A stretch of DNA of 59,914 nt from Synergistales bacterium (lineage in GTDB: Bacteria > Synergistota > Synergistia > Synergistales > 79-D21), in NCBI GenBank assembly GCA_036722335.1, contig DAIMJI010000001.1, positions 1-59,914 on the forward strand, in the 5' to 3' direction. The translations under genes were made by a program, and so were the position numbers. Positions 1 through 59,914 of this stretch are shown here, piece by piece. Under the pieces are notes generated by a model. The model saw nothing but the letters and a program-made list of their open reading frames with translations. It ran no database searches and was not told where the DNA came from. How positions within the stretch are numbered: position 1 is the stretch's first letter; each line of letters starts with the position of its first letter.

Positions 1-57
1 TGCATCGACTGGCTCAACGCCGCAGTCCGGGAAAAATGGGCCAGGGAGACCGCCTGA
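1..57 (+). CDS. 3' end of an upstream CDS (partial), plausibly the cobalamin-binding subunit of an acyl-CoA mutase
   Basis: Frame 1 is open from base 1 (CIDWLNAAVREKWARETA*) to TGA at 55-57 and overlaps the meaB start. The product is guessed only from meaB context. Confidence 0.3.
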   Translation, partial: CIDWLNAAVREKWARETA

Positions 58-1007
58 AAGTGGAAAAGCTGATTACGAAAGCCCTTGAAGGGGATCATCG
101 CTCCATTGCCAGGCTCATCAGCCTTGTGGAAAGCGAATCTCCCCAGGCGGAGCACATCATGCGAAAGATTTACCCCCATTCCGGAAAGGCCCACATCATC
201 GGCCTGACCGGGAGCCCTGGCGCGGGCAAAAGCACGCTGGCGGACAAAATAATCGCGCACTTCAAGGCCCTGGGCAAGACCGTGGGCGTTATCGCGGTCG
301 ACCCGTCAAGCCCTTTCTCGGGTGGGGCGATACTGGGTGACCGCCTGCGGATGCAGCAGCATGCCGTGGATCCGGACGTTTTCATACGGAGCATGGGGAC
401 CAGGGGCTCCCTCGGCGGACTGAGCCGCTCCACACAGGAAGCGGCATTGATACTGGACGCCTGCGGAAAGGATGTCGTCATCATCGAAACGGTCGGTGTC
501 GGGCAGTCGGAAATCGACATCGTCAAGATTGCCGACACGGTCGGCCTGATCCTCGTCCCGGGAATGGGCGATGACATCCAGATCATGAAGGCGGGCATCA
601 TGGAAATCGCCGACATCTTTATCGTGAACAAGGCCGACCGGGACGGAGCGGACAGGGTTTCGACAGAAGTCAACATGATGCTGGACCTCCTCGGGATGAG
701 ACCCTGGCGCCCCCCTGTCCTCAAAACCGTGGCGGAAAGGGGAGAAGGGGTCGGCGAAGTCGTTTCGGAGATGTCACGCCATGAAGGCTTTCTGCGAGTG
801 AGCGAGGAAGGGCGCAGGAGAAAGTGGCAGAGGCTCGGAATGGAAGTGGAAGAGGTCCTGCGAAGGGAAATTGCCAACCTGGTGGAACATGAGTGGGAAA
901 AGGTCAAATCGCCGGAACTTTTCGAGACACTGGCCGCCCGTGAAACAAACCCCTACGAGGTGGCTGAAAAGGTCCTGTCAAACATCCTTACGGATTCGAA
1001 CACGTAA
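36..1007 (+). CDS. meaB: Methylmalonyl-CoA mutase-associated GTPase MeaB/ArgK
   Basis: GLTGSPGAGKST P-loop, VDPSSPFSGGAILGDRLRM, ETVGVGQSE and NKAD motifs. Alternative start GTG at 60. Confidence 0.93.
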   Translation: MGQGDRLKVEKLITKALEGDHRSIARLISLVESESPQAEHIMRKIYPHSGKAHIIGLTGSPGAGKSTLADKIIAHFKALGKTVGVIAVDPSSPFSGGAILGDRLRMQQHAVDPDVFIRSMGTRGSLGGLSRSTQEAALILDACGKDVVIIETVGVGQSEIDIVKIADTVGLILVPGMGDDIQIMKAGIMEIADIFIVNKADRDGADRVSTEVNMMLDLLGMRPWRPPVLKTVAERGEGVGEVVSEMSRHEGFLRVSEEGRRRKWQRLGMEVEEVLRREIANLVEHEWEKVKSPELFETLAARETNPYEVAEKVLSNILTDSNT

Positions 1008-1062
1008 CGCCGTCGGTTGGGCCTTCACGGAAGGCTCCCTGTCGGCAGGCACTTTCGTCCGA

Positions 1063-2210
<1,148 letters not shown>

Positions 2211-2252
2211 GCGGGTGTTCCTCCCCGGGGGAAAAGGAAGGAAACAGCTGTC

Positions 2253-3143
2253 TTGAACCCGTTGATCCTGCAGGTTCTGGCAGTGTTCGCTTGGGGCGTT
2301 CTCGTGACGCCTCTATCCATGTCCCTGGCACACCGGTTCAGAGTTCTCGATGCGCCGGGAGAGCGCAAGATCCACACCGGCGTCGTCCCGCGGGGAGCGG
2401 GTATCGTGATCTGGCTTGGATACCTCATCTGGGTCCTGCTGTTCGGGGCGTCCCTTCCTGGGACCCGCATGACGGCCGTTGGCGGAACCCTTGTCTTCCT
2501 CGTGGGTTACGTGGATGACATGAAACAGACATCGCCTTTTATCCGACTTGGACTTCACGGGATTTCAGCCCTTATTTCCACATTCTTCCTGCCCTTGGGC
2601 GCACTCGAGAGGACTCTCCTGGTTTTCTGGATTACGGGATGCACCAGCGCCTACAACCTTATCGACGGCATGGACGGGCTCTGCCTATCGCTTTCCATCG
2701 TGACGGCCTGGGTCATGTCCTCTTTCGGGCAGGGCCCTCTTTGGCTGCCCCTTGCGGGGTTGTGTGCGGGGGTCCTTGTCTGGAATTTTCCTTTCCCCAG
2801 GGCCAGGACCTTCCTGGGAGACGGGGGAAGCACCTTGCTTGGATTTCTTTGTTCTTCGCTGATGGCGACTGGAATTTCCACGACCTCTCTGGGCTTGGCC
2901 TGGATGGTGCCGGTCCTGGCACTTCTCGGGGGCGTCCCCGTCCTGGATACGCTCGTTGCGGTCGGCAGAAGGCTTGCCATGGGACGTTCCCCTTTCCTGC
3001 CGGACAGGGGGCACATCCATCATCGCCTGCTGGATCGCTCCTTCCCATTAACCGCTGTTCTTGTCACAATGGGGACAATACACTTTGCCCTGGTCATGGC
3101 GGGCATGATCCTATCCCGCCTTGTGTCGGGGGGAACCCCGTAA
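2253..3143 (+). CDS. MraY/WecA/TagO-family undecaprenyl-phosphate GlcNAc-1-phosphate transferase
   Basis: Multi-TM protein with D.PGERKIH, VGYVDD, YNLIDGMDGL, FLGDGGS and DRGHIHHRL motifs; TTG start. Confidence 0.88.
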   Translation: MNPLILQVLAVFAWGVLVTPLSMSLAHRFRVLDAPGERKIHTGVVPRGAGIVIWLGYLIWVLLFGASLPGTRMTAVGGTLVFLVGYVDDMKQTSPFIRLGLHGISALISTFFLPLGALERTLLVFWITGCTSAYNLIDGMDGLCLSLSIVTAWVMSSFGQGPLWLPLAGLCAGVLVWNFPFPRARTFLGDGGSTLLGFLCSSLMATGISTTSLGLAWMVPVLALLGGVPVLDTLVAVGRRLAMGRSPFLPDRGHIHHRLLDRSFPLTAVLVTMGTIHFALVMAGMILSRLVSGGTP

Positions 3144-3161
3144 TCGAAACGACGAGGAGAA

Positions 3162-4301
3162 ATGAAGATGGAACGAGTTCGAAAGAAAGTCTGCATCGTG
3201 GTTGGAACGAGGCCTGAAGCCATCAAGATGGCGCCGGTCGCCTTGCAGGTCCGGCAGCGTCCGGAACTCGAGTGCTTCCTCCTGGCCACGGGGCAGCATA
3301 CGCAGATGCTGAAACAGGCGCTGGAGCATTTCGGCCTGCGGGCCAATGTCGACCTGAACGTCATGAAGGACCGGCAGACTCTTGATTACCTGACCGCCGC
3401 CGTTCTCGAAGGGGTCGGTCAAGCGCTGGATTCAAACCGACCGGATATCGTCCTGGTGCATGGAGACACGACGACGACCTTCGCTGCCTCCCTGGCCGCT
3501 TTTTACAGGAAAATTCCCGTTGGCCACGTAGAGGCGGGACTGAGAAGCAGGAATCTTTACCTGCCTTTCCCTGAAGAAATGAACCGGCTTCTGACCGACA
3601 GGATTTCTTCCCTTTGGTTTGCTCCTACCGAAGGGGCTCATCGGAACCTGGTTCTCGAGGGCATTCCTCCCGAGCGGGCGTTCGTAACCGGAAACACCGT
3701 TATCGACGCGTTGCTCTGGACCCGCGAAAACAGGTCAATCCCGACACTGGACTTTCTCAGGGAAATCCCGCAGGAGGCGGACCTGGTCCTGCTGACGGCG
3801 CACCGCAGGGAATCATGGGGAGATCCTTTGCACCGAATTTGCCGGGCCGCGGAAAAGTTGCGGGCCTCTTTCCCGAACCTATGGCTCTTGATTCCCATGC
3901 ACAGGAACCCTGCCGTGAGGGAAACGATCGAGGCCTCTTTTGCCGGTCGCGAGCGTGTTATCCTTTGCGACCCGCTGGACTACCCGGATTTCGTCTGGGC
4001 GATGAACCGCTCCCGGCTAATCCTCAGCGATAGCGGGGGAGTGCAGGAAGAAGCCTCTGCCTTGAGAAAACCGGTGCTCGTCCTTCGTGATGTGACGGAG
4101 AGGCCCGAAGCGGTCGAATCGGGTTCGGCCTCCCTGGTGGGAACGGACGAGGAGAAAATCCTGAAGTCCGCTGTCCCGCTCCTTGAAGACGAAACGGCAT
4201 ACAAGGAATTTCTCTCCAATTGTTCAAACCCTTTTGGAGACGGACACGCATCCGACAGGATCGTGCAAGAGATCGAATTCTTCCTGGGAACAGGGAACTG
4301 A
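3162..4301 (+). CDS. wecB: UDP-N-acetylglucosamine 2-epimerase (non-hydrolysing)
   Basis: GTRPEAIKMAP, TGQH, VHGDTTT, HVEAGLRS, EEMNR, SDSGGVQEEA motifs. Confidence 0.95.
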   Translation: MKMERVRKKVCIVVGTRPEAIKMAPVALQVRQRPELECFLLATGQHTQMLKQALEHFGLRANVDLNVMKDRQTLDYLTAAVLEGVGQALDSNRPDIVLVHGDTTTTFAASLAAFYRKIPVGHVEAGLRSRNLYLPFPEEMNRLLTDRISSLWFAPTEGAHRNLVLEGIPPERAFVTGNTVIDALLWTRENRSIPTLDFLREIPQEADLVLLTAHRRESWGDPLHRICRAAEKLRASFPNLWLLIPMHRNPAVRETIEASFAGRERVILCDPLDYPDFVWAMNRSRLILSDSGGVQEEASALRKPVLVLRDVTERPEAVESGSASLVGTDEEKILKSAVPLLEDETAYKEFLSNCSNPFGDGHASDRIVQEIEFFLGTGN

Positions 4302-4341
4302 CTGACCGTTGCCGGTCTTTCAGCGAGAGGAGTGGAGGAGT

Positions 4342-5625
4342 TTGAACCACAAGCTTGTGATTAGGGGAGATCGCCCCCTGAATGGTTCCATCACGGCACA
4401 GGGCGCAAAGAACGCGGCCCTTCCCGTCATGGCGTCGGCCCTTCTTCTGAAAAACGGGACTCTTGCCCTTGACCATGTTCCAGACCTCCATGATGTCCAA
4501 ACGATGTCGGATCTTTTAAGGAACCTGGGTGCCGACGTGGTTTTCTCCGGGGGTAAGATGGAGATCAAGACGCCCGAATGCCTGGACTGGGCAACGCCTC
4601 CAGCGCTTGTAAGGAAAATGAGGGCTTCTTCCCTGGTCCTGGGCCCGCTCCTCGCACGATGCCGACAAGCCATTCTCCCGTTGCCCGGAGGCTGCGCGAT
4701 AGGAAGCCGCCCCATAGACCTTCACCTGAAGGGCTTGACGAAGATGGGAGCCGAAATCAGGCTTGAACACGGGTCTGTTCACGCAGAAGCAAAAAAACTG
4801 AGGGGCGCGCGGATCTACCTGGATTTCCCGTCCGTTGGGGCAACGGAAAACCTGTTGATGGCCGCGGTCCTTGCGAAGGGAGAAACCGTCATCGAAAACG
4901 CCGCAAGGGAGCCGGAGATTTCCAACCTGGCGGAAGCGCTCCTCCGCATGGGAGCACAGATTGAGGGTGACGGTACCGGCACGATACGCATCAAGGGAGT
5001 TGAAGACCTGCAGGGAACCGATATCGAGATCATCCCCGACCGGATAGAAGCCTCCACCTATATCCTGGCGGGTGCCGTCACAGGCGGTGATGTGACCGTC
5101 AAGGGGATGGAGCCTGAACATCTGGAAGCGCTACTGGCGAAAATGGAGGAGGCGGGTGTCCACCTGTCCATCGAGGGAAACTGCGTCCGTACGCTGCCGA
5201 ATGGACGGATGTCTGCAGTTTCGCTGAAGACGCTTCCATACCCGGGCTTCCCCACGGATCTCCAGCCCCAGATCATGGCAGCCCTCTGCCTTGCAAGGGG
5301 AACGAGTGTCATCCAGGAACGCGTTTTCGAATCACGTTTCCTTCATGTGAGCGAGCTGAAGCGGATGGGTAGCCATATCGAGCTTCAGGGAGACACGGCA
5401 ATCATTACTGGGGTCGAGAATCTCACAGGCGCGGAGGTCCGGGCAACCGACCTGCGTGCGGGTGCGGCGCTGGTGCTTGCCGGCCTCGCTGCCAACGGTT
5501 ACACCTGCATCTACCAGATGGGACATATCCAGCGCGGGTATGAGAACATGGTGGAAAAGCTGAGGTCCCTGGGCGGAGACGTGGAGATCGTCGCCTGCGA
5601 CGAAAACGAAGGACCAAAATTCTAG
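4342..5625 (+). CDS. murA: UDP-N-acetylglucosamine 1-carboxyvinyltransferase
   Basis: GAKNAALP, RKMRAS, LPGGCAIGSRPIDLH (catalytic Cys), PGFPTDLQ, DLRAGAAL. TTG at 4342 follows GGAGG, so it is preferred over the ORF-track start 4309. Confidence 0.95.
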   Translation: MNHKLVIRGDRPLNGSITAQGAKNAALPVMASALLLKNGTLALDHVPDLHDVQTMSDLLRNLGADVVFSGGKMEIKTPECLDWATPPALVRKMRASSLVLGPLLARCRQAILPLPGGCAIGSRPIDLHLKGLTKMGAEIRLEHGSVHAEAKKLRGARIYLDFPSVGATENLLMAAVLAKGETVIENAAREPEISNLAEALLRMGAQIEGDGTGTIRIKGVEDLQGTDIEIIPDRIEASTYILAGAVTGGDVTVKGMEPEHLEALLAKMEEAGVHLSIEGNCVRTLPNGRMSAVSLKTLPYPGFPTDLQPQIMAALCLARGTSVIQERVFESRFLHVSELKRMGSHIELQGDTAIITGVENLTGAEVRATDLRAGAALVLAGLAANGYTCIYQMGHIQRGYENMVEKLRSLGGDVEIVACDENEGPKF

Positions 5626-5650
5626 GGCAGAGGAAGAGGGAGGGAAGACC

Positions 5651-6769
5651 ATGTCTTGGAAAAACCATATTGTAAGGAAGTCCCTGGCCGGGATCGAGCC
5701 TTACAAGCCGGGTAAACCGATCTCGGAAGTGCAGAGGGAACTCGGGCTCCAGAACGCGATTCGCCTGTGTTCGAACGAAAACCCCTGGCCCCTGCCCGGA
5801 AGGGTCCTGGAAGCCGTAAGAAACGCTTCGGCCGAAACATGCCGTTATCCCGACCCTGCCTCTTATCGTCTCAAGCGGGCGATTGCCATGAAATGGGGGC
5901 GCTCTCCCTCCGAGGTCATCGTTGGCGCCGGGGTGGAAGGAATCCTGTACTCGCTTTTCCAGGCGATCATCGACGAGGGGGACGAAGTGGCCTATGCCAC
6001 GCCGACATACCCACTCTATCGCCTCGCGGCGGCAGCCTCCGGAGCGAGACGGGTGGAAATCCCCACGGAACCGGGGGAGGGAGAAGCAGGAATCGACCGC
6101 CTCATCGAGGCCTGCGGGCCAAGGACGAAGGCCCTGGTGATCTGCAACCCCAACAACCCTACGGGAACGATCCTGAACCGGGCGGACCTGACAACCCTGG
6201 CAAATTCCCTGAACGGCAGGGAAACCCTTCTCATCCTGGATGAAGCTTACGCGGATTATGTCGAGGACCCAAAGTACACCTCCGGGATAGACCTTTTCGA
6301 CCAACTTGGGAATATCGTGATGCTAAGGACTTTTTCAAAGATTTACGGGCTTGCCGCCCTGCGGGTCGGTTACGCCATCGCTCCCAAACCCGTAGTCGAA
6401 ACGTACCTCAAGGTCAGGAAGGTTTTCGAGGTCAACAGCGTCGCCCAGAACGCAGCCCTGGCGGCACTCTCGGATTCCTCCTACGTCCAGGAGGTACGCG
6501 AAAAGACCTTGGCGGAGAGGGAAAGGCTTGCGGGCTCCCTGAGAGACATGGGCGTCAAGGTGCTTCCCACCCAGACGAACTTCCTTGTCCTCGAACTCCA
6601 GGAATCGGCAACCATCTACGAAAAACTTCTTCTTGAAGGCATAATCGTCCGCTTGGGAGACGACCTGGACTACCCGGGACATCTCCGGGTGACGGTCGGC
6701 CTGCCCGAGGAAAACGACCTGTTCCTCCAAGCGCTTGGAAAGGTGTTGAAACGGCTTGCCGGAAGGTGA
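5651..6769 (+). CDS. hisC: Histidinol-phosphate aminotransferase-like PLP enzyme
   Basis: YKPGKP, SNENP, CNPNNPTG, DEAY, RTFSKIYGLAALRVGY (PLP lysine). Confidence 0.8.
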   Translation: MSWKNHIVRKSLAGIEPYKPGKPISEVQRELGLQNAIRLCSNENPWPLPGRVLEAVRNASAETCRYPDPASYRLKRAIAMKWGRSPSEVIVGAGVEGILYSLFQAIIDEGDEVAYATPTYPLYRLAAAASGARRVEIPTEPGEGEAGIDRLIEACGPRTKALVICNPNNPTGTILNRADLTTLANSLNGRETLLILDEAYADYVEDPKYTSGIDLFDQLGNIVMLRTFSKIYGLAALRVGYAIAPKPVVETYLKVRKVFEVNSVAQNAALAALSDSSYVQEVREKTLAERERLAGSLRDMGVKVLPTQTNFLVLELQESATIYEKLLLEGIIVRLGDDLDYPGHLRVTVGLPEENDLFLQALGKVLKRLAGR

Positions 6770-7610
6770 GAATGGCCTTCTGCCCGACGTGAAGGTCATA
6801 TCCTTCGTGGGCAGGGCAGGAACGGGCAAAAGCCAGAGGGCCCAAGTCCTGGCGAGAAACCTGGATATCGATTACATCCTTGACGACGGCCTGGTGATCC
6901 GAAGGGGGCAAATCGTTTCCGGGAAAAGTGCCAAGGCGGAGAGAAACCAGGTCCGCGCCATCAGGCGTGCCATGATGGAATTCCCCGACCACCGCAGGGA
7001 GATCCAAGAGTTCTTCCGGCAGGCGCAGCCATGCACCGTCATGATCATCGCCACTTCGGAAGGCATGGCATCCCAGATTGCCCACCGCCTGGGATTCCCG
7101 GCCCCAGGGAACGTCATCAGGATAGAGGACGTGGCCACCCCGGAAGAGATCAAAAGGGCCAGGCTTGAGAGAAAGGTCAAAGGACAGCACGTGATTCCCG
7201 TTTCCCAGGTGCAGGTACGAAAGAACTTCGCGGGGAAGCTCGTCGGGAAGCTACGGGTCTTCTGGAAAGGGAAGAACAAGTACGAAGGGGAGAAAACGAT
7301 CGTCCGGCCCCCCTTCAGCTTCATAGGCGCACTTCGCATAGAACCGCAGGCCATAGAAGACCTGGCCCGCCACGTCGCGCTAAGAACGCCGCAAGTGAAG
7401 AGCATCCAGGAAATTCGCATCAAGCCGGGCTCGGAAGGCGTGTCCCTTCAGTTGAAAATCGGGGTTACGCTGGGAGAACGCAACCTCGTCGAGATCGCAA
7501 GGACAGTGAAAGCGCGGATTTCGTCCAGTGTCAGTTATTTCATGGGCCTGGACGTCCGGGGAGTTGATGTGGTCGTAACGGAGGTGGAACTCCATGGGAC
7601 AAACGGTTAA
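6756..7610 (+). CDS. Conserved hypothetical protein: N-terminal P-loop-like domain plus C-terminal Asp23/Gls24-like domain
   Basis: FVGRAGTGKS Walker-A-like motif and ILDDGL. The C-terminal beta-alpha pattern ending YFMGLDVRGVDVVV resembles Asp23. Start codon uncertain. Confidence 0.65.
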   Translation: MPEGENGLLPDVKVISFVGRAGTGKSQRAQVLARNLDIDYILDDGLVIRRGQIVSGKSAKAERNQVRAIRRAMMEFPDHRREIQEFFRQAQPCTVMIIATSEGMASQIAHRLGFPAPGNVIRIEDVATPEEIKRARLERKVKGQHVIPVSQVQVRKNFAGKLVGKLRVFWKGKNKYEGEKTIVRPPFSFIGALRIEPQAIEDLARHVALRTPQVKSIQEIRIKPGSEGVSLQLKIGVTLGERNLVEIARTVKARISSSVSYFMGLDVRGVDVVVTEVELHGTNG

Positions 7611-8247
7611 GCCGATCATCTGCCCTTCACCGGAAGAAGTGTCCTCTATCCGGAAGCAACAGTGGTCCCGCCTCCAGGAGGAGGTTTCGAAGTGCCGTCT
7701 CTGCCCTCTGGCGGAAACGCGGAAGCTCACGGTTTTCGGCGACGGACCGATGGGAACATCCTTGATGTTTATCGGCGAGGGACCGGGCGCGGACGAGGAT
7801 GAACAGGGCCTGCCCTTCGTCGGAAAGGCGGGGCAGTTATTGACCACAATCCTTTCCGCAGCGGGAATCAACCGGGAGGAGGTCTTCATCGGCAACGTCG
7901 TCAAATGCAGGCCGCCGGGCAACCGGGTTCCCTCGGTGGAAGAAATGATCGCCTGCGACACCTATCTCCAGACCCAGATCGCCCTTGTCGCCCCCCGTAT
8001 CCTTGTGCTGCTCGGAAGCACGCCGACGAAGTGGATACTCAAGACGACCGCCCCCATAGGGGAATTGAGGGGACGGTGGTTCAAGTGGAGGGGGATCGAC
8101 GTCTTCCCGATGTACCACCCCAGCTACCTCCTGAGGAACCAGTCCAGAGCCGTGGGCAGCCCCAAGGACCTGACGTGGAGGGATATCCGGGAAGTCAAGA
8201 AACGCTGGGATGAAGTCAGGGAGGAAGAGGACTCGGCGGATGAGTGA
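7594..8247 (+). CDS. udg: Uracil-DNA glycosylase family 4 (Fe-S type)
   Basis: CRLCPL, FIGEGPG, PFVGKAG, NVVKCRPPGNR, MYHPSYLLR. Confidence 0.9.
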   Translation: MGQTVKPIICPSPEEVSSIRKQQWSRLQEEVSKCRLCPLAETRKLTVFGDGPMGTSLMFIGEGPGADEDEQGLPFVGKAGQLLTTILSAAGINREEVFIGNVVKCRPPGNRVPSVEEMIACDTYLQTQIALVAPRILVLLGSTPTKWILKTTAPIGELRGRWFKWRGIDVFPMYHPSYLLRNQSRAVGSPKDLTWRDIREVKKRWDEVREEEDSADE

Positions 8248-8947
8248 GAACGTGACCAGGGAAAGGGAATTGCCCTCGCACGTCGGGATCATCATGGATG
8301 GAAACGGACGTTGGGCACGGAAAAGGGGGCTCCCCCGGCTCATGGGGCACCACGCAGGTGTCCGAGCCGTTGAGCGAATCGTGCGAGCGGCAAGGGATAG
8401 TGGGGTCAAGACGCTCTCCCTTTATGCCTTTTCCACGGAGAACTGGAAAAGACCCGAAGCCGAGGTCAAAGGCCTTATGGGACTTTTCCGTTTTTACATC
8501 AGGAGCCGGCTCAAGCCGCTCCTTGATGAAGGTGCCAGGATCCGCTTCTGCGGAAGGATGGATGACCTTCCCCCCGACATTCTCGAAATCATAAAGGAAG
8601 CCGAACGGAAGACTTCCCAGCAAACGGGGCTGCAGCTTGTCATATGCCTCAATTACGGCGGGAGGCAGGAAATCATCGACGCCATCAACGAGATCCTGCG
8701 CTCGGGAGAAACGCGCCTACTGGACGAAAATTCATTCAGGAAGTACCTTTATCTTCCGGATGTCCCTGACCCGGACCTGATCATCAGGACAAGCGGTGAA
8801 ATCCGCCTCAGCAATTTCTGGCTCTGGGAAAGCGCATATAGTGAATTCTATTTTTGCGACAAGCTTTGGCCGGATTTCGGCCCTGAAGACCTTGAAACGG
8901 CCCTGCGGGTTTACCAGGGGAGGGAGAGACGCTATGGATCCATCTAG
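8240..8947 (+). CDS. uppS: Undecaprenyl diphosphate synthase
   Basis: HVGIIMDGNGRWA, YAFSTENWKRP, NYGGR, DLIIRTSGE.RLSNF. ATG at 8240. Confidence 0.95.
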   Translation: MSENVTRERELPSHVGIIMDGNGRWARKRGLPRLMGHHAGVRAVERIVRAARDSGVKTLSLYAFSTENWKRPEAEVKGLMGLFRFYIRSRLKPLLDEGARIRFCGRMDDLPPDILEIIKEAERKTSQQTGLQLVICLNYGGRQEIIDAINEILRSGETRLLDENSFRKYLYLPDVPDPDLIIRTSGEIRLSNFWLWESAYSEFYFCDKLWPDFGPEDLETALRVYQGRERRYGSI

Positions 8948-9761
8948 CCGTGCCTTCGGCAGCGAAATCGTCATACGGGCGCTGAGCGGAGCGTTCGTCG
9001 TTCTTGCCATCCTGGGGGGAATCATCCTCGGGGGGGTTTACTGGTCGTTTATCGTAACACTGATTACCCTGATCTCGCTTTGGGAGTTCTACAACCTTTT
9101 GTCGGTGAAGGTCAAGGTTACCCGCGGACTCGGCTTTATTTCGGCCCTGCTTCTTATCGCAGCGGCAACCCTTAATTTCAGCTCTGCCGCAATCCTTGCG
9201 ATCACAGCCCTTATCCCCTTCCTTGTACTCTGCATAGAAATCGTCCGACGCCAGATGTTCATGAGCAGCCACGCCATCTTCAACATGGGGGGGACGCTCG
9301 TGGGACTGATCTTCATCGCCCTTCCCTGGACCTTCCTCGTCCTCCTGAGAGAAGAGCCTTGGGGGACCATGCTCCTGATCACCCTGTTTGCGTGCACCTG
9401 GAGCTGCGATGTAACCGCCTACCTGGTGGGAGTTCGCTGGGGAAGGAACTATCTTTGCGAAAATGTCAGCCCCAAGAAAACCTGGGAAGGTTTCGCCGGC
9501 GGTGTCGCGGGCAGCCTTTTCTGCGCCGGGCTGCTGGCTTTTGCCTGGCAGTTCCCGCCCTTTCCGCTTCTCCTTCTCGGCCTTCTCTGCGGACTTGCCG
9601 GACAGATAGGGGATCTCGGCGAATCTCTCCTGAAACGCGAAGCCGGGGTCAAGGACGCCGGGAAGTTAATCCCCGGGCACGGAGGAATGCTGGACCGCTT
9701 CGACAGCATCCTTGTCAACGCCACGCTCGCTTTCCTGATCTTCGAGGTGATCTGGCATTGA
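8934..9761 (+). CDS. cdsA: Phosphatidate cytidylyltransferase
   Basis: Multi-TM; SPKKTWEG, GDLGESLLKR, KDAGKLIPGHGGMLDRFDS. ATG at 8934. Confidence 0.93.
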   Translation: MDPSSRAFGSEIVIRALSGAFVVLAILGGIILGGVYWSFIVTLITLISLWEFYNLLSVKVKVTRGLGFISALLLIAAATLNFSSAAILAITALIPFLVLCIEIVRRQMFMSSHAIFNMGGTLVGLIFIALPWTFLVLLREEPWGTMLLITLFACTWSCDVTAYLVGVRWGRNYLCENVSPKKTWEGFAGGVAGSLFCAGLLAFAWQFPPFPLLLLGLLCGLAGQIGDLGESLLKREAGVKDAGKLIPGHGGMLDRFDSILVNATLAFLIFEVIWH

Positions 9762-10936
9762 CCGCGCTTGGCCCCTTTACACCCAGGGAAATCGCCGTCA
9801 TCGGTGCAACCGGAAGTGTTGGCGGGGCAGCGCTCGACATTTGCAGGAAACATCCGGACCGGTTCAGCGTCACCGCCCTGGCCGGCCACGAAAACGTTTC
9901 CAGGATGGCTGCCCTGGCTGCCGAGTTTAACCCAAGGCTGGTGGCGATGGTTGATCCTGCTGCCGCCCGCAGGCTGGAAACGCTTGTTCCCGGAAACACT
10001 CTCGTCCTCTCCGGCAAAGGTTCGCTGGAAGAAATCGCGCTTCATCCCGATTCAGGTCATCTCGTTTTCGCTTCTTCAGGAACTGATGCCATTCCCTCCT
10101 TGATGTCTGCGCTCTCCGCAGGAAAAACCGTTTCCCTGGCCAACAAGGAAAGCCTAGTCATTGCGGGCCCCTGGGTCATGCCCCTCGTTTCTGGGAAAGA
10201 GCAGCTGCGGCCGCTCGACAGCGAACATAACGCAATATGGCAATGCATCGCCGGAGAACCGGAAAAGGGCATCAGGGAGATCGTTTTGACCGCCTCGGGC
10301 GGCCCTTTCAGGTCGATGGAACCCCTGGCACTCGAGAAGGTGACGCCGGGAATGGCACTCAGGCATCCGGTATGGGCAATGGGATCAAAGATCACGATAG
10401 ACAGTGCCACGCTCATGAACAAGGGCCTGGAAATCCTGGAAGCCATGCAATTGTTCAATCTCCCTGCCGAAAAGGTCAAGGCTCTCGTCCATCCCCAATC
10501 GATCGTGCATGGGATGGTCCTTTTTTCGGACTGCACGATGAAATGGCTTCTTTCCCGCCCCGACATGAGAATTCCGGCAGCTGTGGCCCTGGCATACCCC
10601 GATAGGCTCGAGATACAGGACAGGACACTGGAATTCCCCCCCGTTGAGGGCCTTTCGCTGTCATTCGAGCAACCGGATCTTCTCCGTTTCGAGTGCCTTG
10701 CCCTCGCCCTTGACGCGGCCCGGGAGGGAGGAGGAGCTCCCGCGGCGCTTGTCGGAGCGGACGAAGTCGCCGTGAAGGCTTTCCTCGAAGAGCGTATCTC
10801 TTTCAACGGAATCCCGAGGCTCATAAGAAGCGTCCTCGAGTCTCTCTCCGGCCCGCGACCGGATTCCCCGGAAGAAGCTATCGCTTTAATGGACTGGGCC
10901 AGGCGCAAAGCCCTGGAACTTTTGCCACGACAATAA
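9758..10936 (+). CDS. dxr: 1-deoxy-D-xylulose-5-phosphate reductoisomerase
   Basis: GATGSVG, LANKES, DSEHNAI, KITIDSATLMNKGLE. TTG start overlaps the cdsA stop. Confidence 0.93.
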   Translation: MTALGPFTPREIAVIGATGSVGGAALDICRKHPDRFSVTALAGHENVSRMAALAAEFNPRLVAMVDPAAARRLETLVPGNTLVLSGKGSLEEIALHPDSGHLVFASSGTDAIPSLMSALSAGKTVSLANKESLVIAGPWVMPLVSGKEQLRPLDSEHNAIWQCIAGEPEKGIREIVLTASGGPFRSMEPLALEKVTPGMALRHPVWAMGSKITIDSATLMNKGLEILEAMQLFNLPAEKVKALVHPQSIVHGMVLFSDCTMKWLLSRPDMRIPAAVALAYPDRLEIQDRTLEFPPVEGLSLSFEQPDLLRFECLALALDAAREGGGAPAALVGADEVAVKAFLEERISFNGIPRLIRSVLESLSGPRPDSPEEAIALMDWARRKALELLPRQ

Positions 10937-10956
10937 TTCTCAAGGAGGTCACACCC

Positions 10957-11994
10957 TTGGTCGTAAGCCTTCTTTCATTCCTGCTCGTCATCGGAATCAG
11001 CGTCATCATCCACGAACTGGGCCATTTCCTGTTTTCCATCCGGTTCGGCGTGAAGGTCTACGAGTTCGCCTTCGGGATGGGCCCAGCCTTGCTGCAGAAA
11101 AGGCGAGGGGAAACCGTCTACTCCCTGCGGGCTTTCCCCATAGGCGGATTCGTCCGCCTTGCGGGCATGGAGGAGGAGCAGGAAGGGGAGAGCGCGCCCC
11201 CTGAAAGGACATACCCCTTCAAGACTCCTTCACAACGTTTCGCCATCCTTGCCGGAGGTCCCCTTTTCAACATCCTCCTGGCGATCGTCCTGACAACGGC
11301 GCTTTTGACCTTCAACGGCATCCTGGACCTCCAAAGCGCCACGGTCGGTTCGACCATGTCAGGCTACCCGGCGGAACGAATCGGCCTCATGACGGGAGAC
11401 CGCATCGTTTCGATAAACGGCAAGACCGTGACGACCTGGGATTCAATGTCCTCAACGCTGAGGCAGGCAGCCCCGGCCGGCCCTATCGAGCTTGTGGTGG
11501 ACCGAAACGGCGAAAAGAAGACCTTTTCCGTCCTGGTCGAAAAGGACAGCCGCTACGGGGTCCCCCTGCTAGGCATCAGGCCGCGCAACCTCAGGTATTC
11601 GCTTCCCGAGGCCCTGTTCAGGTCGGTGGGAACAGCCTGGGAAATGACGGTCTCTATCCTGAAGGGGCTGTGGACCTGGGCCTTCGGAAGGCAGGATGTC
11701 GAATTCGCAGGCCCTGTGGGCATCGCTTCGATGGCGGGAGATGCGGCCAGGCAGGGATGGTGGTCCTTCATATCATTCCTTGCCGTAATCAACCTGAACC
11801 TCGGGATCCTCAACCTCTTTCCATTCCCCGCGCTGGACGGGGGCCGACTCTCGTTCCTGGTCGGTGAAATGCTGACGGGACGCCGTCTCCCCGCGAAGTG
11901 GGAAAACCTTATACACCTTGCCGGCTTCGCCCTGTTGATCGCCCTTATCCTTTTCGTGACCTGGAAGGATATCCTTCGCCTCGTTCGCCCCTAG
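10957..11994 (+). CDS. rseP: RIP metalloprotease RseP
   Basis: HELGH zinc motif, PDZ-like middle region, NLFPFPALDGG. Confidence 0.93.
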   Translation: MVVSLLSFLLVIGISVIIHELGHFLFSIRFGVKVYEFAFGMGPALLQKRRGETVYSLRAFPIGGFVRLAGMEEEQEGESAPPERTYPFKTPSQRFAILAGGPLFNILLAIVLTTALLTFNGILDLQSATVGSTMSGYPAERIGLMTGDRIVSINGKTVTTWDSMSSTLRQAAPAGPIELVVDRNGEKKTFSVLVEKDSRYGVPLLGIRPRNLRYSLPEALFRSVGTAWEMTVSILKGLWTWAFGRQDVEFAGPVGIASMAGDAARQGWWSFISFLAVINLNLGILNLFPFPALDGGRLSFLVGEMLTGRRLPAKWENLIHLAGFALLIALILFVTWKDILRLVRP

Positions 11995-12014
11995 GGCCAA
12001 GGGAGAACACAGCC

Positions 12015-13061
12015 ATGTCGGCCAGATCCGTTACTGTAAGAGGTCTCGAGATTGGCGGGGGCAGCCCGGTCCGGGTCGAAAGCATGCTCAAGACCCCGCT
12101 TGATGATCGGCAGGGATGCTCCAGGGAGTTGCAAGGACTTGCCCAGGCAGGGTGTGAATTGGTTCGCGTCGCCTTTCCGTCGCCTTCAAATTTCGAGGAC
12201 CTCGCGGCCCTCATCTCAGACGCGGAAATCCCCATCATGGCGGACATCCATTTCGACCCCGATCTCGCCTTGCTGAGCCTCAAGGCAGGAGCGCACGCAA
12301 TCCGCATCAATCCCGGCAACATGGGAAGCCCGGAGCGCCTTTCCCAAATTTTGGAAACGGCTTCCGAGAGGAAAGCGGTTGTCCGAATTGGCGCAAACTG
12401 CGGATCCCTTTCGGGGAGTCAAGTGGCAAAGGCAAACGGAGACAGGGCTCTCGCCCTGGTCGGCGCCGTCGAGGAACAGCTTGTTTTCCTCAAAAAAAGC
12501 GGTTTCGACAACATCATCCTCTCGGCGAAATCCACCTCGATCCGTGAAACAGTCCGGGCCAACTTCCTTCTTTCCGAACGGTATCCTTATCCCCTGCACA
12601 TAGGCATCACGGAAGCGGGGCCTGGAGTGAGGGGGTTGGTAAAAAACGCTGCGGGAATAGGCATCCTCCTCAACCAGGGTATAGGCGACACGATCCGCGT
12701 CAGCCTGACCGGGCCTTCGATCAGCGAGGTCGAGGCGGGCTATTCCATACTCAATGCCCTGGAAATCCGCAGAAAAGGGTATAACCTCATCTCCTGCCCG
12801 ACATGCGGCCGGAAGAGAATCGACGTGGAAATGCTGGTCAATAGGCTCCTGCCGAGTTTTTCCCCCCTTCCCGACGGTTTCACGGTCGCGGTCATGGGAT
12901 GCGAAGTGAACGGCCCCAGGGAAGCCGCCCATGCAGACCTCGGGATTTCCGGCGCCCCTGGCGGGTTCGTCCTTTTCTCCAAGGGCAGGGTTGTCGCCAA
13001 GGCCCGGACTGAAGACCTTGAGGAAGTCATGAAATCCGCCCTGCGCGAAATTCTGGAATAA
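12015..13061 (+). CDS. ispG: (E)-4-hydroxy-3-methylbut-2-enyl-diphosphate synthase
   Basis: ADIHF, RINPGN, RIGANCGSL, HIGITEAG, CPTCGR, MGCEVNGPRE. ATG at 12015. Confidence 0.93.
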   Translation: MSARSVTVRGLEIGGGSPVRVESMLKTPLDDRQGCSRELQGLAQAGCELVRVAFPSPSNFEDLAALISDAEIPIMADIHFDPDLALLSLKAGAHAIRINPGNMGSPERLSQILETASERKAVVRIGANCGSLSGSQVAKANGDRALALVGAVEEQLVFLKKSGFDNIILSAKSTSIRETVRANFLLSERYPYPLHIGITEAGPGVRGLVKNAAGIGILLNQGIGDTIRVSLTGPSISEVEAGYSILNALEIRRKGYNLISCPTCGRKRIDVEMLVNRLLPSFSPLPDGFTVAVMGCEVNGPREAAHADLGISGAPGGFVLFSKGRVVAKARTEDLEEVMKSALREILE

Positions 13062-13145
13062 CCAATCTTAAGGTTTTGCCACGACTTCTCCCCTTAACAT
13101 AAACCTTGCTAAGGGAATACAACCTTTTTTTCTTCCGCCTATTGA

Positions 13146-13173
13146 TTGACAGAGGGGGGGGGACCGTTATAAT
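13146..13173 (+). promoter_or_regulatory. Consensus sigma70 promoter TTGACA-N16-TATAAT with a G9 tract in the spacer
   Basis: TTGACA at 13146-13151, TATAAT at 13168-13173, G run at 13154-13162. Confidence 0.85.
13154..13162. repeat. Homopolymer G9
   Basis: Nine consecutive G, read directly from the sequence. Confidence 0.9.
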
Positions 13174-13232
13174 GAGTTTCGCCCCTGTCCCGAGGCCAAA
13201 ACGGGATCAAATGCCTGTGAAGGAGGACCCCC

Positions 13233-13715
13233 ATGATGATTGAAACACCAGAACTGTACACCCTGGTCGTGGGAAAAGGAGAAGGAGAAAAAAAGCTGAC
13301 CGCTTTCGATGCGGCGCTCCTGGAGGCCGGTGTAGGCAACATGAATCTCCTGAGGGTATCAAGCGTGCTGCCGCCGCGATGCCAGTTCGTTCCAAGAATG
13401 GATATGCCTTTCGGCAGCCTTTTGCCGATTGCTTACGGGTCCATCTCCAGTGACGTCCCAGGTGAGAGGATAGCCGCCGCGATAGGAGTGGGAGTCCCGG
13501 AAGATCCGGCAAGTTTTGGAATGATCATGGAATATTCCGGTTTCTGTTCCGCCGATGAAGCCGCCCGCAAGGTGGAGGAAATGGTTCGCGAAGCCTTCGA
13601 GATGAGGAAGCTTTCCCTCAAGGAAGTCAAGGTGAAGGCTGTTGACCACGTTGTGGAGCAGTGCGGCAGCGTTTTTGCGGGCTGCCCGCTTTTCTACCGG
13701 CAGGAAGGAGAATAA
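13233..13715 (+). CDS. pdaD: Pyruvoyl-dependent arginine decarboxylase
   Basis: TAFDAALLEAGVGNMNLLRVSSVLPP with the Ser-Ser autocleavage site; GMIMEYSG. Confidence 0.9.
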   Translation: MMIETPELYTLVVGKGEGEKKLTAFDAALLEAGVGNMNLLRVSSVLPPRCQFVPRMDMPFGSLLPIAYGSISSDVPGERIAAAIGVGVPEDPASFGMIMEYSGFCSADEAARKVEEMVREAFEMRKLSLKEVKVKAVDHVVEQCGSVFAGCPLFYRQEGE

Positions 13716-13723
13716 CCTCTTTC

Positions 13724-14581
13724 ATGGAACCGATGGCACGGCGTGAAACGGACCTGTGGTTTACGGAGTACCAAACCCCGGATATGAGGCTGGGGCTCAG
13801 GATCAGCGACATCCTGCTCAACGTCCAGACCCCCTTCCAGCATTTGCTGGTCGTGGAAACGGAGCAGTACGGTAATCTCATGGCTCTTGACGGGGCCATC
13901 ATGGTCACTGAGAAGGACGAATTCACCTATCACGAGATGATGAGCCATATCGCGATGTGCTCCCATCCCGCACCACGCCGGGTTCTAGTCGTCGGCGGGG
14001 GAGACGGCGGCATCGTCAGGGAACTTGTCAGGTACGAAATCCTCGAGAAGGCGACACTCGTCGACATCGACGAACAGGTTATCGAAGCTTCCCGAAGGTT
14101 TTTCCCTTCGATCAGCAGCGCCCTGGATCACCCGAAAGTCGAGGTCCGTCCGATGGACGCCCTTGTCTACATCAAGGACCACCAGGACGAGTTTGACGTC
14201 ATCATCGTGGACAGCACGGATCCGGTCGATTTCGCCGCAGGGCTTTTTGAAGAAGCCTTTTTCCGGGATGTCCACAAGGCTTTGCGCAAGGACGGAATGG
14301 TGGTTTCACAAACGGAGTCCCCGATGGGACACCCCGATATCCTAAGGACAGCGTACCGGGAAATGAAAAAAGTCTTCCCCGTCGTCGAACTTTGCTGGGG
14401 AATCATGCCGACCTACCCGACCGGCTCCTGGACATACACGATCGCCTCGAAACTCCACGATCCCCGAAAGCCCTTGCGACAGGCGCCAAAGGGGACCCGT
14501 TACTATTCTTCAAGGATCCACGAGGCGTGCTTCGTCCTGCCCCCATTCCTCGAAGGAATCCTCCAGGAAGGACAAGAATAG
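13724..14581 (+). CDS. speE: Polyamine aminopropyltransferase
   Basis: WFTE, LDG, DEFTYHEM, VVGGGDGG, VDIDE, DSTDP. Start 13724 or 13733. Confidence 0.92.
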   Translation: MEPMARRETDLWFTEYQTPDMRLGLRISDILLNVQTPFQHLLVVETEQYGNLMALDGAIMVTEKDEFTYHEMMSHIAMCSHPAPRRVLVVGGGDGGIVRELVRYEILEKATLVDIDEQVIEASRRFFPSISSALDHPKVEVRPMDALVYIKDHQDEFDVIIVDSTDPVDFAAGLFEEAFFRDVHKALRKDGMVVSQTESPMGHPDILRTAYREMKKVFPVVELCWGIMPTYPTGSWTYTIASKLHDPRKPLRQAPKGTRYYSSRIHEACFVLPPFLEGILQEGQE

Positions 14582-14583
14582 GC

Positions 14584-15426
14584 GTGACCCGCTTTATCTG
14601 CAGTTCCCCGAGACTGGAAGAATCGAAGTGGGTCCTCCTTGGGATTCCAATGGATTTCACCGTCTCCCGGAAAGCAGGAAGCAGATTCGGCCCGGAATCT
14701 ATCCGGGCCGAATCCCATAACCTGGAAACCTATAGCCCCTCGCTTGGCCTTGACCTTTCAGAAGTCTCCTTCTACGACCTCGAGGACATCAGTTTCCCTT
14801 ACGGGGATGTCCGGTCAGCCCTCGAGACGATCGAACTCGTTTCGAAGCGCTTTTTCACGCGCGGAAGGCGTCTCTGCAGCCTGGGTGGAGAGCACCTGGT
14901 ATCCTTGCCACTGATCAAGTCCGCTTCTTCCGTCTGGCCGGACCTTAGGGTCATCCATTTCGACGCTCACGCGGACCTTCGCACATGCCTTCGCGGGGGG
15001 ACCCTGAGCCATTCGTCCGTCATGCGCCATGTCGCGACCTCCTGCCTTGGCGAAACAGGAAGGCTTTACCAATTCGGGATCAGATCCGGCTGCGCGGAGG
15101 AAATGGAGTGGGGCAGGCAAAACACGAACCTCTTCCCCTTCGATGTACTCGAACCCCTAAACCGTTGCCTCGAAGAAATCAGGAGCTATCCGGTCTACCT
15201 TTCAATCGACATCGATGTCGTCGATCCCTCGGGAGCCCCTGGAACCGGAACCCCCGAAGCCGGGGGAATTTCCTCGAGGGAACTCCTTGAAGCCCTTCAC
15301 AGCCTTAAAGGACTCGACATTGTCGGGTTCGACGTGGTCGAGGTTGCCCCGGACCTCGACGTGAACAATATCACGTCAGCCCTGGCCGCGAAATGCGTGA
15401 GGGAACTCCTGATCCAGCTGAACTAG
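14584..15426 (+). CDS. speB: Agmatinase / ureohydrolase
   Basis: GSRFGP, GGEHL, HFDAHAD, SIDIDVVDP..APGTG, DVVEVAP. GTG start. Confidence 0.9.
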   Translation: MTRFICSSPRLEESKWVLLGIPMDFTVSRKAGSRFGPESIRAESHNLETYSPSLGLDLSEVSFYDLEDISFPYGDVRSALETIELVSKRFFTRGRRLCSLGGEHLVSLPLIKSASSVWPDLRVIHFDAHADLRTCLRGGTLSHSSVMRHVATSCLGETGRLYQFGIRSGCAEEMEWGRQNTNLFPFDVLEPLNRCLEEIRSYPVYLSIDIDVVDPSGAPGTGTPEAGGISSRELLEALHSLKGLDIVGFDVVEVAPDLDVNNITSALAAKCVRELLIQLN

Positions 15427-15450
15427 CCCGTTTCTTGTTTGATCCCTTTG

Positions 15451-15459
15451 TGCTATAAA
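15451..15459 (+). promoter_or_regulatory. Candidate extended -10 promoter (TGcTATAAA) for arcA-argF
   Basis: TG-n-TATAAA in the AT-rich gap about 50 nt before arcA. Confidence 0.5.
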
Positions 15460-15511
15460 TGTCTTATCCTGAACCGCAAGCTCTCTCTGGTTCATTTTAA
15501 AGGAGGAGACC

Positions 15512-16753
15512 ATGGGCAACGGGACCAGCGGTTTTTTTGTGTCTTCGGAAGTCGGGCGACTGAAGCGCGTGATGCTCCATCGGCCTGGTAAGGAATTGGA
15601 AAGGCTCACGATCGACAACAAGGACGAGCTCCTGTTCGACGATATCCTTTGGGTCGAGGAAGCGCAGAAGGAACACGACGCGTACGCGGACCTCCTCCGG
15701 GACAATGGCGTGGAGGTTGTTTATTTCCGGAATTGCCTGGCTCATGTCCTGAGGGAAGAGGAAATCCGTTCCATGCTGCTCGATGAGGTTCTGGCCTGGG
15801 AAGCCCTGGATTACCCTCTTTCGTGCGCCCTCAAGGCCGAGATGATGGAAGTGCCTTCTCCCGAACTGGCGGAAATCCTCACCGGGGGAATCACCAAGGG
15901 GGAAGCCCAAAAACTCCTGGGCAACTGCCAAAGCCTGGTACTGAACACGCTCGCGAGCCATGAACTGCTGATACGCCCCCTTCCCAACCTCTACTTCCAG
16001 AGAGATCCCTATTCCTTTGTCAAGAACGGGGTCATCATCAGCGTGATGAGCTTCGACGCCAGGCAGAGGGAACCCATATATGCCCGCTACATCTTCAAGT
16101 ACCATCCCTATTTCAAGGACGTGAAGATCTACTTCGGCGAGGACCGGCTCGACAGCATTCCCTACTGCATCGAGGGCGGTGATTTCCATGTCTTTTCCGA
16201 GGACACGGTTGCCATAGGAATCAGCCAGCGCACAAACGCCGGTGCCGTCCAGATCGTTGGCCGAAGGCTCGCCAAGGAAGCCGGGATCAGGACCGTACTG
16301 GCGGTCGATATCCCGAAGCATCGATCCTACATGCACCTGGACACGGTTTTTACCATGGTCGACTGGGACGCCTTCACCATCTTCCCAGGCGTGGAGGACA
16401 GGATCCGGGTCTGGGAACTCGGCTACGACGAAGATGGGAACCTCGTCCGCATCGATGAAAGCCGGAACCTGGTGGATACCCTCAAGAGGTCTCTCCACCT
16501 CGACCAGGTTCGCCTCATCGAGACCGGGGGAGGAGATCCCGTCCTGGCTGCACGTGACCAGTGGAATGACGGCACGAACACGTTCTCGATCGCTCCCGGG
16601 GTTGTTGTCACATACCGCCGCAATGTCGTTTCCAACACCGTGTTGCGGGAAAACGGGATCAAGGTTTACGAAATCCGAGGTGCGGAGCTGGGAAGAGGGC
16701 GTGGCGGCCCAAGATGCATGAGCATGCCGCTCGAGAGGGAACCACGCGCGTAA
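15512..16753 (+). CDS. arcA: Arginine deiminase
   Basis: SEVGRLKRVMLHRPG, LLFDD, PNLYFQRD, IEGGD, MHLDTV, ELGRGRGGPRCMSMP (catalytic Cys). Confidence 0.95.
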   Translation: MGNGTSGFFVSSEVGRLKRVMLHRPGKELERLTIDNKDELLFDDILWVEEAQKEHDAYADLLRDNGVEVVYFRNCLAHVLREEEIRSMLLDEVLAWEALDYPLSCALKAEMMEVPSPELAEILTGGITKGEAQKLLGNCQSLVLNTLASHELLIRPLPNLYFQRDPYSFVKNGVIISVMSFDARQREPIYARYIFKYHPYFKDVKIYFGEDRLDSIPYCIEGGDFHVFSEDTVAIGISQRTNAGAVQIVGRRLAKEAGIRTVLAVDIPKHRSYMHLDTVFTMVDWDAFTIFPGVEDRIRVWELGYDEDGNLVRIDESRNLVDTLKRSLHLDQVRLIETGGGDPVLAARDQWNDGTNTFSIAPGVVVTYRRNVVSNTVLRENGIKVYEIRGAELGRGRGGPRCMSMPLEREPRA

Positions 16754-16786
16754 GCCATAATTCAAAATAGCAGAGGAGGAAGAAAA

Positions 16787-17731
16787 ATGCCCGTGAACCT
16801 GAAAGGACGCAGTTTTCTTACGTTGAAGGATTTCACCCCGGAGGAGATCGGATTTCTCCTGCAGCTTTCCATGGACCTGAAAACCAAGAAGCGCATGGGA
16901 ATAAAGGGGAATTCCCTTGCAGGCAAGAATATCGCCCTTATCTTCGAAAAACCGTCCACCCGGACGCGATGCGCCTTTACCGTGGCTTGCGTCGACGAGG
17001 GAGCACACCCCGAGTACCTCGGCAAGAACGACATCCAGCTCGGCCACAAGGAAGACGTCAAGGACACGGCCCGGGTCCTAGGCCGCATGTTCGACGGAAT
17101 CGAATTCCGGGGCTTCAAGCAGAGCGTCGTGGAAGAGTTGGCCTGCTACAGCGGCGTCCCGGTATGGAACGGGTTGACCGATGCCTACCACCCGACCCAG
17201 ATTCTCGCCGACTTCCTGACGATACAGGAAAACTTCGGACGCCTTAAGGGTATTCGCCTGGTCTACTGCGGGGATGGCCGAAACAACATGGCCAACTCCC
17301 TTATGATCGGATCTGCCAAAATGGGACTCCATTTCGCCATCGCCGCTCCCAAGTCCCTTTGGCCGGAATCCGAGCTCGTCGCGACCTGCAAGGCCATCGC
17401 GGCCGAAACCGGAGCCACCATCGAGTTTACGGAAGATGCCATGGCTGCAGTAAAGGGCGCCGACGCAATCTATACCGATGTCTGGGCTTCAATGGGGGAA
17501 GAGGACAAGATGGCCGAACGGGTAGCCCTCCTTTCTCCCTACCAGGTCAATGCCGGCCTCATGGCGGCAACCGGCAAGGAGGAATCGATCTTCCTGCATT
17601 GCCTGCCCGCGGTGAAGGGAAAGGAAGTCACCGAAGACGTTTTCGAGTCGAGGAATTCAAAAGTCTTTGACGAGGCGGAGAACCGCCTGCACACAATCAA
17701 GGCCGTAATGGTCGCCACCCTGGGGAACTGA
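16787..17731 (+). CDS. argF: Ornithine carbamoyltransferase, likely catabolic (ArcB)
   Basis: KPSTRTR, WNGLTD..HPTQ, SMG loop, HCLP, AENRLH. Confidence 0.92.
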
Positions 17732-17743
17732 CCCTCAAAAGCG

Positions 17744-17777
17744 AGGAAAGGGACCGCCCGCGGGCGGTCCCTTTCCT
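17744..17777. terminator. Perfect 34-bp palindrome; bidirectional terminator between convergent argF and nikR
   Basis: AGGAAAGGGACCGCCCG|CGGGCGGTCCCTTTCCT; 17-nt arms are exact reverse complements. Confidence 0.8.
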
Positions 17778-17803
17778 TTCGGGCACCTACGGACGGGACT
17801 GGT

Positions 17804-18211
17804 TCAGATAGGAGGCAGGAGGCTCGGAAGCCCCACCTTGATGCACCCGAGGGAAGAGGCCGCTTCCACGAAGCGATGGATATCCCGGGTCGACCCCTTC
17901 AGCAAGACCACTTCCATGCAGGTATGATGGTCGATATGGACATGGGTCGTACAGACGATCGATTCACCGAAATCGTGCTGCAGGCGAGTGATCTCACGAC
18001 TTGAATCCCTGCTGTGGTGATCATAGGAAAAAGTGAAGGTTCCATAGGTCTCGCCTTCCTGGCCTTCCCACATTGCCTGCCCGATATAGTCCCTGATGAT
18101 CTGCCTAAGCGCATCGGAACGGTTTTTCAAATTTTTTTCCTCGATCCACCGGTCAAATTCCCTGACCAGTGATTCGGGCATCGAGACGCTGAAACGGACC
18201 ATTTCCTCCAT
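17804..18211 (-). CDS. nikR: Nickel-responsive transcriptional regulator NikR family
   Basis: RFSVSMP...NRSDALR ribbon-helix-helix; YDHH, THVH, TCMEV metal ligands. ATG at 18211 with GGAGGTG RBS. Confidence 0.9.
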   Translation of the reverse strand: MEEMVRFSVSMPESLVREFDRWIEEKNLKNRSDALRQIIRDYIGQAMWEGQEGETYGTFTFSYDHHSRDSSREITRLQHDFGESIVCTTHVHIDHHTCMEVVLLKGSTRDIHRFVEAASSLGCIKVGLPSLLPPI

Positions 18212-18251
18212 CGCGGTTGCACCTCCGTATCCAGGAAAGGAGAGGAATTCC

Positions 18252-19049
18252 ATGCCGAGCTTCAATGCTGCGATCATCCAGATGAACAGCACGCCGGACT
18301 CACCGGCGGAGATCGTGTCCCAGCTTGAAAACCGGCTTGCCGGCTTGCCCGACGGCTTGTCCCTTGTCATCTTACCAGAACTTTGGACAGTTTCCGGATT
18401 TGACGAAACTCTCCCCGGAAAAGCCTCCTGCAGCCCCGAAATTCTTCGGAAACTTTCGGAATGGGCAAGGACACGCCTTTGCGCTGTCCATTGCGGCAGC
18501 TTGCCGTGGAAGGAAAACGGCAGACTTTACAACCGGACGTTTTTCGTTGGGGAGACCGGGACGACTCTTTCAACCTACGATAAGGCCCACTTGATTCCCA
18601 TGATGAACGAAACCTGTTTTTTCAAGGCCGGGGAAGGACCCTCCCTTTTCCTGTGGAGGGGAATTGTTTGCGGAAACGCGACCTGTTACGACATCCGTTT
18701 CCCCGAGTACATCCGCGGAATTGCCCTCGCGGGAGCCCACATCCTGCTAATCCCGGCGGCATGGCCGGAAAGCAGGCTTAAGCACTGGAGAATCCTTCTG
18801 CAGGCCAGGGCAATCGAGAACCAGGTCTTCCTCCTTGCCTGCAACCGCAGCGGGACCTCGGGAGGAACGGCATTTGGCGGACACTCGATGGCCATTGCCC
18901 CCGATGGGACCATCCTTTCGGAAGCGGGGACAGGAGACGAGACTCTCATCGTGGAAATCGACCCCACGAGGGTTGACTGCGTTCGCAAGGAATTCCCGGT
19001 CCTTGAAAGCCGCCGTCGTTCCCTCTATTCCCTTGTTTCCGCGATTTAA
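18252..19049 (+). CDS. Carbon-nitrogen hydrolase (nitrilase family, YafV/Nit-like amidase)
   Basis: Glu-Lys-Cys triad: LPELW, YDKAHL, TCYDIRFPE; also RAIENQ. Confidence 0.9.
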   Translation: MPSFNAAIIQMNSTPDSPAEIVSQLENRLAGLPDGLSLVILPELWTVSGFDETLPGKASCSPEILRKLSEWARTRLCAVHCGSLPWKENGRLYNRTFFVGETGTTLSTYDKAHLIPMMNETCFFKAGEGPSLFLWRGIVCGNATCYDIRFPEYIRGIALAGAHILLIPAAWPESRLKHWRILLQARAIENQVFLLACNRSGTSGGTAFGGHSMAIAPDGTILSEAGTGDETLIVEIDPTRVDCVRKEFPVLESRRRSLYSLVSAI

Positions 19050-19142
19050 AGGCCAGGGACCCTTGGCTTGAGAGGCCGTCGCGAATGGACGATATGCTAG
19101 AATATTCCTGGTTTTAACCTTTTGTGCCAGGAGAAGTGACCC

Positions 19143-19898
19143 ATGCCAAGTATTTACCGCAATCCCTCGATCCTGCTCGAATCCATCGAAAACTGGCTTG
19201 AAGCAAAACTTCGCTCCTCGGGCAACAAGGGCGGCATTGTCGGCCTTAGTGGAGGAATCGATTCGGCTGTCGTTGCTGCGATCCTGAACCGGGTATGCGG
19301 GAAAAGGATGATGACGGTCATCATGCCCTGCCATAGCAATCCCCAGGATCGTCTGGACGCTGAACTGGTCGTGCGGCGTTTCGGGCTTCCCAGCGTTGTT
19401 GTCGACCTCACGGAAGCTTATGATTCCATGCTGAAGGCGCTCCCCCCGCCCGAGGGAACCGCAGGCCAGATGGCCAGGGCCAACTTAAAGCCCCGCCTTA
19501 GGATGAACACCCTGTACTTTCTTGCCCAGCAAGGGGGCTTCCTGGTTTGCGGCACGGGTAACCGGGTCGAGTTGACCGTAGGTTATTTCACGAAATACGG
19601 GGATTCGGGCGTTGACCTCCTCCCGCTCGGGGACCTGCTCAAGGGAGAAGTCAGGTCGCTGGCCAGTCTTCTCGAGATTCCAGCTCCTGTCATCGATAAG
19701 CCTCCCTCCGCCGGCCTTTGGCAAGGCCAGACCGATGAAGGGGAAATGGGAGTGACTTACGAGGAGCTGGACCGCTATATCGCGCGCGGTGAAGGCCACG
19801 AAAAAGTCAGGGAGTTCGTGGAATCCTCCCGGGCCCGTTCCGAGCACAAGCGAAGCACTCCGCCGATCTGCCGTATAGGCTTAACGAAACAAGCATGA
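19143..19898 (+). CDS. nadE: NH3-dependent NAD+ synthetase
   Basis: GLSGGIDSA, NLKPRLRM, GYFTKYGD, KPPSAGLW.GQTDE; no glutaminase domain. Confidence 0.93.
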   Translation: MPSIYRNPSILLESIENWLEAKLRSSGNKGGIVGLSGGIDSAVVAAILNRVCGKRMMTVIMPCHSNPQDRLDAELVVRRFGLPSVVVDLTEAYDSMLKALPPPEGTAGQMARANLKPRLRMNTLYFLAQQGGFLVCGTGNRVELTVGYFTKYGDSGVDLLPLGDLLKGEVRSLASLLEIPAPVIDKPPSAGLWQGQTDEGEMGVTYEELDRYIARGEGHEKVREFVESSRARSEHKRSTPPICRIGLTKQA

Positions 19899-19916
19899 CG
19901 AAGAGGTGATTGGAAA

Positions 19917-20672
19917 ATGTCAGGACATTCAAAGTGGGCAAATATCAAGCACCGTAAGGGAGCACAGGACGCGAAAAAGGGCGCGGTCTTCCAGAAGCTT
20001 GCCAAGTTCATCATTGTCGCCGCTAGGGAAGGGGGAGGGGACCCCAACGGTAACTTCCGCCTGAAAACGGCGATCGACAAGGCCAGGGAATACAACATGC
20101 CCATGGATAACATCGATCGCGCGATCAAGCGTGGAACCGGAGAGATAGAGGGAGCCACCTACGAGGAAATCACCTACGAAGGCTTTGGCCCGGCCGGAGT
20201 CGCCATACTGGTGGAAACGCTCACCGACAACCGGAACCGGACAAGCGCGGACATGAGATCCCTTTTCTCCAGGAATGGAGGAAACATGGGTGAAGCGGGA
20301 TCCGTCGGGTGGATGTTCGAGAGGCGAGGCGTACTCAATGTCGCCGGCAAGAGCCTTGACGAGGAAAAACTCATGGAAGCCGCCATCGAAGGCGGCGCGG
20401 ATGACCTCGTGCCGGATGGTGAAGAGGGGTATACGGTTTATTGCGACCCCTCGGCCCTATCTGAAGTGAAAGAAGCCCTCAAAAGCCAGGGGTATGAGGT
20501 TGGAACCGCAGAAGTGAGCCTTGTCCCGAAAAACCTGGTGGAGGTTTCCAGGAAGGAAGACGCCGCCAAGGTGCTCCGGCTGGTCGAAATCCTGGAAGAC
20601 CACGATGACGTTCAGAACGTGTACGGCAATTTTGACATTCCGGACGAGGTGATGGAAGCAATTGCCGGCTGA
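19917..20672 (+). CDS. yebC: YebC/PmpR family protein
   Basis: MSGHSKWANIKHRK, YEGFGPAG, TDNRNRT, DDVQNVY. Confidence 0.95.
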   Translation: MSGHSKWANIKHRKGAQDAKKGAVFQKLAKFIIVAAREGGGDPNGNFRLKTAIDKAREYNMPMDNIDRAIKRGTGEIEGATYEEITYEGFGPAGVAILVETLTDNRNRTSADMRSLFSRNGGNMGEAGSVGWMFERRGVLNVAGKSLDEEKLMEAAIEGGADDLVPDGEEGYTVYCDPSALSEVKEALKSQGYEVGTAEVSLVPKNLVEVSRKEDAAKVLRLVEILEDHDDVQNVYGNFDIPDEVMEAIAG

Positions 20673-21195
20673 TAGCGGAAAAATCCGCTGCCTTGGCATC
20701 GACCCCGGCATAGGGAGGCTGGGATATGGCCTGGTCTGCCAGTCGGGCAACACCTTGAGTGCAGTCGATTTCGGTTGCGTGGAAACGCGTCCCGGGGAGG
20801 AATTGCCCAAACGCCTCATGGCGGTGTATTCCTCCCTACAGGAAGTGGTCACCCGCCTTAAGCCCGATATCATTTCGGTCGAGCGCCTCTTTTTCGGCAG
20901 GAACACCACAACGGCAGAGGCTGTATGGCAGGCACGAGGCGTCGTGCTCCTGCTCGCGGCGCAGAGTGACCTTCCTCTTTTTCAGCCTAAGCCCGCGGAG
21001 GTCAAAATGGCGGTGGCGGGTACCGGAACAGCGAGCAAGGCGCAAGTCCAGCGGATGGTCTCGGAGATATTGCGCCTCACATCCGCACCGAGACCGGACG
21101 ATGTCGCGGATGCCCTGGCCATCTCCCTGACCGGGCTGGCCATGTATGCAACCGAGTACAGAATCCTTGCCTTCGAGGGAAGACGCCCATGCTGA
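20662..21195 (+). CDS. ruvC: Holliday junction resolvase RuvC
   Basis: GIDPG, SVERLFF, QARGV, K.QVQ.MV, DDVADALA. Confidence 0.92.
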   Translation: MPADSGKIRCLGIDPGIGRLGYGLVCQSGNTLSAVDFGCVETRPGEELPKRLMAVYSSLQEVVTRLKPDIISVERLFFGRNTTTAEAVWQARGVVLLLAAQSDLPLFQPKPAEVKMAVAGTGTASKAQVQRMVSEILRLTSAPRPDDVADALAISLTGLAMYATEYRILAFEGRRPC

Positions 21196-21803
21196 GAAAT
21201 CTTTACGGACAGGTTCTCCAGGTACGGGATGGAATAGTCGTTCTGGATGTCAACGGGCTGGGTTTTGAAGCCCACTGCAGCAGGCGAGCGGCTGAAGCCT
21301 GCGTGGAGGGAGAAATGGCCAGGATCCAGACGTACCTTCTCGTAAGCGAATCAGGCCCATCCCTTTTTGGCTTCGCCGACGACGAGGAACGGAGGCTTTT
21401 CCTGGAATTGCTCGCCGTCAAGGGAGTCGGCGGCCGCATGGCGATGACCCTCCTGAGGGCTGAAATACCCCAGGTGCTGGTAAAGGCCATCGTTTCCTCG
21501 GACCTGGGGATCCTTACCCACATACCGGGCATCGGCAGGAAGACCGCGGAAAGGCTATGCTTCGAGCTCCGGGAAAGGCTCTCAAAGGATTTCCCGGCCC
21601 TTTCAGGGGGGAGTGCAGAACCAATGCGCTCACCGGCCGGCAACGAGGTCGTCGAGGCACTGGTCGGGCTCGGTTTTTCGCGTCCCGAAGCATCGGGGGC
21701 GGTTAGAACCGCCATGGCACAGTCAGGGGAAGGTTCGAGGGAGGAAGAGATACTGGAGTCCGCCTTGCGCCTCCTGAACAGGATCAGGGGTGAACGCAGA
21801 TGA
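21189..21803 (+). CDS. ruvA: Holliday junction branch migration protein RuvA
   Basis: LDVNGLG, LFGF, VKGVGG and [11 protein letters not shown] HhH motifs, EALVGLGF. Confidence 0.92.
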
Positions 21804-22843
21804 ACCCCGAAAAGGAACGCCTTGTCGAACCCCCCAGGATACCGGGCGAAACCGACAATCAGTCCCTTCGGCCGCAAAGGCTTGGCGAGTTCATCGGCCA
21901 GAGGTCCCTCAGGGAGAAGTTGAGGATCTATATCGACGCAGCCCGCATGAGGAAGGAGCCCCTTGACCACCTGCTTTTTTTTGGTCCTCCGGGCCTTGGC
22001 AAGACAACGCTCGCCGGGATCATCGCAAACGAAATGTCCGGGAACCTTAAAGTGACGACCGGCCCCGCGCTGGAAAGAGCGGGAGACCTGGCGGCACTCC
22101 TTTCGAACCTGCAGCCCGGAGACGTCCTTTTTATCGATGAGATCCATCGCCTTTCCCCAAACGTAGAAGAGATCCTTTACCCGTCCATGGAGGATTTCTC
22201 CCTCGATATCGTCGTCGGAAAGGGACCTTTCGCGAGGAGCATACGGCTCAGCCTTCCTCCCTTTACGCTGATCGGCGCGACAACACGACTTGGACTTTTG
22301 ACCTCGCCCTTGAGGGCCCGCTTTGGGATCGTCGAGCAACTCGACCTTTACTGCCCGGATGAACTTGCCGAGATCGTCCTGCGAGGGGCCGGTGTCTTGA
22401 ATATCGACGTCCAGCCTGCCGCTGCGATGGAAATCGCCCTGAGATCCAGGGGAACGCCTCGGGTTGCCATAAGGCTGCTCAAGCGCGTAAGGGATGTTGC
22501 CGCAGTCGGCAATCGTTCCTCAATTGACGCTGGCCTGGCCAAGAGCGCCCTTGAAATGCTTTCCATCGATCATTCCGGGCTTGACGAGGGAGACAGGAAG
22601 CTCCTTCGGGCGCTCATCGAACTGTTCTCGGGAGGACCTGTCGGGCTCGCCACCCTTGCGGCGGCGCTGAACGAGGAACAGCAAACAGTCGAAGACATCT
22701 ACGAACCTTTCCTGATCAGGAAGGGGCTAATCGAAAGGACACCCAGGGGGAGAAGGGCCACCCCATCCGCCTTCGAATACCTCGGCCTCGCCGCTCCCGC
22801 AGGATACGGCAGGCAGATCGGCCTTCTCGAAGGACTCGAATGA
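21800..22843 (+). CDS. ruvB: Holliday junction helicase RuvB
   Basis: [43 protein letters not shown]. Confidence 0.96.
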
Positions 22844-23073
22844 AAACGCTCCTGCCTCTGGGCAAACTCCTCATCTACATCGGGATCTTCCTTGTTTTTA
22901 CCGGCGGGTTACTTGTCATCGCAAGCAGGATCGGACTTCCTCTTGGCAGACTTCCTGGAGATTTTTCCTTCCGGGGAAAACATTTCCAGGTCTTTGCCCC
23001 ATTTGGAACGATGATCCTCGTCAGCATCATCCTTACTGTCGTCATGAACCTATTGCTGAGGTGGTTCAAGTGA
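22840..23073 (+). CDS. DUF2905-like small membrane protein
   Basis: Two TM segments flanking GRLPGD; typical position after ruvB. Confidence 0.8.
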
Positions 23074-24452
23074 AAACAAACAAGATCAAGTTTGCCGGCT
23101 TGATTCTCCTGCTCTCCCTGGCCTGTCTCTTGCCGGGACAGGGTCATGCGGAATCCCGGCAGGTCAGAATCGGCATCCAGGCTGGGGCCCAGTCAGGCGC
23201 ACTTGACTCGGACGGGACGATGCAATGCCGGGATGCCTCTGGCAGGGTCCTGTTCACAGGCCGGCATGCTGACGTGGAATATGCCGCCGGCAGCCTGCTT
23301 GTCAATGGGCAGCCCGGGACACTCGCCATGACTTTCGAAAGCCGAAGCCCGATCAGGTGGAACGGCAAACCTTACCGGGGCAACATCAGCCTGGTCACGA
23401 AAGGCGGCGGCTTCAATGTGGTCAACACACTTGACGTGGAGTCCTACCTGCGCGGCGTCTTGAAGATCGAAGTGAACCCGGCCTGGCCTATGGAGGCCCT
23501 TAAAGCCCAGGCCATCATTGCCCGCACATACGCCTTGCGCCAGTTGGGCCGCCATGGGAAAGACGGTTTCGACCTTTGCTCGACAACCCATTGCCAGGCC
23601 TACCGGGGTATGGCGGCAGAAGACGCCAGGCTTGACCGGGCAATCTCGGAAACCCGGGGAATCGTCGTTCTTTATGGTGGACAGCTTGCCCAAACCTATT
23701 ACTTTGCCGACGGAGCGGGATGGACAGCGGATGTCTCAACCGTTTGGGGCGGAGGGGTGCCCTACCTCTCATGCAAACCTGAACCGGTCCAATACAATAC
23801 GCCCCATACGACCTGGAAAGCGGTCATAACACAGGAATCCATGCAGAAAATCATGAACACCCTCAAGTCCCCGATTGGAACGGTCCTTTCGGTAAGGGCA
23901 TTGCAGCGTGACGGCGGAAGCCGGGTGACGATGCTTGAAATCAGGGGGACATCTGGCACCGCAAGGGTGAAAGGACATTCCTTCAGGATGGCGGCCGGAA
24001 GCAACCTCATACGAAGCACGCTTTTCGAAATCGCCGCCGGCGAAGCGGGAATTCAAGACGTATCTTCCTTCACGCCCACACAGCCTCCCGTGCCGGCTAC
24101 AACTAGAGGCAGCGAGGACGTCCTCATTACGCTAACCCGCCAGGGAGCCTTTTCCAGCACCGAATTGATGGACATGCTCCTTCACCCGGAAAAGAGGGAG
24201 GATTACATCAAAATGGCCCTGTCCAGGGGCGGCAACCTATCGGCACCGCTCCAGCCCGTTCCGGCAAACCCTGTCCCAACCGTACGCCCTTCGTCAATGG
24301 CACCAGCCAATTTCACTTTCCAGGGCAGGGGATGGGGGCATGGAGTGGGACTGTCCCAGTGGGGGGCCAAGGCCCTTTCGGAGAATGGCTGGAATTATGT
24401 GGCCATCCTGAATCACTATTTCACCGGAACAACCGCCAAGGCCATTTATTAA
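23070..24452 (+). CDS. SpoIID/LytB-domain peptidoglycan lytic transglycosylase, secreted
   Basis: Signal peptide; YLRGV..IE, EALKAQAIIARTY, CQAY, GRGWGHGVGLSQWGA. GTG at 23070. Confidence 0.88.
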   Translation: MKTNKIKFAGLILLLSLACLLPGQGHAESRQVRIGIQAGAQSGALDSDGTMQCRDASGRVLFTGRHADVEYAAGSLLVNGQPGTLAMTFESRSPIRWNGKPYRGNISLVTKGGGFNVVNTLDVESYLRGVLKIEVNPAWPMEALKAQAIIARTYALRQLGRHGKDGFDLCSTTHCQAYRGMAAEDARLDRAISETRGIVVLYGGQLAQTYYFADGAGWTADVSTVWGGGVPYLSCKPEPVQYNTPHTTWKAVITQESMQKIMNTLKSPIGTVLSVRALQRDGGSRVTMLEIRGTSGTARVKGHSFRMAAGSNLIRSTLFEIAAGEAGIQDVSSFTPTQPPVPATTRGSEDVLITLTRQGAFSSTELMDMLLHPEKREDYIKMALSRGGNLSAPLQPVPANPVPTVRPSSMAPANFTFQGRGWGHGVGLSQWGAKALSENGWNYVAILNHYFTGTTAKAIY

Positions 24453-24465
24453 AGGAAATACCAGG

Positions 24466-25551
24466 GTGACGAACGTGAAAGAAGGAAACCTGGACTTTTA
24501 TCCTTCGGTCCCTCCAGAATTGTTGAGGACCCAATCCTATCATTTCGACCTCCCCGAGGAATTGATCGCCCAGGTTCCGGCGGAACCACGGGATTCCTCG
24601 AGGCTGCTTGTCCTGAAGCGCGGGGACGGCGAAATCGAGCATCGTTCTTTCAGGGACATCCTCGAATACCTGGTACCCGGGGACCTGCTCATCCTGAACG
24701 ACGCAAGGGTCATTCCAGCACGCCTTTTCGGAAAGAAGGCTAGCGGAACCGCACGAGTCGAAGTTTTCCTTCTGAGGGCCATCGACCCCGGCTGGAAGAA
24801 GTGGGAAGCGATGGTCCGGCCTGGAAGGCGTCTCCAGCCCGGCACCGAGGTCCTGCTTGACGGAGGGGTGCCCGTTTCGATCCGCGAAAGCCTGCCGGGC
24901 GGCCTCAGGATCGTTGAATTCCCTGAAATGACAGACGTCCATGATTTCCTTGAGAAGTCCGGACAGGTACCTCTCCCGCCTTACATCCAGAACAAGGATA
25001 TCCGGCCGGACAGGTACCAGACCGTCTACGCGAGAAAGGAAGGCGCAGTGGCAGCCCCGACCGCCGGCCTCCATTTCACGGAAGGCCTCCTTCAGGATCT
25101 CTCCTCGATAGGGGTTGAAACAGCGAAACTAACCCTGCACGTCGGCATAGGAACTTTCAGGCCCGTCAAGGAAGCCGACATACGAAAACACCCGATGCAC
25201 GAGGAGTTCTTCGAAATCCCCGCGGAAACGGCTGAACGGGTGAACGCTGCCAGAAGCGAAAAGAGGCGTGTCGTTGCCGTCGGCACAACCGTGGTCAGGG
25301 CATTGGAAGCCGCTTGCGGGGAGGGTCCCCGCTGCAGGGCTGGAATAGACCAGACTCGTCTTTTCATTTACCCGGGCTACCGCTTCAAGGCAATCGATGC
25401 CATGGTCACGAACTTCCATCTCCCTCAAAGCAGCCTCTTGATGCTCGTCAGCGCATTCGCGGGATACGGGCAGACGATGCAGGCCTACCGTACTGCCGTC
25501 AAGGAGGGGTATCGCTTTTTCTCGTTCGGCGACGCAATGCTGATCGCTTGA
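24466..25551 (+). CDS. queA: S-adenosylmethionine:tRNA ribosyltransferase-isomerase
   Basis: LPEELIAQ, NDARVIPARL, PLPPYI, YQTVY, AAPTAGLHF, LHVG.GTF, TNFHLP.SSL, YRFFSFGDAM. Confidence 0.96.
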   Translation: MTNVKEGNLDFYPSVPPELLRTQSYHFDLPEELIAQVPAEPRDSSRLLVLKRGDGEIEHRSFRDILEYLVPGDLLILNDARVIPARLFGKKASGTARVEVFLLRAIDPGWKKWEAMVRPGRRLQPGTEVLLDGGVPVSIRESLPGGLRIVEFPEMTDVHDFLEKSGQVPLPPYIQNKDIRPDRYQTVYARKEGAVAAPTAGLHFTEGLLQDLSSIGVETAKLTLHVGIGTFRPVKEADIRKHPMHEEFFEIPAETAERVNAARSEKRRVVAVGTTVVRALEAACGEGPRCRAGIDQTRLFIYPGYRFKAIDAMVTNFHLPQSSLLMLVSAFAGYGQTMQAYRTAVKEGYRFFSFGDAMLIA

Positions 25552-25644
25552 TCCGCGCTTCCCTCCGGGTGTAACCTGCCAAATATTCTCAACAAAATGT
25601 CAGGGTTGGGGTATATTTGTCATGAGAGAAGGGGGGCTGAAAAA

Positions 25645-26988
25645 ATGTGGCTTTGGGGTTGTCTGGCTCCTCATCCGCCAATCATTGTCCCGGCAGTGGG
25701 AAGGGGCCGGGAAAATGAAGCCTCGGGAACCCTTCGCGGAATGGAACGACTGGCCGGGAGGCTGAAGGAAAACCGTCCGGACGTTCTGTTCATCCTTAGC
25801 CCGCACGCGCCCTTTGGCGACGGGTTAATGTTTGTCGATGCGAAAAAATTCGAAGGGGGCCTCCAGCAATTCGGTGTCAGGGAAAAACTGCTGGAGGCGC
25901 AGGGAAAACCGGGACTTACCCGTATCCTTGCGGATTACCTGGCCCCCTCCATTCCTTCCTATTCCTGGGCCACTGATACATTCCCCCTCGACCATGCATC
26001 CGTCGTCCCTTTGACATGGCTTTCCTCCGCATGGGGAATGTTGCCTCCGCTCATCCTCGCCAACCCTATCGGCCTGAGCTTGCAACGGTCACATGAGCTC
26101 GGGAAAAAACTCCCAGGGTTCGAAGATTCACGCAAATGGGCCCTTCTGGCTAGCGGAGACCTTTCACACCGCGTCACCCCGGGCGCTCCTGCCGGCTACC
26201 ACCCTGACGGGGCCCGTTTTGACGCCATCGTCATGAATGCGATCGCAAAAAACGATGCCAGCTCATTACTGGAACTCGATCCCGATTTCATTGACCGGGC
26301 AGGGGAATGCGGCTTGAGGTCCGTCCTTGCGCTGTTGGGGCTGGCCGGTGATGACCCGATCGAAGTGTTTTCCTACGAAGCTCCGTTCGGCGTCGGGTAC
26401 GGAACGGCCCTGTGGGAAAACAAGACACGGGAAGGTCACGAACCCCAAATCGGGCTACCGGCGTTAGCCAGGGAGGCGATCACGCGATTCCTCAAGAAAG
26501 GCAATCGCCTGTCAGCCCCGGAAGCAAAGGAGTTGTTTCCGGGCGGCGACGTGTGGCAGGAAAAAAGGGCTTGTTTCGTGTCCCTGAAGAACCGGAGGGA
26601 TGGATCCCTCAGGGGTTGCATAGGAACGCTAGAGCCGACCTGTCCATCCCTCGGGGAAGAAGTTCTGCAGAATGCGGTTTCAAGCGCCACAAGGGATCCC
26701 CGGTTTGAGCCGCTCACGCTCCGGGAGTTGCCCGGCGTCGCAATTTCAGTGGACGTGCTCAGCGAACCGGAGGCCATTCCCGGACCCGAATACCTTGACC
26801 CCCGAAAATACGGGGTTATCGTCGAAAAAGGGGACAGGAGAGGGGTCCTGCTGCCCGACCTGGAAGGCGTCGAAACAGTGGAGCAGCAGCTTAACATCGC
26901 GAGCAGGAAAGCGGGGCTACGGGGCCCCGAAGAGGCCACCTTGCGCCGTTTCACTGTCCATCGCCACACTGAAGGAGAGGGGAAATGA
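25645..26988 (+). CDS. AmmeMemoRadiSam protein: Memo/LigB-like domain fused to AMMECR1 domain
   Basis: N-terminal PHPPII, SPH, DHA, ASGDLSH, ECG. C-terminal ACFVSLK, LRGCIG, DPRF, VLLPDL. ATG at 25645. Confidence 0.88.
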   Translation: MWLWGCLAPHPPIIVPAVGRGRENEASGTLRGMERLAGRLKENRPDVLFILSPHAPFGDGLMFVDAKKFEGGLQQFGVREKLLEAQGKPGLTRILADYLAPSIPSYSWATDTFPLDHASVVPLTWLSSAWGMLPPLILANPIGLSLQRSHELGKKLPGFEDSRKWALLASGDLSHRVTPGAPAGYHPDGARFDAIVMNAIAKNDASSLLELDPDFIDRAGECGLRSVLALLGLAGDDPIEVFSYEAPFGVGYGTALWENKTREGHEPQIGLPALAREAITRFLKKGNRLSAPEAKELFPGGDVWQEKRACFVSLKNRRDGSLRGCIGTLEPTCPSLGEEVLQNAVSSATRDPRFEPLTLRELPGVAISVDVLSEPEAIPGPEYLDPRKYGVIVEKGDRRGVLLPDLEGVETVEQQLNIASRKAGLRGPEEATLRRFTVHRHTEGEGK

Positions 26989-28001
26989 ACGGGGACGGCG
27001 CGGGACTCTCCACGGCCCTCTGGTGGCACACGGAGAACGGCCGTGTCAAATGCGACCTCTGTCCTCACGAGTGCAGCCTCAAACCGGGACAGACCGGCCT
27101 TTGCGGAGTCCGCCGCGCGAACGCCTCCGGGGACACCCTTTTGTCACTGAATTTCCGCTTGGCGGCAAGCCTTCATCTCGATCCGGTGGAAAAGAAACCT
27201 CTTTTCCATTGGAGGCCGGGCTCGAAAATCCTTTCGGTGGGCACTGTCGGCTGCAACCTCAGGTGCCCGTTCTGCCAGAACTGGGAACTGGCCCGCTGGG
27301 ACTCATCGATTTCCCTGGAGGCCATCGATCCATGCACCCTGGTTGAAACCGCAAGGCAACACAAAAGTGATGCCGTTGCCTTCACCTACAATGAGCCGCT
27401 TGTCTGGTACGAATTCCTTCACGAAGCGGGCCCGCTCCTCAAACGGGAAGGTTTGGGGGTCGTTCTCGTCACGAACGGCACAATCAATCCCGCCCCCCTG
27501 CGGGAAATCCTCCCCTTCATCTCGGCTGCGAACGTGGACCTGAAAGTATTCACCGAGGAAGGATACAGGATGCTCGGAGGAGAACTCGGGACAGTGCTCC
27601 AAACGATCAAGGCAATGAAGGATGCGGGAATTCATGTCGAATTGACCCATCTGGTGGTTCCTGGCATCAATATCGACACGAGGGCCTTTGAAGAGATGGT
27701 CGACTGGATATCACAGGTCGACGAGAACATGCCCCTTCACCTGTCCCGCTATTTCCCGGCCTGGAAATGGGTTGAGGCAGCAACTCCGCTGGCGGCCATG
27801 GAGACTTTTCGTGAAATCGCCTCTCGAAAGCTCGCCTTCGTTTACATGGGAAATATCCCCGAAAAGGGGGTAACACGATGTCGTGGATGCGGGCGTGACA
27901 TTGTCGTACGTGAAGGATATAATGTTGTGCATATTGAATTAGCTCCAGACGGAAAGTGCCGTTATTGCGGTCAGGATAACGGCATCGTCATGAAGCACTA
28001 G
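26985..28001 (+). CDS. AmmeMemoRadiSam radical SAM enzyme
   Basis: CDLCPHEC, DPVEKKPLFH, GCNLRCPFCQN (CxxxCxxC), AFTYNEP, HLSRYFP, and C-terminal CRGC/CRYC. Confidence 0.9.
   Translation: MNGDGAGLSTALWWHTENGRVKCDLCPHECSLKPGQTGLCGVRRANASGDTLLSLNFRLAASLHLDPVEKKPLFHWRPGSKILSVGTVGCNLRCPFCQNWELARWDSSISLEAIDPCTLVETARQHKSDAVAFTYNEPLVWYEFLHEAGPLLKREGLGVVLVTNGTINPAPLREILPFISAANVDLKVFTEEGYRMLGGELGTVLQTIKAMKDAGIHVELTHLVVPGINIDTRAFEEMVDWISQVDENMPLHLSRYFPAWKWVEAATPLAAMETFREIASRKLAFVYMGNIPEKGVTRCRGCGRDIVVREGYNVVHIELAPDGKCRYCGQDNGIVMKH
27895..27923 (+). promoter_or_regulatory. Internal sigma70-like promoter GTGACA-N17-TATAAT inside the radical SAM gene, upstream of hutH
   Basis: 5/6 match at -35, 6/6 at -10, 17-nt spacer, 115 nt before hutH. 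The intergenic gap itself is only 37 nt. Confidence 0.6.
27957..27984. repeat. Perfect 9-bp inverted repeat TGCCGTTAT-N10-ATAACGGCA
   Basis: Arms at 27957-27965 and 27976-27984 are exact reverse complements. Confidence 0.7.
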
Positions 28002-28038
28002 GAATCCCGCGCGGGAAGTTGCGGAAGGAGGGGACATC

Positions 28039-29571
28039 TTGGACGGAAAAGTCATCGCTTTGAACGGGCATTCCCTTTCCCTGGAGGACGTGGTTAACGT
28101 CGCCAGGGGAGGATACGGAGTCGCTCTGGACCCGGCAGCCGTCACCTTCGTGGAAAGGGGAGGACGCATCGTCAGGGAATGGGCCCGAAGCGGAAAGGTC
28201 ATCTATGGGATTACGACCGGCTTCGGAGACCTGGCCTCAATCTCTATTCCTCCAGAGCAAAGCGAACTCCTGCAGAAAAACCTCCTCCTGAGCCATGCCT
28301 CGGGCGTGGGAGAGCCCCTGGCGGAAGACGCCGTTCGAGCCATCATGCTGCTCCGGATCAACACCCTGACCCGGGGCTTTTCGGGAATAAGCCTTGAAAC
28401 CCTGACCCAGCTTGTCAACTTCCTGAACCTGGGAATCCACCCTGTCATCCCAAGCCAGGGCTCCGTAGGGGCAAGCGGGGATCTCTGCCCGCTTTCCCAC
28501 CTTGCCGTGACCCTTCTCGGTGAGGGAGAAGTCTTCTTCGGAGGCCGAAGGATGCCCACAGCCATGGCCCTGAAGGAAGCGGGGCTAAGGCCGGTTTCCC
28601 TTAAACCCAAGGAAGGGCTCGCCTTGAACAATGGCACCGCGTTCATGACCGGCCTCGCCGCCCTGGCGGTTCACGACGCTTCCATCCTTGCAAAGGTTGC
28701 GGACATCGCGGCCGCACTGTCACTGGAAGCCCTTCACGGGGTCCCTTACGCCTTTGACCCGAGAACTCACGCGCTGCGTCCCCATACAGGACAGAAGCTG
28801 GTTGCCGAAAACGTTCTCTCCTTGATCCGGGAAAGCGAAATCATCGAGCATTTCAAGGGGAACCGGGTACAGGACGCCTATTCCCTGCGCTGCGTGCCGC
28901 AGGTCCATGGCGCGAGCAGGGACGCGCTCGAATATGTCCGGAGCAAGATCGACCTTGAAATCAACTCCGTTACGGACAACCCCCTCATCTTCCCGGCTGA
29001 CGGAGTGGCGATCAGCGGAGGCAATTTCCATGGTCAACCCATCGCCCTGGCCATGGACTTCTTCGGAATCGCCGCCGCTGAGCTTGCGGACATCTCCGAA
29101 CGGCGGGTTGCCCGTCTCGTTGACCATAAGCTTTCCGGGCTTCCCCCGTTCCTCGTTAAAGAAAGCGGCCTTAACAGCGGGTTCATGATCCCGCAATACA
29201 CCTGCGCCGCGCTTGTTTCAGAGAACAAGGTGCTGGCCCATCCCGCCTCGGTTGATTCCATTCCTACCTCCGCCAGCCAGGAAGACCATGTTTCGATGGG
29301 CGCCCATGCTACGAGGAAAGCTAGCCAGATCCTGGAAAACGCTTTCAACGTGCTTTCCATTGAAATCCTCTGCGCGGCCCAGGGTATCGATTTCAGCCGC
29401 CCTCTCAAGCCTGGGATTGGAACCCTCGCCGCACACGAAACGGTCCGCAAGGTGGTCCCGTTCTACGAAAAGGACTGCCTCATGGAGCCCCTGATCCGGT
29501 CTGTCAGGGAGGTCACGACAACCGGCAAGCTGGTGTCCGATGTGGAAAACGCCATAGGGACGATCAACTGA
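28039..29571 (+). CDS. hutH: Histidine ammonia-lyase
   Basis: IYGITTGFG, GASGDL (MIO-forming ASG), KEGLALNNG, VQDAYSLRCVPQVHG, GGNFHG, EDHVSMG. TTG start. Confidence 0.95.
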   Translation: MDGKVIALNGHSLSLEDVVNVARGGYGVALDPAAVTFVERGGRIVREWARSGKVIYGITTGFGDLASISIPPEQSELLQKNLLLSHASGVGEPLAEDAVRAIMLLRINTLTRGFSGISLETLTQLVNFLNLGIHPVIPSQGSVGASGDLCPLSHLAVTLLGEGEVFFGGRRMPTAMALKEAGLRPVSLKPKEGLALNNGTAFMTGLAALAVHDASILAKVADIAAALSLEALHGVPYAFDPRTHALRPHTGQKLVAENVLSLIRESEIIEHFKGNRVQDAYSLRCVPQVHGASRDALEYVRSKIDLEINSVTDNPLIFPADGVAISGGNFHGQPIALAMDFFGIAAAELADISERRVARLVDHKLSGLPPFLVKESGLNSGFMIPQYTCAALVSENKVLAHPASVDSIPTSASQEDHVSMGAHATRKASQILENAFNVLSIEILCAAQGIDFSRPLKPGIGTLAAHETVRKVVPFYEKDCLMEPLIRSVREVTTTGKLVSDVENAIGTIN

Positions 29572-29593
29572 ACAGGGAAAAGAAGGGATCCTC

Positions 29594-30460
29594 ATGCAGC
29601 TTTTCCTGGAACAGATGCTCAACGGTCTGGCGATAGGGGCAATCTACGCCCTGATTACGCTTGGCTTGGCCCTTGTCTATGGAATCCTTCGGATACTCCA
29701 CGTCGCGCATGCCGCGGTGTACACGGTTGGCGCGTATGTCGGGTTGGCGATTTTCTCGGCCACGCACAGCCTCGCCCTTGCCGTGGCAGGCTCGATGGCG
29801 TTTTGCGCGGTGCTGGGAGTCCTGATCGAGCGGTTCGTCTATTTCCCGCTGCTGAAATACCCGCCGTACGTCCCCCTTATCGGGAGCATCGCCTGCCTTT
29901 TGGGCATCGAGGAACTCTGCCGCCTGGTAGCGGGCCCCTACATCCTCTCTTTCCCCGCGGAACTGCCGTTCCCCAGCTTTTCTGTGGGCGGGATCTACAT
30001 TTCCTCGACGCTTTCGGCAGTTTACGGTATTAGTGCCGGGGTCCTGATCCTGCTCTGGATCCTGACGACGAAAACCGAACTGGGCCTGGCCATGCGCGCG
30101 ACTTCACAGGATATGGCGATCGCGAGTTCCGTGGGAATTAACAGCCACTGGATCATTTCGGTGACATTCATGATCGGTTCGGCCGTGGCGGCCATAGCAG
30201 GTATCCTGGTCGGCATCTACTATAACCAGGTTTACCCCTCAATGGGGGCCGTTCCGGCATACAAGACTCTCGCGCTGATCGTTGTCGGGGGACTGGGGTC
30301 CGTTCCAGGCGCGGTCCTGGCAGCCCTATTGCTAGGTATTTCAGAAACCCTGTTAATCGGTTATGCAGGCATCCCCCTTCCCCGTGACGCACTGGCCTTC
30401 ATCGCAATGATCGCGGTCCTTCTCTGGCGTCCCCAGGGACTCCTTGGCGGGCGCCGGTAA
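29594..30460 (+). CDS. livH: HAAT/LIV-family ABC transporter permease (LivH-like)
   Basis: NGLAIGAIYAL..LGL.LVYG, G.AMRA, GGLGSVPGA, RPQGLLG. Confidence 0.88.
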   Translation: MQLFLEQMLNGLAIGAIYALITLGLALVYGILRILHVAHAAVYTVGAYVGLAIFSATHSLALAVAGSMAFCAVLGVLIERFVYFPLLKYPPYVPLIGSIACLLGIEELCRLVAGPYILSFPAELPFPSFSVGGIYISSTLSAVYGISAGVLILLWILTTKTELGLAMRATSQDMAIASSVGINSHWIISVTFMIGSAVAAIAGILVGIYYNQVYPSMGAVPAYKTLALIVVGGLGSVPGAVLAALLLGISETLLIGYAGIPLPRDALAFIAMIAVLLWRPQGLLGGRR

Positions 30461-30476
30461 GGGGAGGAGGACGACC

Positions 30477-31361
30477 ATGAGCGATTATTCCATCACGATA
30501 GGCACGCTCATCACGATCCAGGCCATCGTCGCATGCGGCTTGAACGTGATCGTCGGCTATGCGGGCCAGATTTCCCTGGGACACGCCGCGTTTTTCGGTA
30601 TCGGTGCCTATTCTTCGGCACTTCTGACCACGTCGGCCGGGCTTTCCTTCTGGTCGGCCCTTCCGTTTGTCCTGCTCATTACGGGATTCATCGGCCTGGT
30701 ACTGGGCTTGCCCAGCCTTCGGCTAAAGGAGGATTTCCTGGCGATCACCACGATCGGGATCAATTTTATCGTGGTGTCGGTTTTCCTTTACGTCCCCTTT
30801 TTCGGGGGAGCCCTTGGAATTGGTGGAATCCCTAGGATTATCCTTCTGGGGCAAAGGCTTCGAGGCGCTCCATTCTTTTTCCTTTGCCTGGCCTTCCTGG
30901 GAATCGTGCAGGTCGTCAGCTGGCTTTTCACGCAAAGCTGGTCAGGGTTGGCCTGCTTCGCCCTCCGGGAGGACGAAGCAGCGGCAGCCAGCATGGGAGT
31001 ATCCCCCGTCCGCTTCAAGCTCGCGGCCTTCATTCTCGGGACCGCCATGGCGGGACTTGGGGGGGCTCTCTACGCCCATTTCATGCGGTTCATCAGCGCG
31101 ACCGACTTCGGCTTCCCCATGTCTGTCATGATCCTCTCGATGGTCGTCCTCGGGGGAATGGGTACCCTGTGGGGCCCGGTCCTTGGTGCCATCGTGCTGG
31201 GAATGCTTCCGGAGATTTTCCGGCCCTTGACCGATTACCGCATGTTCCTTTACGCAGCTCTCCTTCTCCTGATGATCCGGTTCCAACCAGGAGGGCTCCT
31301 GGGAGAAAGCAGCCTTGCGAAACAAGTCTTTTCCCGGGTTAGGGGGGGAAAAGTGGAATGA
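30477..31361 (+). CDS. livM: HAAT/LIV-family ABC transporter permease (LivM-like)
   Basis: GYAGQISLGHAAFFGIGAY, REDEAAA.SMGV, VLGGMGT, PGGLLG. ATG at 30477. Confidence 0.88.
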   Translation: MSDYSITIGTLITIQAIVACGLNVIVGYAGQISLGHAAFFGIGAYSSALLTTSAGLSFWSALPFVLLITGFIGLVLGLPSLRLKEDFLAITTIGINFIVVSVFLYVPFFGGALGIGGIPRIILLGQRLRGAPFFFLCLAFLGIVQVVSWLFTQSWSGLACFALREDEAAAASMGVSPVRFKLAAFILGTAMAGLGGALYAHFMRFISATDFGFPMSVMILSMVVLGGMGTLWGPVLGAIVLGMLPEIFRPLTDYRMFLYAALLLLMIRFQPGGLLGESSLAKQVFSRVRGGKVE

Positions 31362-32125
31362 GCGAGCCTCTTCTCAGCCTAAAGGAAGTCTCTATGCATT
31401 TTGGTGGGCTGAAGGCCCTGGACCGCATTTCTTTTGAGCTTCACGAAGGGGAAATCCTGGGCTTGATCGGCCCAAACGGGGCAGGAAAGACGACCTGTTT
31501 CAACACCATTTCGGGAGTCTACCGGCCAACGGCAGGAATGATCCTCTTCGGGGGGGTAAGGACCGACGGACTGCCTCCACAAAGAATGGCCGCCCTGGGC
31601 ATCGGGCGAACCTTCCAGATCGTACGGCCTTTCCCCAACCTTACTGTCCTGGAAAACGTCATCGTTGCCCTCGGGCTGGGCTGCTACCGGGGAATCATCC
31701 CTTCGTGCAGTTCCTGGAGAGGTAAAGTGACCCGGGAAAAGGCGATGGAACTCCTTTCGAAAGTCGGCCTGAAGGACGCCGCAACGCAAAAGGCGGGACT
31801 GCTTCCCTTGGGGAACCTGCGCAGGCTTGAACTTGCACGTGCTCTTGCGCTGAACCCCAGGCTCCTGCTCCTGGACGAATCCTTTTCCGGCTTGCGCCAC
31901 GAGGAAATATCCATGCAGGAACAACTCGTTCGACAGACTCGTGCAAGCGGCATCTCGGTCCTCCTTATCGAGCACAACATGCGTGTGGCAATGGGTCTTT
32001 CAGACAGGCTGGTCGTTTTGGACCATGGGCTGAAGCTCGCCGAAGGGAAACCCGAGAGCATACGCAAGAACCCCGACGTCATCCGGGCCTACCTGGGCAA
32101 GGGGGATGAACAGGATGCTGCTTGA
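31358..32125 (+). CDS. livG: ABC transporter ATP-binding protein (LivG-like)
   Basis: GPNGAGKTT, RTFQ, LLLLDE, IEHNM, V..AYLG. Confidence 0.9.
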   Translation: MSEPLLSLKEVSMHFGGLKALDRISFELHEGEILGLIGPNGAGKTTCFNTISGVYRPTAGMILFGGVRTDGLPPQRMAALGIGRTFQIVRPFPNLTVLENVIVALGLGCYRGIIPSCSSWRGKVTREKAMELLSKVGLKDAATQKAGLLPLGNLRRLELARALALNPRLLLLDESFSGLRHEEISMQEQLVRQTRASGISVLLIEHNMRVAMGLSDRLVVLDHGLKLAEGKPESIRKNPDVIRAYLGKGDEQDAA

Positions 32126-32825
32126 TGTCCGCGACCTTCGGATCGCCTACCGTGACATTGAGGCGGTCCACGATGTTTCTTTTTGCGTCGAAGAGGGGGA
32201 ACTCGTCTCGATCATCGGGGCCAATGGAGCCGGGAAGAGTTCCATCCTGAACGCCCTGATGGGTATCGTGCCGGTCAAGGCTGGCTCCATCCGCTATAGG
32301 GAAGAGGAAATTTCAGGGTTGCCCGCTCATGTTCGAGCCCGGAAGGGCATACGGATCGTCCCTGAAAGGGCACGTGTCTTCCCCAGGTTGACCGTCCGGG
32401 AAAATCTCAAGACGGGCCTGTACGGGATCCACGATGCGCGGAAGGAAAAGGAACGGCTTGAATGGCTTTTCGAACTTTTCCCGATACTCGAGGAAAGAAG
32501 CAACCAGGACGCCGTGACTCTTTCCGGGGGTGAACAGCAACAGTTGGCGATCGCGAGAGCCCTTGTCTCGGACCCACAGCTCCTGCTGGTGGACGAGGTT
32601 TCGATGGGACTCATGCCGAAGCTCGTCAACCAGGTGTTCGAGGTTCTGCAGCATTTAAACCGGGAGAAGGGGTTGACGATCCTGCTTGTCGAGCAAAATG
32701 CCCTTGCGTCTCTCGAGATATCCAAGCGGTCCTACGTTCTTGAAACGGGAAAGATACAGTTCGAGGGGCCTTCGATGGCAATAAGGGATGACCCAAGGGT
32801 GCGGGAAGCTTACCTGGGCCTGTAG
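32115..32825 (+). CDS. livF: ABC transporter ATP-binding protein (LivF-like)
   Basis: GANGAGKS, LSGGEQQ, LLVDE.SMGL.P, VEQNA, AYLG. Start 32115, alternative 32106. Confidence 0.9.
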   Translation: MLLDVRDLRIAYRDIEAVHDVSFCVEEGELVSIIGANGAGKSSILNALMGIVPVKAGSIRYREEEISGLPAHVRARKGIRIVPERARVFPRLTVRENLKTGLYGIHDARKEKERLEWLFELFPILEERSNQDAVTLSGGEQQQLAIARALVSDPQLLLVDEVSMGLMPKLVNQVFEVLQHLNREKGLTILLVEQNALASLEISKRSYVLETGKIQFEGPSMAIRDDPRVREAYLGL

Positions 32826-32878
32826 GGTCCTCCCTGCGACACGGAAAGCACATAATCTTAATCCGGGAGGTGTTCGTA

Positions 32879-34033
32879 ATGCGTGGTTTCAGGATTTCGG
32901 TGGTTGCCCTTCTCCTTATTTCCCTTTTCGCCGGCGGTGCCCTTGCGGCGGACACCGTGAAGATCGGGATGCTTGCGCCCCTGACCGGTTTTGCCGCAGC
33001 GGACGGGACAAGTGCATTGAACTCCGTCAGGATCGCTGTCGACCAGGTCAACTCAAAGGGAGGGATTCTTGGGAAGAAAGTCCAGCTCGTCGTCTACGAT
33101 GACAGGGCTGATGCGAAGGAAGCCGTCGCACTTGCCTACAAGCTGATCGAGCAGGACAAGATTTCCGCCTTCGTCGCCGGATCCTACAGCCTTCCCTCGA
33201 GGGCCGTGGCCCCCATCTTCCAGGAGGAAAAAATCCCCCTCGTCGCAGCCTACGCAATTCACCCGGACGTGACGAAAGCCGGCGAATACTGTTTCCGGAA
33301 CGGTTTCCTCGGAACGGTTGAGGGAAAGGCCGCCGCCTACACCGCTCATAAACTCCTCAACGCGAAGACCGTCGCCCTTTTGACCAGCGACAACGATTTC
33401 GGGAGGACCCTCGTCGAGGGATTCAAGATGTACCAGGCTAAATTCGGCAAGGACATGAAAATCGTTTACGAACAGGCCTATCCCTTCAGCGAGAAGGACT
33501 TCAAGCCCTATCTCTCGAAGATCAAGGAAGCCAACCCGGACGTTATCTTTGCGAGCGGCTACTATTTCCAGACCGGTCCGCTCCTGAAACAGGCCCGTGA
33601 GCTTGGGATCAAGTCAAGGATCCTCGGTGAGGAAGGCGCCGATTCCCCGAAGCTCGCCGAGATTGCCGGCGAGGCAGCAGAGGGGTTCTACATTGTCACC
33701 AACTTTGACCGTGACGACCCCAGGCCTGTCGTGCAGAATTTCCTGAAGGAGTACCGCAAGCGTTTCAAGATCGAGCCCGACATGGTCGGAGCCTCCGCCT
33801 ACGACGCTTTCATGATCATCGTCGACGCCATGCAGAAGACCAAGACGGTTTCCAATCCTACAGCGATCCGCATGGCTATCTCCAAGACGACCAACTACGA
33901 CGGGCTCACGGGAATCATCAAGGGCTTCACGCACATCGGCGAAGTGGTCAAGCCCGTCCAGGTCCAGATCGTCAAGAACGGCCTTTTCAGGAGGTTCGGC
34001 ATCGTGGACGATCCGGAGCTCATCCGTCCCTAA
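32879..34033 (+). CDS. livK: ABC transporter substrate-binding protein (LivK/LivJ-like)
   Basis: Signal peptide; VKIG..APLTG, YDDRAD, DFKPYLSKIK..NPD, AYDA. GGAGGT RBS before ATG 32879. Confidence 0.88.
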   Translation: MRGFRISVVALLLISLFAGGALAADTVKIGMLAPLTGFAAADGTSALNSVRIAVDQVNSKGGILGKKVQLVVYDDRADAKEAVALAYKLIEQDKISAFVAGSYSLPSRAVAPIFQEEKIPLVAAYAIHPDVTKAGEYCFRNGFLGTVEGKAAAYTAHKLLNAKTVALLTSDNDFGRTLVEGFKMYQAKFGKDMKIVYEQAYPFSEKDFKPYLSKIKEANPDVIFASGYYFQTGPLLKQARELGIKSRILGEEGADSPKLAEIAGEAAEGFYIVTNFDRDDPRPVVQNFLKEYRKRFKIEPDMVGASAYDAFMIIVDAMQKTKTVSNPTAIRMAISKTTNYDGLTGIIKGFTHIGEVVKPVQVQIVKNGLFRRFGIVDDPELIRP

Positions 34034-34047
34034 CGGGAGATTCTCTT

Positions 34048-34079
34048 AGGGGTGTGCTCGAAACGGCACACCCCTTTTT
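34048..34079 (+). terminator. Intrinsic terminator-like hairpin between livK and hutU
   Basis: AGGGGTGTGC / GCACACCCCT 10-bp stem, 8-nt loop, followed by a T run. Confidence 0.75.
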
Positions 34080-34124
34080 ACTTCAGGAACCCGTCCAGGG
34101 TTCCCCATGGAGGTGCAAGGAAAC

Positions 34125-36155
34125 ATGAAGACCAACCTGGAAATCTCGAAAGCGATGACGATCAAGCTTGATGGCCCCCTGCCCTCGGCACCGGGCTTTG
34201 TCCCGGGAATACGCAGGGCACCGGACAGGGGATACACCCTTAGCCGCCAGGAAACGGAACTGGCCCTGAAAAACGCGCTCCGGTACGTTCCCGAGGAGTG
34301 GCACGAACAACTCGCCCCCGAGTTCATGGAAGAACTGCTGACAAGGGGGCGCATCTACGGTTACCGTTTCCGTCCGCAAGGGCGCATCTGGGGTCGCCCC
34401 ATCGACGATTACAAGGGCAGGACCGTCGAGGGCCGGGCCTTCCAGGTGATGATCGACAACAACCTTGATTTCGACGTGGCCCTCTATCCCTACGAACTCG
34501 TGACCTACGGTGAAACGGGACAGGTTTGCCAGAACTGGATGCAGTACAGGCTGATCATGAAGTACCTCGAAGTCATGACCGAAGAACAGACGCTGGTGGT
34601 GCAATCCGGGCATCCACTCGGGCTCTTCCGGTCGAAGCCGGATTCGCCCAGGGTCATCATCACGAACGGCCTCATGGTGGGCATGTTCGACACCCAGGAC
34701 GAATGGCACAGGGCGATGCAGCTCGGCGTTTCCAATTACGGGCAAATGACAGCTGGGGGATGGATGTACATCGGTCCCCAGGGCATCGTCCACGGAACGT
34801 TCAACACACTCCTGAACGCGGGGAGGCTCAAGCTTGGGCTTGGCCCGGAAGAGGACCTGGCCGGGCGCCTTTTCATTTCGTCGGGCCTCGGGGGAATGAG
34901 CGGCGCCCAGCCAAAAGCGGCGGAAATCGCGGGAGCGGCAGGGATTTTCGCTGAGGTGGACGCCTCGAGGATCGAGACGAGGCACAGCCAGGGATGGGTC
35001 TCCCGTGTCACTTCCAGCCTCGACGAGGCTTTTTCCATGGCGGAAAGAGCCATCAAGGAAGGAAAGCCGCTTTCCATCGCCTACCATGGAAACATCGTCG
35101 ACCTCCTGGAATACGCGGTGAAAAACGGCAAGAAGGTCGAACTCCTTTCGGACCAGACCTCCTGCCACGCCCCCTACGACGGGGGCTACTGCCCGCAGGG
35201 GCTTTCGTTCGAGCAACGGACAGCCCTGCTTGCCACGGATCGGGCGGAGTACCGACGACGGGTGGATGAAAGTCTCAGGAAGCATTTTTCCCTGGTGAAG
35301 GCGCTCGTGGAAAGGGGAACCTACTTCTTCGACTACGGGAACTCGTTCATGAAGGCGGTTTTCGACGCCGGGGTGAAGGAAATCGCCAGGAACGGGCATG
35401 ACGAGCTCGACGGGTTCATCTTCCCCTCCTACGTGGAGGACATCATGGGCCCCATGCTCTTCGACTACGGGTACGGCCCCTTCAGGTGGGTCTGCCTCAG
35501 CGGAAGGCACGAGGACCTCGTGAAGACCGACCGGGCCGCGATGGATTGCATCGACCCCACCCGGAGGGGACAGGACCGCGACAACTGGATCTGGATCCGG
35601 GATGCCGAGAAGAACGCCCTGGTGGTCGGGACCCAGGCCCGCATCCTCTACCAGGATGCCGAGGGGCGGATGCGGATCGCCCACCGCTTCAACGAAATGG
35701 TGAGACAGCGGGAAATCGGCCCCGTGATGATGGGACGGGACCACCACGACGTTTCGGGCACGGATTCTCCTTTCCGCGAAACGGCCAACATCAAGGACGG
35801 GAGTTCGATCATGGCCGACATGTCCACTCACTGCTTCGCGGGCAACGCCGCCAGGGGCATGAGCCTTGTGGCCCTGCACAACGGCGGGGGAGTGGGAATC
35901 GGGAAGGCCGTCAACGGCGGCTTCGGGCTGGTCCTCGACGGAAGCGACAAGGCAGACCAGGCCATTGATCTCTCCCTGGCGTGGGATGTCATGGGAGGAG
36001 TGGCGAGACGGGCCTGGGCGAGGAACGGGAACGCCCTGTCCACAAGCATGGAGTACAACATGAACCGCGCGGGAACGGATCACATCACGCTGCCTTTCAT
36101 TCCCGACGATAGCCTTGTCCGCAAGACTGTGGACAGCGCGCTAGGGGAGGAATAG
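34125..36155 (+). CDS. hutU: Urocanate hydratase (long type, about 676 aa)
   Basis: MIDNNLD, ELVTYG, GQMTAG.WMYIGPQGIVHGT, GLGGMSGAQ, SDQTSCH, GRDHHD.SG, HNGGGVG. ATG at 34125 follows GGAGGT. Confidence 0.96.
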   Translation: MKTNLEISKAMTIKLDGPLPSAPGFVPGIRRAPDRGYTLSRQETELALKNALRYVPEEWHEQLAPEFMEELLTRGRIYGYRFRPQGRIWGRPIDDYKGRTVEGRAFQVMIDNNLDFDVALYPYELVTYGETGQVCQNWMQYRLIMKYLEVMTEEQTLVVQSGHPLGLFRSKPDSPRVIITNGLMVGMFDTQDEWHRAMQLGVSNYGQMTAGGWMYIGPQGIVHGTFNTLLNAGRLKLGLGPEEDLAGRLFISSGLGGMSGAQPKAAEIAGAAGIFAEVDASRIETRHSQGWVSRVTSSLDEAFSMAERAIKEGKPLSIAYHGNIVDLLEYAVKNGKKVELLSDQTSCHAPYDGGYCPQGLSFEQRTALLATDRAEYRRRVDESLRKHFSLVKALVERGTYFFDYGNSFMKAVFDAGVKEIARNGHDELDGFIFPSYVEDIMGPMLFDYGYGPFRWVCLSGRHEDLVKTDRAAMDCIDPTRRGQDRDNWIWIRDAEKNALVVGTQARILYQDAEGRMRIAHRFNEMVRQREIGPVMMGRDHHDVSGTDSPFRETANIKDGSSIMADMSTHCFAGNAARGMSLVALHNGGGVGIGKAVNGGFGLVLDGSDKADQAIDLSLAWDVMGGVARRAWARNGNALSTSMEYNMNRAGTDHITLPFIPDDSLVRKTVDSALGEE

Positions 36156-36160
36156 TCATT

Positions 36161-37084
36161 ATGGGCGGGAAACTCGTCGAATGCGTACCGAATTTCAGCG
36201 AGGGCAGGAGAACCGACGTCATCGAGTCGATCGTGGAAGCTTTCAGGAACAGGCCAGGGTGCACCCTTTTCGATTATCGTGCAGACCCTGATCACAACCG
36301 CCTTGTCGTGAGTCTCGCGGGAGAACCCGACGCGCTTGCGGAAGCCTTGCTCAAAGCCGCGGAAAGGGCCGTCAGGCATATCGACATGAACCACCACGAA
36401 GGAGCGCATCCGAGGATCGGGGCGGTCGACGTCATCCCCTTCACGCCCGTCCACGGAATTTCAATGGAGGAATGTGTCCGTTTCTCACGGGATTTCGGCA
36501 AACTCTACAACGAGAGAACCGGCATACCGGTCTACTATTACGAGGACTCGGCGCTAAGGCCTGAAAGATCGCGGCTTGAGGTCATCCGCAAGGGACAGTA
36601 CGAGGCGCTGAAGGAAGAATCGACCAGGCCCGAAAGGTTGCCCGACGTAGGCGGCCCGGCGCTGCATCCGACCGCAGGCGCGACGGTTATCGGGGCTCGC
36701 AAGTTCCTGGTCGCATTCAACGTGAACTTGAGAACGCGTGACCTTTCTGTGGCCAAGCAAATCGCCCAGGCGGTTCGCGCCTCGAGCGGAGGCCTATGCG
36801 CCGTCAAGGGAATCGGGGTCGCCCTTGAGGACAAGGGCATGGTCCAGGTCAGCATGAACATTGTGGATTACGAAAAGAACGCCCTATACAGGGTTCTCGA
36901 AATGATCCGCTTTGAAGCCCGCCGATGGGGAATCGAGGTTGCCGAGACGGAGATCTACGGCATGATACCTGCCCGGGCCCTGCTCGAAAGCGCGGCCTAC
37001 TACCTGCAGGTCGCCGGCTTCGACCCCCTCCAGGTCCTGGAACTCAAACTCCTGGAGCGGATGGGGACGGAGGAAAAGGAATGA
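36161..37084 (+). CDS. ftcD: Glutamate formiminotransferase
   Basis: VECVPNFSEGR, DPDHNR, HPRIGAVDVIPF, RKGQYE, AFNVNL, QVSMN. Confidence 0.93.
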   Translation: MGGKLVECVPNFSEGRRTDVIESIVEAFRNRPGCTLFDYRADPDHNRLVVSLAGEPDALAEALLKAAERAVRHIDMNHHEGAHPRIGAVDVIPFTPVHGISMEECVRFSRDFGKLYNERTGIPVYYYEDSALRPERSRLEVIRKGQYEALKEESTRPERLPDVGGPALHPTAGATVIGARKFLVAFNVNLRTRDLSVAKQIAQAVRASSGGLCAVKGIGVALEDKGMVQVSMNIVDYEKNALYRVLEMIRFEARRWGIEVAETEIYGMIPARALLESAAYYLQVAGFDPLQVLELKLLERMGTEEKE

Positions 37085-38358
37085 CCGTCAAGTTTTTTAC
37101 CAACGCACGATGTTACACGCCCGTGGATCCGGGACACCCCCTGTCCGGGACTCAACAGGGGAAAATCCGGGCAATTGCAAACTGCACAATCCTGACTGAA
37201 AATGGGCTCATCCGGGAAATCGGCCCGGAGAATGAAGTCCTGGAATCCGCCCGTTTTCTTGCCCCGGACATGGAAATCGATTGCGGCGGGAAATGCCTGA
37301 TACCGGGGTTTGTCGATCCACACACCCACCTTTGCTTTCGCGGGCTCAGGGAAGCCGAGTTCGCAATGCGCCTGGAGGGGATCCCCTACCTGGAGATTCT
37401 CAGGCGTGGGGGTGGTATCCTTTCCTCGGTGAGGCGGGTCCGGTCGGCCAGCGAAGAAGATCTCTATTCCTCAACGATGAACCTTGCCCGGTCCGCATTG
37501 GCGCATGGGACCACCACGATAGAGGTCAAGAGCGGCTACGGCCTTCAGACGGATTCCGAGCTCAAGATGCTCAGGGTCATCGAAAGGGTGGGAAAGCACT
37601 CTTTCCTGGACGTGGTGCCGACCTTCATGGGAGCCCATGCGGTGGCGGAGGAGTACAGGAACCGGCCCGAGGAGTTCGTCGAGATTATCCTAAGCGAAAT
37701 GCTTCCGGCAGTGGCAAAACAGGGAATCGCCCGCTATTGCGACGTTTTTTGTGAAGACGGGGTCTTTTCAATAGCCCAAAGCAGGCGTATCCTCGAAGCC
37801 GCGAAGAATCTGGGGTTGGGGATCAAGATACATGCGGACGAGGTTCACGACCTGGGAGGAGCGGCCTTGGCCGCTTCTCTGGGTGCCATCTCCGCGGAGC
37901 ACCTTCTTGCCGCTTCCGATGAAGGGCTCCATGCGATGGCCTCGGCAGGAACAGTGGCCATTTTATTGCCCGCGACTGCCTACAGCCTTGGAAAACCTTT
38001 CGCTCGCGGAAGGGATATGATCGGCATGAACGTTCCTGTCGCCCTGGCCACGGATTGCAACCCCGGTTCGTGTTTCTGCGAGTCGATGCCGTTCGTCTTT
38101 AGCCTCGCGGTCATGGGCATGCGCCTTTCCCCAGAGGAGGCCCTTGTCGCCGCGACTCTCAACGCCGCCTATGCGATCGGCATGGCACGGACCTGTGGAA
38201 GCCTCGAGCCGGGGAAAAAGGCGGACTTTCTCCTGCTGGACGGTGAAACTCCGGCAATTCTCGCGTACCATGCGGGTGTATCACCCGTAAAGGCCGTTTA
38301 TAAAGCTTCTGAATGCGTGTTTGAAGAAAGGAGCATCTTAGGTGATGTTCAGCAATGA
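37081..38358 (+). CDS. hutI: Imidazolonepropionase
   Basis: PGFVDPHTH, GGGILSSV, EVKSGYGL, DVFCEDG, HADE, SAEHL, ATDCNPG. ATG at 37081. Confidence 0.95.
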   Translation: MTVKFFTNARCYTPVDPGHPLSGTQQGKIRAIANCTILTENGLIREIGPENEVLESARFLAPDMEIDCGGKCLIPGFVDPHTHLCFRGLREAEFAMRLEGIPYLEILRRGGGILSSVRRVRSASEEDLYSSTMNLARSALAHGTTTIEVKSGYGLQTDSELKMLRVIERVGKHSFLDVVPTFMGAHAVAEEYRNRPEEFVEIILSEMLPAVAKQGIARYCDVFCEDGVFSIAQSRRILEAAKNLGLGIKIHADEVHDLGGAALAASLGAISAEHLLAASDEGLHAMASAGTVAILLPATAYSLGKPFARGRDMIGMNVPVALATDCNPGSCFCESMPFVFSLAVMGMRLSPEEALVAATLNAAYAIGMARTCGSLEPGKKADFLLLDGETPAILAYHAGVSPVKAVYKASECVFEERSILGDVQQ

Positions 38359-38971
38359 AACGCTTAAAGGTTTTCTGGAAGAACTCGGGTCATCCGAACC
38401 GACCCCCGGGGGCGGCTCCGCTGCCGCTCTCGCTGGTGCCCTTGCGAGCAGCCTCTGCACCATGGTTGCTTCGTTGACGCTAGGCAGGGAGCGGTTCAGG
38501 GAAAACTGGGCTGAAATGGAAACAGTGGCGGAAACAGGAAGGTCCCTGACCGAGGATTTGGTCCGGCTCATGGATCGTGACGCGGAAGCCTACGACTCGG
38601 TGATGGCGGCGATCAAGATGCCGAAGGAAACAGCCGAGGAAAAGGCCGCAAGGGAAATACGCCTCCAGGAAGCCCTCAAGAATGCCTGCAAGGTCCCTCT
38701 GGAAACCGTCGAGACCGTTGCAAAGGTTGGACAATTGATGGAATCGGTTCTCTTCAGGGGAAACCCGAACGCCATAACGGATGCCGGTTCCGCCGGAAGG
38801 CTGGCATGGGCTGCCGCCCATGCGGCAGCATACAATGTCAAGGTGAACCTCAAGAGCATAAAAGACACCGCATTCGTCGAAGAAACGCGGAAAAAGCTCG
38901 GCTTCGAGCTTGCCCAAGTGGAAGCCTCGGCTCTCCTGGCCGAGACGGAACTCATGAAGCAGCTTTCCTGA
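38342..38971 (+). CDS. Formiminotetrahydrofolate cyclodeaminase
   Basis: PTPGGGSAAA, D.DAEAY, ACKVP, NPNAITDAG, YNVKVNL. Alternative start ATG at 38345. Confidence 0.9.
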   Translation: MMFSNETLKGFLEELGSSEPTPGGGSAAALAGALASSLCTMVASLTLGRERFRENWAEMETVAETGRSLTEDLVRLMDRDAEAYDSVMAAIKMPKETAEEKAAREIRLQEALKNACKVPLETVETVAKVGQLMESVLFRGNPNAITDAGSAGRLAWAAAHAAAYNVKVNLKSIKDTAFVEETRKKLGFELAQVEASALLAETELMKQLS

Positions 38972-38974
38972 GCC

Positions 38975-40060
38975 GTGACTCAAGGGGAGAAGACCAGGCT
39001 GTCGACTGGCCTTGGCGCGAAGGGGATCGCTTTCCTGGCGATCCTGCTTTTCGTCACAATCGTTTCAAGGGGAAATGCCTGGTGGACGAGAATGGTTCCA
39101 CCTGGAAGAGGCAACCCCGTGGAAGCGGTTATCGAACCTGGCCAGAGCGCGTTGGCGGTTGCCCGTTCACTTGTCGCGCAGGGACTGACAGAAGGCGAAG
39201 CGCGGGCACTGGCTCGCTGGTTTTCCCTTCTTGGAGTGGACAAGAGACTTAAACCCGGTCTTTACAAGATTCGCCCCGGTACACCCTGGGAAGTGGCAAA
39301 GCAGATCCAGGCCCAGGAGCCGGATTCCGCAGGAATCCGGCTCCTGCCGGGGACCACGCTGACGGAAATCGGAGGCCTCCTTTCACAGTGGGGGGGAGAA
39401 TCGGCCCTTCGCCGTGAACTGTCTGCCACGACCAACTTTCCGGACCAAATACAGCCCTTTTTACCCTCGAATCCTGATTTCCGGCTGGCTTTCCTTTTGC
39501 CTGACACTTACAGGGTAACCCCTTCGGAAGTGGCGGTCAGGGAGCTCGTAAGGCTCGCGGCAAATAACTGGTGGGGGAAGGTCGGGGCCATGCTTCCGGA
39601 TGGTTTTGACTCGAAGTGGGTGGAAGAACGGGCTATCCTGGCTTCGATCAACGAACGGGAGTCAAGCGACGACTCGGAAAGGGCCCGCGTAGCGGGTGTT
39701 TTTGAAAATCGCTTACGCCTGGGTATGCCGCTCCAATCATGCGCGACCGTCGTTTTTGCCTGGAGGCAAAGGGGCAAAGTCCTCCATGGCCTTTCCTATA
39801 CCGACCTCCAGATCGATTCGCCCTATAATACTTACAGGAACAAAGGCCTGCCTCCCGGACCTATCGGCATCCCCTCTCTTCCTGCCTGGGAAGCCGCGCT
39901 TTTTCCGGAACATCACGATTTCCTTTTCTTTGTCCTGTCCGCTTCCGGTAAACACTTGTTCTCCAAGACCTACGAAGAACATCTTGCCGCCCAGAAAAAC
40001 GCAGAAAAGGAAAACCGGACAGGTTCAAACACAAGAAGGGAGCCCGAAGAAGGACCATGA
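38975..40060 (+). CDS. mltG: Endolytic transglycosylase MltG (YceG)
   Basis: N-terminal TM, LKPGLY, ASINERE, VFENRL..GMPLQS, SPYNTY...GLPPGPI. Confidence 0.9.
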   Translation: MTQGEKTRLSTGLGAKGIAFLAILLFVTIVSRGNAWWTRMVPPGRGNPVEAVIEPGQSALAVARSLVAQGLTEGEARALARWFSLLGVDKRLKPGLYKIRPGTPWEVAKQIQAQEPDSAGIRLLPGTTLTEIGGLLSQWGGESALRRELSATTNFPDQIQPFLPSNPDFRLAFLLPDTYRVTPSEVAVRELVRLAANNWWGKVGAMLPDGFDSKWVEERAILASINERESSDDSERARVAGVFENRLRLGMPLQSCATVVFAWRQRGKVLHGLSYTDLQIDSPYNTYRNKGLPPGPIGIPSLPAWEAALFPEHHDFLFFVLSASGKHLFSKTYEEHLAAQKNAEKENRTGSNTRREPEEGP

Positions 40061-41199
40061 CCGACCCTAACCAGAAAGAAAAAGGGATCGTATGCCCGGG
40101 TTGCGGGGCCCCGTTCCAGCAGGATGATCCGGAATCGCCCGGATTCACCCCTCCCGGACTGGAAATCAACGACCGGACCATTTGCCGCAGATGCTTCAGG
40201 ATGACCCATTACAGACAATTCACGAAGGCTCCGCTATCCGATGATCATGTTTTCAGGATGGCAAAACGGGAAATGGGAAAAGCCGACGGAGCCATCCTTT
40301 TCGTGGACGCTTTCCAGCCCTCGATAAACCCTTTGCTCGGATCCTTGCTGGAGGAATGGGGCAAGCCCATTCTGACAGTAATCAACAAATATGATATGCT
40401 GTCAGGATGGTTCCGTTCCCGAAGAGGCAAGAGAAGGTTTGCGGAAATACTGGGAGCCCCTTCGGAGAGTTTGACCACGATGAATTCTCTCGACTTCGCA
40501 AGCGTCAAGAAGGTCACCTCCCAGATTGTCAGGAAATTCAACCGCAACTCCAGGATCCTGCTGCTAGGCCCTGTGAACTCTGGGAAAACCACTTTCCTCC
40601 GCAGCGCGTGCCAGGAGGCGGGGCTCGTTTCGCGGAGTCCCATACCCGGCACCACGCTCGGGCCGATAGTCGCCTGTAGTTCGATACTGGGATTGACTTT
40701 TGTCGATATTCCCGGCTTCAGGTCCGAGGACCCCTGGATTCCGATATTGTGTCCCGATTGCCTGATCAGCCTGCAGCCCGGCAAAAAGCCAAACAGGTTG
40801 ACCACTTCCCTGAAGCCTGGAGACATGCTTCTTTTTGGAGGCCTGGTCGGCGTCGAAGTCGTGGAATGTTTCCGAACTGAACGGGTGGGAATCGCGGCAT
40901 TTTCCCCTGACGGGCTCATCCTTCACCGAACCCGGGCCGATAGGGCGGAAGAACTGCTGACAAGGCACCTGGGAGGACTGTTCAAAGTCCCTTGCCCTGG
41001 ATGCAGGAAAACCCTCGAAAAGTACCCAACGGCTCGAACCGAGTACCGCCTTGGGAAAGGACTTGATCTTGTCCTGCCGGGATGCGGCTGGTTGACAACC
41101 TGGCAAGGAGAAGCCCTTTTCAGGGTCAATGCCCCAGATTTTTTCGGCCCGCGCACTAGACCTGCGCTGATTGGAGGAGATGACGTTCATGAATGTTGA
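40057..41199 (+). CDS. yqeH: YqeH-like circularly permuted GTPase
   Basis: N-terminal CPGCG...CRRC zinc finger; NKYD precedes GPVNSGKTT and DIPG. Confidence 0.75.
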   Translation: MTDPNQKEKGIVCPGCGAPFQQDDPESPGFTPPGLEINDRTICRRCFRMTHYRQFTKAPLSDDHVFRMAKREMGKADGAILFVDAFQPSINPLLGSLLEEWGKPILTVINKYDMLSGWFRSRRGKRRFAEILGAPSESLTTMNSLDFASVKKVTSQIVRKFNRNSRILLLGPVNSGKTTFLRSACQEAGLVSRSPIPGTTLGPIVACSSILGLTFVDIPGFRSEDPWIPILCPDCLISLQPGKKPNRLTTSLKPGDMLLFGGLVGVEVVECFRTERVGIAAFSPDGLILHRTRADRAEELLTRHLGGLFKVPCPGCRKTLEKYPTARTEYRLGKGLDLVLPGCGWLTTWQGEALFRVNAPDFFGPRTRPALIGGDDVHEC

Positions 41200-42586
41200 G
41201 TTTCCTGGCCGGGATTGGCAATCAATTGGTGAAAGGCTGGCCGGGATCTCGGGGAAATCGGTCGATTACGCCGACATCTTTGTCCAATCGGGGGCGGGGC
41301 ACAGCATCAGTTTCGAGAAGGGAAGGGTAGAGGAAGTCGCATCCGCGGCCTCCGCGGGAGTCGGAGCGAGGGTCCTCCTCGACGATCATTCCCTTTTTTC
41401 CCACTCTCCCGTGTCATCCCCTTCCGGTGCCTGGGAATGTCTTGGAAACGCACTTTCCAGGAGCGGCCGTTCCGTATCCGGGAAACAGCCCGGCAGCGAT
41501 TCTCCCTTGACTTTTGACCTGGCCAGGCTGAGGGCTCCGGATACCGAGATTCTTCGGGAAGTGGACAGCGCGATAAGGAAATCCTCCCCCCTTGTCCGCC
41601 AGGTGACCTTGAGATGCCGCGTTTCGGGCAAACGAACGCTTGTCGTTCGGGGGGACGGAAACGTCGTGACAGATGAACGGTTTCATGCACTTTTCGCGGT
41701 ACAGGTGACAGTGGAAAGTGACGGAACGATACAAACAGGCTATGAGGTCAGGGCCTTCCAGGCTGAGCCGGGGGATTTCTGGAGCCTGGTGCCCGCCCTG
41801 GAGGTCGGGAACCAGGCCCTGCAGAGAGCGCTTCTCATGTTGAAGGCGTCCCCTTGCCCTGCCGGAAGGATGCCCGTCGTCCTTTCCGGGCAGGCAGGAG
41901 GTACAATGGTTCACGAGGCCTGCGGGCACGGACTCGAAGCGGACATCGTACAGAAGGATTTCTCTGTCTACCGGGATCGCCTGGGAGAAGAAGTGGCAAG
42001 CCCGCTTGTCACCCTCGTGGATGACGCGACACTCCCAGGTGCTTACGGGAGTTACACGATCGACGACGAGGGAACACCCGCGAAAAGAAACATCCTGATA
42101 GACAAAGGCATCCTGTCCCTTTACCTGACCGATGTGCAATCAGCCCGCAAAGGCGGGATTCCCCTTACGGGAAACGGGCGGCGAGGCTCCTACCGGAACT
42201 TGCCGATCCCGCGCATGAGCAATACCTTCCTCCTTCCCGGCGAGGATAGCCCTGATGCCCTCCTCGCGAGAGTGGAGAAGGGACTTCTCGTTACGAAGAT
42301 GGGCGGAGGGCAGGTCAACCCCACGTCCGGCGATTTCGTCTTCCAGGTGACCGAAGCCTTTCTCCTCGAGAAGGGAAAGGTCGGAAATCCTGTGAGGGGC
42401 GCTACGCTGATTGGCAATGGGCCGGAAGTCCTGCGGCAGATAGAGGCAGTTGGGAACGACCTTCATTTTGAACCCGGGATGTGCGGGAAAGATGGACAAA
42501 GTGTCCCTGTCACAGACGGGCAGCCCAGCCTTCTAGTAGGGAGTCTCCTTGTCGGGGGGTGCGAAATCGGACATGGCGAAGGATAG
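41189..42586 (+). CDS. tldD: TldD/PmbA family metalloprotease (TldD-type)
   Basis: YADIF, HEACGHGLEAD, DDEG, P.PRMSNT, GMCGKDGQSVPV. ATG at 41189 after GGAGGAG. Confidence 0.9.
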   Translation: MNVEFPGRDWQSIGERLAGISGKSVDYADIFVQSGAGHSISFEKGRVEEVASAASAGVGARVLLDDHSLFSHSPVSSPSGAWECLGNALSRSGRSVSGKQPGSDSPLTFDLARLRAPDTEILREVDSAIRKSSPLVRQVTLRCRVSGKRTLVVRGDGNVVTDERFHALFAVQVTVESDGTIQTGYEVRAFQAEPGDFWSLVPALEVGNQALQRALLMLKASPCPAGRMPVVLSGQAGGTMVHEACGHGLEADIVQKDFSVYRDRLGEEVASPLVTLVDDATLPGAYGSYTIDDEGTPAKRNILIDKGILSLYLTDVQSARKGGIPLTGNGRRGSYRNLPIPRMSNTFLLPGEDSPDALLARVEKGLLVTKMGGGQVNPTSGDFVFQVTEAFLLEKGKVGNPVRGATLIGNGPEVLRQIEAVGNDLHFEPGMCGKDGQSVPVTDGQPSLLVGSLLVGGCEIGHGEG

Positions 42587-44837
42587 GAAACGCTACCCGG
42601 AACTTCGCGAAAAACCCGAAAAAGCGAAAGAACAGGGGTTTATCGGCTCCGCTGACACTCCGCCCTGGGTTGACGGCATCGTCGTCTTCATCCTTTTCCT
42701 TTCGGTCTACATTTTTGCTTCCCTTTACACGGAAGTAACGGGATCATGGGGCCAAGTCGTGCGGGCAACCCTCCTCGACACTGCGGGCGGGGGTGTTTCC
42801 CTTCTCGTCCTGTTTATCTTTTACTGCGCGATCTTCCATCTCCTGAGGAAACCCGTCAATGAACTGGGACGTCAAGCGGGTGGGACCATCGTCCTTTTTG
42901 CCTGTCTCGAGCTTGTGCTGTTCATCGGGCAAGGATCCTGGCCTGAAGCTGCCCAGGGATGGCTGAACCCTGGCCTTTTCGGCCGCTCCCTTGGAGGTTT
43001 CCTGCTGGGGCACACCGGAATCCTGGGCACATTGCTGGCGGGGCTTTTCGGCGCATTCCTTTCCGCAACGCTTTACGGCCTGATCGAACCCCTTGACCTG
43101 GTCCGATGGATCAATGAGCTCCGGACCCGCATTGCAATGGGAATCTCCAGCGTCAGGAAAGTTGTCCTTCGTTTCATTCCGGCGACTTCCACTGACTGCC
43201 CAAAAGCAGAAAAGGCTTCTCCAGAGGAAAAGGATCCTTTCGTGCTCGCGGAGGAAACGCCTGCATTTGTCCCCGATCCTGGCGGCCCCGGTTCGAACCA
43301 GGAAATGGGTGAAATGGAGGACTTGCCCCCGCTTCCGCTGGCAGGGGAGGAAGAAGATCCGGATACGATAGAGGAGATCCCGGTCCCTCCCGGAGTTGAC
43401 CCTTCGGCTTTCCCCCCACCTCTCGAGCTTTTCGGCACGGAGGGAATCACGGCAAACCCCGTCTCTGACGAACTGATCAGGAACCAGGGAGAGCGAATCA
43501 TTTCCACGCTGGAAGAATTCGGTGTCGAAGCGGAACTGGCGGAGACAATCACGGGACCTACGGTCATCCAGTTCCGGCTGCAGTTGGCTCCCGGCATAAA
43601 GGTCAGCAAGGTTGCGGGCCTGAGCAATGACCTTGCCGTGGCACTCGCGGTGCCGGCTCTAAGGGTCGAGGCCCCGATTCCGGGGACAACCTTCGTTGGC
43701 ATCGAGACTCCCAATCCGCGTAGGTGGGTCGTTCCCCTCCGAAGCCTCCTGGAGTCCACCCCTTTCCAGAGAGGGGATTTCGACCTGCCGCTGCCCTTCG
43801 GGCTGACGGTGGACGGGGTTCCACTCGTCATGGGACTGGAAGACCTGCCTCACCTCCTCGTTGCAGGGACGACCGGCTCGGGCAAAAGCGTCCTGGTCTC
43901 AAGCTGCATCATAGGGCTCTGCTGCGCAAGGAGGCCGGACGAACTGCGCCTGCTTCTCGTCGACCCCAAGAGGGTCGAGATGACGCTTTATGAAAAGCTT
44001 CCCCATACCCTGACTCCACCCGTCGTCGATTCCAAGAAAGCCGTCCATGCCTTGGGATGGGCCATCCGGGAAATGGAGCGCCGCTACGAACTTTTCGCGG
44101 GGGCCAGGGTCAGGCACTTAAAGGCCTATAACAAGAAAACCCTCCCCAAGGACCGCTTGCCACACATCGTCATCGTCGTGGATGAGTTGGCCGATCTGAT
44201 GATGACTTCGCCAAAGGAAGCGGAAGACTATATCTGCAGGCTGGCCCAAATGGCAAGGGCAACGGGCATCCACCTCATCCTCGCGACCCAGAGACCTTCC
44301 GTCAACGTCGTTACCGGCCTGATCAAAGCCAATATCCCTGCGAGGGTCGCCTTCACGCTTCCTTCCCAGGCGGATTCCCGGACGATCATCGACCTTTCGG
44401 GAGCGGAAAAGCTGCTTGGGAAAGGGGACATGCTCCTTCTGACCTCCCGTTACCCCAAGCCGATCAGGCTCCAGGGACCCTGGATTGACGAAAGCCGCAT
44501 CGTCTCTTTCATCCAGCACCTGGTCCGGGTTTTCGGTGACCCCCAGCATATCGACATAGACGGCGATGACAACGGTTCCTGGGGGGAAATCGCGGCCAAC
44601 CTCGAGGATCCTCTCCTGGAGGAAGCGGTTTCGATCATCCTTCAAACGGGTATCGCCTCAGCGAGCCGACTCCAAAGACAGTTGAAGATCGGTTTCACTC
44701 GAGCTGCCCGCCTGGTCGACACGATGGAGCAGTTGGGTATGGTCGGGCCGCAGGAAGCGTCAAGGCCAAGGGAAATCCTTGTTGATGAGGACCGCGCGGA
44801 GGAAATTCTGCGCCAAGCCTTTAGCGGAGGAGCTTGA
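42573..44837 (+). CDS. ftsK: DNA translocase FtsK/SpoIIIE
   Basis: N-terminal TMs; HLLVAGTTGSGKS, DPKRVE, VDELADLM, ATQRPSV, and a gamma domain with LQRQLKIGFTRAARL. Confidence 0.95.
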   Translation: MAKDRKRYPELREKPEKAKEQGFIGSADTPPWVDGIVVFILFLSVYIFASLYTEVTGSWGQVVRATLLDTAGGGVSLLVLFIFYCAIFHLLRKPVNELGRQAGGTIVLFACLELVLFIGQGSWPEAAQGWLNPGLFGRSLGGFLLGHTGILGTLLAGLFGAFLSATLYGLIEPLDLVRWINELRTRIAMGISSVRKVVLRFIPATSTDCPKAEKASPEEKDPFVLAEETPAFVPDPGGPGSNQEMGEMEDLPPLPLAGEEEDPDTIEEIPVPPGVDPSAFPPPLELFGTEGITANPVSDELIRNQGERIISTLEEFGVEAELAETITGPTVIQFRLQLAPGIKVSKVAGLSNDLAVALAVPALRVEAPIPGTTFVGIETPNPRRWVVPLRSLLESTPFQRGDFDLPLPFGLTVDGVPLVMGLEDLPHLLVAGTTGSGKSVLVSSCIIGLCCARRPDELRLLLVDPKRVEMTLYEKLPHTLTPPVVDSKKAVHALGWAIREMERRYELFAGARVRHLKAYNKKTLPKDRLPHIVIVVDELADLMMTSPKEAEDYICRLAQMARATGIHLILATQRPSVNVVTGLIKANIPARVAFTLPSQADSRTIIDLSGAEKLLGKGDMLLLTSRYPKPIRLQGPWIDESRIVSFIQHLVRVFGDPQHIDIDGDDNGSWGEIAANLEDPLLEEAVSIILQTGIASASRLQRQLKIGFTRAARLVDTMEQLGMVGPQEASRPREILVDEDRAEEILRQAFSGGA

Positions 44838-44841
44838 GATC

Positions 44842-45558
44842 GTGATGGAAGGCATCCGGTTACCCCAGGTTGATATTCTTGTCCCGAAGCCCCCCGAATC
44901 CAGGGAAGTGCTGCTCGTCGCGGGAGGAAGAAAGCCCAAGTCGTCCTGGCTCCTGGAAGCTGCCCAGGGAAGATCCGTATGGGCGATCGACAGGGGGGTC
45001 AACGCGTGCATGGAAGCCGGGCTGCTCCCGGAACTGATCCTCGGGGACGCTGACAGTGCCTCTCCCAAGCTTTGGAAAGCGGCGCACAGCAGGGGAGCCG
45101 AGACTCTTCTCCTTTCACGCGAAAAGGACGATACCGACCTTCAAAAAGCCCTGAAAACGGTCTCAGAGAGGTTCGGGCAGTCTATCGTGCTTGTGACGGG
45201 TTGTTGGGGAGGACGGTTCGACCATGCATGGAGCAACGTCCTGTCGGTTCTTGGAGCCTTGAGGAAGGGAATCCTTCACGCTGTGCTGGCAGATCACCGG
45301 GAGTTGCTGTTTTTCCTCAGGGGAATGGAAAAAATCGAAATGCGCCACAGAAAGGAACCTTCATCCATCTCATTGGTTGCATTTTCAGAGAGGTGCGAAG
45401 GTGTGACGATCGCCGGTGTACATTGGCCGCTGGAAAATACCCTCCTCGAAAAGGACTCCCCCTACGCGATCAGCAACCGGCCGCAAGGCGGGGAACCCAC
45501 CAGGGTGGGCCTGTCAAGCGGTGAAATGGGACTCTACGTCAGCTGGTGGGAGCGTTAG
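44842..45558 (+). CDS. thiN: Thiamine diphosphokinase
   Basis: AIDRG, GDADS, KDDTD, GGRFDH, ISNR. Start GTG 44842 or ATG 44845. Confidence 0.85.
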   Translation: MMEGIRLPQVDILVPKPPESREVLLVAGGRKPKSSWLLEAAQGRSVWAIDRGVNACMEAGLLPELILGDADSASPKLWKAAHSRGAETLLLSREKDDTDLQKALKTVSERFGQSIVLVTGCWGGRFDHAWSNVLSVLGALRKGILHAVLADHRELLFFLRGMEKIEMRHRKEPSSISLVAFSERCEGVTIAGVHWPLENTLLEKDSPYAISNRPQGGEPTRVGLSSGEMGLYVSWWER

Positions 45559-45581
45559 GGAATGTTTTTCGTAAGGGAAGT

Positions 45582-45613
45582 AAAGAAAGGCGGGCTGCCC
45601 TTAGACAGCCCGC
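45582..45613 (-). terminator. Terminator overlapping the rpmB stop codon
   Basis: GCGGGCTG / CAGCCCGC 8-bp stem followed on the minus strand by CTTTCTTT. Confidence 0.6.
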
Positions 45614-45795
45614 TTAACCTGACCGGAACGAAGGCAGCGCGTACAAACCTTAAGCTTGGTACGTCCCCCGTCACCAAAATCGACCCGAACCGTTTGAAGG
45701 TTCAATTGCCAACGACGGCGCGTGTGGCGGTTGGAGTGACTCACGTTATTGCCTGTAACGGGCCCTCGGCCACAGCACTGGCAGACCTTGGACAT
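45601..45795 (-). CDS. rpmB: 50S ribosomal protein L28 (Cys-containing, zinc-ribbon type)
   Basis: MSKVCQCCGRGP.TGNNVSHSNRHTRRRW..NLQ...VCTRCLRS; GGGAGG RBS. Confidence 0.95.
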   Translation of the reverse strand: MSKVCQCCGRGPVTGNNVSHSNRHTRRRWQLNLQTVRVDFGDGGRTKLKVCTRCLRSGQVKRAV

Positions 45796-45835
45796 CGACG
45801 ATCCCTCCCAGATTGAAAACCGTGCAGCGAGGGGC

Positions 45836-45864
45836 ATTGTATCATACGGTAGGGTTGTTGGCAA
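45836..45864 (-). promoter_or_regulatory. rpmB promoter TTGCCA-N17-TACAAT with extended TG
   Basis: Minus strand: -35 at 45864-45859, -10 at 45841-45836, TG-n before the -10. Confidence 0.75.
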
Positions 45865-45901
45865 TTCGCCCGCCTATTTTTCCGGAAAGAAGGGACACCT
45901 A

Positions 45902-46129
45902 ATGAGCTTTTCAACCCAAATCGAAGCTCTCCAATCTATCGTGAAGCGCCTGGAAAGTGAACCCATGCCGCTTGAGGAGGCAATGGGCCTTTACGAGGAA
46001 GGGATTAAAAGAGTGTCCGAATGCAAGGCCTTTCTCGAGCAGGCCCGCCAGAAGGTCATTCTTCTCTCCGGGTCCGAGGAGGATACGGCAGGCAATCCCT
46101 GGAACCCGCTGGAGGGAGGGGAGTCCTGA
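45902..46129 (+). CDS. xseB: Exodeoxyribonuclease VII small subunit
   Basis: SF...IEALQSIVKRLES..MPLEEAMGLYEEG...C..FL..A.QKV. ATG at 45902. Confidence 0.88.
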   Translation: MSFSTQIEALQSIVKRLESEPMPLEEAMGLYEEGIKRVSECKAFLEQARQKVILLSGSEEDTAGNPWNPLEGGES

Positions 46130-46130
46130 G

Positions 46131-47033
46131 ATGGAGGGAAACGGGACGGGACTCGAGATCGAAATAAACCGTTATAAACAGGTTGTCGACGAGGAAATCT
46201 CTAGAACCCTCAGTAAAGAAACAGCGATTCCGCCCCGCTTGAAGGAGGCGATGGCCTATTCACTCGAGGCCGGAGGGAAAAGGCTTCGTCCTTTTCTCTG
46301 CATGTCAGGGGCCGAGCTTAACGGTTGTCAGCCGAGGACCGTCCTTCCCATGGCACTGGCCCTGGAAATGTTCCATACCGCTTCACTGATTCACGATGAC
46401 CTGCCTTGCATGGACAACGACTCGTTGAGAAGGGGAAAGCCCTCAAACCACGTTGTTTTCGGGGAAGGATTGGCCATGCTGGCGGGTGACTCCCTTCTCC
46501 TCTGGGCGTTTGAATTCGCGCTGGAGGGACTTGCCCCGTTTTTCCCAGCCGAAAGGATACTCCGGGCGCTCCACGTTTTCGCGCAGGCAGTGGGGCCTGC
46601 TGGAGTCTGCGCGGGGCAGGTTCTAGATACCGACCCCCTGAGCAAAGGATCCGACCCTGATTTTGTCAGGCAAATTGCCTTGCTGAAGACAGGAACACTT
46701 ATACGGGCTTCGCTCCTCGCAGGAGGGATACTCGGAGGCCTATCGGAAGAAAGGGAAACGGCATTATATAATTATGGGACACATTTGGGAATCGCTTTCC
46801 AGGTCGTGGATGACCTGCTGGACAAGACGGGAACGGCAGAGAAACTCGGGAAAACCCCGGGGAAGGACGACGCGCAGGGGAAACTGACTTTTCTCTCGGC
46901 CTATGGGCTTGAGAATGCCCGGGAAATTGCCCTGAAGGAAAGCCGGGCGGCCGCTCAGTCCCTTTCCTGTTTCGGAAAGGAAGGGGATCGCTTGCGTTCT
47001 CTTGCCCTGTTCCTTTCGAGACGGTCAAGCTGA
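46131..47033 (+). CDS. ispA: Polyprenyl (farnesyl/geranylgeranyl) diphosphate synthase
   Basis: GGKRLRP, SLIHDDLPCMDND, LAGD, KTG, FQVVDDLLD, GKD. ATG at 46131. Confidence 0.93.
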   Translation: MEGNGTGLEIEINRYKQVVDEEISRTLSKETAIPPRLKEAMAYSLEAGGKRLRPFLCMSGAELNGCQPRTVLPMALALEMFHTASLIHDDLPCMDNDSLRRGKPSNHVVFGEGLAMLAGDSLLLWAFEFALEGLAPFFPAERILRALHVFAQAVGPAGVCAGQVLDTDPLSKGSDPDFVRQIALLKTGTLIRASLLAGGILGGLSEERETALYNYGTHLGIAFQVVDDLLDKTGTAEKLGKTPGKDDAQGKLTFLSAYGLENAREIALKESRAAAQSLSCFGKEGDRLRSLALFLSRRSS

Positions 47034-47055
47034 AAGCGGGGGAACGAGCCTGTCC

Positions 47056-48927
47056 ATGAAAATACTTGAGAACCTGAACGGCTATGAAGGGCTGAAAACC
47101 CTTCCAAAGGAAAAACTTCCACAGCTTTGCGAGGAAATCCGGAAGCTGATGATTGAAGTCGTGGAGAGAAACGGCGGTCACCTCGCGTCTTCGTTGGGAG
47201 CCGTCGAGCTGATCGTCTCGCTGCTTCGGGTTTTCGACCCAAGGAAGGATCGAATCATTTTTGACGTCGGGCACCAGGCCTATGCCTACAAGATGCTTAC
47301 CGACAGGCTGGACAGCTTCCCGACCTTACGGCAGTCCGGGGGCCTATCGGGCTTCCCGAAAAGGAGAGAGAGCCCCTTCGATCATTTCGACGTCGGGCAC
47401 AGCAGTACGTCCATCTCGGCTGCGCTTGGTTTTGCGAAGGCAAGAGATCTCCTCGGGCAGGATCACGAAGTTGTCGCGGTCATCGGTGACGGAGCTCTTT
47501 ACAACGGGGTTGCGCTGGAGGCCCTGAACAACGTGAAGGAGGCCAATACGCGACTCACCGTGATTTTCAACGACAACTCGATGTCCATCAGCCGCCCTGT
47601 CGGCGGCCTTGCGGATTACCTTGCACGCCTGGCGGTCAACCCTTACTACAAGCGCTTCAAGGAATACCTGAAGGAGCAGTGCAGGAAAAGACAGCGGGGA
47701 GAGTCCCTCGAGGAACTGCTCTCCCGTTCCAAGACACGCGTGAAGACCCTGCTTCAGCCCAACAACATCTTCGAGGGGCTGGGGATCAGCTACTGGGGAC
47801 CCTTTGATGGCCACGACCTCGATGAACTGGCGGAGATCCTCGGCCTCTCCCGTTTTTACGGCAACCCTTTGCTCATCCACCTTCGCACGAAGAAAGGCAA
47901 GGGATACCCCCCAGCTGAAGCGGACCCGACACGCTATCACGGGCTGTCGCCCAGGCCCGCATGCGGCTCGTTGGCACATACTCCCGAAAGGACAAGCTGG
48001 AGCGATGCCATTTCAGGAGCGGTCATGGATCTCGCGGAGGGCAACGATCGCATCGTATGCCTTACGGCGGCCATGAAGGAAGGGACAAGGCTGAACGGCT
48101 TCGCGAAGCGATGGCCCAACCGGTGCTTTGATGTCGGGATCGCGGAAGAACACCTCCTGACCTATGCGGCCGGGTTGGCCGCCGGAGGGCTAAAGCCCTT
48201 CGTCTTCGTCTACTCGACTTTCCTCCAGAGAGCAATGGACCAGATGGTTCACGACATCGCCATGCAGGAACTGCCCGTTGTCATATTGGCAGACCGGGCC
48301 GGCCTGGTGGGGGAGGATGGAGAAACTCATCACGGCCTGCTGGACGTATGCTGGGGAAGGGCGATCCCAGGGATAGCCGTCATGGCTCCGAGGGACATAG
48401 AAGAAGCCCGCTTCATGCTGGCCGAGTCGCTCGAGCGGGGAAAACCCGCCCTTATCCGTTTCCCCAGGGGTGCTGCCGCACCCTCCCTGCGGAGGACAGC
48501 GGGCCCCTTTCAGCCCGCGGGCTGGGGAAAAGCCGAAACACTCGTGGAAGGGGAAGGCCACTGGACAATCATGGCTTATGGAAAGACGGTTTCCATCGCC
48601 TTGGACATACACGGCCTTGCTTCGTCCAGGGGCTTGCCAAAACCCGATGTCGTGGACCTCCGCTTTGTCGAACCCGCAGACTGGGACCTTATCGAAGCCA
48701 AGCTTGCGTCCGCAGACTTGACCTGCGTCATCGAGGACGGGTATAGAAGGGGAGGATTCGGCGAAGCAGTCGCGGCAAGGGCCAACTCGATAGGAGCACG
48801 TTCGGCGGTTCTACGGTTTGGCATCCCGGATTCTTTCGTTCCGCACGCCACCGTGGAGGAACAATGGAAAGCCTGCGGACTCGATGCCGAGACCATTTTG
48901 GAGGAATCCCTTGCCTCGATCCGGTGA
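47056..48927 (+). CDS. dxs: 1-deoxy-D-xylulose-5-phosphate synthase
   Basis: GGHLASSLG, DVGHQAY, GHSSTS, GDG..N, DVGIAEEH, GEDGETH. ATG at 47056. Confidence 0.95.
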   Translation: MKILENLNGYEGLKTLPKEKLPQLCEEIRKLMIEVVERNGGHLASSLGAVELIVSLLRVFDPRKDRIIFDVGHQAYAYKMLTDRLDSFPTLRQSGGLSGFPKRRESPFDHFDVGHSSTSISAALGFAKARDLLGQDHEVVAVIGDGALYNGVALEALNNVKEANTRLTVIFNDNSMSISRPVGGLADYLARLAVNPYYKRFKEYLKEQCRKRQRGESLEELLSRSKTRVKTLLQPNNIFEGLGISYWGPFDGHDLDELAEILGLSRFYGNPLLIHLRTKKGKGYPPAEADPTRYHGLSPRPACGSLAHTPERTSWSDAISGAVMDLAEGNDRIVCLTAAMKEGTRLNGFAKRWPNRCFDVGIAEEHLLTYAAGLAAGGLKPFVFVYSTFLQRAMDQMVHDIAMQELPVVILADRAGLVGEDGETHHGLLDVCWGRAIPGIAVMAPRDIEEARFMLAESLERGKPALIRFPRGAAAPSLRRTAGPFQPAGWGKAETLVEGEGHWTIMAYGKTVSIALDIHGLASSRGLPKPDVVDLRFVEPADWDLIEAKLASADLTCVIEDGYRRGGFGEAVAARANSIGARSAVLRFGIPDSFVPHATVEEQWKACGLDAETILEESLASIR

Positions 48928-49774
48928 AAGACTAGACAAGGTCCTGGTCGAAAGAGGACTTGCCCCGACAAGGGCAAAAGCTCTCGCGATGATCATGGCG
49001 GGATGGGTCAAGGTCAACGGAACAAAGGCAGAGAAGGCAGGTCAACCGGTCAGGGAGGATGCCCAGATCGAGGTTTCAGGCAGGGCGGAAGAATGGGTCA
49101 GTCGCGGCGCGCACAAGCTCCTGAAAGCACTCGACGTTTTCTCGATCGATCCGGATGGCCTTGTCTGCCTCGATATCGGCGCTTCCACGGGGGGCTTCAC
49201 CGAAGTCCTGCTTTCCAGGGGGGCTTCCAGGGTCTTTGCCGTGGATGTAGGATACGGGCAACTGGCCTGGAAGCTCCGCAGGGACCCTCGCGTTGAGGTC
49301 ATGGAGAGAACCAACGCCCGCCTTTTGACACCCGGGCAATTTCCAGGCCCCATGGACCTGGTTGTCGTCGATGCCTCTTTCATTTCACTACGGCTCTTGC
49401 TTCCTCCGCTGCTTGAACTGCTTGGCGGGGAAGGTGAAATGGTTCTCCTGGTCAAGCCGCAGTTCGAAGCAGGAAGGGAAAGGGTGGGCAAGGGAGGCGT
49501 TGTCCGCTCGCCTGAAATCCACCGCCTGGTCCTGGAGGAATTTTGTGCCTTTGCGTCATCTCTCCAGGGGATTAGCCTGGCCGGCCTGACTTGGTCCCCG
49601 ATCAAGGGCCCAAGCGGGAATATCGAGTTCCTGGCCTACCTGTCGAGGAGAAGGGGTTCCACCCCCCTGGCAATCGAACCTGCCCGGGAAGTGGCCAAGA
49701 TCGTTTCTGAAGCGACGCTCGCGCTGTCAGAAAAACGGGAATCCTTCAAAACGGAGGGGGATATTTCGCCATGA
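48911..49774 (+). CDS. tlyA: TlyA family rRNA 2'-O-methyltransferase
   Basis: S4 domain RLD..LV, VSRGAHKL, DIGASTGGFT, VDVGYGQL, LVKPQFE, GNIEF. TTG at 48911 after GGAGG. Confidence 0.92.
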   Translation: MPRSGERLDKVLVERGLAPTRAKALAMIMAGWVKVNGTKAEKAGQPVREDAQIEVSGRAEEWVSRGAHKLLKALDVFSIDPDGLVCLDIGASTGGFTEVLLSRGASRVFAVDVGYGQLAWKLRRDPRVEVMERTNARLLTPGQFPGPMDLVVVDASFISLRLLLPPLLELLGGEGEMVLLVKPQFEAGRERVGKGGVVRSPEIHRLVLEEFCAFASSLQGISLAGLTWSPIKGPSGNIEFLAYLSRRRGSTPLAIEPAREVAKIVSEATLALSEKRESFKTEGDISP

Positions 49775-50637
49775 AGGGAAAAATCGGGCTATTGATCAAC
49801 CCGCAAAAACCCAAGGCGCTTGAGATGGGGAAACGCCTCCTCCTGTGGGGAAGCGAGAAAGGCATCACTTTCCTTGCCCCCCCTCACGAAGCGGCGGTAC
49901 TCGGGATTCCGGGGACCTCGGACGACAGCTGGAAGGATGAAGTCGACTTTGCCGTCGTGCTTGGAGGAGACGGAACTTTCCTCCGCGCGGCCCGTTACGT
50001 CCTGGGAAAGGATATCCCCCTTTACGGCATCAACGTGGGCAGGCTCGGCTTCCTTGCATCTGGAAACCCCAGCCAGGCGGAAGCGGATATCGAGGCAATC
50101 CTGGATGGCCGGTTCATCACCCAGAAGAGGCGCCTTCTCAAGGGAACGGTCCACAGGGGAGGATCGCTCGTGCACGAGGTTTACGCCCTGAACGACCTGG
50201 TCGTGACGAAAGGCGCCTTCGCGAGGGTAATCACCCTGCAGATTTCCGTCGGGAACCGGCCTCTGAGCCTTATGACAGGGGATGGACTGATTCTTTCGAC
50301 CCCGACCGGTTCCACGGGATACGCCCTTTCAGCGGGAGGCCCGATTGTCCCTCCGCATGTCCCGTGCATGCTTCTGGTCCCTATTTGTGCACATACGCTC
50401 TACGCCAGGGCTATGGTTTTCGGTGATGAAGACACGATCCAGGTCATTCCAACGGGTGATCATCGGGACATGATGCTGACCCAGGATGGCCAGCTTGGTT
50501 ATGAACTCCTTCCGGGAGACCGGATCGGCGTGTCCCTTTCCAAAGAGAAATCCGTGAACATCATCCTTCTTCCCGACAGGGACTATTACGACCTGCTGCT
50601 TGAAAAATTCCAGTGGGGGCAGAACGTGATCGAATGA
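49771..50637 (+). CDS. nadK: NAD kinase
   Basis: LGGDGT, GRLGFL, ALND, GDG...TPTGSTGY.LSAGGP. Confidence 0.93.
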   Translation: MKGKIGLLINPQKPKALEMGKRLLLWGSEKGITFLAPPHEAAVLGIPGTSDDSWKDEVDFAVVLGGDGTFLRAARYVLGKDIPLYGINVGRLGFLASGNPSQAEADIEAILDGRFITQKRRLLKGTVHRGGSLVHEVYALNDLVVTKGAFARVITLQISVGNRPLSLMTGDGLILSTPTGSTGYALSAGGPIVPPHVPCMLLVPICAHTLYARAMVFGDEDTIQVIPTGDHRDMMLTQDGQLGYELLPGDRIGVSLSKEKSVNIILLPDRDYYDLLLEKFQWGQNVIE

Positions 50638-52295
50638 AAACAAACCGGGGGGGCCTTACCGAGTTTTCGGTCCAGAATATCGGCGGGATCCAGAAAGCCC
50701 GCCTCGGGTTGAGTGGCCGGTTCATCGCCGTGACCGGCGAAAGCGGGGCCGGGAAGAGCAGCCTCGTGAGGGCACTGGAGTATCTCGCGGGGAAAAGAGC
50801 CCAAACATCCTCGATCCGCCACGGCTTCGAAGAAGGGGAAGTCTGGGGAATTTTCCGGACAGGCGCCGATTCCGGAACGGAAAAACTGGCGGGAAGGGTG
50901 ATTTCCCGAAACGGTCGAAACCGCAACTACCTTGAAGACCAACAAGTCCCCTTCGCAAGGCTTCGTGATTTCACCGAGGACTTGATCGGCATCCAAAGCC
51001 AGTTTTCCCAGCTCGATCTACTTGACCCCAAACGGCAGAGGAATCTCCTCGACAGCTGCGGAGGGGAAACCTCCATCCTTCTTCGGGGAAGGCTTTCACG
51101 TGATTTCGAGAAAGCAATCCGTTTAGAGAAGGACCTGGCCTCAATCGTGGAAAAACGGAAGGAGATTGAGAACTCGTTCCAGGAGGCCGAACTGGTGGTC
51201 GGAACCTATCGGGGGCTACGCCTGGACGAAGGGAACGAACTCCAGTGGGAGGCGGAGCTCTCCAGCCTTGAGGATTTCCTGGGCATCCAGAGAAGGTTGC
51301 AGGAAACGGCTGCCCGTTTCCTGGGAGGCGCTTCGGGAGGAGGCCTCGGGGAGGAAATCCAGCAATGGGCCCAGGAAATGATTCGGCTCATCTCTCCGGA
51401 ACAGCGGGAAAAGTTCGGCTCCAACCTGGAAAACTTCTTGAAGAACCTCCAGGAAATGGAACGGTTGTCACGACTCTCACTTGCGAACAAAGCCGTTCCG
51501 GAAGCCGAGGAGAGGAGGACTGCACTCGAGAACCGCCTCGGTGCGGTCCGGAAGTTGAAACGGATGGTTAAGGCTGAATCTCTTGAGCAACTGTCACGTT
51601 TTTGCGAAAAGGCAGAGGAAAATATCCTCTGGTTGAGGGCCAGCGCCAAAGAACTCGAGGACTTGAGAAAAAGTTGCCAGGAGGCCAGGAGTTCGGTCTT
51701 TGAATCGGCTCTTGCCTTACGTGAGCAAAGATCCAGTGAAGCCCGCCTGCTGGAGCGAAAGGTCACCGAGCACCTTGCGGATCTTGCCATGGAATCATTC
51801 GCCTTCAGCATCGCCATGAGGGATCTTGGCAAAATTCGCCCCAGCGGGGCAGACGAAATCGAATTCTGGCTATCCAACGGAGACCTTAGCGGCCCGATCA
51901 TGCGGATCGCTTCGGGAGGAGAGTTAAGCCGGATACTCCTGGCCCTCCAAATGGCCCTGCCCGATGGACAATTGCCTGAAACACTCGTATTCGACGAGGT
52001 CGAAGCCGGTTTGGGCGGGCGCTCGGCCCTACTCGCGGGGTTTAAGCTCCGGGAACTTTCAAGCCGGTGCCAGGTTATTCTCGTGACACACGAGGCCGTC
52101 ATAGCGGCCCAGGCGGATCAGCATTTTGTCGTCAGGCGATCCGGAGACCTCACCACGGTAACGGAGGTCACGGGGTCGGAGAGATCCGCCGAAATCGCAA
52201 GAATGCTTTCCGGAAACCCGGATTCACCCGAAGCCTTGGAACATGCAGCCGTCCTGCTGAAGAATCAGGGGCAAAAGCTTGACGTATGCCCATAA
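50634..52295 (+). CDS. recN: DNA repair protein RecN
   Basis: TGESGAGKS, long coiled coil, IASGGELSR, LVFDEVEAG, ILVTH, EIARML. Confidence 0.9.
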   Translation: MKTNRGGLTEFSVQNIGGIQKARLGLSGRFIAVTGESGAGKSSLVRALEYLAGKRAQTSSIRHGFEEGEVWGIFRTGADSGTEKLAGRVISRNGRNRNYLEDQQVPFARLRDFTEDLIGIQSQFSQLDLLDPKRQRNLLDSCGGETSILLRGRLSRDFEKAIRLEKDLASIVEKRKEIENSFQEAELVVGTYRGLRLDEGNELQWEAELSSLEDFLGIQRRLQETAARFLGGASGGGLGEEIQQWAQEMIRLISPEQREKFGSNLENFLKNLQEMERLSRLSLANKAVPEAEERRTALENRLGAVRKLKRMVKAESLEQLSRFCEKAEENILWLRASAKELEDLRKSCQEARSSVFESALALREQRSSEARLLERKVTEHLADLAMESFAFSIAMRDLGKIRPSGADEIEFWLSNGDLSGPIMRIASGGELSRILLALQMALPDGQLPETLVFDEVEAGLGGRSALLAGFKLRELSSRCQVILVTHEAVIAAQADQHFVVRRSGDLTTVTEVTGSERSAEIARMLSGNPDSPEALEHAAVLLKNQGQKLDVCP

Positions 52296-52307
52296 GGCCT
52301 TTAAAAT
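52279..52307 (+). promoter_or_regulatory. rplU-rpmA promoter TTGACG-N17-TAAAAT overlapping the recN 3' end
   Basis: -35 at 52279-52284, -10 at 52302-52307, 17-nt spacer. Confidence 0.75.
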
Positions 52308-52326
52308 TCAAAAGCTGTCAACGTAT

Positions 52327-52373
52327 CGCTTGGGAAGGGCTTCAAGTGCCTTTGGCCGCCCTTGAACCCAGCG
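52327..52373 (+). ncRNA. Structured 5' leader of rplU (candidate L21-leader-like element)
   Basis: Nested pairings CGC/GCG, TGGG/CCCA, AAGGGC/GCCCTT, GCC/GGC directly upstream of the SD. Homology to the Rfam L21 leader was not verified. Confidence 0.4.
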
Positions 52374-52392
52374 GAAGGAGGAAAACCTGTAC

Positions 52393-52704
52393 ATGTATGC
52401 AGTGATCGAAACAGGCGGGAAGCAGTACCGGGTCGCTCCAGGCGAGGTCATCCGGGTGGAGAAGATGGATCTTGAGCCCGGGGCTTCGGTGACCTTGGGG
52501 AAGGTTCTTCTGCTGGCGGACGAAAGCGATGTCAAGGTCGGCAACCCCGTTCTTGAATCCGCGAGCGTCGAGGGGACGATCCTTGGACACGGCAAGGAAT
52601 CCAAGGTGTGGATTTTCCATTACAAGAGGAAAAAGAACTACCGAAGGCTTCGCGGTCACCGTCAGGACTTCACGGAAGTCCGCATCGACGCCGTTCGCGG
52701 CTAG
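52393..52704 (+). CDS. rplU: 50S ribosomal protein L21
   Basis: MYAVIETGGKQYRV, YKRKKNYRR.RGHRQ. Confidence 0.97.
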   Translation: MYAVIETGGKQYRVAPGEVIRVEKMDLEPGASVTLGKVLLLADESDVKVGNPVLESASVEGTILGHGKESKVWIFHYKRKKNYRRLRGHRQDFTEVRIDAVRG

Positions 52705-52731
52705 CCTGGGCGCGGATACAGGAGGACAACG

Positions 52732-52989
52732 ATGGCACATAAGAAAGGACAAAGCAGCAGCACCAACGGCCGAGACACTATTGGGAAAAGGCTGGGCCTC
52801 AAGCGCCATGACGGACAGGTTGTCAATGCTGGAACGATCCTTGTCCGCCAGAGGGGCACCAAGATCCACGCCGGGGAAAACGTCGGAAGGGGCCGTGACG
52901 ACACTCTTTTCGCCCTCAAATCGGGAGTTGTCCGTTTCACCATGCGGTGTGGCCGTAAGGAAGCACGCATCGAGACGGCAACTGCTTAA
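52732..52989 (+). CDS. rpmA: 50S ribosomal protein L27
   Basis: MAHKKG.SS.NGRD...KRLG.K, VRQRGT, G.DDTLFA. Confidence 0.97.
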
Positions 52990-53022
52990 GACCATTTCAC
53001 GCAAGATTTCGGGAAATCGGGG

Positions 53023-53051
53023 AGGGGCCTTCAAAAGGCCCCTTTCTCTTT
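53023..53051 (+). terminator. Intrinsic terminator after rpmA
   Basis: AGGGGCCTT-CAA-AAGGCCCCT followed by TTCTCTTT. Confidence 0.65.
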
Positions 53052-53080
53052 AGAAACCTGCCAGGAGCAGTGAGGTGTAA

Positions 53081-54430
<1,350 letters not shown>

Positions 54431-54451
54431 TCCCGAAAGGGGAGAGGACAC

Positions 54452-55081
54452 CTGATCCAGAAATTTCTCGGACGAAACCGCGTCGGCATCATGGGAGGGA
54501 CTTTTGACCCGATCCATTTCGGCCATCTGGTGTCCGCTGAAGAAGCCTATTTTGCCCTGGGGCTCTCGGAAGTCATTTTCGTCCCAACGGGAAATCCGCC
54601 TCACAAACGATCGAAGCTGGTCTCGTCGGCAGAGGATCGGTACACGATGACGCTCCTTGCGACCTTGGACAACCCGCATTTCAAGGTTTCCCGGCTGGAA
54701 ATCGACCGTGGGGGAGACAGCCATACGGTTGACACTCTGAGAGAGATGCGGCACTGGTTCGCCCCGGGCAGTACGGAGCTTTACTTCATCACGGGACTGG
54801 ACGGTGTTCTCGACATCCTCTCCTGGAAGGAACCTTTAGAGATCGTGGACCTGTGCCAGATCGTCGCGGTGAGCCGTCCCGGCTTCAATTCCTCCAGGAT
54901 CCAGGATTTGCCCGAACGGATAAGGAAAGCGATCATTCCTCTCGAGATCCCGCTTTTGGCGATTTCAAGCAGTGAGATCCGAAACCGGGTCCTTGAAGGG
55001 AAGAGTACCCGGTACCTTCTTCCCTGGACGGTAGAGCACTACATCTTCAAGAAGAATCTCTACATTCGGAACGGTAGGTGA
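54452..55081 (+). CDS. nadD: Nicotinate-nucleotide adenylyltransferase; probable CTG start
   Basis: VGIMGGTFDPIHFGH, PPHK, YFITGLD, ISSSEIR. The first ATG (54491) lies inside the conserved first strand; CTG at 54452 follows GGAGAGG. Confidence 0.9.
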   Translation: MIQKFLGRNRVGIMGGTFDPIHFGHLVSAEEAYFALGLSEVIFVPTGNPPHKRSKLVSSAEDRYTMTLLATLDNPHFKVSRLEIDRGGDSHTVDTLREMRHWFAPGSTELYFITGLDGVLDILSWKEPLEIVDLCQIVAVSRPGFNSSRIQDLPERIRKAIIPLEIPLLAISSSEIRNRVLEGKSTRYLLPWTVEHYIFKKNLYIRNGR

Positions 55082-56343
55082 AGAAACCCTTGAATCGGGC
55101 CCGTCTTTGGATTTTTGTCACACTCTGCATCGTTTCGGTCGGCCTGGGAATCGCTTATCGCATGCATAACATCGTTTCTCCCGGCTCCAGGGAAATCGAA
55201 AAGAGTTTCCAGCATGACAAGCTAACCGGGAACATCAACATCCTTGCTGTCGGTATCGATGACGTCCAGGGATCGCACCGTTCCGACACGATCGCGGTCG
55301 TCGCGATCAACATCGAGGAACGATTCGTAAAGGTGCTCTCATTGCCTCGCGACCTGCGCGTCCAGATCGAAGGCAGAGGATGGCAGAAACTGAATCATGC
55401 CTATGCTTACGGGGGGATCGATCTCCTTCGTTCGACAATCAACAACTTCCTGGGCCTGCCTTTGCATTATTATCTAATAGTTAATTACAATAGTTTCCCA
55501 AAGATCGTCGACCTACTCGGCGGGGTTTCGGTAGACGTTCCCAAGCGCCTCCGCTACACGGATCGCGCCGGGGGGCTCCACATCGACATCCCGGCCGGCA
55601 GGCAGGTTTTGGACGGAAAGACTGCGCTCGAGTTCGTCCGTTTCCGCCATGACGCACTCGGCGACATCGGCCGCATCCAGAGGCAGCAACTCTTTATCAA
55701 GGAGGTCCTCAACAAGATCCGCCAGCCCGAAACGATTTCTTCACTGCCAAAAATCGTGGAGGAGGCCACACGGTTTTTCGAGACGGAAATCCAGGCCACC
55801 CAGGCTATCCAGTTGGTCAATTACCTCAAAGACCTCGACGGTACCCGTTTCTCATTCGAAACGATGCCCGGAAAGGCAGCCATGATCGACGGGATCAGTT
55901 ACTGGCTGGGGGACACCGTGCTTGCCTCACAATACCTGACAACGCCACCCGAGCCGACGAGCGGAGACAAGCAGGAAACAACCGAAAAACCCCTGGTTTC
56001 CGCCGACCCGATGCTCTCAAGGATCAAAGGGCAAGTCGCCATACTGAACGGCTGCGGAGTCAAGGGCGTCAGCCAGGCCTTTTCCGAGCACCTGCAGCGC
56101 CTTGGAATCGACGTCGCCTTTGTGGGAAACGCAAAGCACTTCGATTACCGCTACACGAACATCGCCTATCCGGAGGCGGCAGATCCGCAGACCCTCGAAA
56201 ACGCCAGGGCACTCGGAGACCTCTGCAAAGTACCCGCAAACCTCGTACGCCCTAACCGCGGAGCGACCCACGCAACAATAATCGTCGGGAAAGATTATGA
56301 TATACTTTTGAATAGGTTAAAGGCCTACAAGAGAGAACTCTAG
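55078..56343 (+). CDS. LCP (LytR-CpsA-Psr) family protein with C-terminal LytR_C domain
   Basis: N-terminal TM; RSDTI, SLPRDL, KLNHAY, ALEFVRFRH, GDIGRIQRQQ; C-terminal VAILNG.G..G. Confidence 0.9.
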   Translation: MKKPLNRARLWIFVTLCIVSVGLGIAYRMHNIVSPGSREIEKSFQHDKLTGNINILAVGIDDVQGSHRSDTIAVVAINIEERFVKVLSLPRDLRVQIEGRGWQKLNHAYAYGGIDLLRSTINNFLGLPLHYYLIVNYNSFPKIVDLLGGVSVDVPKRLRYTDRAGGLHIDIPAGRQVLDGKTALEFVRFRHDALGDIGRIQRQQLFIKEVLNKIRQPETISSLPKIVEEATRFFETEIQATQAIQLVNYLKDLDGTRFSFETMPGKAAMIDGISYWLGDTVLASQYLTTPPEPTSGDKQETTEKPLVSADPMLSRIKGQVAILNGCGVKGVSQAFSEHLQRLGIDVAFVGNAKHFDYRYTNIAYPEAADPQTLENARALGDLCKVPANLVRPNRGATHATIIVGKDYDILLNRLKAYKREL

Positions 56344-56372
56344 CTTTTTAAAGCCATGGAGGTGAATCCTTT

Positions 56373-56732
56373 TTGAAAGAACAGTTAAGCAAGGAAACCC
56401 TTGCGATAATCAAATCCCTTTCAGACAAACACGCAGAGAAAATCGTCGCGCTTAACCTTGGCGAAGCAACCACCCTTGCTGATACGTTTGTCCTGGCTAC
56501 AGCTAACTCCGACGTTCATATGAACACCCTTATGGAAGCAGCCAAGGACACACTCGAGGACCTCAACCTTCCGGTCCGTGTCGAGGGAACCAGCAGCGCC
56601 AGGTGGAGGCTGATCGATGCCGGAAACCTCGTCGTTCACATCTTCAGCCGCCAGGGCCGCGACTTTTACGGAATTGAAAGGATATGGGGAGACGCGGAGA
56701 CCTTTGTATTCGAGGAAGATTCGGTTCTTTGA
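56373..56732 (+). CDS. rsfS: Ribosome silencing factor RsfS (Iojap)
   Basis: DK.AE.I, D.FVLAT, VEG....W.LID.G..VVHIF....R.FYGIERIWGD. TTG start. Confidence 0.92.
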   Translation: MKEQLSKETLAIIKSLSDKHAEKIVALNLGEATTLADTFVLATANSDVHMNTLMEAAKDTLEDLNLPVRVEGTSSARWRLIDAGNLVVHIFSRQGRDFYGIERIWGDAETFVFEEDSVL

Positions 56733-56770
56733 TCTCTCTGGCCTGACAAGATAAACCGGGAATAACAAAA

Positions 56771-56808
56771 AGAAGGGGAAAGGCTGGGCGGCTTTCCTCT
56801 TCTTTTTT
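56771..56808 (+). terminator. Intrinsic terminator ending the obgE-rsfS unit
   Basis: AGAAGGGGAAAG / CTTTCCTCTTCT stem with one G-U pair, followed by a T run. Confidence 0.7.
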
Positions 56809-56866
56809 CTCCCCTTTTATATGTCCTATAATGTATCTTATGTTGCGTTTCGCCCATCTTTACCAC

Positions 56867-56893
56867 AAAAAGGGCCCTCCTGAACGGAGGGCC
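56867..56893 (-). terminator. Intrinsic terminator ending gap-pgk-tpiA
   Basis: Minus strand: GGCCCTCC-GTTCA-GGAGGGCC, then CTTTTT. Confidence 0.7.
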
Positions 56894-56936
56894 TCCACAC
56901 TGCATCCTTATTGATGCCCCTTTTCGGAATCTTCGC

Positions 56937-57737
56937 TCAAACGGCAGCTGAAACGATCTGCAGGAAACTTTCGGCCTCCAGGGAGGCCCCTCCCACCAGG
57001 GCTCCGTCGATGTCGGGTTCTCCGAGCAAACCGGCGGCATTACCCGGCTTGACGCTGCCACCGTAAAGAACCCTCAGGCAAAACGCCGCTTCATCCCCAA
57101 AACGTTCCGCCACGAGGCGACGGATCGCCTGGCAGACTTCCTGGGCGTCCTCGCTTCTGGCCGTACGCCCTGTCCCTATGGCCCAAACCGGCTCGTAAGC
57201 GACACTAACCGTCAACCCCACATCATCGGGCGACAAGCCGACGAGGGCCTTCAGAAGCTGACGTTCGACGACAGCCATCGTTTCCCCCGATTCCCTCTCT
57301 TCCAGGGTCTCTCCCACGCAAAGGATGATCCTCAGGCCAGCGGAAAGCGCGGCAAGGGTTTTCTGGTGGACCTGTTCATCGGATTCGCCAAAGAGATGCC
57401 GCCTTTCGCTATGTCCTATAATGACGTAATCGCAGCCCGACTCCTTCAGCATTTGTGCAGAGACTTCGCCCGTAAAAGCCCCGTCTGAGGCCCAGTGGAC
57501 GTTCTGCCCTCCGACCTTGAGCCAGGGAAGGAAGGATTTCCCCTCCAAGGCCCTCCAGAGGCTCGTGAAGGGGGGAAAGAGTGCCAGTTCGACCTTCCCC
57601 TCCCCCAGGCTTTGCTTGATCGCCGGATTCCTTGAAATCAGGGCTTCGAGATCACCAAGAAACCTACCGGTCGCTGAAAGGTCGTTGTTCATTTTCCAGT
57701 TACCGGCGATAAGCGGCACTTTTTCCTTGAAAGCCAT
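56937..57737 (-). CDS. tpiA: Triosephosphate isomerase
   Basis: AGNWKM, IGHSERR, AYEPVWAIGTG, LYGGSV, GALVGGASL. Confidence 0.96.
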   Translation of the reverse strand: MAFKEKVPLIAGNWKMNNDLSATGRFLGDLEALISRNPAIKQSLGEGKVELALFPPFTSLWRALEGKSFLPWLKVGGQNVHWASDGAFTGEVSAQMLKESGCDYVIIGHSERRHLFGESDEQVHQKTLAALSAGLRIILCVGETLEERESGETMAVVERQLLKALVGLSPDDVGLTVSVAYEPVWAIGTGRTARSEDAQEVCQAIRRLVAERFGDEAAFCLRVLYGGSVKPGNAAGLLGEPDIDGALVGGASLEAESFLQIVSAAV

Positions 57738-57743
57738 GGCTTC

Positions 57744-58934
57744 CTAACCTTGGAGGTACGGTTCTATCCCCGGTAGCGGAAGCCCTTCGAAGAACTCGAG
57801 GCTGGCTCCACCCCCGGTGGAAACATGGGTAACCTGGTCACCGAAACCCAATTGGTTAACCGCGGCAGCGGTGTCTCCGCCACCAACCACTGTTAGGCAG
57901 CCCGACTTCGTGGCCACGGCAAGGCTAGCGGCTACCTCCCGTGTCCCTTTCTCAAACAAGGGTTTTTCAAAGACGCCCATCGGGCCATTCCAGAGCACGG
58001 TCGCCGACTTTTCTATCACCCTTGAGAAGGCTTTTATCGATGCGGGGCCAATATCCAATCCCATCAGATCCTCGGGGATGTTCCCGGACTGGACGGTTTC
58101 CACAGGTCCTTCCGACTCGATGGAAACGGCCGCAACGATGTCCTCCGGCAAGAGAATGCGGAGGCCCTTTGAGTCGGCTTTTGCCATCAACTCCCGCGCA
58201 AAGTCGATGCGGTCTTCCTCGACAAGCGATTTCCCTACCTGCAGGCCCTGTGCCTTGAGGAACGTGAACGCCATTCCCCCCCCGATAAGGATGGAATCCA
58301 CACGTTCGATCAGCTGGCCGATGACTCCGATCTTGTCCGATACCTTTGCCCCGCCGAGAATCAAGGTGAAAGGGCGCTTGGGGTTATCCCTGACCTGCCC
58401 CAGGATCTCCACTTCACGGCATAGGAGTTTCCCCGCGTATGAGGGCAGGAACCCGGTAATCGCCTGTGTAGAAGCGTGCGCACGATGGGCCGCGCTAAAC
58501 GCATCCATGACAAACACTTCAAAGGGATCCGCGAGAAGCCGCGCGAATGCGGGATCGTTCTTTTCCTCTTCCGGGTGGAACCGGACATTCTCAAGAACGA
58601 GGATCGAGTTTGGGCGAGCGGTTGAAACCGCCTCGGATACGGCAGGCCCCGTCGATTCCTCCACAAACCCCACATCCCAGCCTGTCAGCTCCTCCAGGCG
58701 GTATGCCGCGGGCCGCAGTGAGAATTCCGGGGAAATCTTGCCTTTCGGCCTGCCCAGGTGGGAAACCAGCGTAATTCGCGCTCCAGCCTCCCTCAGGCAA
58801 TTAAGGGTATCCAGGTGGGCAAGGATCCGGGTGTCGTCCGCAACGACCCCGCCGCGAAGCGGAACATTGAAATCCACACGGACAAGGACCCTTTTCCCTT
58901 CAAGGCCTTTATCTGGCAAGCCCTTGAGTTTCAT
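57744..58934 (-). CDS. pgk: Phosphoglycerate kinase
   Basis: RVDFNVP, SHLGRP, LENVRF, GGAKVSDKI, WNGPMGVFE, GGGDT, STGGGASLE. ATG at 58934. Confidence 0.96.
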   Translation of the reverse strand: MKLKGLPDKGLEGKRVLVRVDFNVPLRGGVVADDTRILAHLDTLNCLREAGARITLVSHLGRPKGKISPEFSLRPAAYRLEELTGWDVGFVEESTGPAVSEAVSTARPNSILVLENVRFHPEEEKNDPAFARLLADPFEVFVMDAFSAAHRAHASTQAITGFLPSYAGKLLCREVEILGQVRDNPKRPFTLILGGAKVSDKIGVIGQLIERVDSILIGGGMAFTFLKAQGLQVGKSLVEEDRIDFARELMAKADSKGLRILLPEDIVAAVSIESEGPVETVQSGNIPEDLMGLDIGPASIKAFSRVIEKSATVLWNGPMGVFEKPLFEKGTREVAASLAVATKSGCLTVVGGGDTAAAVNQLGFGDQVTHVSTGGGASLEFFEGLPLPGIEPYLQG

Positions 58935-58935
58935 C

Positions 58936-59914
58936 CTAGAGCCCCCTGGAAGCCACCATGTTGGCCAGGTCGACGACCCTGCAGCTATAGCCCCATTCGT
59001 TGTCGTACCAGGACAGGACCTTCGCGAGATTGCCAACCGCCATCGTTTGGGAAGGATCGAAAAGGGACGACGAACTGTTGCCCATAAAATCAATTGACAC
59101 CAATTCTTCATCGACGATGGACAGTATGCCTTTCATGGGGCCTTCCGCCCATCGCCGCATGGCCGTGTTGATTTCCTCAGGGCTGGCATCTCGCCCAAGG
59201 ACCGCGGTCAGGTCGACAATGGAAACATCGGGGGTCGGGACTCGAAGGGCGATGCCGTTAAGCTTGCCCTTGAGTTCCGGGATAACCCTCCCGATCGCCT
59301 TCGCCGCCCCGGTCGTCGTGGGAACGATGGATAGCGCAGCCGAACGCCCCCTGCGGCGGTCCTTGTGGGTGTGGTCCAGGATGCTCTGGTCGCTTGTGTA
59401 GGCATGGGCTGTTGTCATGAGCCCTTTCTCGATCCCGAACTCCTCCTGGAGAACCTTCGCCACCGGGGCCAGGCAGTTTGTCGTGCAGGAGGCGCAGGAA
59501 AGGACATGGTGGTTTTCGTGGTCGTAATCCCCTTCGTTGACCCCCATAACGATGGTGCAGTCGTCATCCTTGCCCGGCGCGGTGATGATAACCTTCTTGG
59601 CCCCGGCTTTGAGGTGAAGGCCTGCTCCTGCCTTGTCCCTGTATTTACCTGTCGCCTCGATGACGATATCCACGCCTGCCGATTTCCAGTCGATTTTCTC
59701 CGGGTTCGGTTCCGCGAACACCTTGACCGGGCTCCCGTCGATTATGATTGCATCCCCGGAGGCTTCAACGCTTCCCGGAAAAGTCCTGTGGACCGAATCG
59801 TACTTGAAGAGATATGCAAGGTCTTCCACCGGAACCGGTTTGTGGTTTATCGCGGCAATTTCGATCAGCCCTGCATGGCTGTGCTGGAAGAGGGATCTCA
59901 GTGTCAGTCGCCCG
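58936..59914 (-). CDS. gap: Type I glyceraldehyde-3-phosphate dehydrogenase (5' end outside the window)
   Basis: The frame stays open to the window edge (GRLTLRSLFQ...INHKP...YLFKYDSVH). ASCTTNCLAP, PTTTGAAKA, WYDNEWGYS. Confidence 0.96.
   Translation of the reverse strand, partial: GRLTLRSLFQHSHAGLIEIAAINHKPVPVEDLAYLFKYDSVHRTFPGSVEASGDAIIIDGSPVKVFAEPNPEKIDWKSAGVDIVIEATGKYRDKAGAGLHLKAGAKKVIITAPGKDDDCTIVMGVNEGDYDHENHHVLSCASCTTNCLAPVAKVLQEEFGIEKGLMTTAHAYTSDQSILDHTHKDRRRGRSAALSIVPTTTGAAKAIGRVIPELKGKLNGIALRVPTPDVSIVDLTAVLGRDASPEEINTAMRRWAEGPMKGILSIVDEELVSIDFMGNSSSSLFDPSQTMAVGNLAKVLSWYDNEWGYSCRVVDLANMVASRGL

Follow-up and report, generated by a model that had tools for sequence, protein, structure and literature searches.

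An uncultured Synergistaceae/Synergistales bacterium, as its related loci identify it, carries a pair of perfect promoter hexamers before its polyamine operon pdaD-speE-speB, and the 16-nt spacer between them contains a run of nine Gs. We consider it likely, with a probability of roughly 0.7, that in this species the sequence is a conserved promoter of fixed spacing and not a length switch. Comparison with orthologous loci suggests that it is most likely an ordinary, strong sigma-A-type promoter whose G·C-rich 16-nt spacer has been selected and is unusually conserved. The initial annotation had proposed that slippage in the G tract makes the operon phase variable, but the evidence for this species points away from phase variation: the tract was G9 in all 15 conspecific assemblies, and its relatives preserve the spacing of the hexamers while the tract itself changes by substitution. 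Length variants do occur at longer tracts in three sister species, and these are considered separately below.

A perfect promoter match around the longest homopolymer of the window

Direct reading bore out the starting observation of perfect TTGACA and TATAAT hexamers 16 nt apart with nine Gs in the spacer (Table 1). Promoters of the sigma-70/sigma-A type have near-consensus hexamers 16–18 nt apart, and here the match is 12/12. It was the sole match of a consensus scan in 11–16 kb of the window, by which we mean the whole 59,914-nt stretch of DNA analysed, and TTGACA-N15-19-TATAAT occurs just once on both strands of that window, with 0.01 occurrences expected from 100 dinucleotide-preserving shuffles. 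Just two other intergenic sites in the window reach 10/12, which is too few to set a norm for spacers.

The G9 tract, described initially as the longest G run, is in fact longer than every other homopolymer in the window, whatever the base, the runners-up being T8 at 21975 and C8 at 58276. It lies between the two hexamers, the arrangement of simple-repeat tracts in promoters of the phase-variable type. By itself the run is statistically unremarkable, as a first-order Markov model predicts about three G/C runs of at least 9 nt per window (probability of one or more, 0.94). Chance does not account for the perfect promoter, for where the run falls within it, or for the conservation of both at orthologous loci. 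Under the same model, G/C runs of at least 7 nt are depleted in this one window (11 observed versus 29 expected). The second-longest of them, at 58276–58283, reads as C8 on the plus strand and as G8 in the coding sequence of a pgk-like gene (57744–59111, minus strand), so that a core glycolytic gene tolerates a long G run. Depleted long runs and a G8 in pgk are unlike a genome rich in contingency loci, as far as one 60-kb window can represent it. The pgk tract is also a possible internal control homopolymer for read-level error rates.

Table 1. Promoter elements, conserved blocks and genes at the pdaD locus (positions are those of the window; G clade, the group of relatives with G-rich spacers).
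Feature	Position	Strand	Evidence and remarks
Conserved upstream box CCCTTAACATAA	13091..13102	+	About -90 to -79; 8/12 positions invariant in 11 sequences
T7 run (13125-13131) then CCGCC (13135-13139)	13125..13139	+	T-rich block at about -55 to -49, near-invariant in the G clade
-35 hexamer TTGACA (6/6)	13146..13151	+	Direct reading and consensus scan
16-nt spacer GAGGGGGGGGGACCGT	13152..13167	+	Direct reading
G9 homopolymer inside spacer	13154..13162	+	Direct reading
-10 hexamer TATAAT (6/6), no TG extension	13168..13173	+	Direct reading and consensus scan
Discriminator and predicted initial transcribed block GAGTTTCGCCC	13174..13184	+	G-RR-TTTCGCCC invariant in the G clade
Leader segment TCCCG-N9-CGGGA	13188..13206	+	Conserved in sequence; RNA structure unsupported
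Shine-Dalgarno GGAGG	13222..13226	+	6 nt before the ATG at 13233; AAGGAGG invariant in alignment
pdaD, pyruvoyl-dependent arginine decarboxylase	13233..13715	+	TIGR00286, 150.9 bits (cutoff 106.95); PF01862
speE, polyamine aminopropyltransferase (spermidine synthase)	13724..14581	+	NF002010, 338.9 bits (cutoff 260)
speB, agmatinase family ureohydrolase	14584..15426	+	TIGR01230, 279.7 bits (cutoff 174.3)

The polyamine operon and its neighbourhood

All three genes score above their curated NCBIfam cutoffs, and they are closely packed, with 8 nt between pdaD and speE and 2 nt between speE and speB; from the end of the -10 hexamer to the pdaD ATG there are 59 nt. Upstream lie dxr, rseP and ispG, whose stop codon occupies 13059–13061. 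Directly downstream of the operon (15512–17731 and 18096–19898) arcA and an ornithine carbamoyltransferase gene, with no carbamate kinase gene adjacent to them, are followed by genes for a nitrilase-family amidohydrolase and nadE. Elsewhere the window carries ordinary chromosomal genes (hutU, hutI, tldD, ftsK, one for an FPP synthase, dxs, recN, obg, pgk). No tRNA genes were found in the window and no mismatch-repair genes either, the latter saying nothing of the rest of the genome. There is no SAM decarboxylase gene (speD/speH) beside speE, and the substrate of this SpeE may be putrescine or agmatine; SpeE acts on agmatine in some thermophiles.

Between ispG and the promoter we found no terminator-like site. 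The T7 run at 13125 was considered as a terminator tail and rejected, as no GC-rich hairpin precedes it in any of the species. With no terminator here, part of the expression of the operon may be read-through transcription.

A side observation concerns annotation. On identical DNA the start of ispG has been called variously at 11898, 12015 or 12084 (end 13061; 325, 348 or 387 residues), so that an exact-protein look-up with one start misses the contigs annotated with another.

Conservation of the promoter in Synergistota

We sampled relatives by a genome scan, a flank-anchored variable-gap scan of metagenome contigs and further look-ups, and could read 77 alleles in all, spread over more than 15 species of Synergistota, with about 60 of the assemblies coming from relatives. 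Both hexamers are perfect in 16 readable Synergistota species genomes, over PdaD identities from 95% down to 68%, and the promoter, with its exact 16-nt spacing and a G·C-rich spacer block, is conserved in at least three named lineages (Synergistaceae, Thermovirgaceae and Acetomicrobium). TTGACA is identical in all species of the G clade and of a more distant clade with C runs (the C clade), with TTGACG in one lineage, and TATAAT is invariant at every Synergistota locus read. The distance from promoter to start codon is similar throughout (41–59 nt, 85 in one), as is the gene order rseP-ispG-pdaD-speE-speB. The pdaD loci of Bacillota are without this promoter. Placed and oriented as it is before a gene with a ribosome-binding site, and conserved in orthologues, the hexamer pair is very probably a real sigma-A-type promoter of pdaD-speE-speB, and on this point the initial annotation, which had assigned it to the polyamine operon, is supported. 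Judging from the position of the -10 hexamer, 6–8 nt downstream of which promoters of this type start transcription, the predicted start site lies at about 13180–13182.

One Synergistales lineage (P0018) has TTGACG-16-TATAAT about 60–90 nt upstream of pdaD, with a spacer of mixed sequence and no homopolymer, uniform in eight assemblies. There the promoter and its 16-nt spacing have outlived the tract. Separately, two metagenome-assembled genomes labelled Aneurinibacillus and Betaproteobacteria carry near-identical DNA 175 nt upstream of pdaD, and this likeness across phylum labels suggests binning contamination or very recent transfer.

Tract length within the species

By looking up exact matches to the proteins PdaD (with 160 or 159 residues), IspG and SpeE, we obtained conspecific loci from 14 independent samples: four JGI metagenomes, eight Logan assemblies (SRR23004075, SRR23004076, SRR28427294, SRR29340343, ERR15912041, ERR15912053, ERR15912065 and ERR15912079) and the ENA assemblies ERZ724084 and ERZ925090. 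Together with the window these make 15 assemblies, and the consensus sequence had G9 and a 16-nt spacer in every one. A C/A SNP at 13090 divides them into two haplotypes, both of them G9. Contingency loci are recognized by indel polymorphism of the tract between strains (PMC5084427), and at the consensus level we saw none. The initial annotation had itself named an invariant tract length across strains as grounds for giving up phase variability, and invariance is what the consensus assemblies revealed. Minority alleles are hidden in such assemblies, and low-frequency subpopulations with G8 or G10 may exist in this species.

Spacing and tract across relatives

The conserved quantity becomes clearer when relatives are compared. 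Among the 77 alleles the spacer is 16 nt in 73, 15 nt in four and 17 nt in none, although the sequences that fill it differ. The spacer of this species has the form GA-G9-ACCGT, and other 16-nt forms are GA-G9-CCCGG, GA-G10-CCGG, G9-T-G-ACCGT, G4-A-G6-TCCGA, G11-ACCGT (with one 15-nt G10 allele) and G11-TCCGA (with three 15-nt G10 alleles). In the more distant clade a C7 or C8 directly follows the -35 hexamer, further loci have C5 or C6, and three to four lineages have no run at all; in each case the spacer is again 16 nt. From the T-rich block to +15 the G-clade sequences align without gaps, and the spacers differ by substitution within a 16-column frame (position 2, A/G; 5, G/A; 10, G/T; 12, any base; 16, T/A/G). 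A gapless frame with point substitutions implies that spacing, not tract length, is what has been conserved. The pattern expected of a contingency locus, in which the spacing of the hexamers varies while the purity of the tract is maintained, was not seen.

These data also bear on a specific prediction, that G10 would yield an 'optimal' 17-nt spacer. They contradict it: species with G10 or G11 keep 16 nt through substitutions in the flanks. Uninterrupted runs of at least 9 nt are nevertheless present in seven of about 11 G-clade species, and their persistence could reflect selection for mutability.

In one assembly (GCA_002432945.1, DJHE01000002.1) the sequence about 60–85 nt upstream of pdaD has an NN scaffold gap directly after a G10 tract and lacks about 24 nt, the -10 hexamer among them; the homopolymer is where this assembly broke.

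One-base losses at the longest tracts

The four alleles with 15-nt spacers all have G10 where the tract is otherwise G11, and they come from three sister species. In the first, two G10 contigs (L061 and L065) stand against seven conspecific G11 contigs. In the second, a single G10 record (found twice, as L006 and L067) stands against five G11 contigs. In the third, a G10 contig (L036) is matched by one G11 contig (L010), from which it differs by one further 7-nt indel over 2.5 kb. For L061, L065 and L006/L067 no indel besides that of the tract occurs in the 1.3–1.7 kb common to the conspecific contigs (a comparison that included L059, L062 and L063), and between L067 and both L068 and L070 the tract indel is the sole difference of any kind. 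Contigs with G10 and with G11 are present within the same studies.

By assemblies, one-base losses were found in four of 17 (24%) at G11 tracts versus none of 26 at G9 or G10 tracts (Fisher p=0.019). The G11 tract is thus a length-dependent, site-specific indel hot spot, biological or technical. The G10 alleles may be products of true slippage or of homopolymer miscalling during library preparation, sequencing or assembly; PCR and library steps are known to inflate homopolymer indels and to be a source of false ones (PMC4240813). The 545-kb contig that carries L006 may come from a long-read assembly. The proposal of a tract of variable length is unsupported for the G9 of this species, and what speaks in its favour is the indels (4/17), real or artefactual, at the longest (G11) tracts of its sister species. 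Stable G9 and G10 tracts beside a G11 tract with 24% one-base losses also offer a calibration of how far the homopolymer lengths in metagenome assemblies can be trusted.

Phase variation or fixed spacing

According to the phase-variation model, gain or loss of a base in the G tract by slipped-strand mispairing would shift the spacing of the hexamers and spread the expression of pdaD-speE-speB over the population, as a switch or a rheostat. Several observations speak for it. The length and position of the tract are suitable, long unbroken runs persist in many related species, and the G10/15-nt alleles in four of 17 assemblies from G11 species are specific to the tract, setting apart even contigs that are identical in all else and recurring inside individual studies. 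Neisseria and Treponema pallidum typically show variation in G/C tracts of at least 8 nt (PMC5084427; PMC7864442), and in a near-clonal T. pallidum isolate the G9 promoter tract of tprL was 81% G9 and 19% G8 (PMC7864442).

Against this stands the absence of length variants in the 15 assemblies of this species and in all 26 with G9 or G10 tracts, while those at G11 could be homopolymer miscalls (PMC4240813). No allele has the 17-nt spacer that is supposed to be optimal, and the tract differs between species by substitutions at constant spacing. The interrupted G4AG6 form is stable in at least three species with its other Gs still conserved, and the three to four lineages without a tract keep the promoter and its 16-nt spacing. 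Moreover, with no terminator after ispG, a change of spacer could not produce a true OFF state. We therefore consider phase variation unlikely at this promoter; what probability we leave to a real slippage rheostat is owed mostly to the G11/G10 alleles of the sister species. Our literature search yielded no account of phase variation by simple repeats in Synergistetes. If the model were true, simple-repeat switching would extend from the surface antigens of host-adapted pathogens to core biosynthesis in environmental anaerobes, and a rheostat here would be a contingency locus over core metabolism in a non-pathogenic, uncultured phylum.

A related model would combine the two ideas, with a poly(dG·dC) block selected in the pdaD promoters of Synergistota that acts as a slippage rheostat from about 11 bases onwards; G11 and G10 alleles, with their 16- and 15-nt spacers, would then lower polyamine synthesis in a subpopulation of the cells of anaerobic communities, and the G9 of this species would be a stabler member of the series. 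This too seems improbable to us. More generally, finding a long homopolymer between promoter hexamers does not justify a call of phase variation unless it is accompanied by data on length polymorphism.

Conservation of the spacer sequence and a possible role for it

If the length of the tract is not what matters, its composition might be. In an alignment of 11 G-clade sequences from about eight species, 12 of the 16 spacer columns are invariant, a conservation equal to that of the hexamers themselves; nine of 11 G positions are among them, as is the CCG of columns 13–15. Over the intergenic alignment columns average 79% identity, and those far upstream and in the leader loop are scrambled. Two further comparisons indicate what has been retained. 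In the G4AG6 form, uniform in 14 assemblies and stable in at least three species, the run is broken and every other G is kept; since the A abolishes hypermutability and the remaining Gs persist, G-richness and not mutability appears to be conserved. In the sister clade a C7 or C8 occupies the same place on the same strand, which fits a property of the G·C duplex better than strand-specific recognition. We argue from these comparisons that the selected feature would be a G·C-rich duplex block beside the -35 hexamer, as opposed to mutability or a strand-specific motif.

The preferred reading, a fixed-spacing promoter, would then run as follows. The operon would be served by a housekeeping sigma-70/sigma-A promoter with consensus hexamers, a T-rich UP-like block upstream and a 16-nt spacing held by selection; the G run would belong to a G·C-rich block next to the -35 hexamer, kept by selection on its sequence. 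The conservation of 16 nt suggests that this may be the optimum spacing for the RNA polymerase of Synergistota. One-base losses, seen only in sister species whose tracts reach G11, would be a by-product of tract length, by slippage or miscalling, and not its purpose.

What the block might do can be approached by analogy. In E. coli, GC-rich spacers make a promoter require negative supercoiling and shift its expression to exponential growth (PMC8695583). Spacers of 16 nt form a distinct class, which includes all rrn and most tRNA promoters and responds to supercoiling in its own way (PMC9303308), and sigma-70 senses the spacer's sequence as well as its conformation (PMC3130263). We tentatively suggest that the poly(dG·dC) block and the 16-nt spacing tune binding and opening at a promoter that is otherwise 'too perfect', an idea to which we give somewhat less than even odds. 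Such tuning would make the promoter dependent on negative supercoiling and hence on growth state, thereby coupling polyamine synthesis to growth, and a strong, growth-coupled promoter would suit that pathway. A perfect promoter with an exact 16-nt spacing and a G·C block is in any case a natural test case for spacer tuning outside E. coli.

The flanks of the promoter hold other conserved elements (Table 1). The T-rich block is, by its position, a candidate UP element. The box CCCTTAACATAA is possibly a regulator site, the columns around it being barely alignable in the same 11 sequences. Together with TAAGGG (13110–13115) it makes up an inverted repeat in this species, which is not the case in relatives. 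A riboswitch or attenuator in the leader was rejected: no Rfam family matched anywhere in the window at gathering thresholds, the 4-bp consensus stem shows no compensatory changes, and the fold energy of the leader as a single sequence is no better than that of shuffles (z=+0.96). Also set aside were pairing of the G run with a C5 before the start codon, as relatives do not conserve the C5 and the predicted start site falls downstream of the run, and an operator GATAT-N4-ATATC around the -10 hexamer, which occurs in the C clade and the tract-less lineages and is absent from the window's sequence.

The conserved columns could alternatively mark where a trans-acting regulator binds, perhaps one that responds to arginine or polyamines, with the G·C block, possibly together with the CCG and the CCCTTAACATAA box, serving as a putative target for repression or activation. 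The 12 invariant spacer columns, the additional box and a conserved block at +1 to +5 would fit such a site, and the operon adjoins arcA and the ornithine carbamoyltransferase gene, arginine-catabolic genes that are typical targets of arginine regulators. However, the spacer in the window shows no palindromic or direct-repeat operator architecture, and we recognized no ARG-box-like sequence by eye. Poly-C on the same strand in the sister clade and unrelated spacers in three to four lineages ill fit one sequence-specific protein, and no regulator gene lies beside the operon, the nearest being a YebC/PmpR-family gene 4.5 kb downstream. Overall we regard a regulator site as quite unlikely to account for the block.

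The remaining alternative, a neutral relic in which a chance run in a GC-rich genome fills 16 positions and is conserved through close kinship alone, has in its favour the roughly three long G/C runs expected from composition, the lineages that lack any run, and the generally weak constraint on spacer sequence in sigma-70 promoters (PMC3130263), but it is very unlikely given that neighbouring intergenic columns are scrambled in the very species where nine of 11 G positions are invariant, that an independent C7/C8 run arose at the same place in a more distant clade, and that real long G/C runs are two- to threefold below Markov expectation, so that their retention is not the default.

Comparison with known promoters

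The closest formal parallel is porA of Neisseria meningitidis, where likewise a G homopolymer of about 9–11 nt sits in a sigma-70-type spacer and one-base slippage would change the spacing (PMC7864442). In porA and in tp0126 of T. pallidum, poly-G lies in the spacer that separates the -35 hexamer from the -10, and expression is optimal at 17 nt (PMC7864442), and loci of this type are defined by tract polymorphism between strains and heterogeneity within clones (PMC5084427; PMC7864442). The porA tract accordingly varies between strains and within cultures, whereas here G9 is constant in 15 assemblies, the 16-nt spacing is conserved and a 17-nt spacer was never seen. The products differ as well, porA encoding a surface antigen and the present operon cytoplasmic biosynthetic enzymes.

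The tp0126 and tpr promoters of T. pallidum share with this one a poly-G tract within the promoter, between the two hexamers in tp0126, in a moderately GC-rich genome (PMC7864442). There, however, 76% of 17 tested poly-G tracts of at least 8 nt were heterogeneous within isolates (PMC7864442), whereas no heterogeneity was found here between consensus assemblies. In Neisseria opc, too, the core promoter contains a G·C homopolymer, but its poly-C overlaps the -35 region and probably acts through a regulator (PMC7864442), while the -35 hexamer of pdaD is intact and invariant.

A different kind of likeness is to the rrn P1/P2 and tRNA promoters of E. coli, which the pdaD promoter resembles in the 16-nt length of its spacer, in hexamers close to consensus, in T/A-rich sequence where an UP element would lie and, very probably, in being strong. 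The hallmark of the rrn promoters is a GC-rich discriminator between -10 and +1; at pdaD, in contrast, GAGTTTC forms the discriminator and it is the spacer that is rich in GC. The likeness may be a working resemblance and is no claim of membership. On sequence grounds we would not file the pdaD promoter among phase-variable loci, and describe it instead as a putative sigma-A promoter with an unusually conserved homopolymeric spacer.

Follow-up and report, generated by a model that had tools for sequence, protein, structure and literature searches.

A HAAT-family ABC transporter within a Synergistota histidine-utilisation operon, most likely an importer of histidine that is mislabelled by automatic annotation

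The transporters described from histidine-utilisation (hut) loci, namely HisJQMP (PAAT), HutXWV (ProU-like) and the HutT/HutM permeases, are placed in or beside hut operons and have the inferred role of supplying histidine to HutH. The system considered here would share that role and has a similar placement, but these transporters belong to unrelated families or to different ABC subfamilies; its own family is HAAT (TC 3.A.1.4), which includes the LivJ/LivK-LivHMGF system of E. coli. Within that family, the cyanobacterial N-I importer NatABCDE of Anabaena counts histidine among its experimentally demonstrated substrates (PMC4500139, Table 1), although, in contrast to what is proposed for the present system, it is broad, accepting nearly all proteinogenic amino acids with a preference for Pro and hydrophobic ones, and its genes are scattered without hut linkage. 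Histidine transport by HAAT systems with many substrates is thus already known, and the group described below is a further member of that kind.

The window, which is the whole stretch of 59,914 nucleotides that was analysed, comes from a Synergistota MAG and not from a Firmicute. The + strand between 28039 and 38971 carries ten co-oriented genes in the order hutH-livH-livM-livG-livF-SBP-hutU-ftcD-hutI-FTCD_C cyclodeaminase, where SBP denotes the periplasmic binding protein. These genes, as assigned from open reading frames, Pfam and NCBIfam, and two candidate expression signals are as follows.

27895..27923, + strand: candidate hut operon promoter GTGACA-17-TATAAT (11/12 consensus matches; a consensus match only)
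28039..29571, + strand: hutH, histidine ammonia-lyase, 510 aa (Lyase_aromatic 671 bits; TIGR01225 671.8 bits, cut-off 539)
29594..30460, + strand: LivH-like permease, 288 aa (BPD_transp_2, E 4.3e-36)
30477..31361, + strand: LivM-like permease (BPD_transp_2, E 1.3e-42)
31358..32125, + strand: LivG-like ATPase, 255 aa (ABC_tran and BCA_ABC_TP_C)
32106..32825, + strand: LivF-like ATPase, 239 aa (ABC_tran, E 3.9e-32; start possibly at 32115)
32879..34033, + strand: periplasmic SBP of the hut-linked HAAT clade (Peripla_BP_6, 230.9 bits)
34048..34075, + strand: GC-rich hairpin of 11 pairs followed by TTTTT
34125..36155, + strand: hutU, urocanate hydratase (Urocanase_N, Urocanase and Urocanase_C; TIGR01228 435.6 bits, cut-off 375)
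36161..37084, + strand: ftcD, glutamate formimidoyltransferase (TIGR02024 389 bits, cut-off 221)
37081..38358, + strand: hutI, imidazolonepropionase (TIGR01224 463 bits, cut-off 298; ATGA overlap with ftcD)
38345..38971, + strand: formimino-THF cyclodeaminase, FTCD_C (Pfam FTCD_C 222 bits)

A reading of the sequence alone had proposed a ten-gene, co-oriented hut/liv operon with gaps under 100 nt, and this is confirmed at the coordinates above. With refined starts, the successive gaps or overlaps are 22, 16, -4, ~-11, 53, 91, 5, -4 and -14 nt, so that no gap exceeds 91 nt; the livG/livF overlap is ~-11 nt with the livF start at 32115 and -20 nt with the open reading frame start at 32106. Ribosome-binding sites guided the refinement for livM (moved from 30444 to the ATG at 30477, which has a strong GGAGG), the SBP (32879, in agreement with the earlier coordinates 32879-34033), hutU (34125), hutI (37081) and the cyclodeaminase (38345), and hutH starts with TTG behind an upstream GGAGG. 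This operon-like spacing suggests that transporter and hut enzymes are co-transcribed. The candidate promoter lies inside the 3' end of an upstream radical-SAM gene and is the sole such site in 27400-39600, as against a mean of 3.3 in shuffled sequence. The hairpin, directly 3' of the SBP stop codon, ranks first among the terminator-like sites found here and could act as a partial terminator or stabilise the mRNA; most related Synergistota loci examined have a strong hairpin at the equivalent position, with differing sequences and not always with a T run.

The folate-dependent hut pathway encoded here is complete, with HutH, HutU, HutI and FtcD above their equivalog cut-offs and the cyclodeaminase recognised by FTCD_C (its score on the FchA NCBIfam model, 188 bits, is under the cut-off of 275). 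The hutU product is a long form with ~90 extra N-terminal residues, the TIGR01228 match beginning at residue 109 of the open reading frame that starts at 34107.

The transporter has the five components that define HAAT systems, i.e., two BPD_transp_2 permeases, two LivG/LivF-type ATPases and a secreted type I SBP, and the SBP has the same fold as LivJ/LivK (Foldseek E ~1e-26). The BCA_ABC_TP_C tail scores 42.3 bits in the LivG-like ATPase and 24.8 bits, just below the cut-off of 25.5, in the LivF-like one. The SBP carries a signal peptide (MRGF...GGALA|AD) that is probably cut after ALA, and its AlphaFold2 model (pLDDT 93) has 3td9 and 4gnr as top structural matches. Unlike a true Liv system, however, the genes lie inside a hut operon, identity to the E. 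coli system is only ~25%, and all NCBIfam scores for E. coli Liv equivalogs fall far under their cut-offs (LivH 132/379, LivM 187/366, LivG 245/362, LivF 218/441, SBP 153/477); the LivH-like permease, at 132 against 379, is therefore not an E. coli LivH equivalog. The closest solved structure is that of TM1135 "LivK" from Thermotoga maritima (3td9; sequence E 1.5e-53, TM-score 0.81/0.89, 32% identity), and of the 50 best structural matches, no HAAT SBP carries a title that indicates bound histidine. Three other HAAT SBPs are encoded in the same genome. The source organism's small genome appears to offer few alternative histidine importers, since it contains only one PAAT-type binding domain and gave no match to AA_permease_2.

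The binding pocket was compared with the eleven positions that PMC6983066 gives for the pocket of LivJ, its roles being assigned by sequence alignment and not from coordinates. Numbered from the GTG at 32870, the signature of the SBP consists of D45, S105-Y106-S107, R111, Y128-A129-x-H131-P132, D176, F177, Y231, E255, D258-S259-P260 and R281-D282, and HMMER alignments match LivJ to it as Y18 to D45, L77 to S105, C78 to Y106, S79 to S107, A100 to Y128, A103 to H131, Y150 to F177, Y202 to Y231 and E226 to E255. Ser107, Tyr231 and Glu255 thus retain LivJ Ser79, Tyr202 and Glu226, which we take to be the holders of the amino-acid backbone, Glu226 presumably being the alpha-ammonium ligand. Five of the eleven positions have become polar or charged and are invariant in the clade described below (D45, S105, Y106, Y128, H131), with Asp45 where LivJ/LivK have an aromatic lid residue (Y18/W18). 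A sixth change concerns Thr102, the equivalent of which is I, V or L in the clade and Thr/Ser in the majority of the non-signature relatives that were compared, so the mode of backbone binding may differ from that of LivJ. Of the hydrophobic LivJ-type pocket (Y/W18, L77, C78, A100, A101, A103, Y150, F276) plus Thr102, the SBP preserves just two equivalents, A101 as A and Y150 as F. The Thermotoga protein differs in having Phe at the Asp45 position, Val-Ala at Ser105-Tyr106 and Ala-Ser-Thr-Asn for Tyr-Ala-x-His, which places it outside the signature clade.

In a FastTree phylogeny (SH-like support only, no bootstrap), the 117 signature-bearing SBPs, the window protein among them, form one clade with an SH-like support of 100, apart from 21 paralogs and non-signature relatives. 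Orthologs in Synergistota are 44-94% identical (tblastn) and clearly set off from paralogs at <40%. The mapped LivJ pocket positions are invariant or nearly so within the clade and differ in the paralogs; D45, S-Y-S 105-107, R111, Y128, H131, D258-S259 and R281 (counted as nine positions) show no variation among 39 Synergistota orthologs and almost none among 80 loci outside the phylum, where P109, P260, D282, R285 and M305 vary.

Within Synergistota the transporter adjoins hut genes in about a dozen distinct gene orders. The order hutH-livHMGF-SBP-hutU-ftcD-hutI-fchA of the window is also that of G003 and G041. It recurs both in the same genus (L013) and, with G041, in another class of Synergistota, and the arrangement is therefore not a chance one. 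Other orders are hutH-liv-SBP-ftcD-hutI-fchA (G177), hutH-liv-SBP alone (G016, G025), SBP-hutU-liv (G008), ftcD-hutI-hutU-liv-SBP (G065), hutU-2 kb-liv-SBP (G204, G206, G246) and SBP-hutU-ftcD (G046, G047), together with a convergent (G151) and a divergent (G013) arrangement; the partner hutU genes are of three sequence types. About half of the orthologs examined have no hut gene within 10 kb, e.g., in Aminivibrio and genera g21 and g47. As to co-occurrence, hutH and hutU are present in ~88 and ~87, respectively, of the 93 Synergistota genomes with an ortholog, against 178 and 175 of 268 genomes across the phylum.

The same synteny, for which the sequence-only reading had suggested a search in other anaerobes, was found beyond Synergistota, with hut genes at <=10 kb in 55 of 80 loci and in 26 of the 31 loci that are well flanked and have the full transporter. 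No fewer than 12 named phyla are represented, Thermoproteota archaea among them, so that the arrangement, at first thought unusual, proved to be widespread.

We consider it probable that this is a hut-dedicated HAAT-family importer with L-histidine as its most likely substrate. The earlier proposal of a HAAT system specialised for the hut pathway and mislabelled by automatic annotation is supported by the rearranged yet conserved linkage in Synergistota, the linkage in other phyla, the monophyly of the SBPs and the pocket replacements; its practical value lies in correcting the "branched-chain" label. Synergistota are diderm, and a periplasm is assumed for the SBP on that ground. There the secreted SBP would capture histidine, with Ser107, Tyr231 and Glu255 holding the backbone as in LivJ and a polar, acidic side-chain pocket (Asp45, Ser105, Tyr106, Tyr128, His131) replacing the hydrophobic one, each of these residue roles being read from the alignment. 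The ligand would then be handed on to the two LivH/LivM-like permeases, with the two LivG/LivF-like ATPases supplying the energy, and in the cytoplasm HutH, HutU, HutI, FtcD and the cyclodeaminase, acting in that order, would turn it into glutamate, two ammonia and methenyl-THF.

The main rival, to which we would give perhaps one chance in five, is uptake of urocanate by the clade, either by itself or alongside histidine, which would give access to what other organisms release. The carboxylate would then occupy the usual alpha-carboxylate site, with Asp45 and Glu255 hydrogen-bonding the imidazole, and the loss of the Thr102 equivalent would accord with such a ligand. SBP-hutU is the most conserved adjacent pair in Synergistota, among loci outside the phylum the most frequent neighbour is hutU, seen in 43 as compared with 19 for hutH, and in Desulfosarcina widdelii a hutU-ftcD-fchA-hutI-SBP-liv cluster lies 1.6 Mb from hutH. 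Dedicated urocanate permeases occur in Pseudomonas hut loci. The aromatic-acid HAAT SBPs of Rhodopseudomonas palustris (e.g., 4f8j and 4eyo, both solved with p-coumarate, a compound structurally similar to urocanate), which share the fold, demonstrate that an acrylate-substituted ring closely resembling urocanate can be accommodated in this family. These are much more distant, however (E ~1e-11), and their ligands are carboxylic acids without an amino group; in sequence the window SBP lies far nearer the amino-acid binders (3td9) than the aromatic-acid binders (4jb0, E 4.5e-11), and Glu255 with the added Asp45 makes an acidic pocket that would be unusual for an amine-free anion. Moreover, nearly every transporter genome also has hutH (4 of 5 outside the phylum, in addition to the Synergistota counts above), so that no reasonably complete genome forces urocanate. 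Histidine is favoured by the conservation of Glu255, by clusters that consist of hutH and the transporter only (G016, G025 and six Methylomirabilota-type loci), and by G056 (98% complete), which has the ortholog and two hutH copies and in which hutU was not found. The position between hutH and hutU, taken earlier as a pointer to urocanate, carries no special weight and neither favours nor excludes it, because gene order varies freely among relatives. Were urocanate a substrate, with or without histidine, cross-feeding on it would be mediated by a large, currently mislabelled ABC group of anaerobes, syntrophs and some archaea, the urocanate coming from histidine ammonia-lyase-positive neighbours, and the Asp-for-aromatic lid swap would be a sequence marker of imidazole recognition in the LivJ fold.

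It is improbable that what is imported and fed into the hut pathway is some other imidazole or derivative of histidine, such as a dipeptide containing it, histamine, imidazole lactate or a hercynine-type betaine. The pocket has clearly been reshaped to suit a polar or cationic ligand, and the ligands of the family are very diverse (amino acids, keto acids, aromatic acids, urea, pyroglutamate), but the operon lacks the peptidase, decarboxylase, oxidase or demethylase that such substrates need, hutU passes the ordinary hutU model and does not pass the NCBIfam thiourocanate hydratase models, and the retained backbone triad suits a free alpha-amino acid.

Least probable of all is an ordinary branched-chain or broad amino-acid importer, as annotated, placed in the hut operon by happenstance: the family-level matches to LivHMGF and LivJ/K, the many orthologs without hut linkage and the existence of broad systems such as N-I would agree with it, but the sub-cut-off Liv scores, the invariant polar replacements and the Thr102 change stand against it, as do the three other HAAT SBPs of the genome, which have lost neither the usual Thr nor the aromatic or small residues, and a hut linkage that recurs across phyla in many gene orders, as is not expected by chance. 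One ortholog without hut linkage (L045) sits behind an ilvD-like gene (585 bits, cut-off 618), which could be a hint of a branched-chain link.

The ten co-oriented genes at positions 28039-38971 of the forward strand form a hut operon that encloses a complete ABC transporter of the HAAT family, as the sequence-only reading had proposed and as is confirmed by the open reading frames and their Pfam and NCBIfam matches. In order, they encode HutH, two permeases of the BPD_transp_2 family, two ABC ATPases with C-terminal tails of the branched-chain type, a Peripla_BP_6 substrate-binding protein (SBP), HutU, FtcD, HutI and an FTCD_C cyclodeaminase (fchA). With the starts refined by their ribosome-binding sites, adjacent genes either overlap or lie no more than 91 nt apart. 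The operon is flanked upstream by queA, a Memo-AMMECR1 fusion and a radical-SAM gene and downstream by mltG, yqeH, tldD and ftsK, within an assembly of 1.18 Mb in 60 contigs that is ~94% complete.

Operon and refined features (all forward strand)
28039-38971: hut operon with HAAT transporter
30477: refined start of livM
32879: refined start of the SBP gene
34125: refined start of hutU
34125-36155: HutU, a long form with roughly 90 additional N-terminal residues
37081: refined start of hutI

The curated NCBIfam equivalog cut-offs are passed by hutH, hutU, hutI and ftcD; all five transporter proteins fall far below those for the E. coli Liv system (153 vs 477 bits for the SBP). By architecture and fold the transporter belongs to the HAAT family, without being an equivalog of the branched-chain system of E. 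coli. The closest public relatives of its SBP carry the names of Synergistaceae/Synergistales MAGs and Aminivibrio, and on this basis an origin from a spore-forming Firmicute, to which the neighboring SpoIID and queA genes might have pointed, was rejected.

Each of 41 related genomes encodes one clear SBP ortholog (E < 1e-100, 45-94% identity), clearly separate from the many paralogs, none of which exceeds 40% identity, and across the phylum the ortholog occurs in 93 of 268 Synergistota species genomes, nearly always as a single copy. When the window's proteins were mapped by tblastn on 38 fetched ortholog loci, the transporter was found to adjoin hut genes in about half of them, in many different arrangements. 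The partner hutU itself is of three sequence types (~990, 620 and 440 bits on TIGR01228), and the transporter adjoins each of them. Such linkage, which has outlasted repeated rearrangement and replacement of the partner, is a classical sign of functional coupling.

Arrangements of the transporter and hut genes in Synergistota
Window gene order: same genus (locus L013)
Window order with a 6-kb cassette between livM and livG: G041, from a different class
hutH-liv-SBP-ftcD-hutI-fchA: G177
hutH-liv-SBP alone: G016 and G025, in the same queA...mltG chromosomal slot
SBP-hutU-liv: G008
ftcD-hutI-hutU-liv-SBP: G065
hutU-2 kb-liv-SBP: G204, G206 and G246
SBP-hutU-ftcD: G046 and G047
Convergent layout: G151
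Divergent layout: G013

Orthologs that lack hut linkage are found in Aminivibrio, genera g21, g47, g45 and g11, and others; an alternative context shared by these unlinked Synergistota orthologs was sought and not found, their neighbors being a mixture that includes an ilvD-like gene, a ThDP enzyme, a glycyl-radical enzyme, an M20 peptidase and a serine dehydratase. About 88 of the 93 genomes with the ortholog carry hutH and about 87 carry hutU, as compared to 178 and 175 of the 268 genomes phylum-wide, counts that serve as a description rather than a statistical test because the genomes are related to one another; the exceptions are mostly incomplete MAGs.

Several of these loci have peculiarities of their own. 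The gap between livM and livG in G041 might have been taken to hold extra hut genes, a reading that was rejected since its contents (L032, 12195-18030) are an unrelated cassette of a Zn-ADH, DUF2148, an SDR, a PCC-domain protein, TRAP DctQ/DctM and a truncated 2-oxoacid dehydrogenase E2, which separates the two genes and breaks neither. The hut operon of G004 (contig C7, 91235-95069) has apparently lost its transporter by deletion, with only a 95-residue C-terminal remnant of the SBP, 89% identical to residues 293-387, between hutH and hutU; a second, full copy, 78% identical, lies on another contig. The G008 locus (L015), with its order SBP-hutU-livHMGF, adjoins a second, divergent hut cluster (hutH, hutU, hutI, fchA and ftcD; 31-51% identity). 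The conserved slot bounded by queA/Memo-AMMECR1/radical SAM and mltG/tldD encloses the hut-transporter block in members of different families (L044 of G177; L020 and L021 of G016 and G025), and in these three genomes it no longer contains hutU or hutU-ftcD-hutI-fchA, which are found elsewhere in the genome.

The same hut-liv synteny was also sought beyond the phylum, and it recurs there as it does within Synergistota. A whole-library HMMER search followed by residue scoring revealed SBPs at 38-48% identity, from sources with names that include Caldisericum and Herpetosiphon, which share the pocket residues of the orthogroup. A query made of three of these proteins, run against one genome per prokaryotic species, then yielded 80 loci, 55 of which have hut genes within the fetched stretch; of the 31 loci with a full transporter and 8 kb or more on each side, 26 show the linkage. 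The phyla represented, Synergistota included, are Thermodesulfobacteriota, Pseudomonadota, Methylomirabilota, Bacillota, Myxococcota, Thermotogota, Acidobacteriota, Bipolaricaulota, Rokuibacteriota, Sysuimicrobiota and the archaeal Thermoproteota. The most frequent neighbor outside Synergistota is hutU (43 loci), followed by hutI (24) and hutH (19).

In a FastTree phylogeny of 138 SBPs, a branch with an SH-like support of 100 separates all 117 proteins that bear the pocket signature from the rest, which are 18 non-signature representatives and three Synergistota paralogs. The hut-linked core has support of 98, and the Herpetosiphon group lies just outside it. Within the clade the Synergistota SBPs do not form a single lineage, a pattern suggestive of horizontal transfer. 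As a query, the window's SBP retrieves 1641 cluster representatives at E <= 1e-60, not all of which are clade members. The feature is typical of a coherent and widespread HAAT clade associated with hut genes, the members of which are given the label "branched-chain" by annotation pipelines. The six Herpetosiphon-type loci (L052-L057) encode orphan SBPs with 13 of 16 signature residues, and no permease, ATPase or hut genes were found within 10 kb of them. In three Desulfurococcales MAGs (L090, L094 and L116), a clade SBP and livHMGF adjoin homologs of hutU, hutI and hutH, contigs that point to inter-domain transfer of the whole module.

The ligand pocket was mapped through HMMER alignments to the E. 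coli branched-chain binding proteins LivJ and LivK and to the solved HAAT proteins 3td9 and 4gnr. Glu226 we take to be the ligand of the alpha-ammonium group in the LivJ/LivK crystal structures. Hydrophobic contacts in LivJ are made by Tyr18, Leu77, Cys78, Ala100, Ala101, Ala103, Tyr150, Tyr202 and Phe276, and polar contacts to the ligand by Ser79 and Thr102 (PMC6983066).

Pocket positions in LivJ/LivK and in the window's SBP (numbered from the GTG at 32870)
Tyr18/Trp18: Asp45
Leu77: Ser105
Cys78: Tyr106
Ser79: Ser107
Ala100: Tyr128
Ala101: Ala129
Thr102: Ile130 (Val, Ile, Leu or Thr in the clade)
Ala103: His131
Tyr150: Phe177
Tyr202: Tyr231
Glu226: Glu255

Asp45, Ser105, Tyr106, Ser107, Tyr128, His131 and Tyr231 are invariant in 39 Synergistota orthologs and Glu255 nearly so (Gln in four); in the 80 outside loci all eight are almost free of variation. 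At position 45, most paralogs and non-signature relatives have an aromatic residue or a small one, and at position 130 Thr or Ser. On this mapping, the predicted backbone-binding triad has been kept and the predicted side-chain pocket has changed from hydrophobic to polar and acidic, a character that fits an imidazole-bearing amino acid. An AlphaFold2 model of the SBP (pLDDT 93) has the amino-acid-binding HAAT proteins 3td9 and 4gnr as its best structural matches.

Transporters in hut loci mostly carry histidine, and histidine is probably the substrate here as well. Glu255 is retained, the sequence of the SBP resembles those of amino-acid binders more closely than those of aromatic-acid binders, and there are clusters that consist of hutH and the transporter only (G016, G025 and six outside loci). 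Genome G056, which is 98% complete, has the ortholog and two copies of hutH, and no hutU was found in the whole genome at E <= 1e-60; it is possibly an organism that takes histidine to urocanate only. The chief alternative, an importer of urocanate, alone or together with histidine, is unlikely and draws its case from hutU as the commoner neighbor, the Desulfobacterales layout with hutH far away, the loss of the Thr102 equivalent and the existence of p-coumarate-binding HAAT proteins. No reasonably complete transporter-bearing genome without hutH was found, so the phyletic pattern does not separate the two substrates. Another imidazole compound would also suit such a pocket and is quite improbable. 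Least probable of all is a generic or branched-chain importer. Linkage, clade and pocket all support the earlier claim of a hut-specialized system that annotation mislabels.

A HAAT system that accepts histidine among many substrates is known from Anabaena (N-I; PMC4500139), and a paper on the HisR regulon names only HisXYZ, YuiF and hisT (PMC9413887). Our full-text search of the literature found no description of a HAAT system as the transporter of a hut locus. A five-component "L-histidine ABC transporter" (Ac3H11_2554 to 2562) has reportedly been assigned by RB-TnSeq/GapMind in Acidovorax sp. GW101-3H11, a lead that could make the function "already known"; no Acidovorax names occur among the 120 closest relatives of a Burkholderiales clade member. 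The finding is more useful than surprising, since an ABC importer in a catabolic operon is expected to carry the pathway substrate and histidine-accepting HAAT systems are already known. Its value lies in an annotation rule and a clear single-experiment test: the signature of Asp45, Ser-Tyr-Ser 105-107, Tyr128 and His131 is simple and transferable and also defines a target for one binding assay or crystal structure. If the assignment holds, the label "branched-chain amino acid ABC transporter" would give way to histidine (or urocanate) importer in at least 12 phyla. Metabolic models of amino-acid fermenters and syntrophs, among them Synergistota, Syntrophaceae, Desulfobacterales and Methylomirabilota, would then have to be revised and would gain their missing hut uptake step.

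As for expression, the cluster contains no regulator gene, and Rfam gave no family match, and no riboswitch or leader RNA, within 27000-40000. Two candidate signals stand out.

27895-27923: GTGACA-17-TATAAT, a sigma-70-like site (11/12 consensus) within the 3' end of the radical-SAM gene; hutH starts ~115 nt further downstream
34048-34075: GC-rich hairpin of 11 pairs with a T run, directly 3' of the SBP stop codon

The former is the sole near-consensus site of its kind in the region and the latter the top terminator-like site. A strong hairpin occupies this same position after the SBP gene in most of the related Synergistota loci examined (L002-L005, L015, L034 and L044), with sequences that differ and with no T run in some; the hairpin in the window may act either as a partial terminator or as a 3' stabilizer that adjusts the levels of transporter and enzymes.
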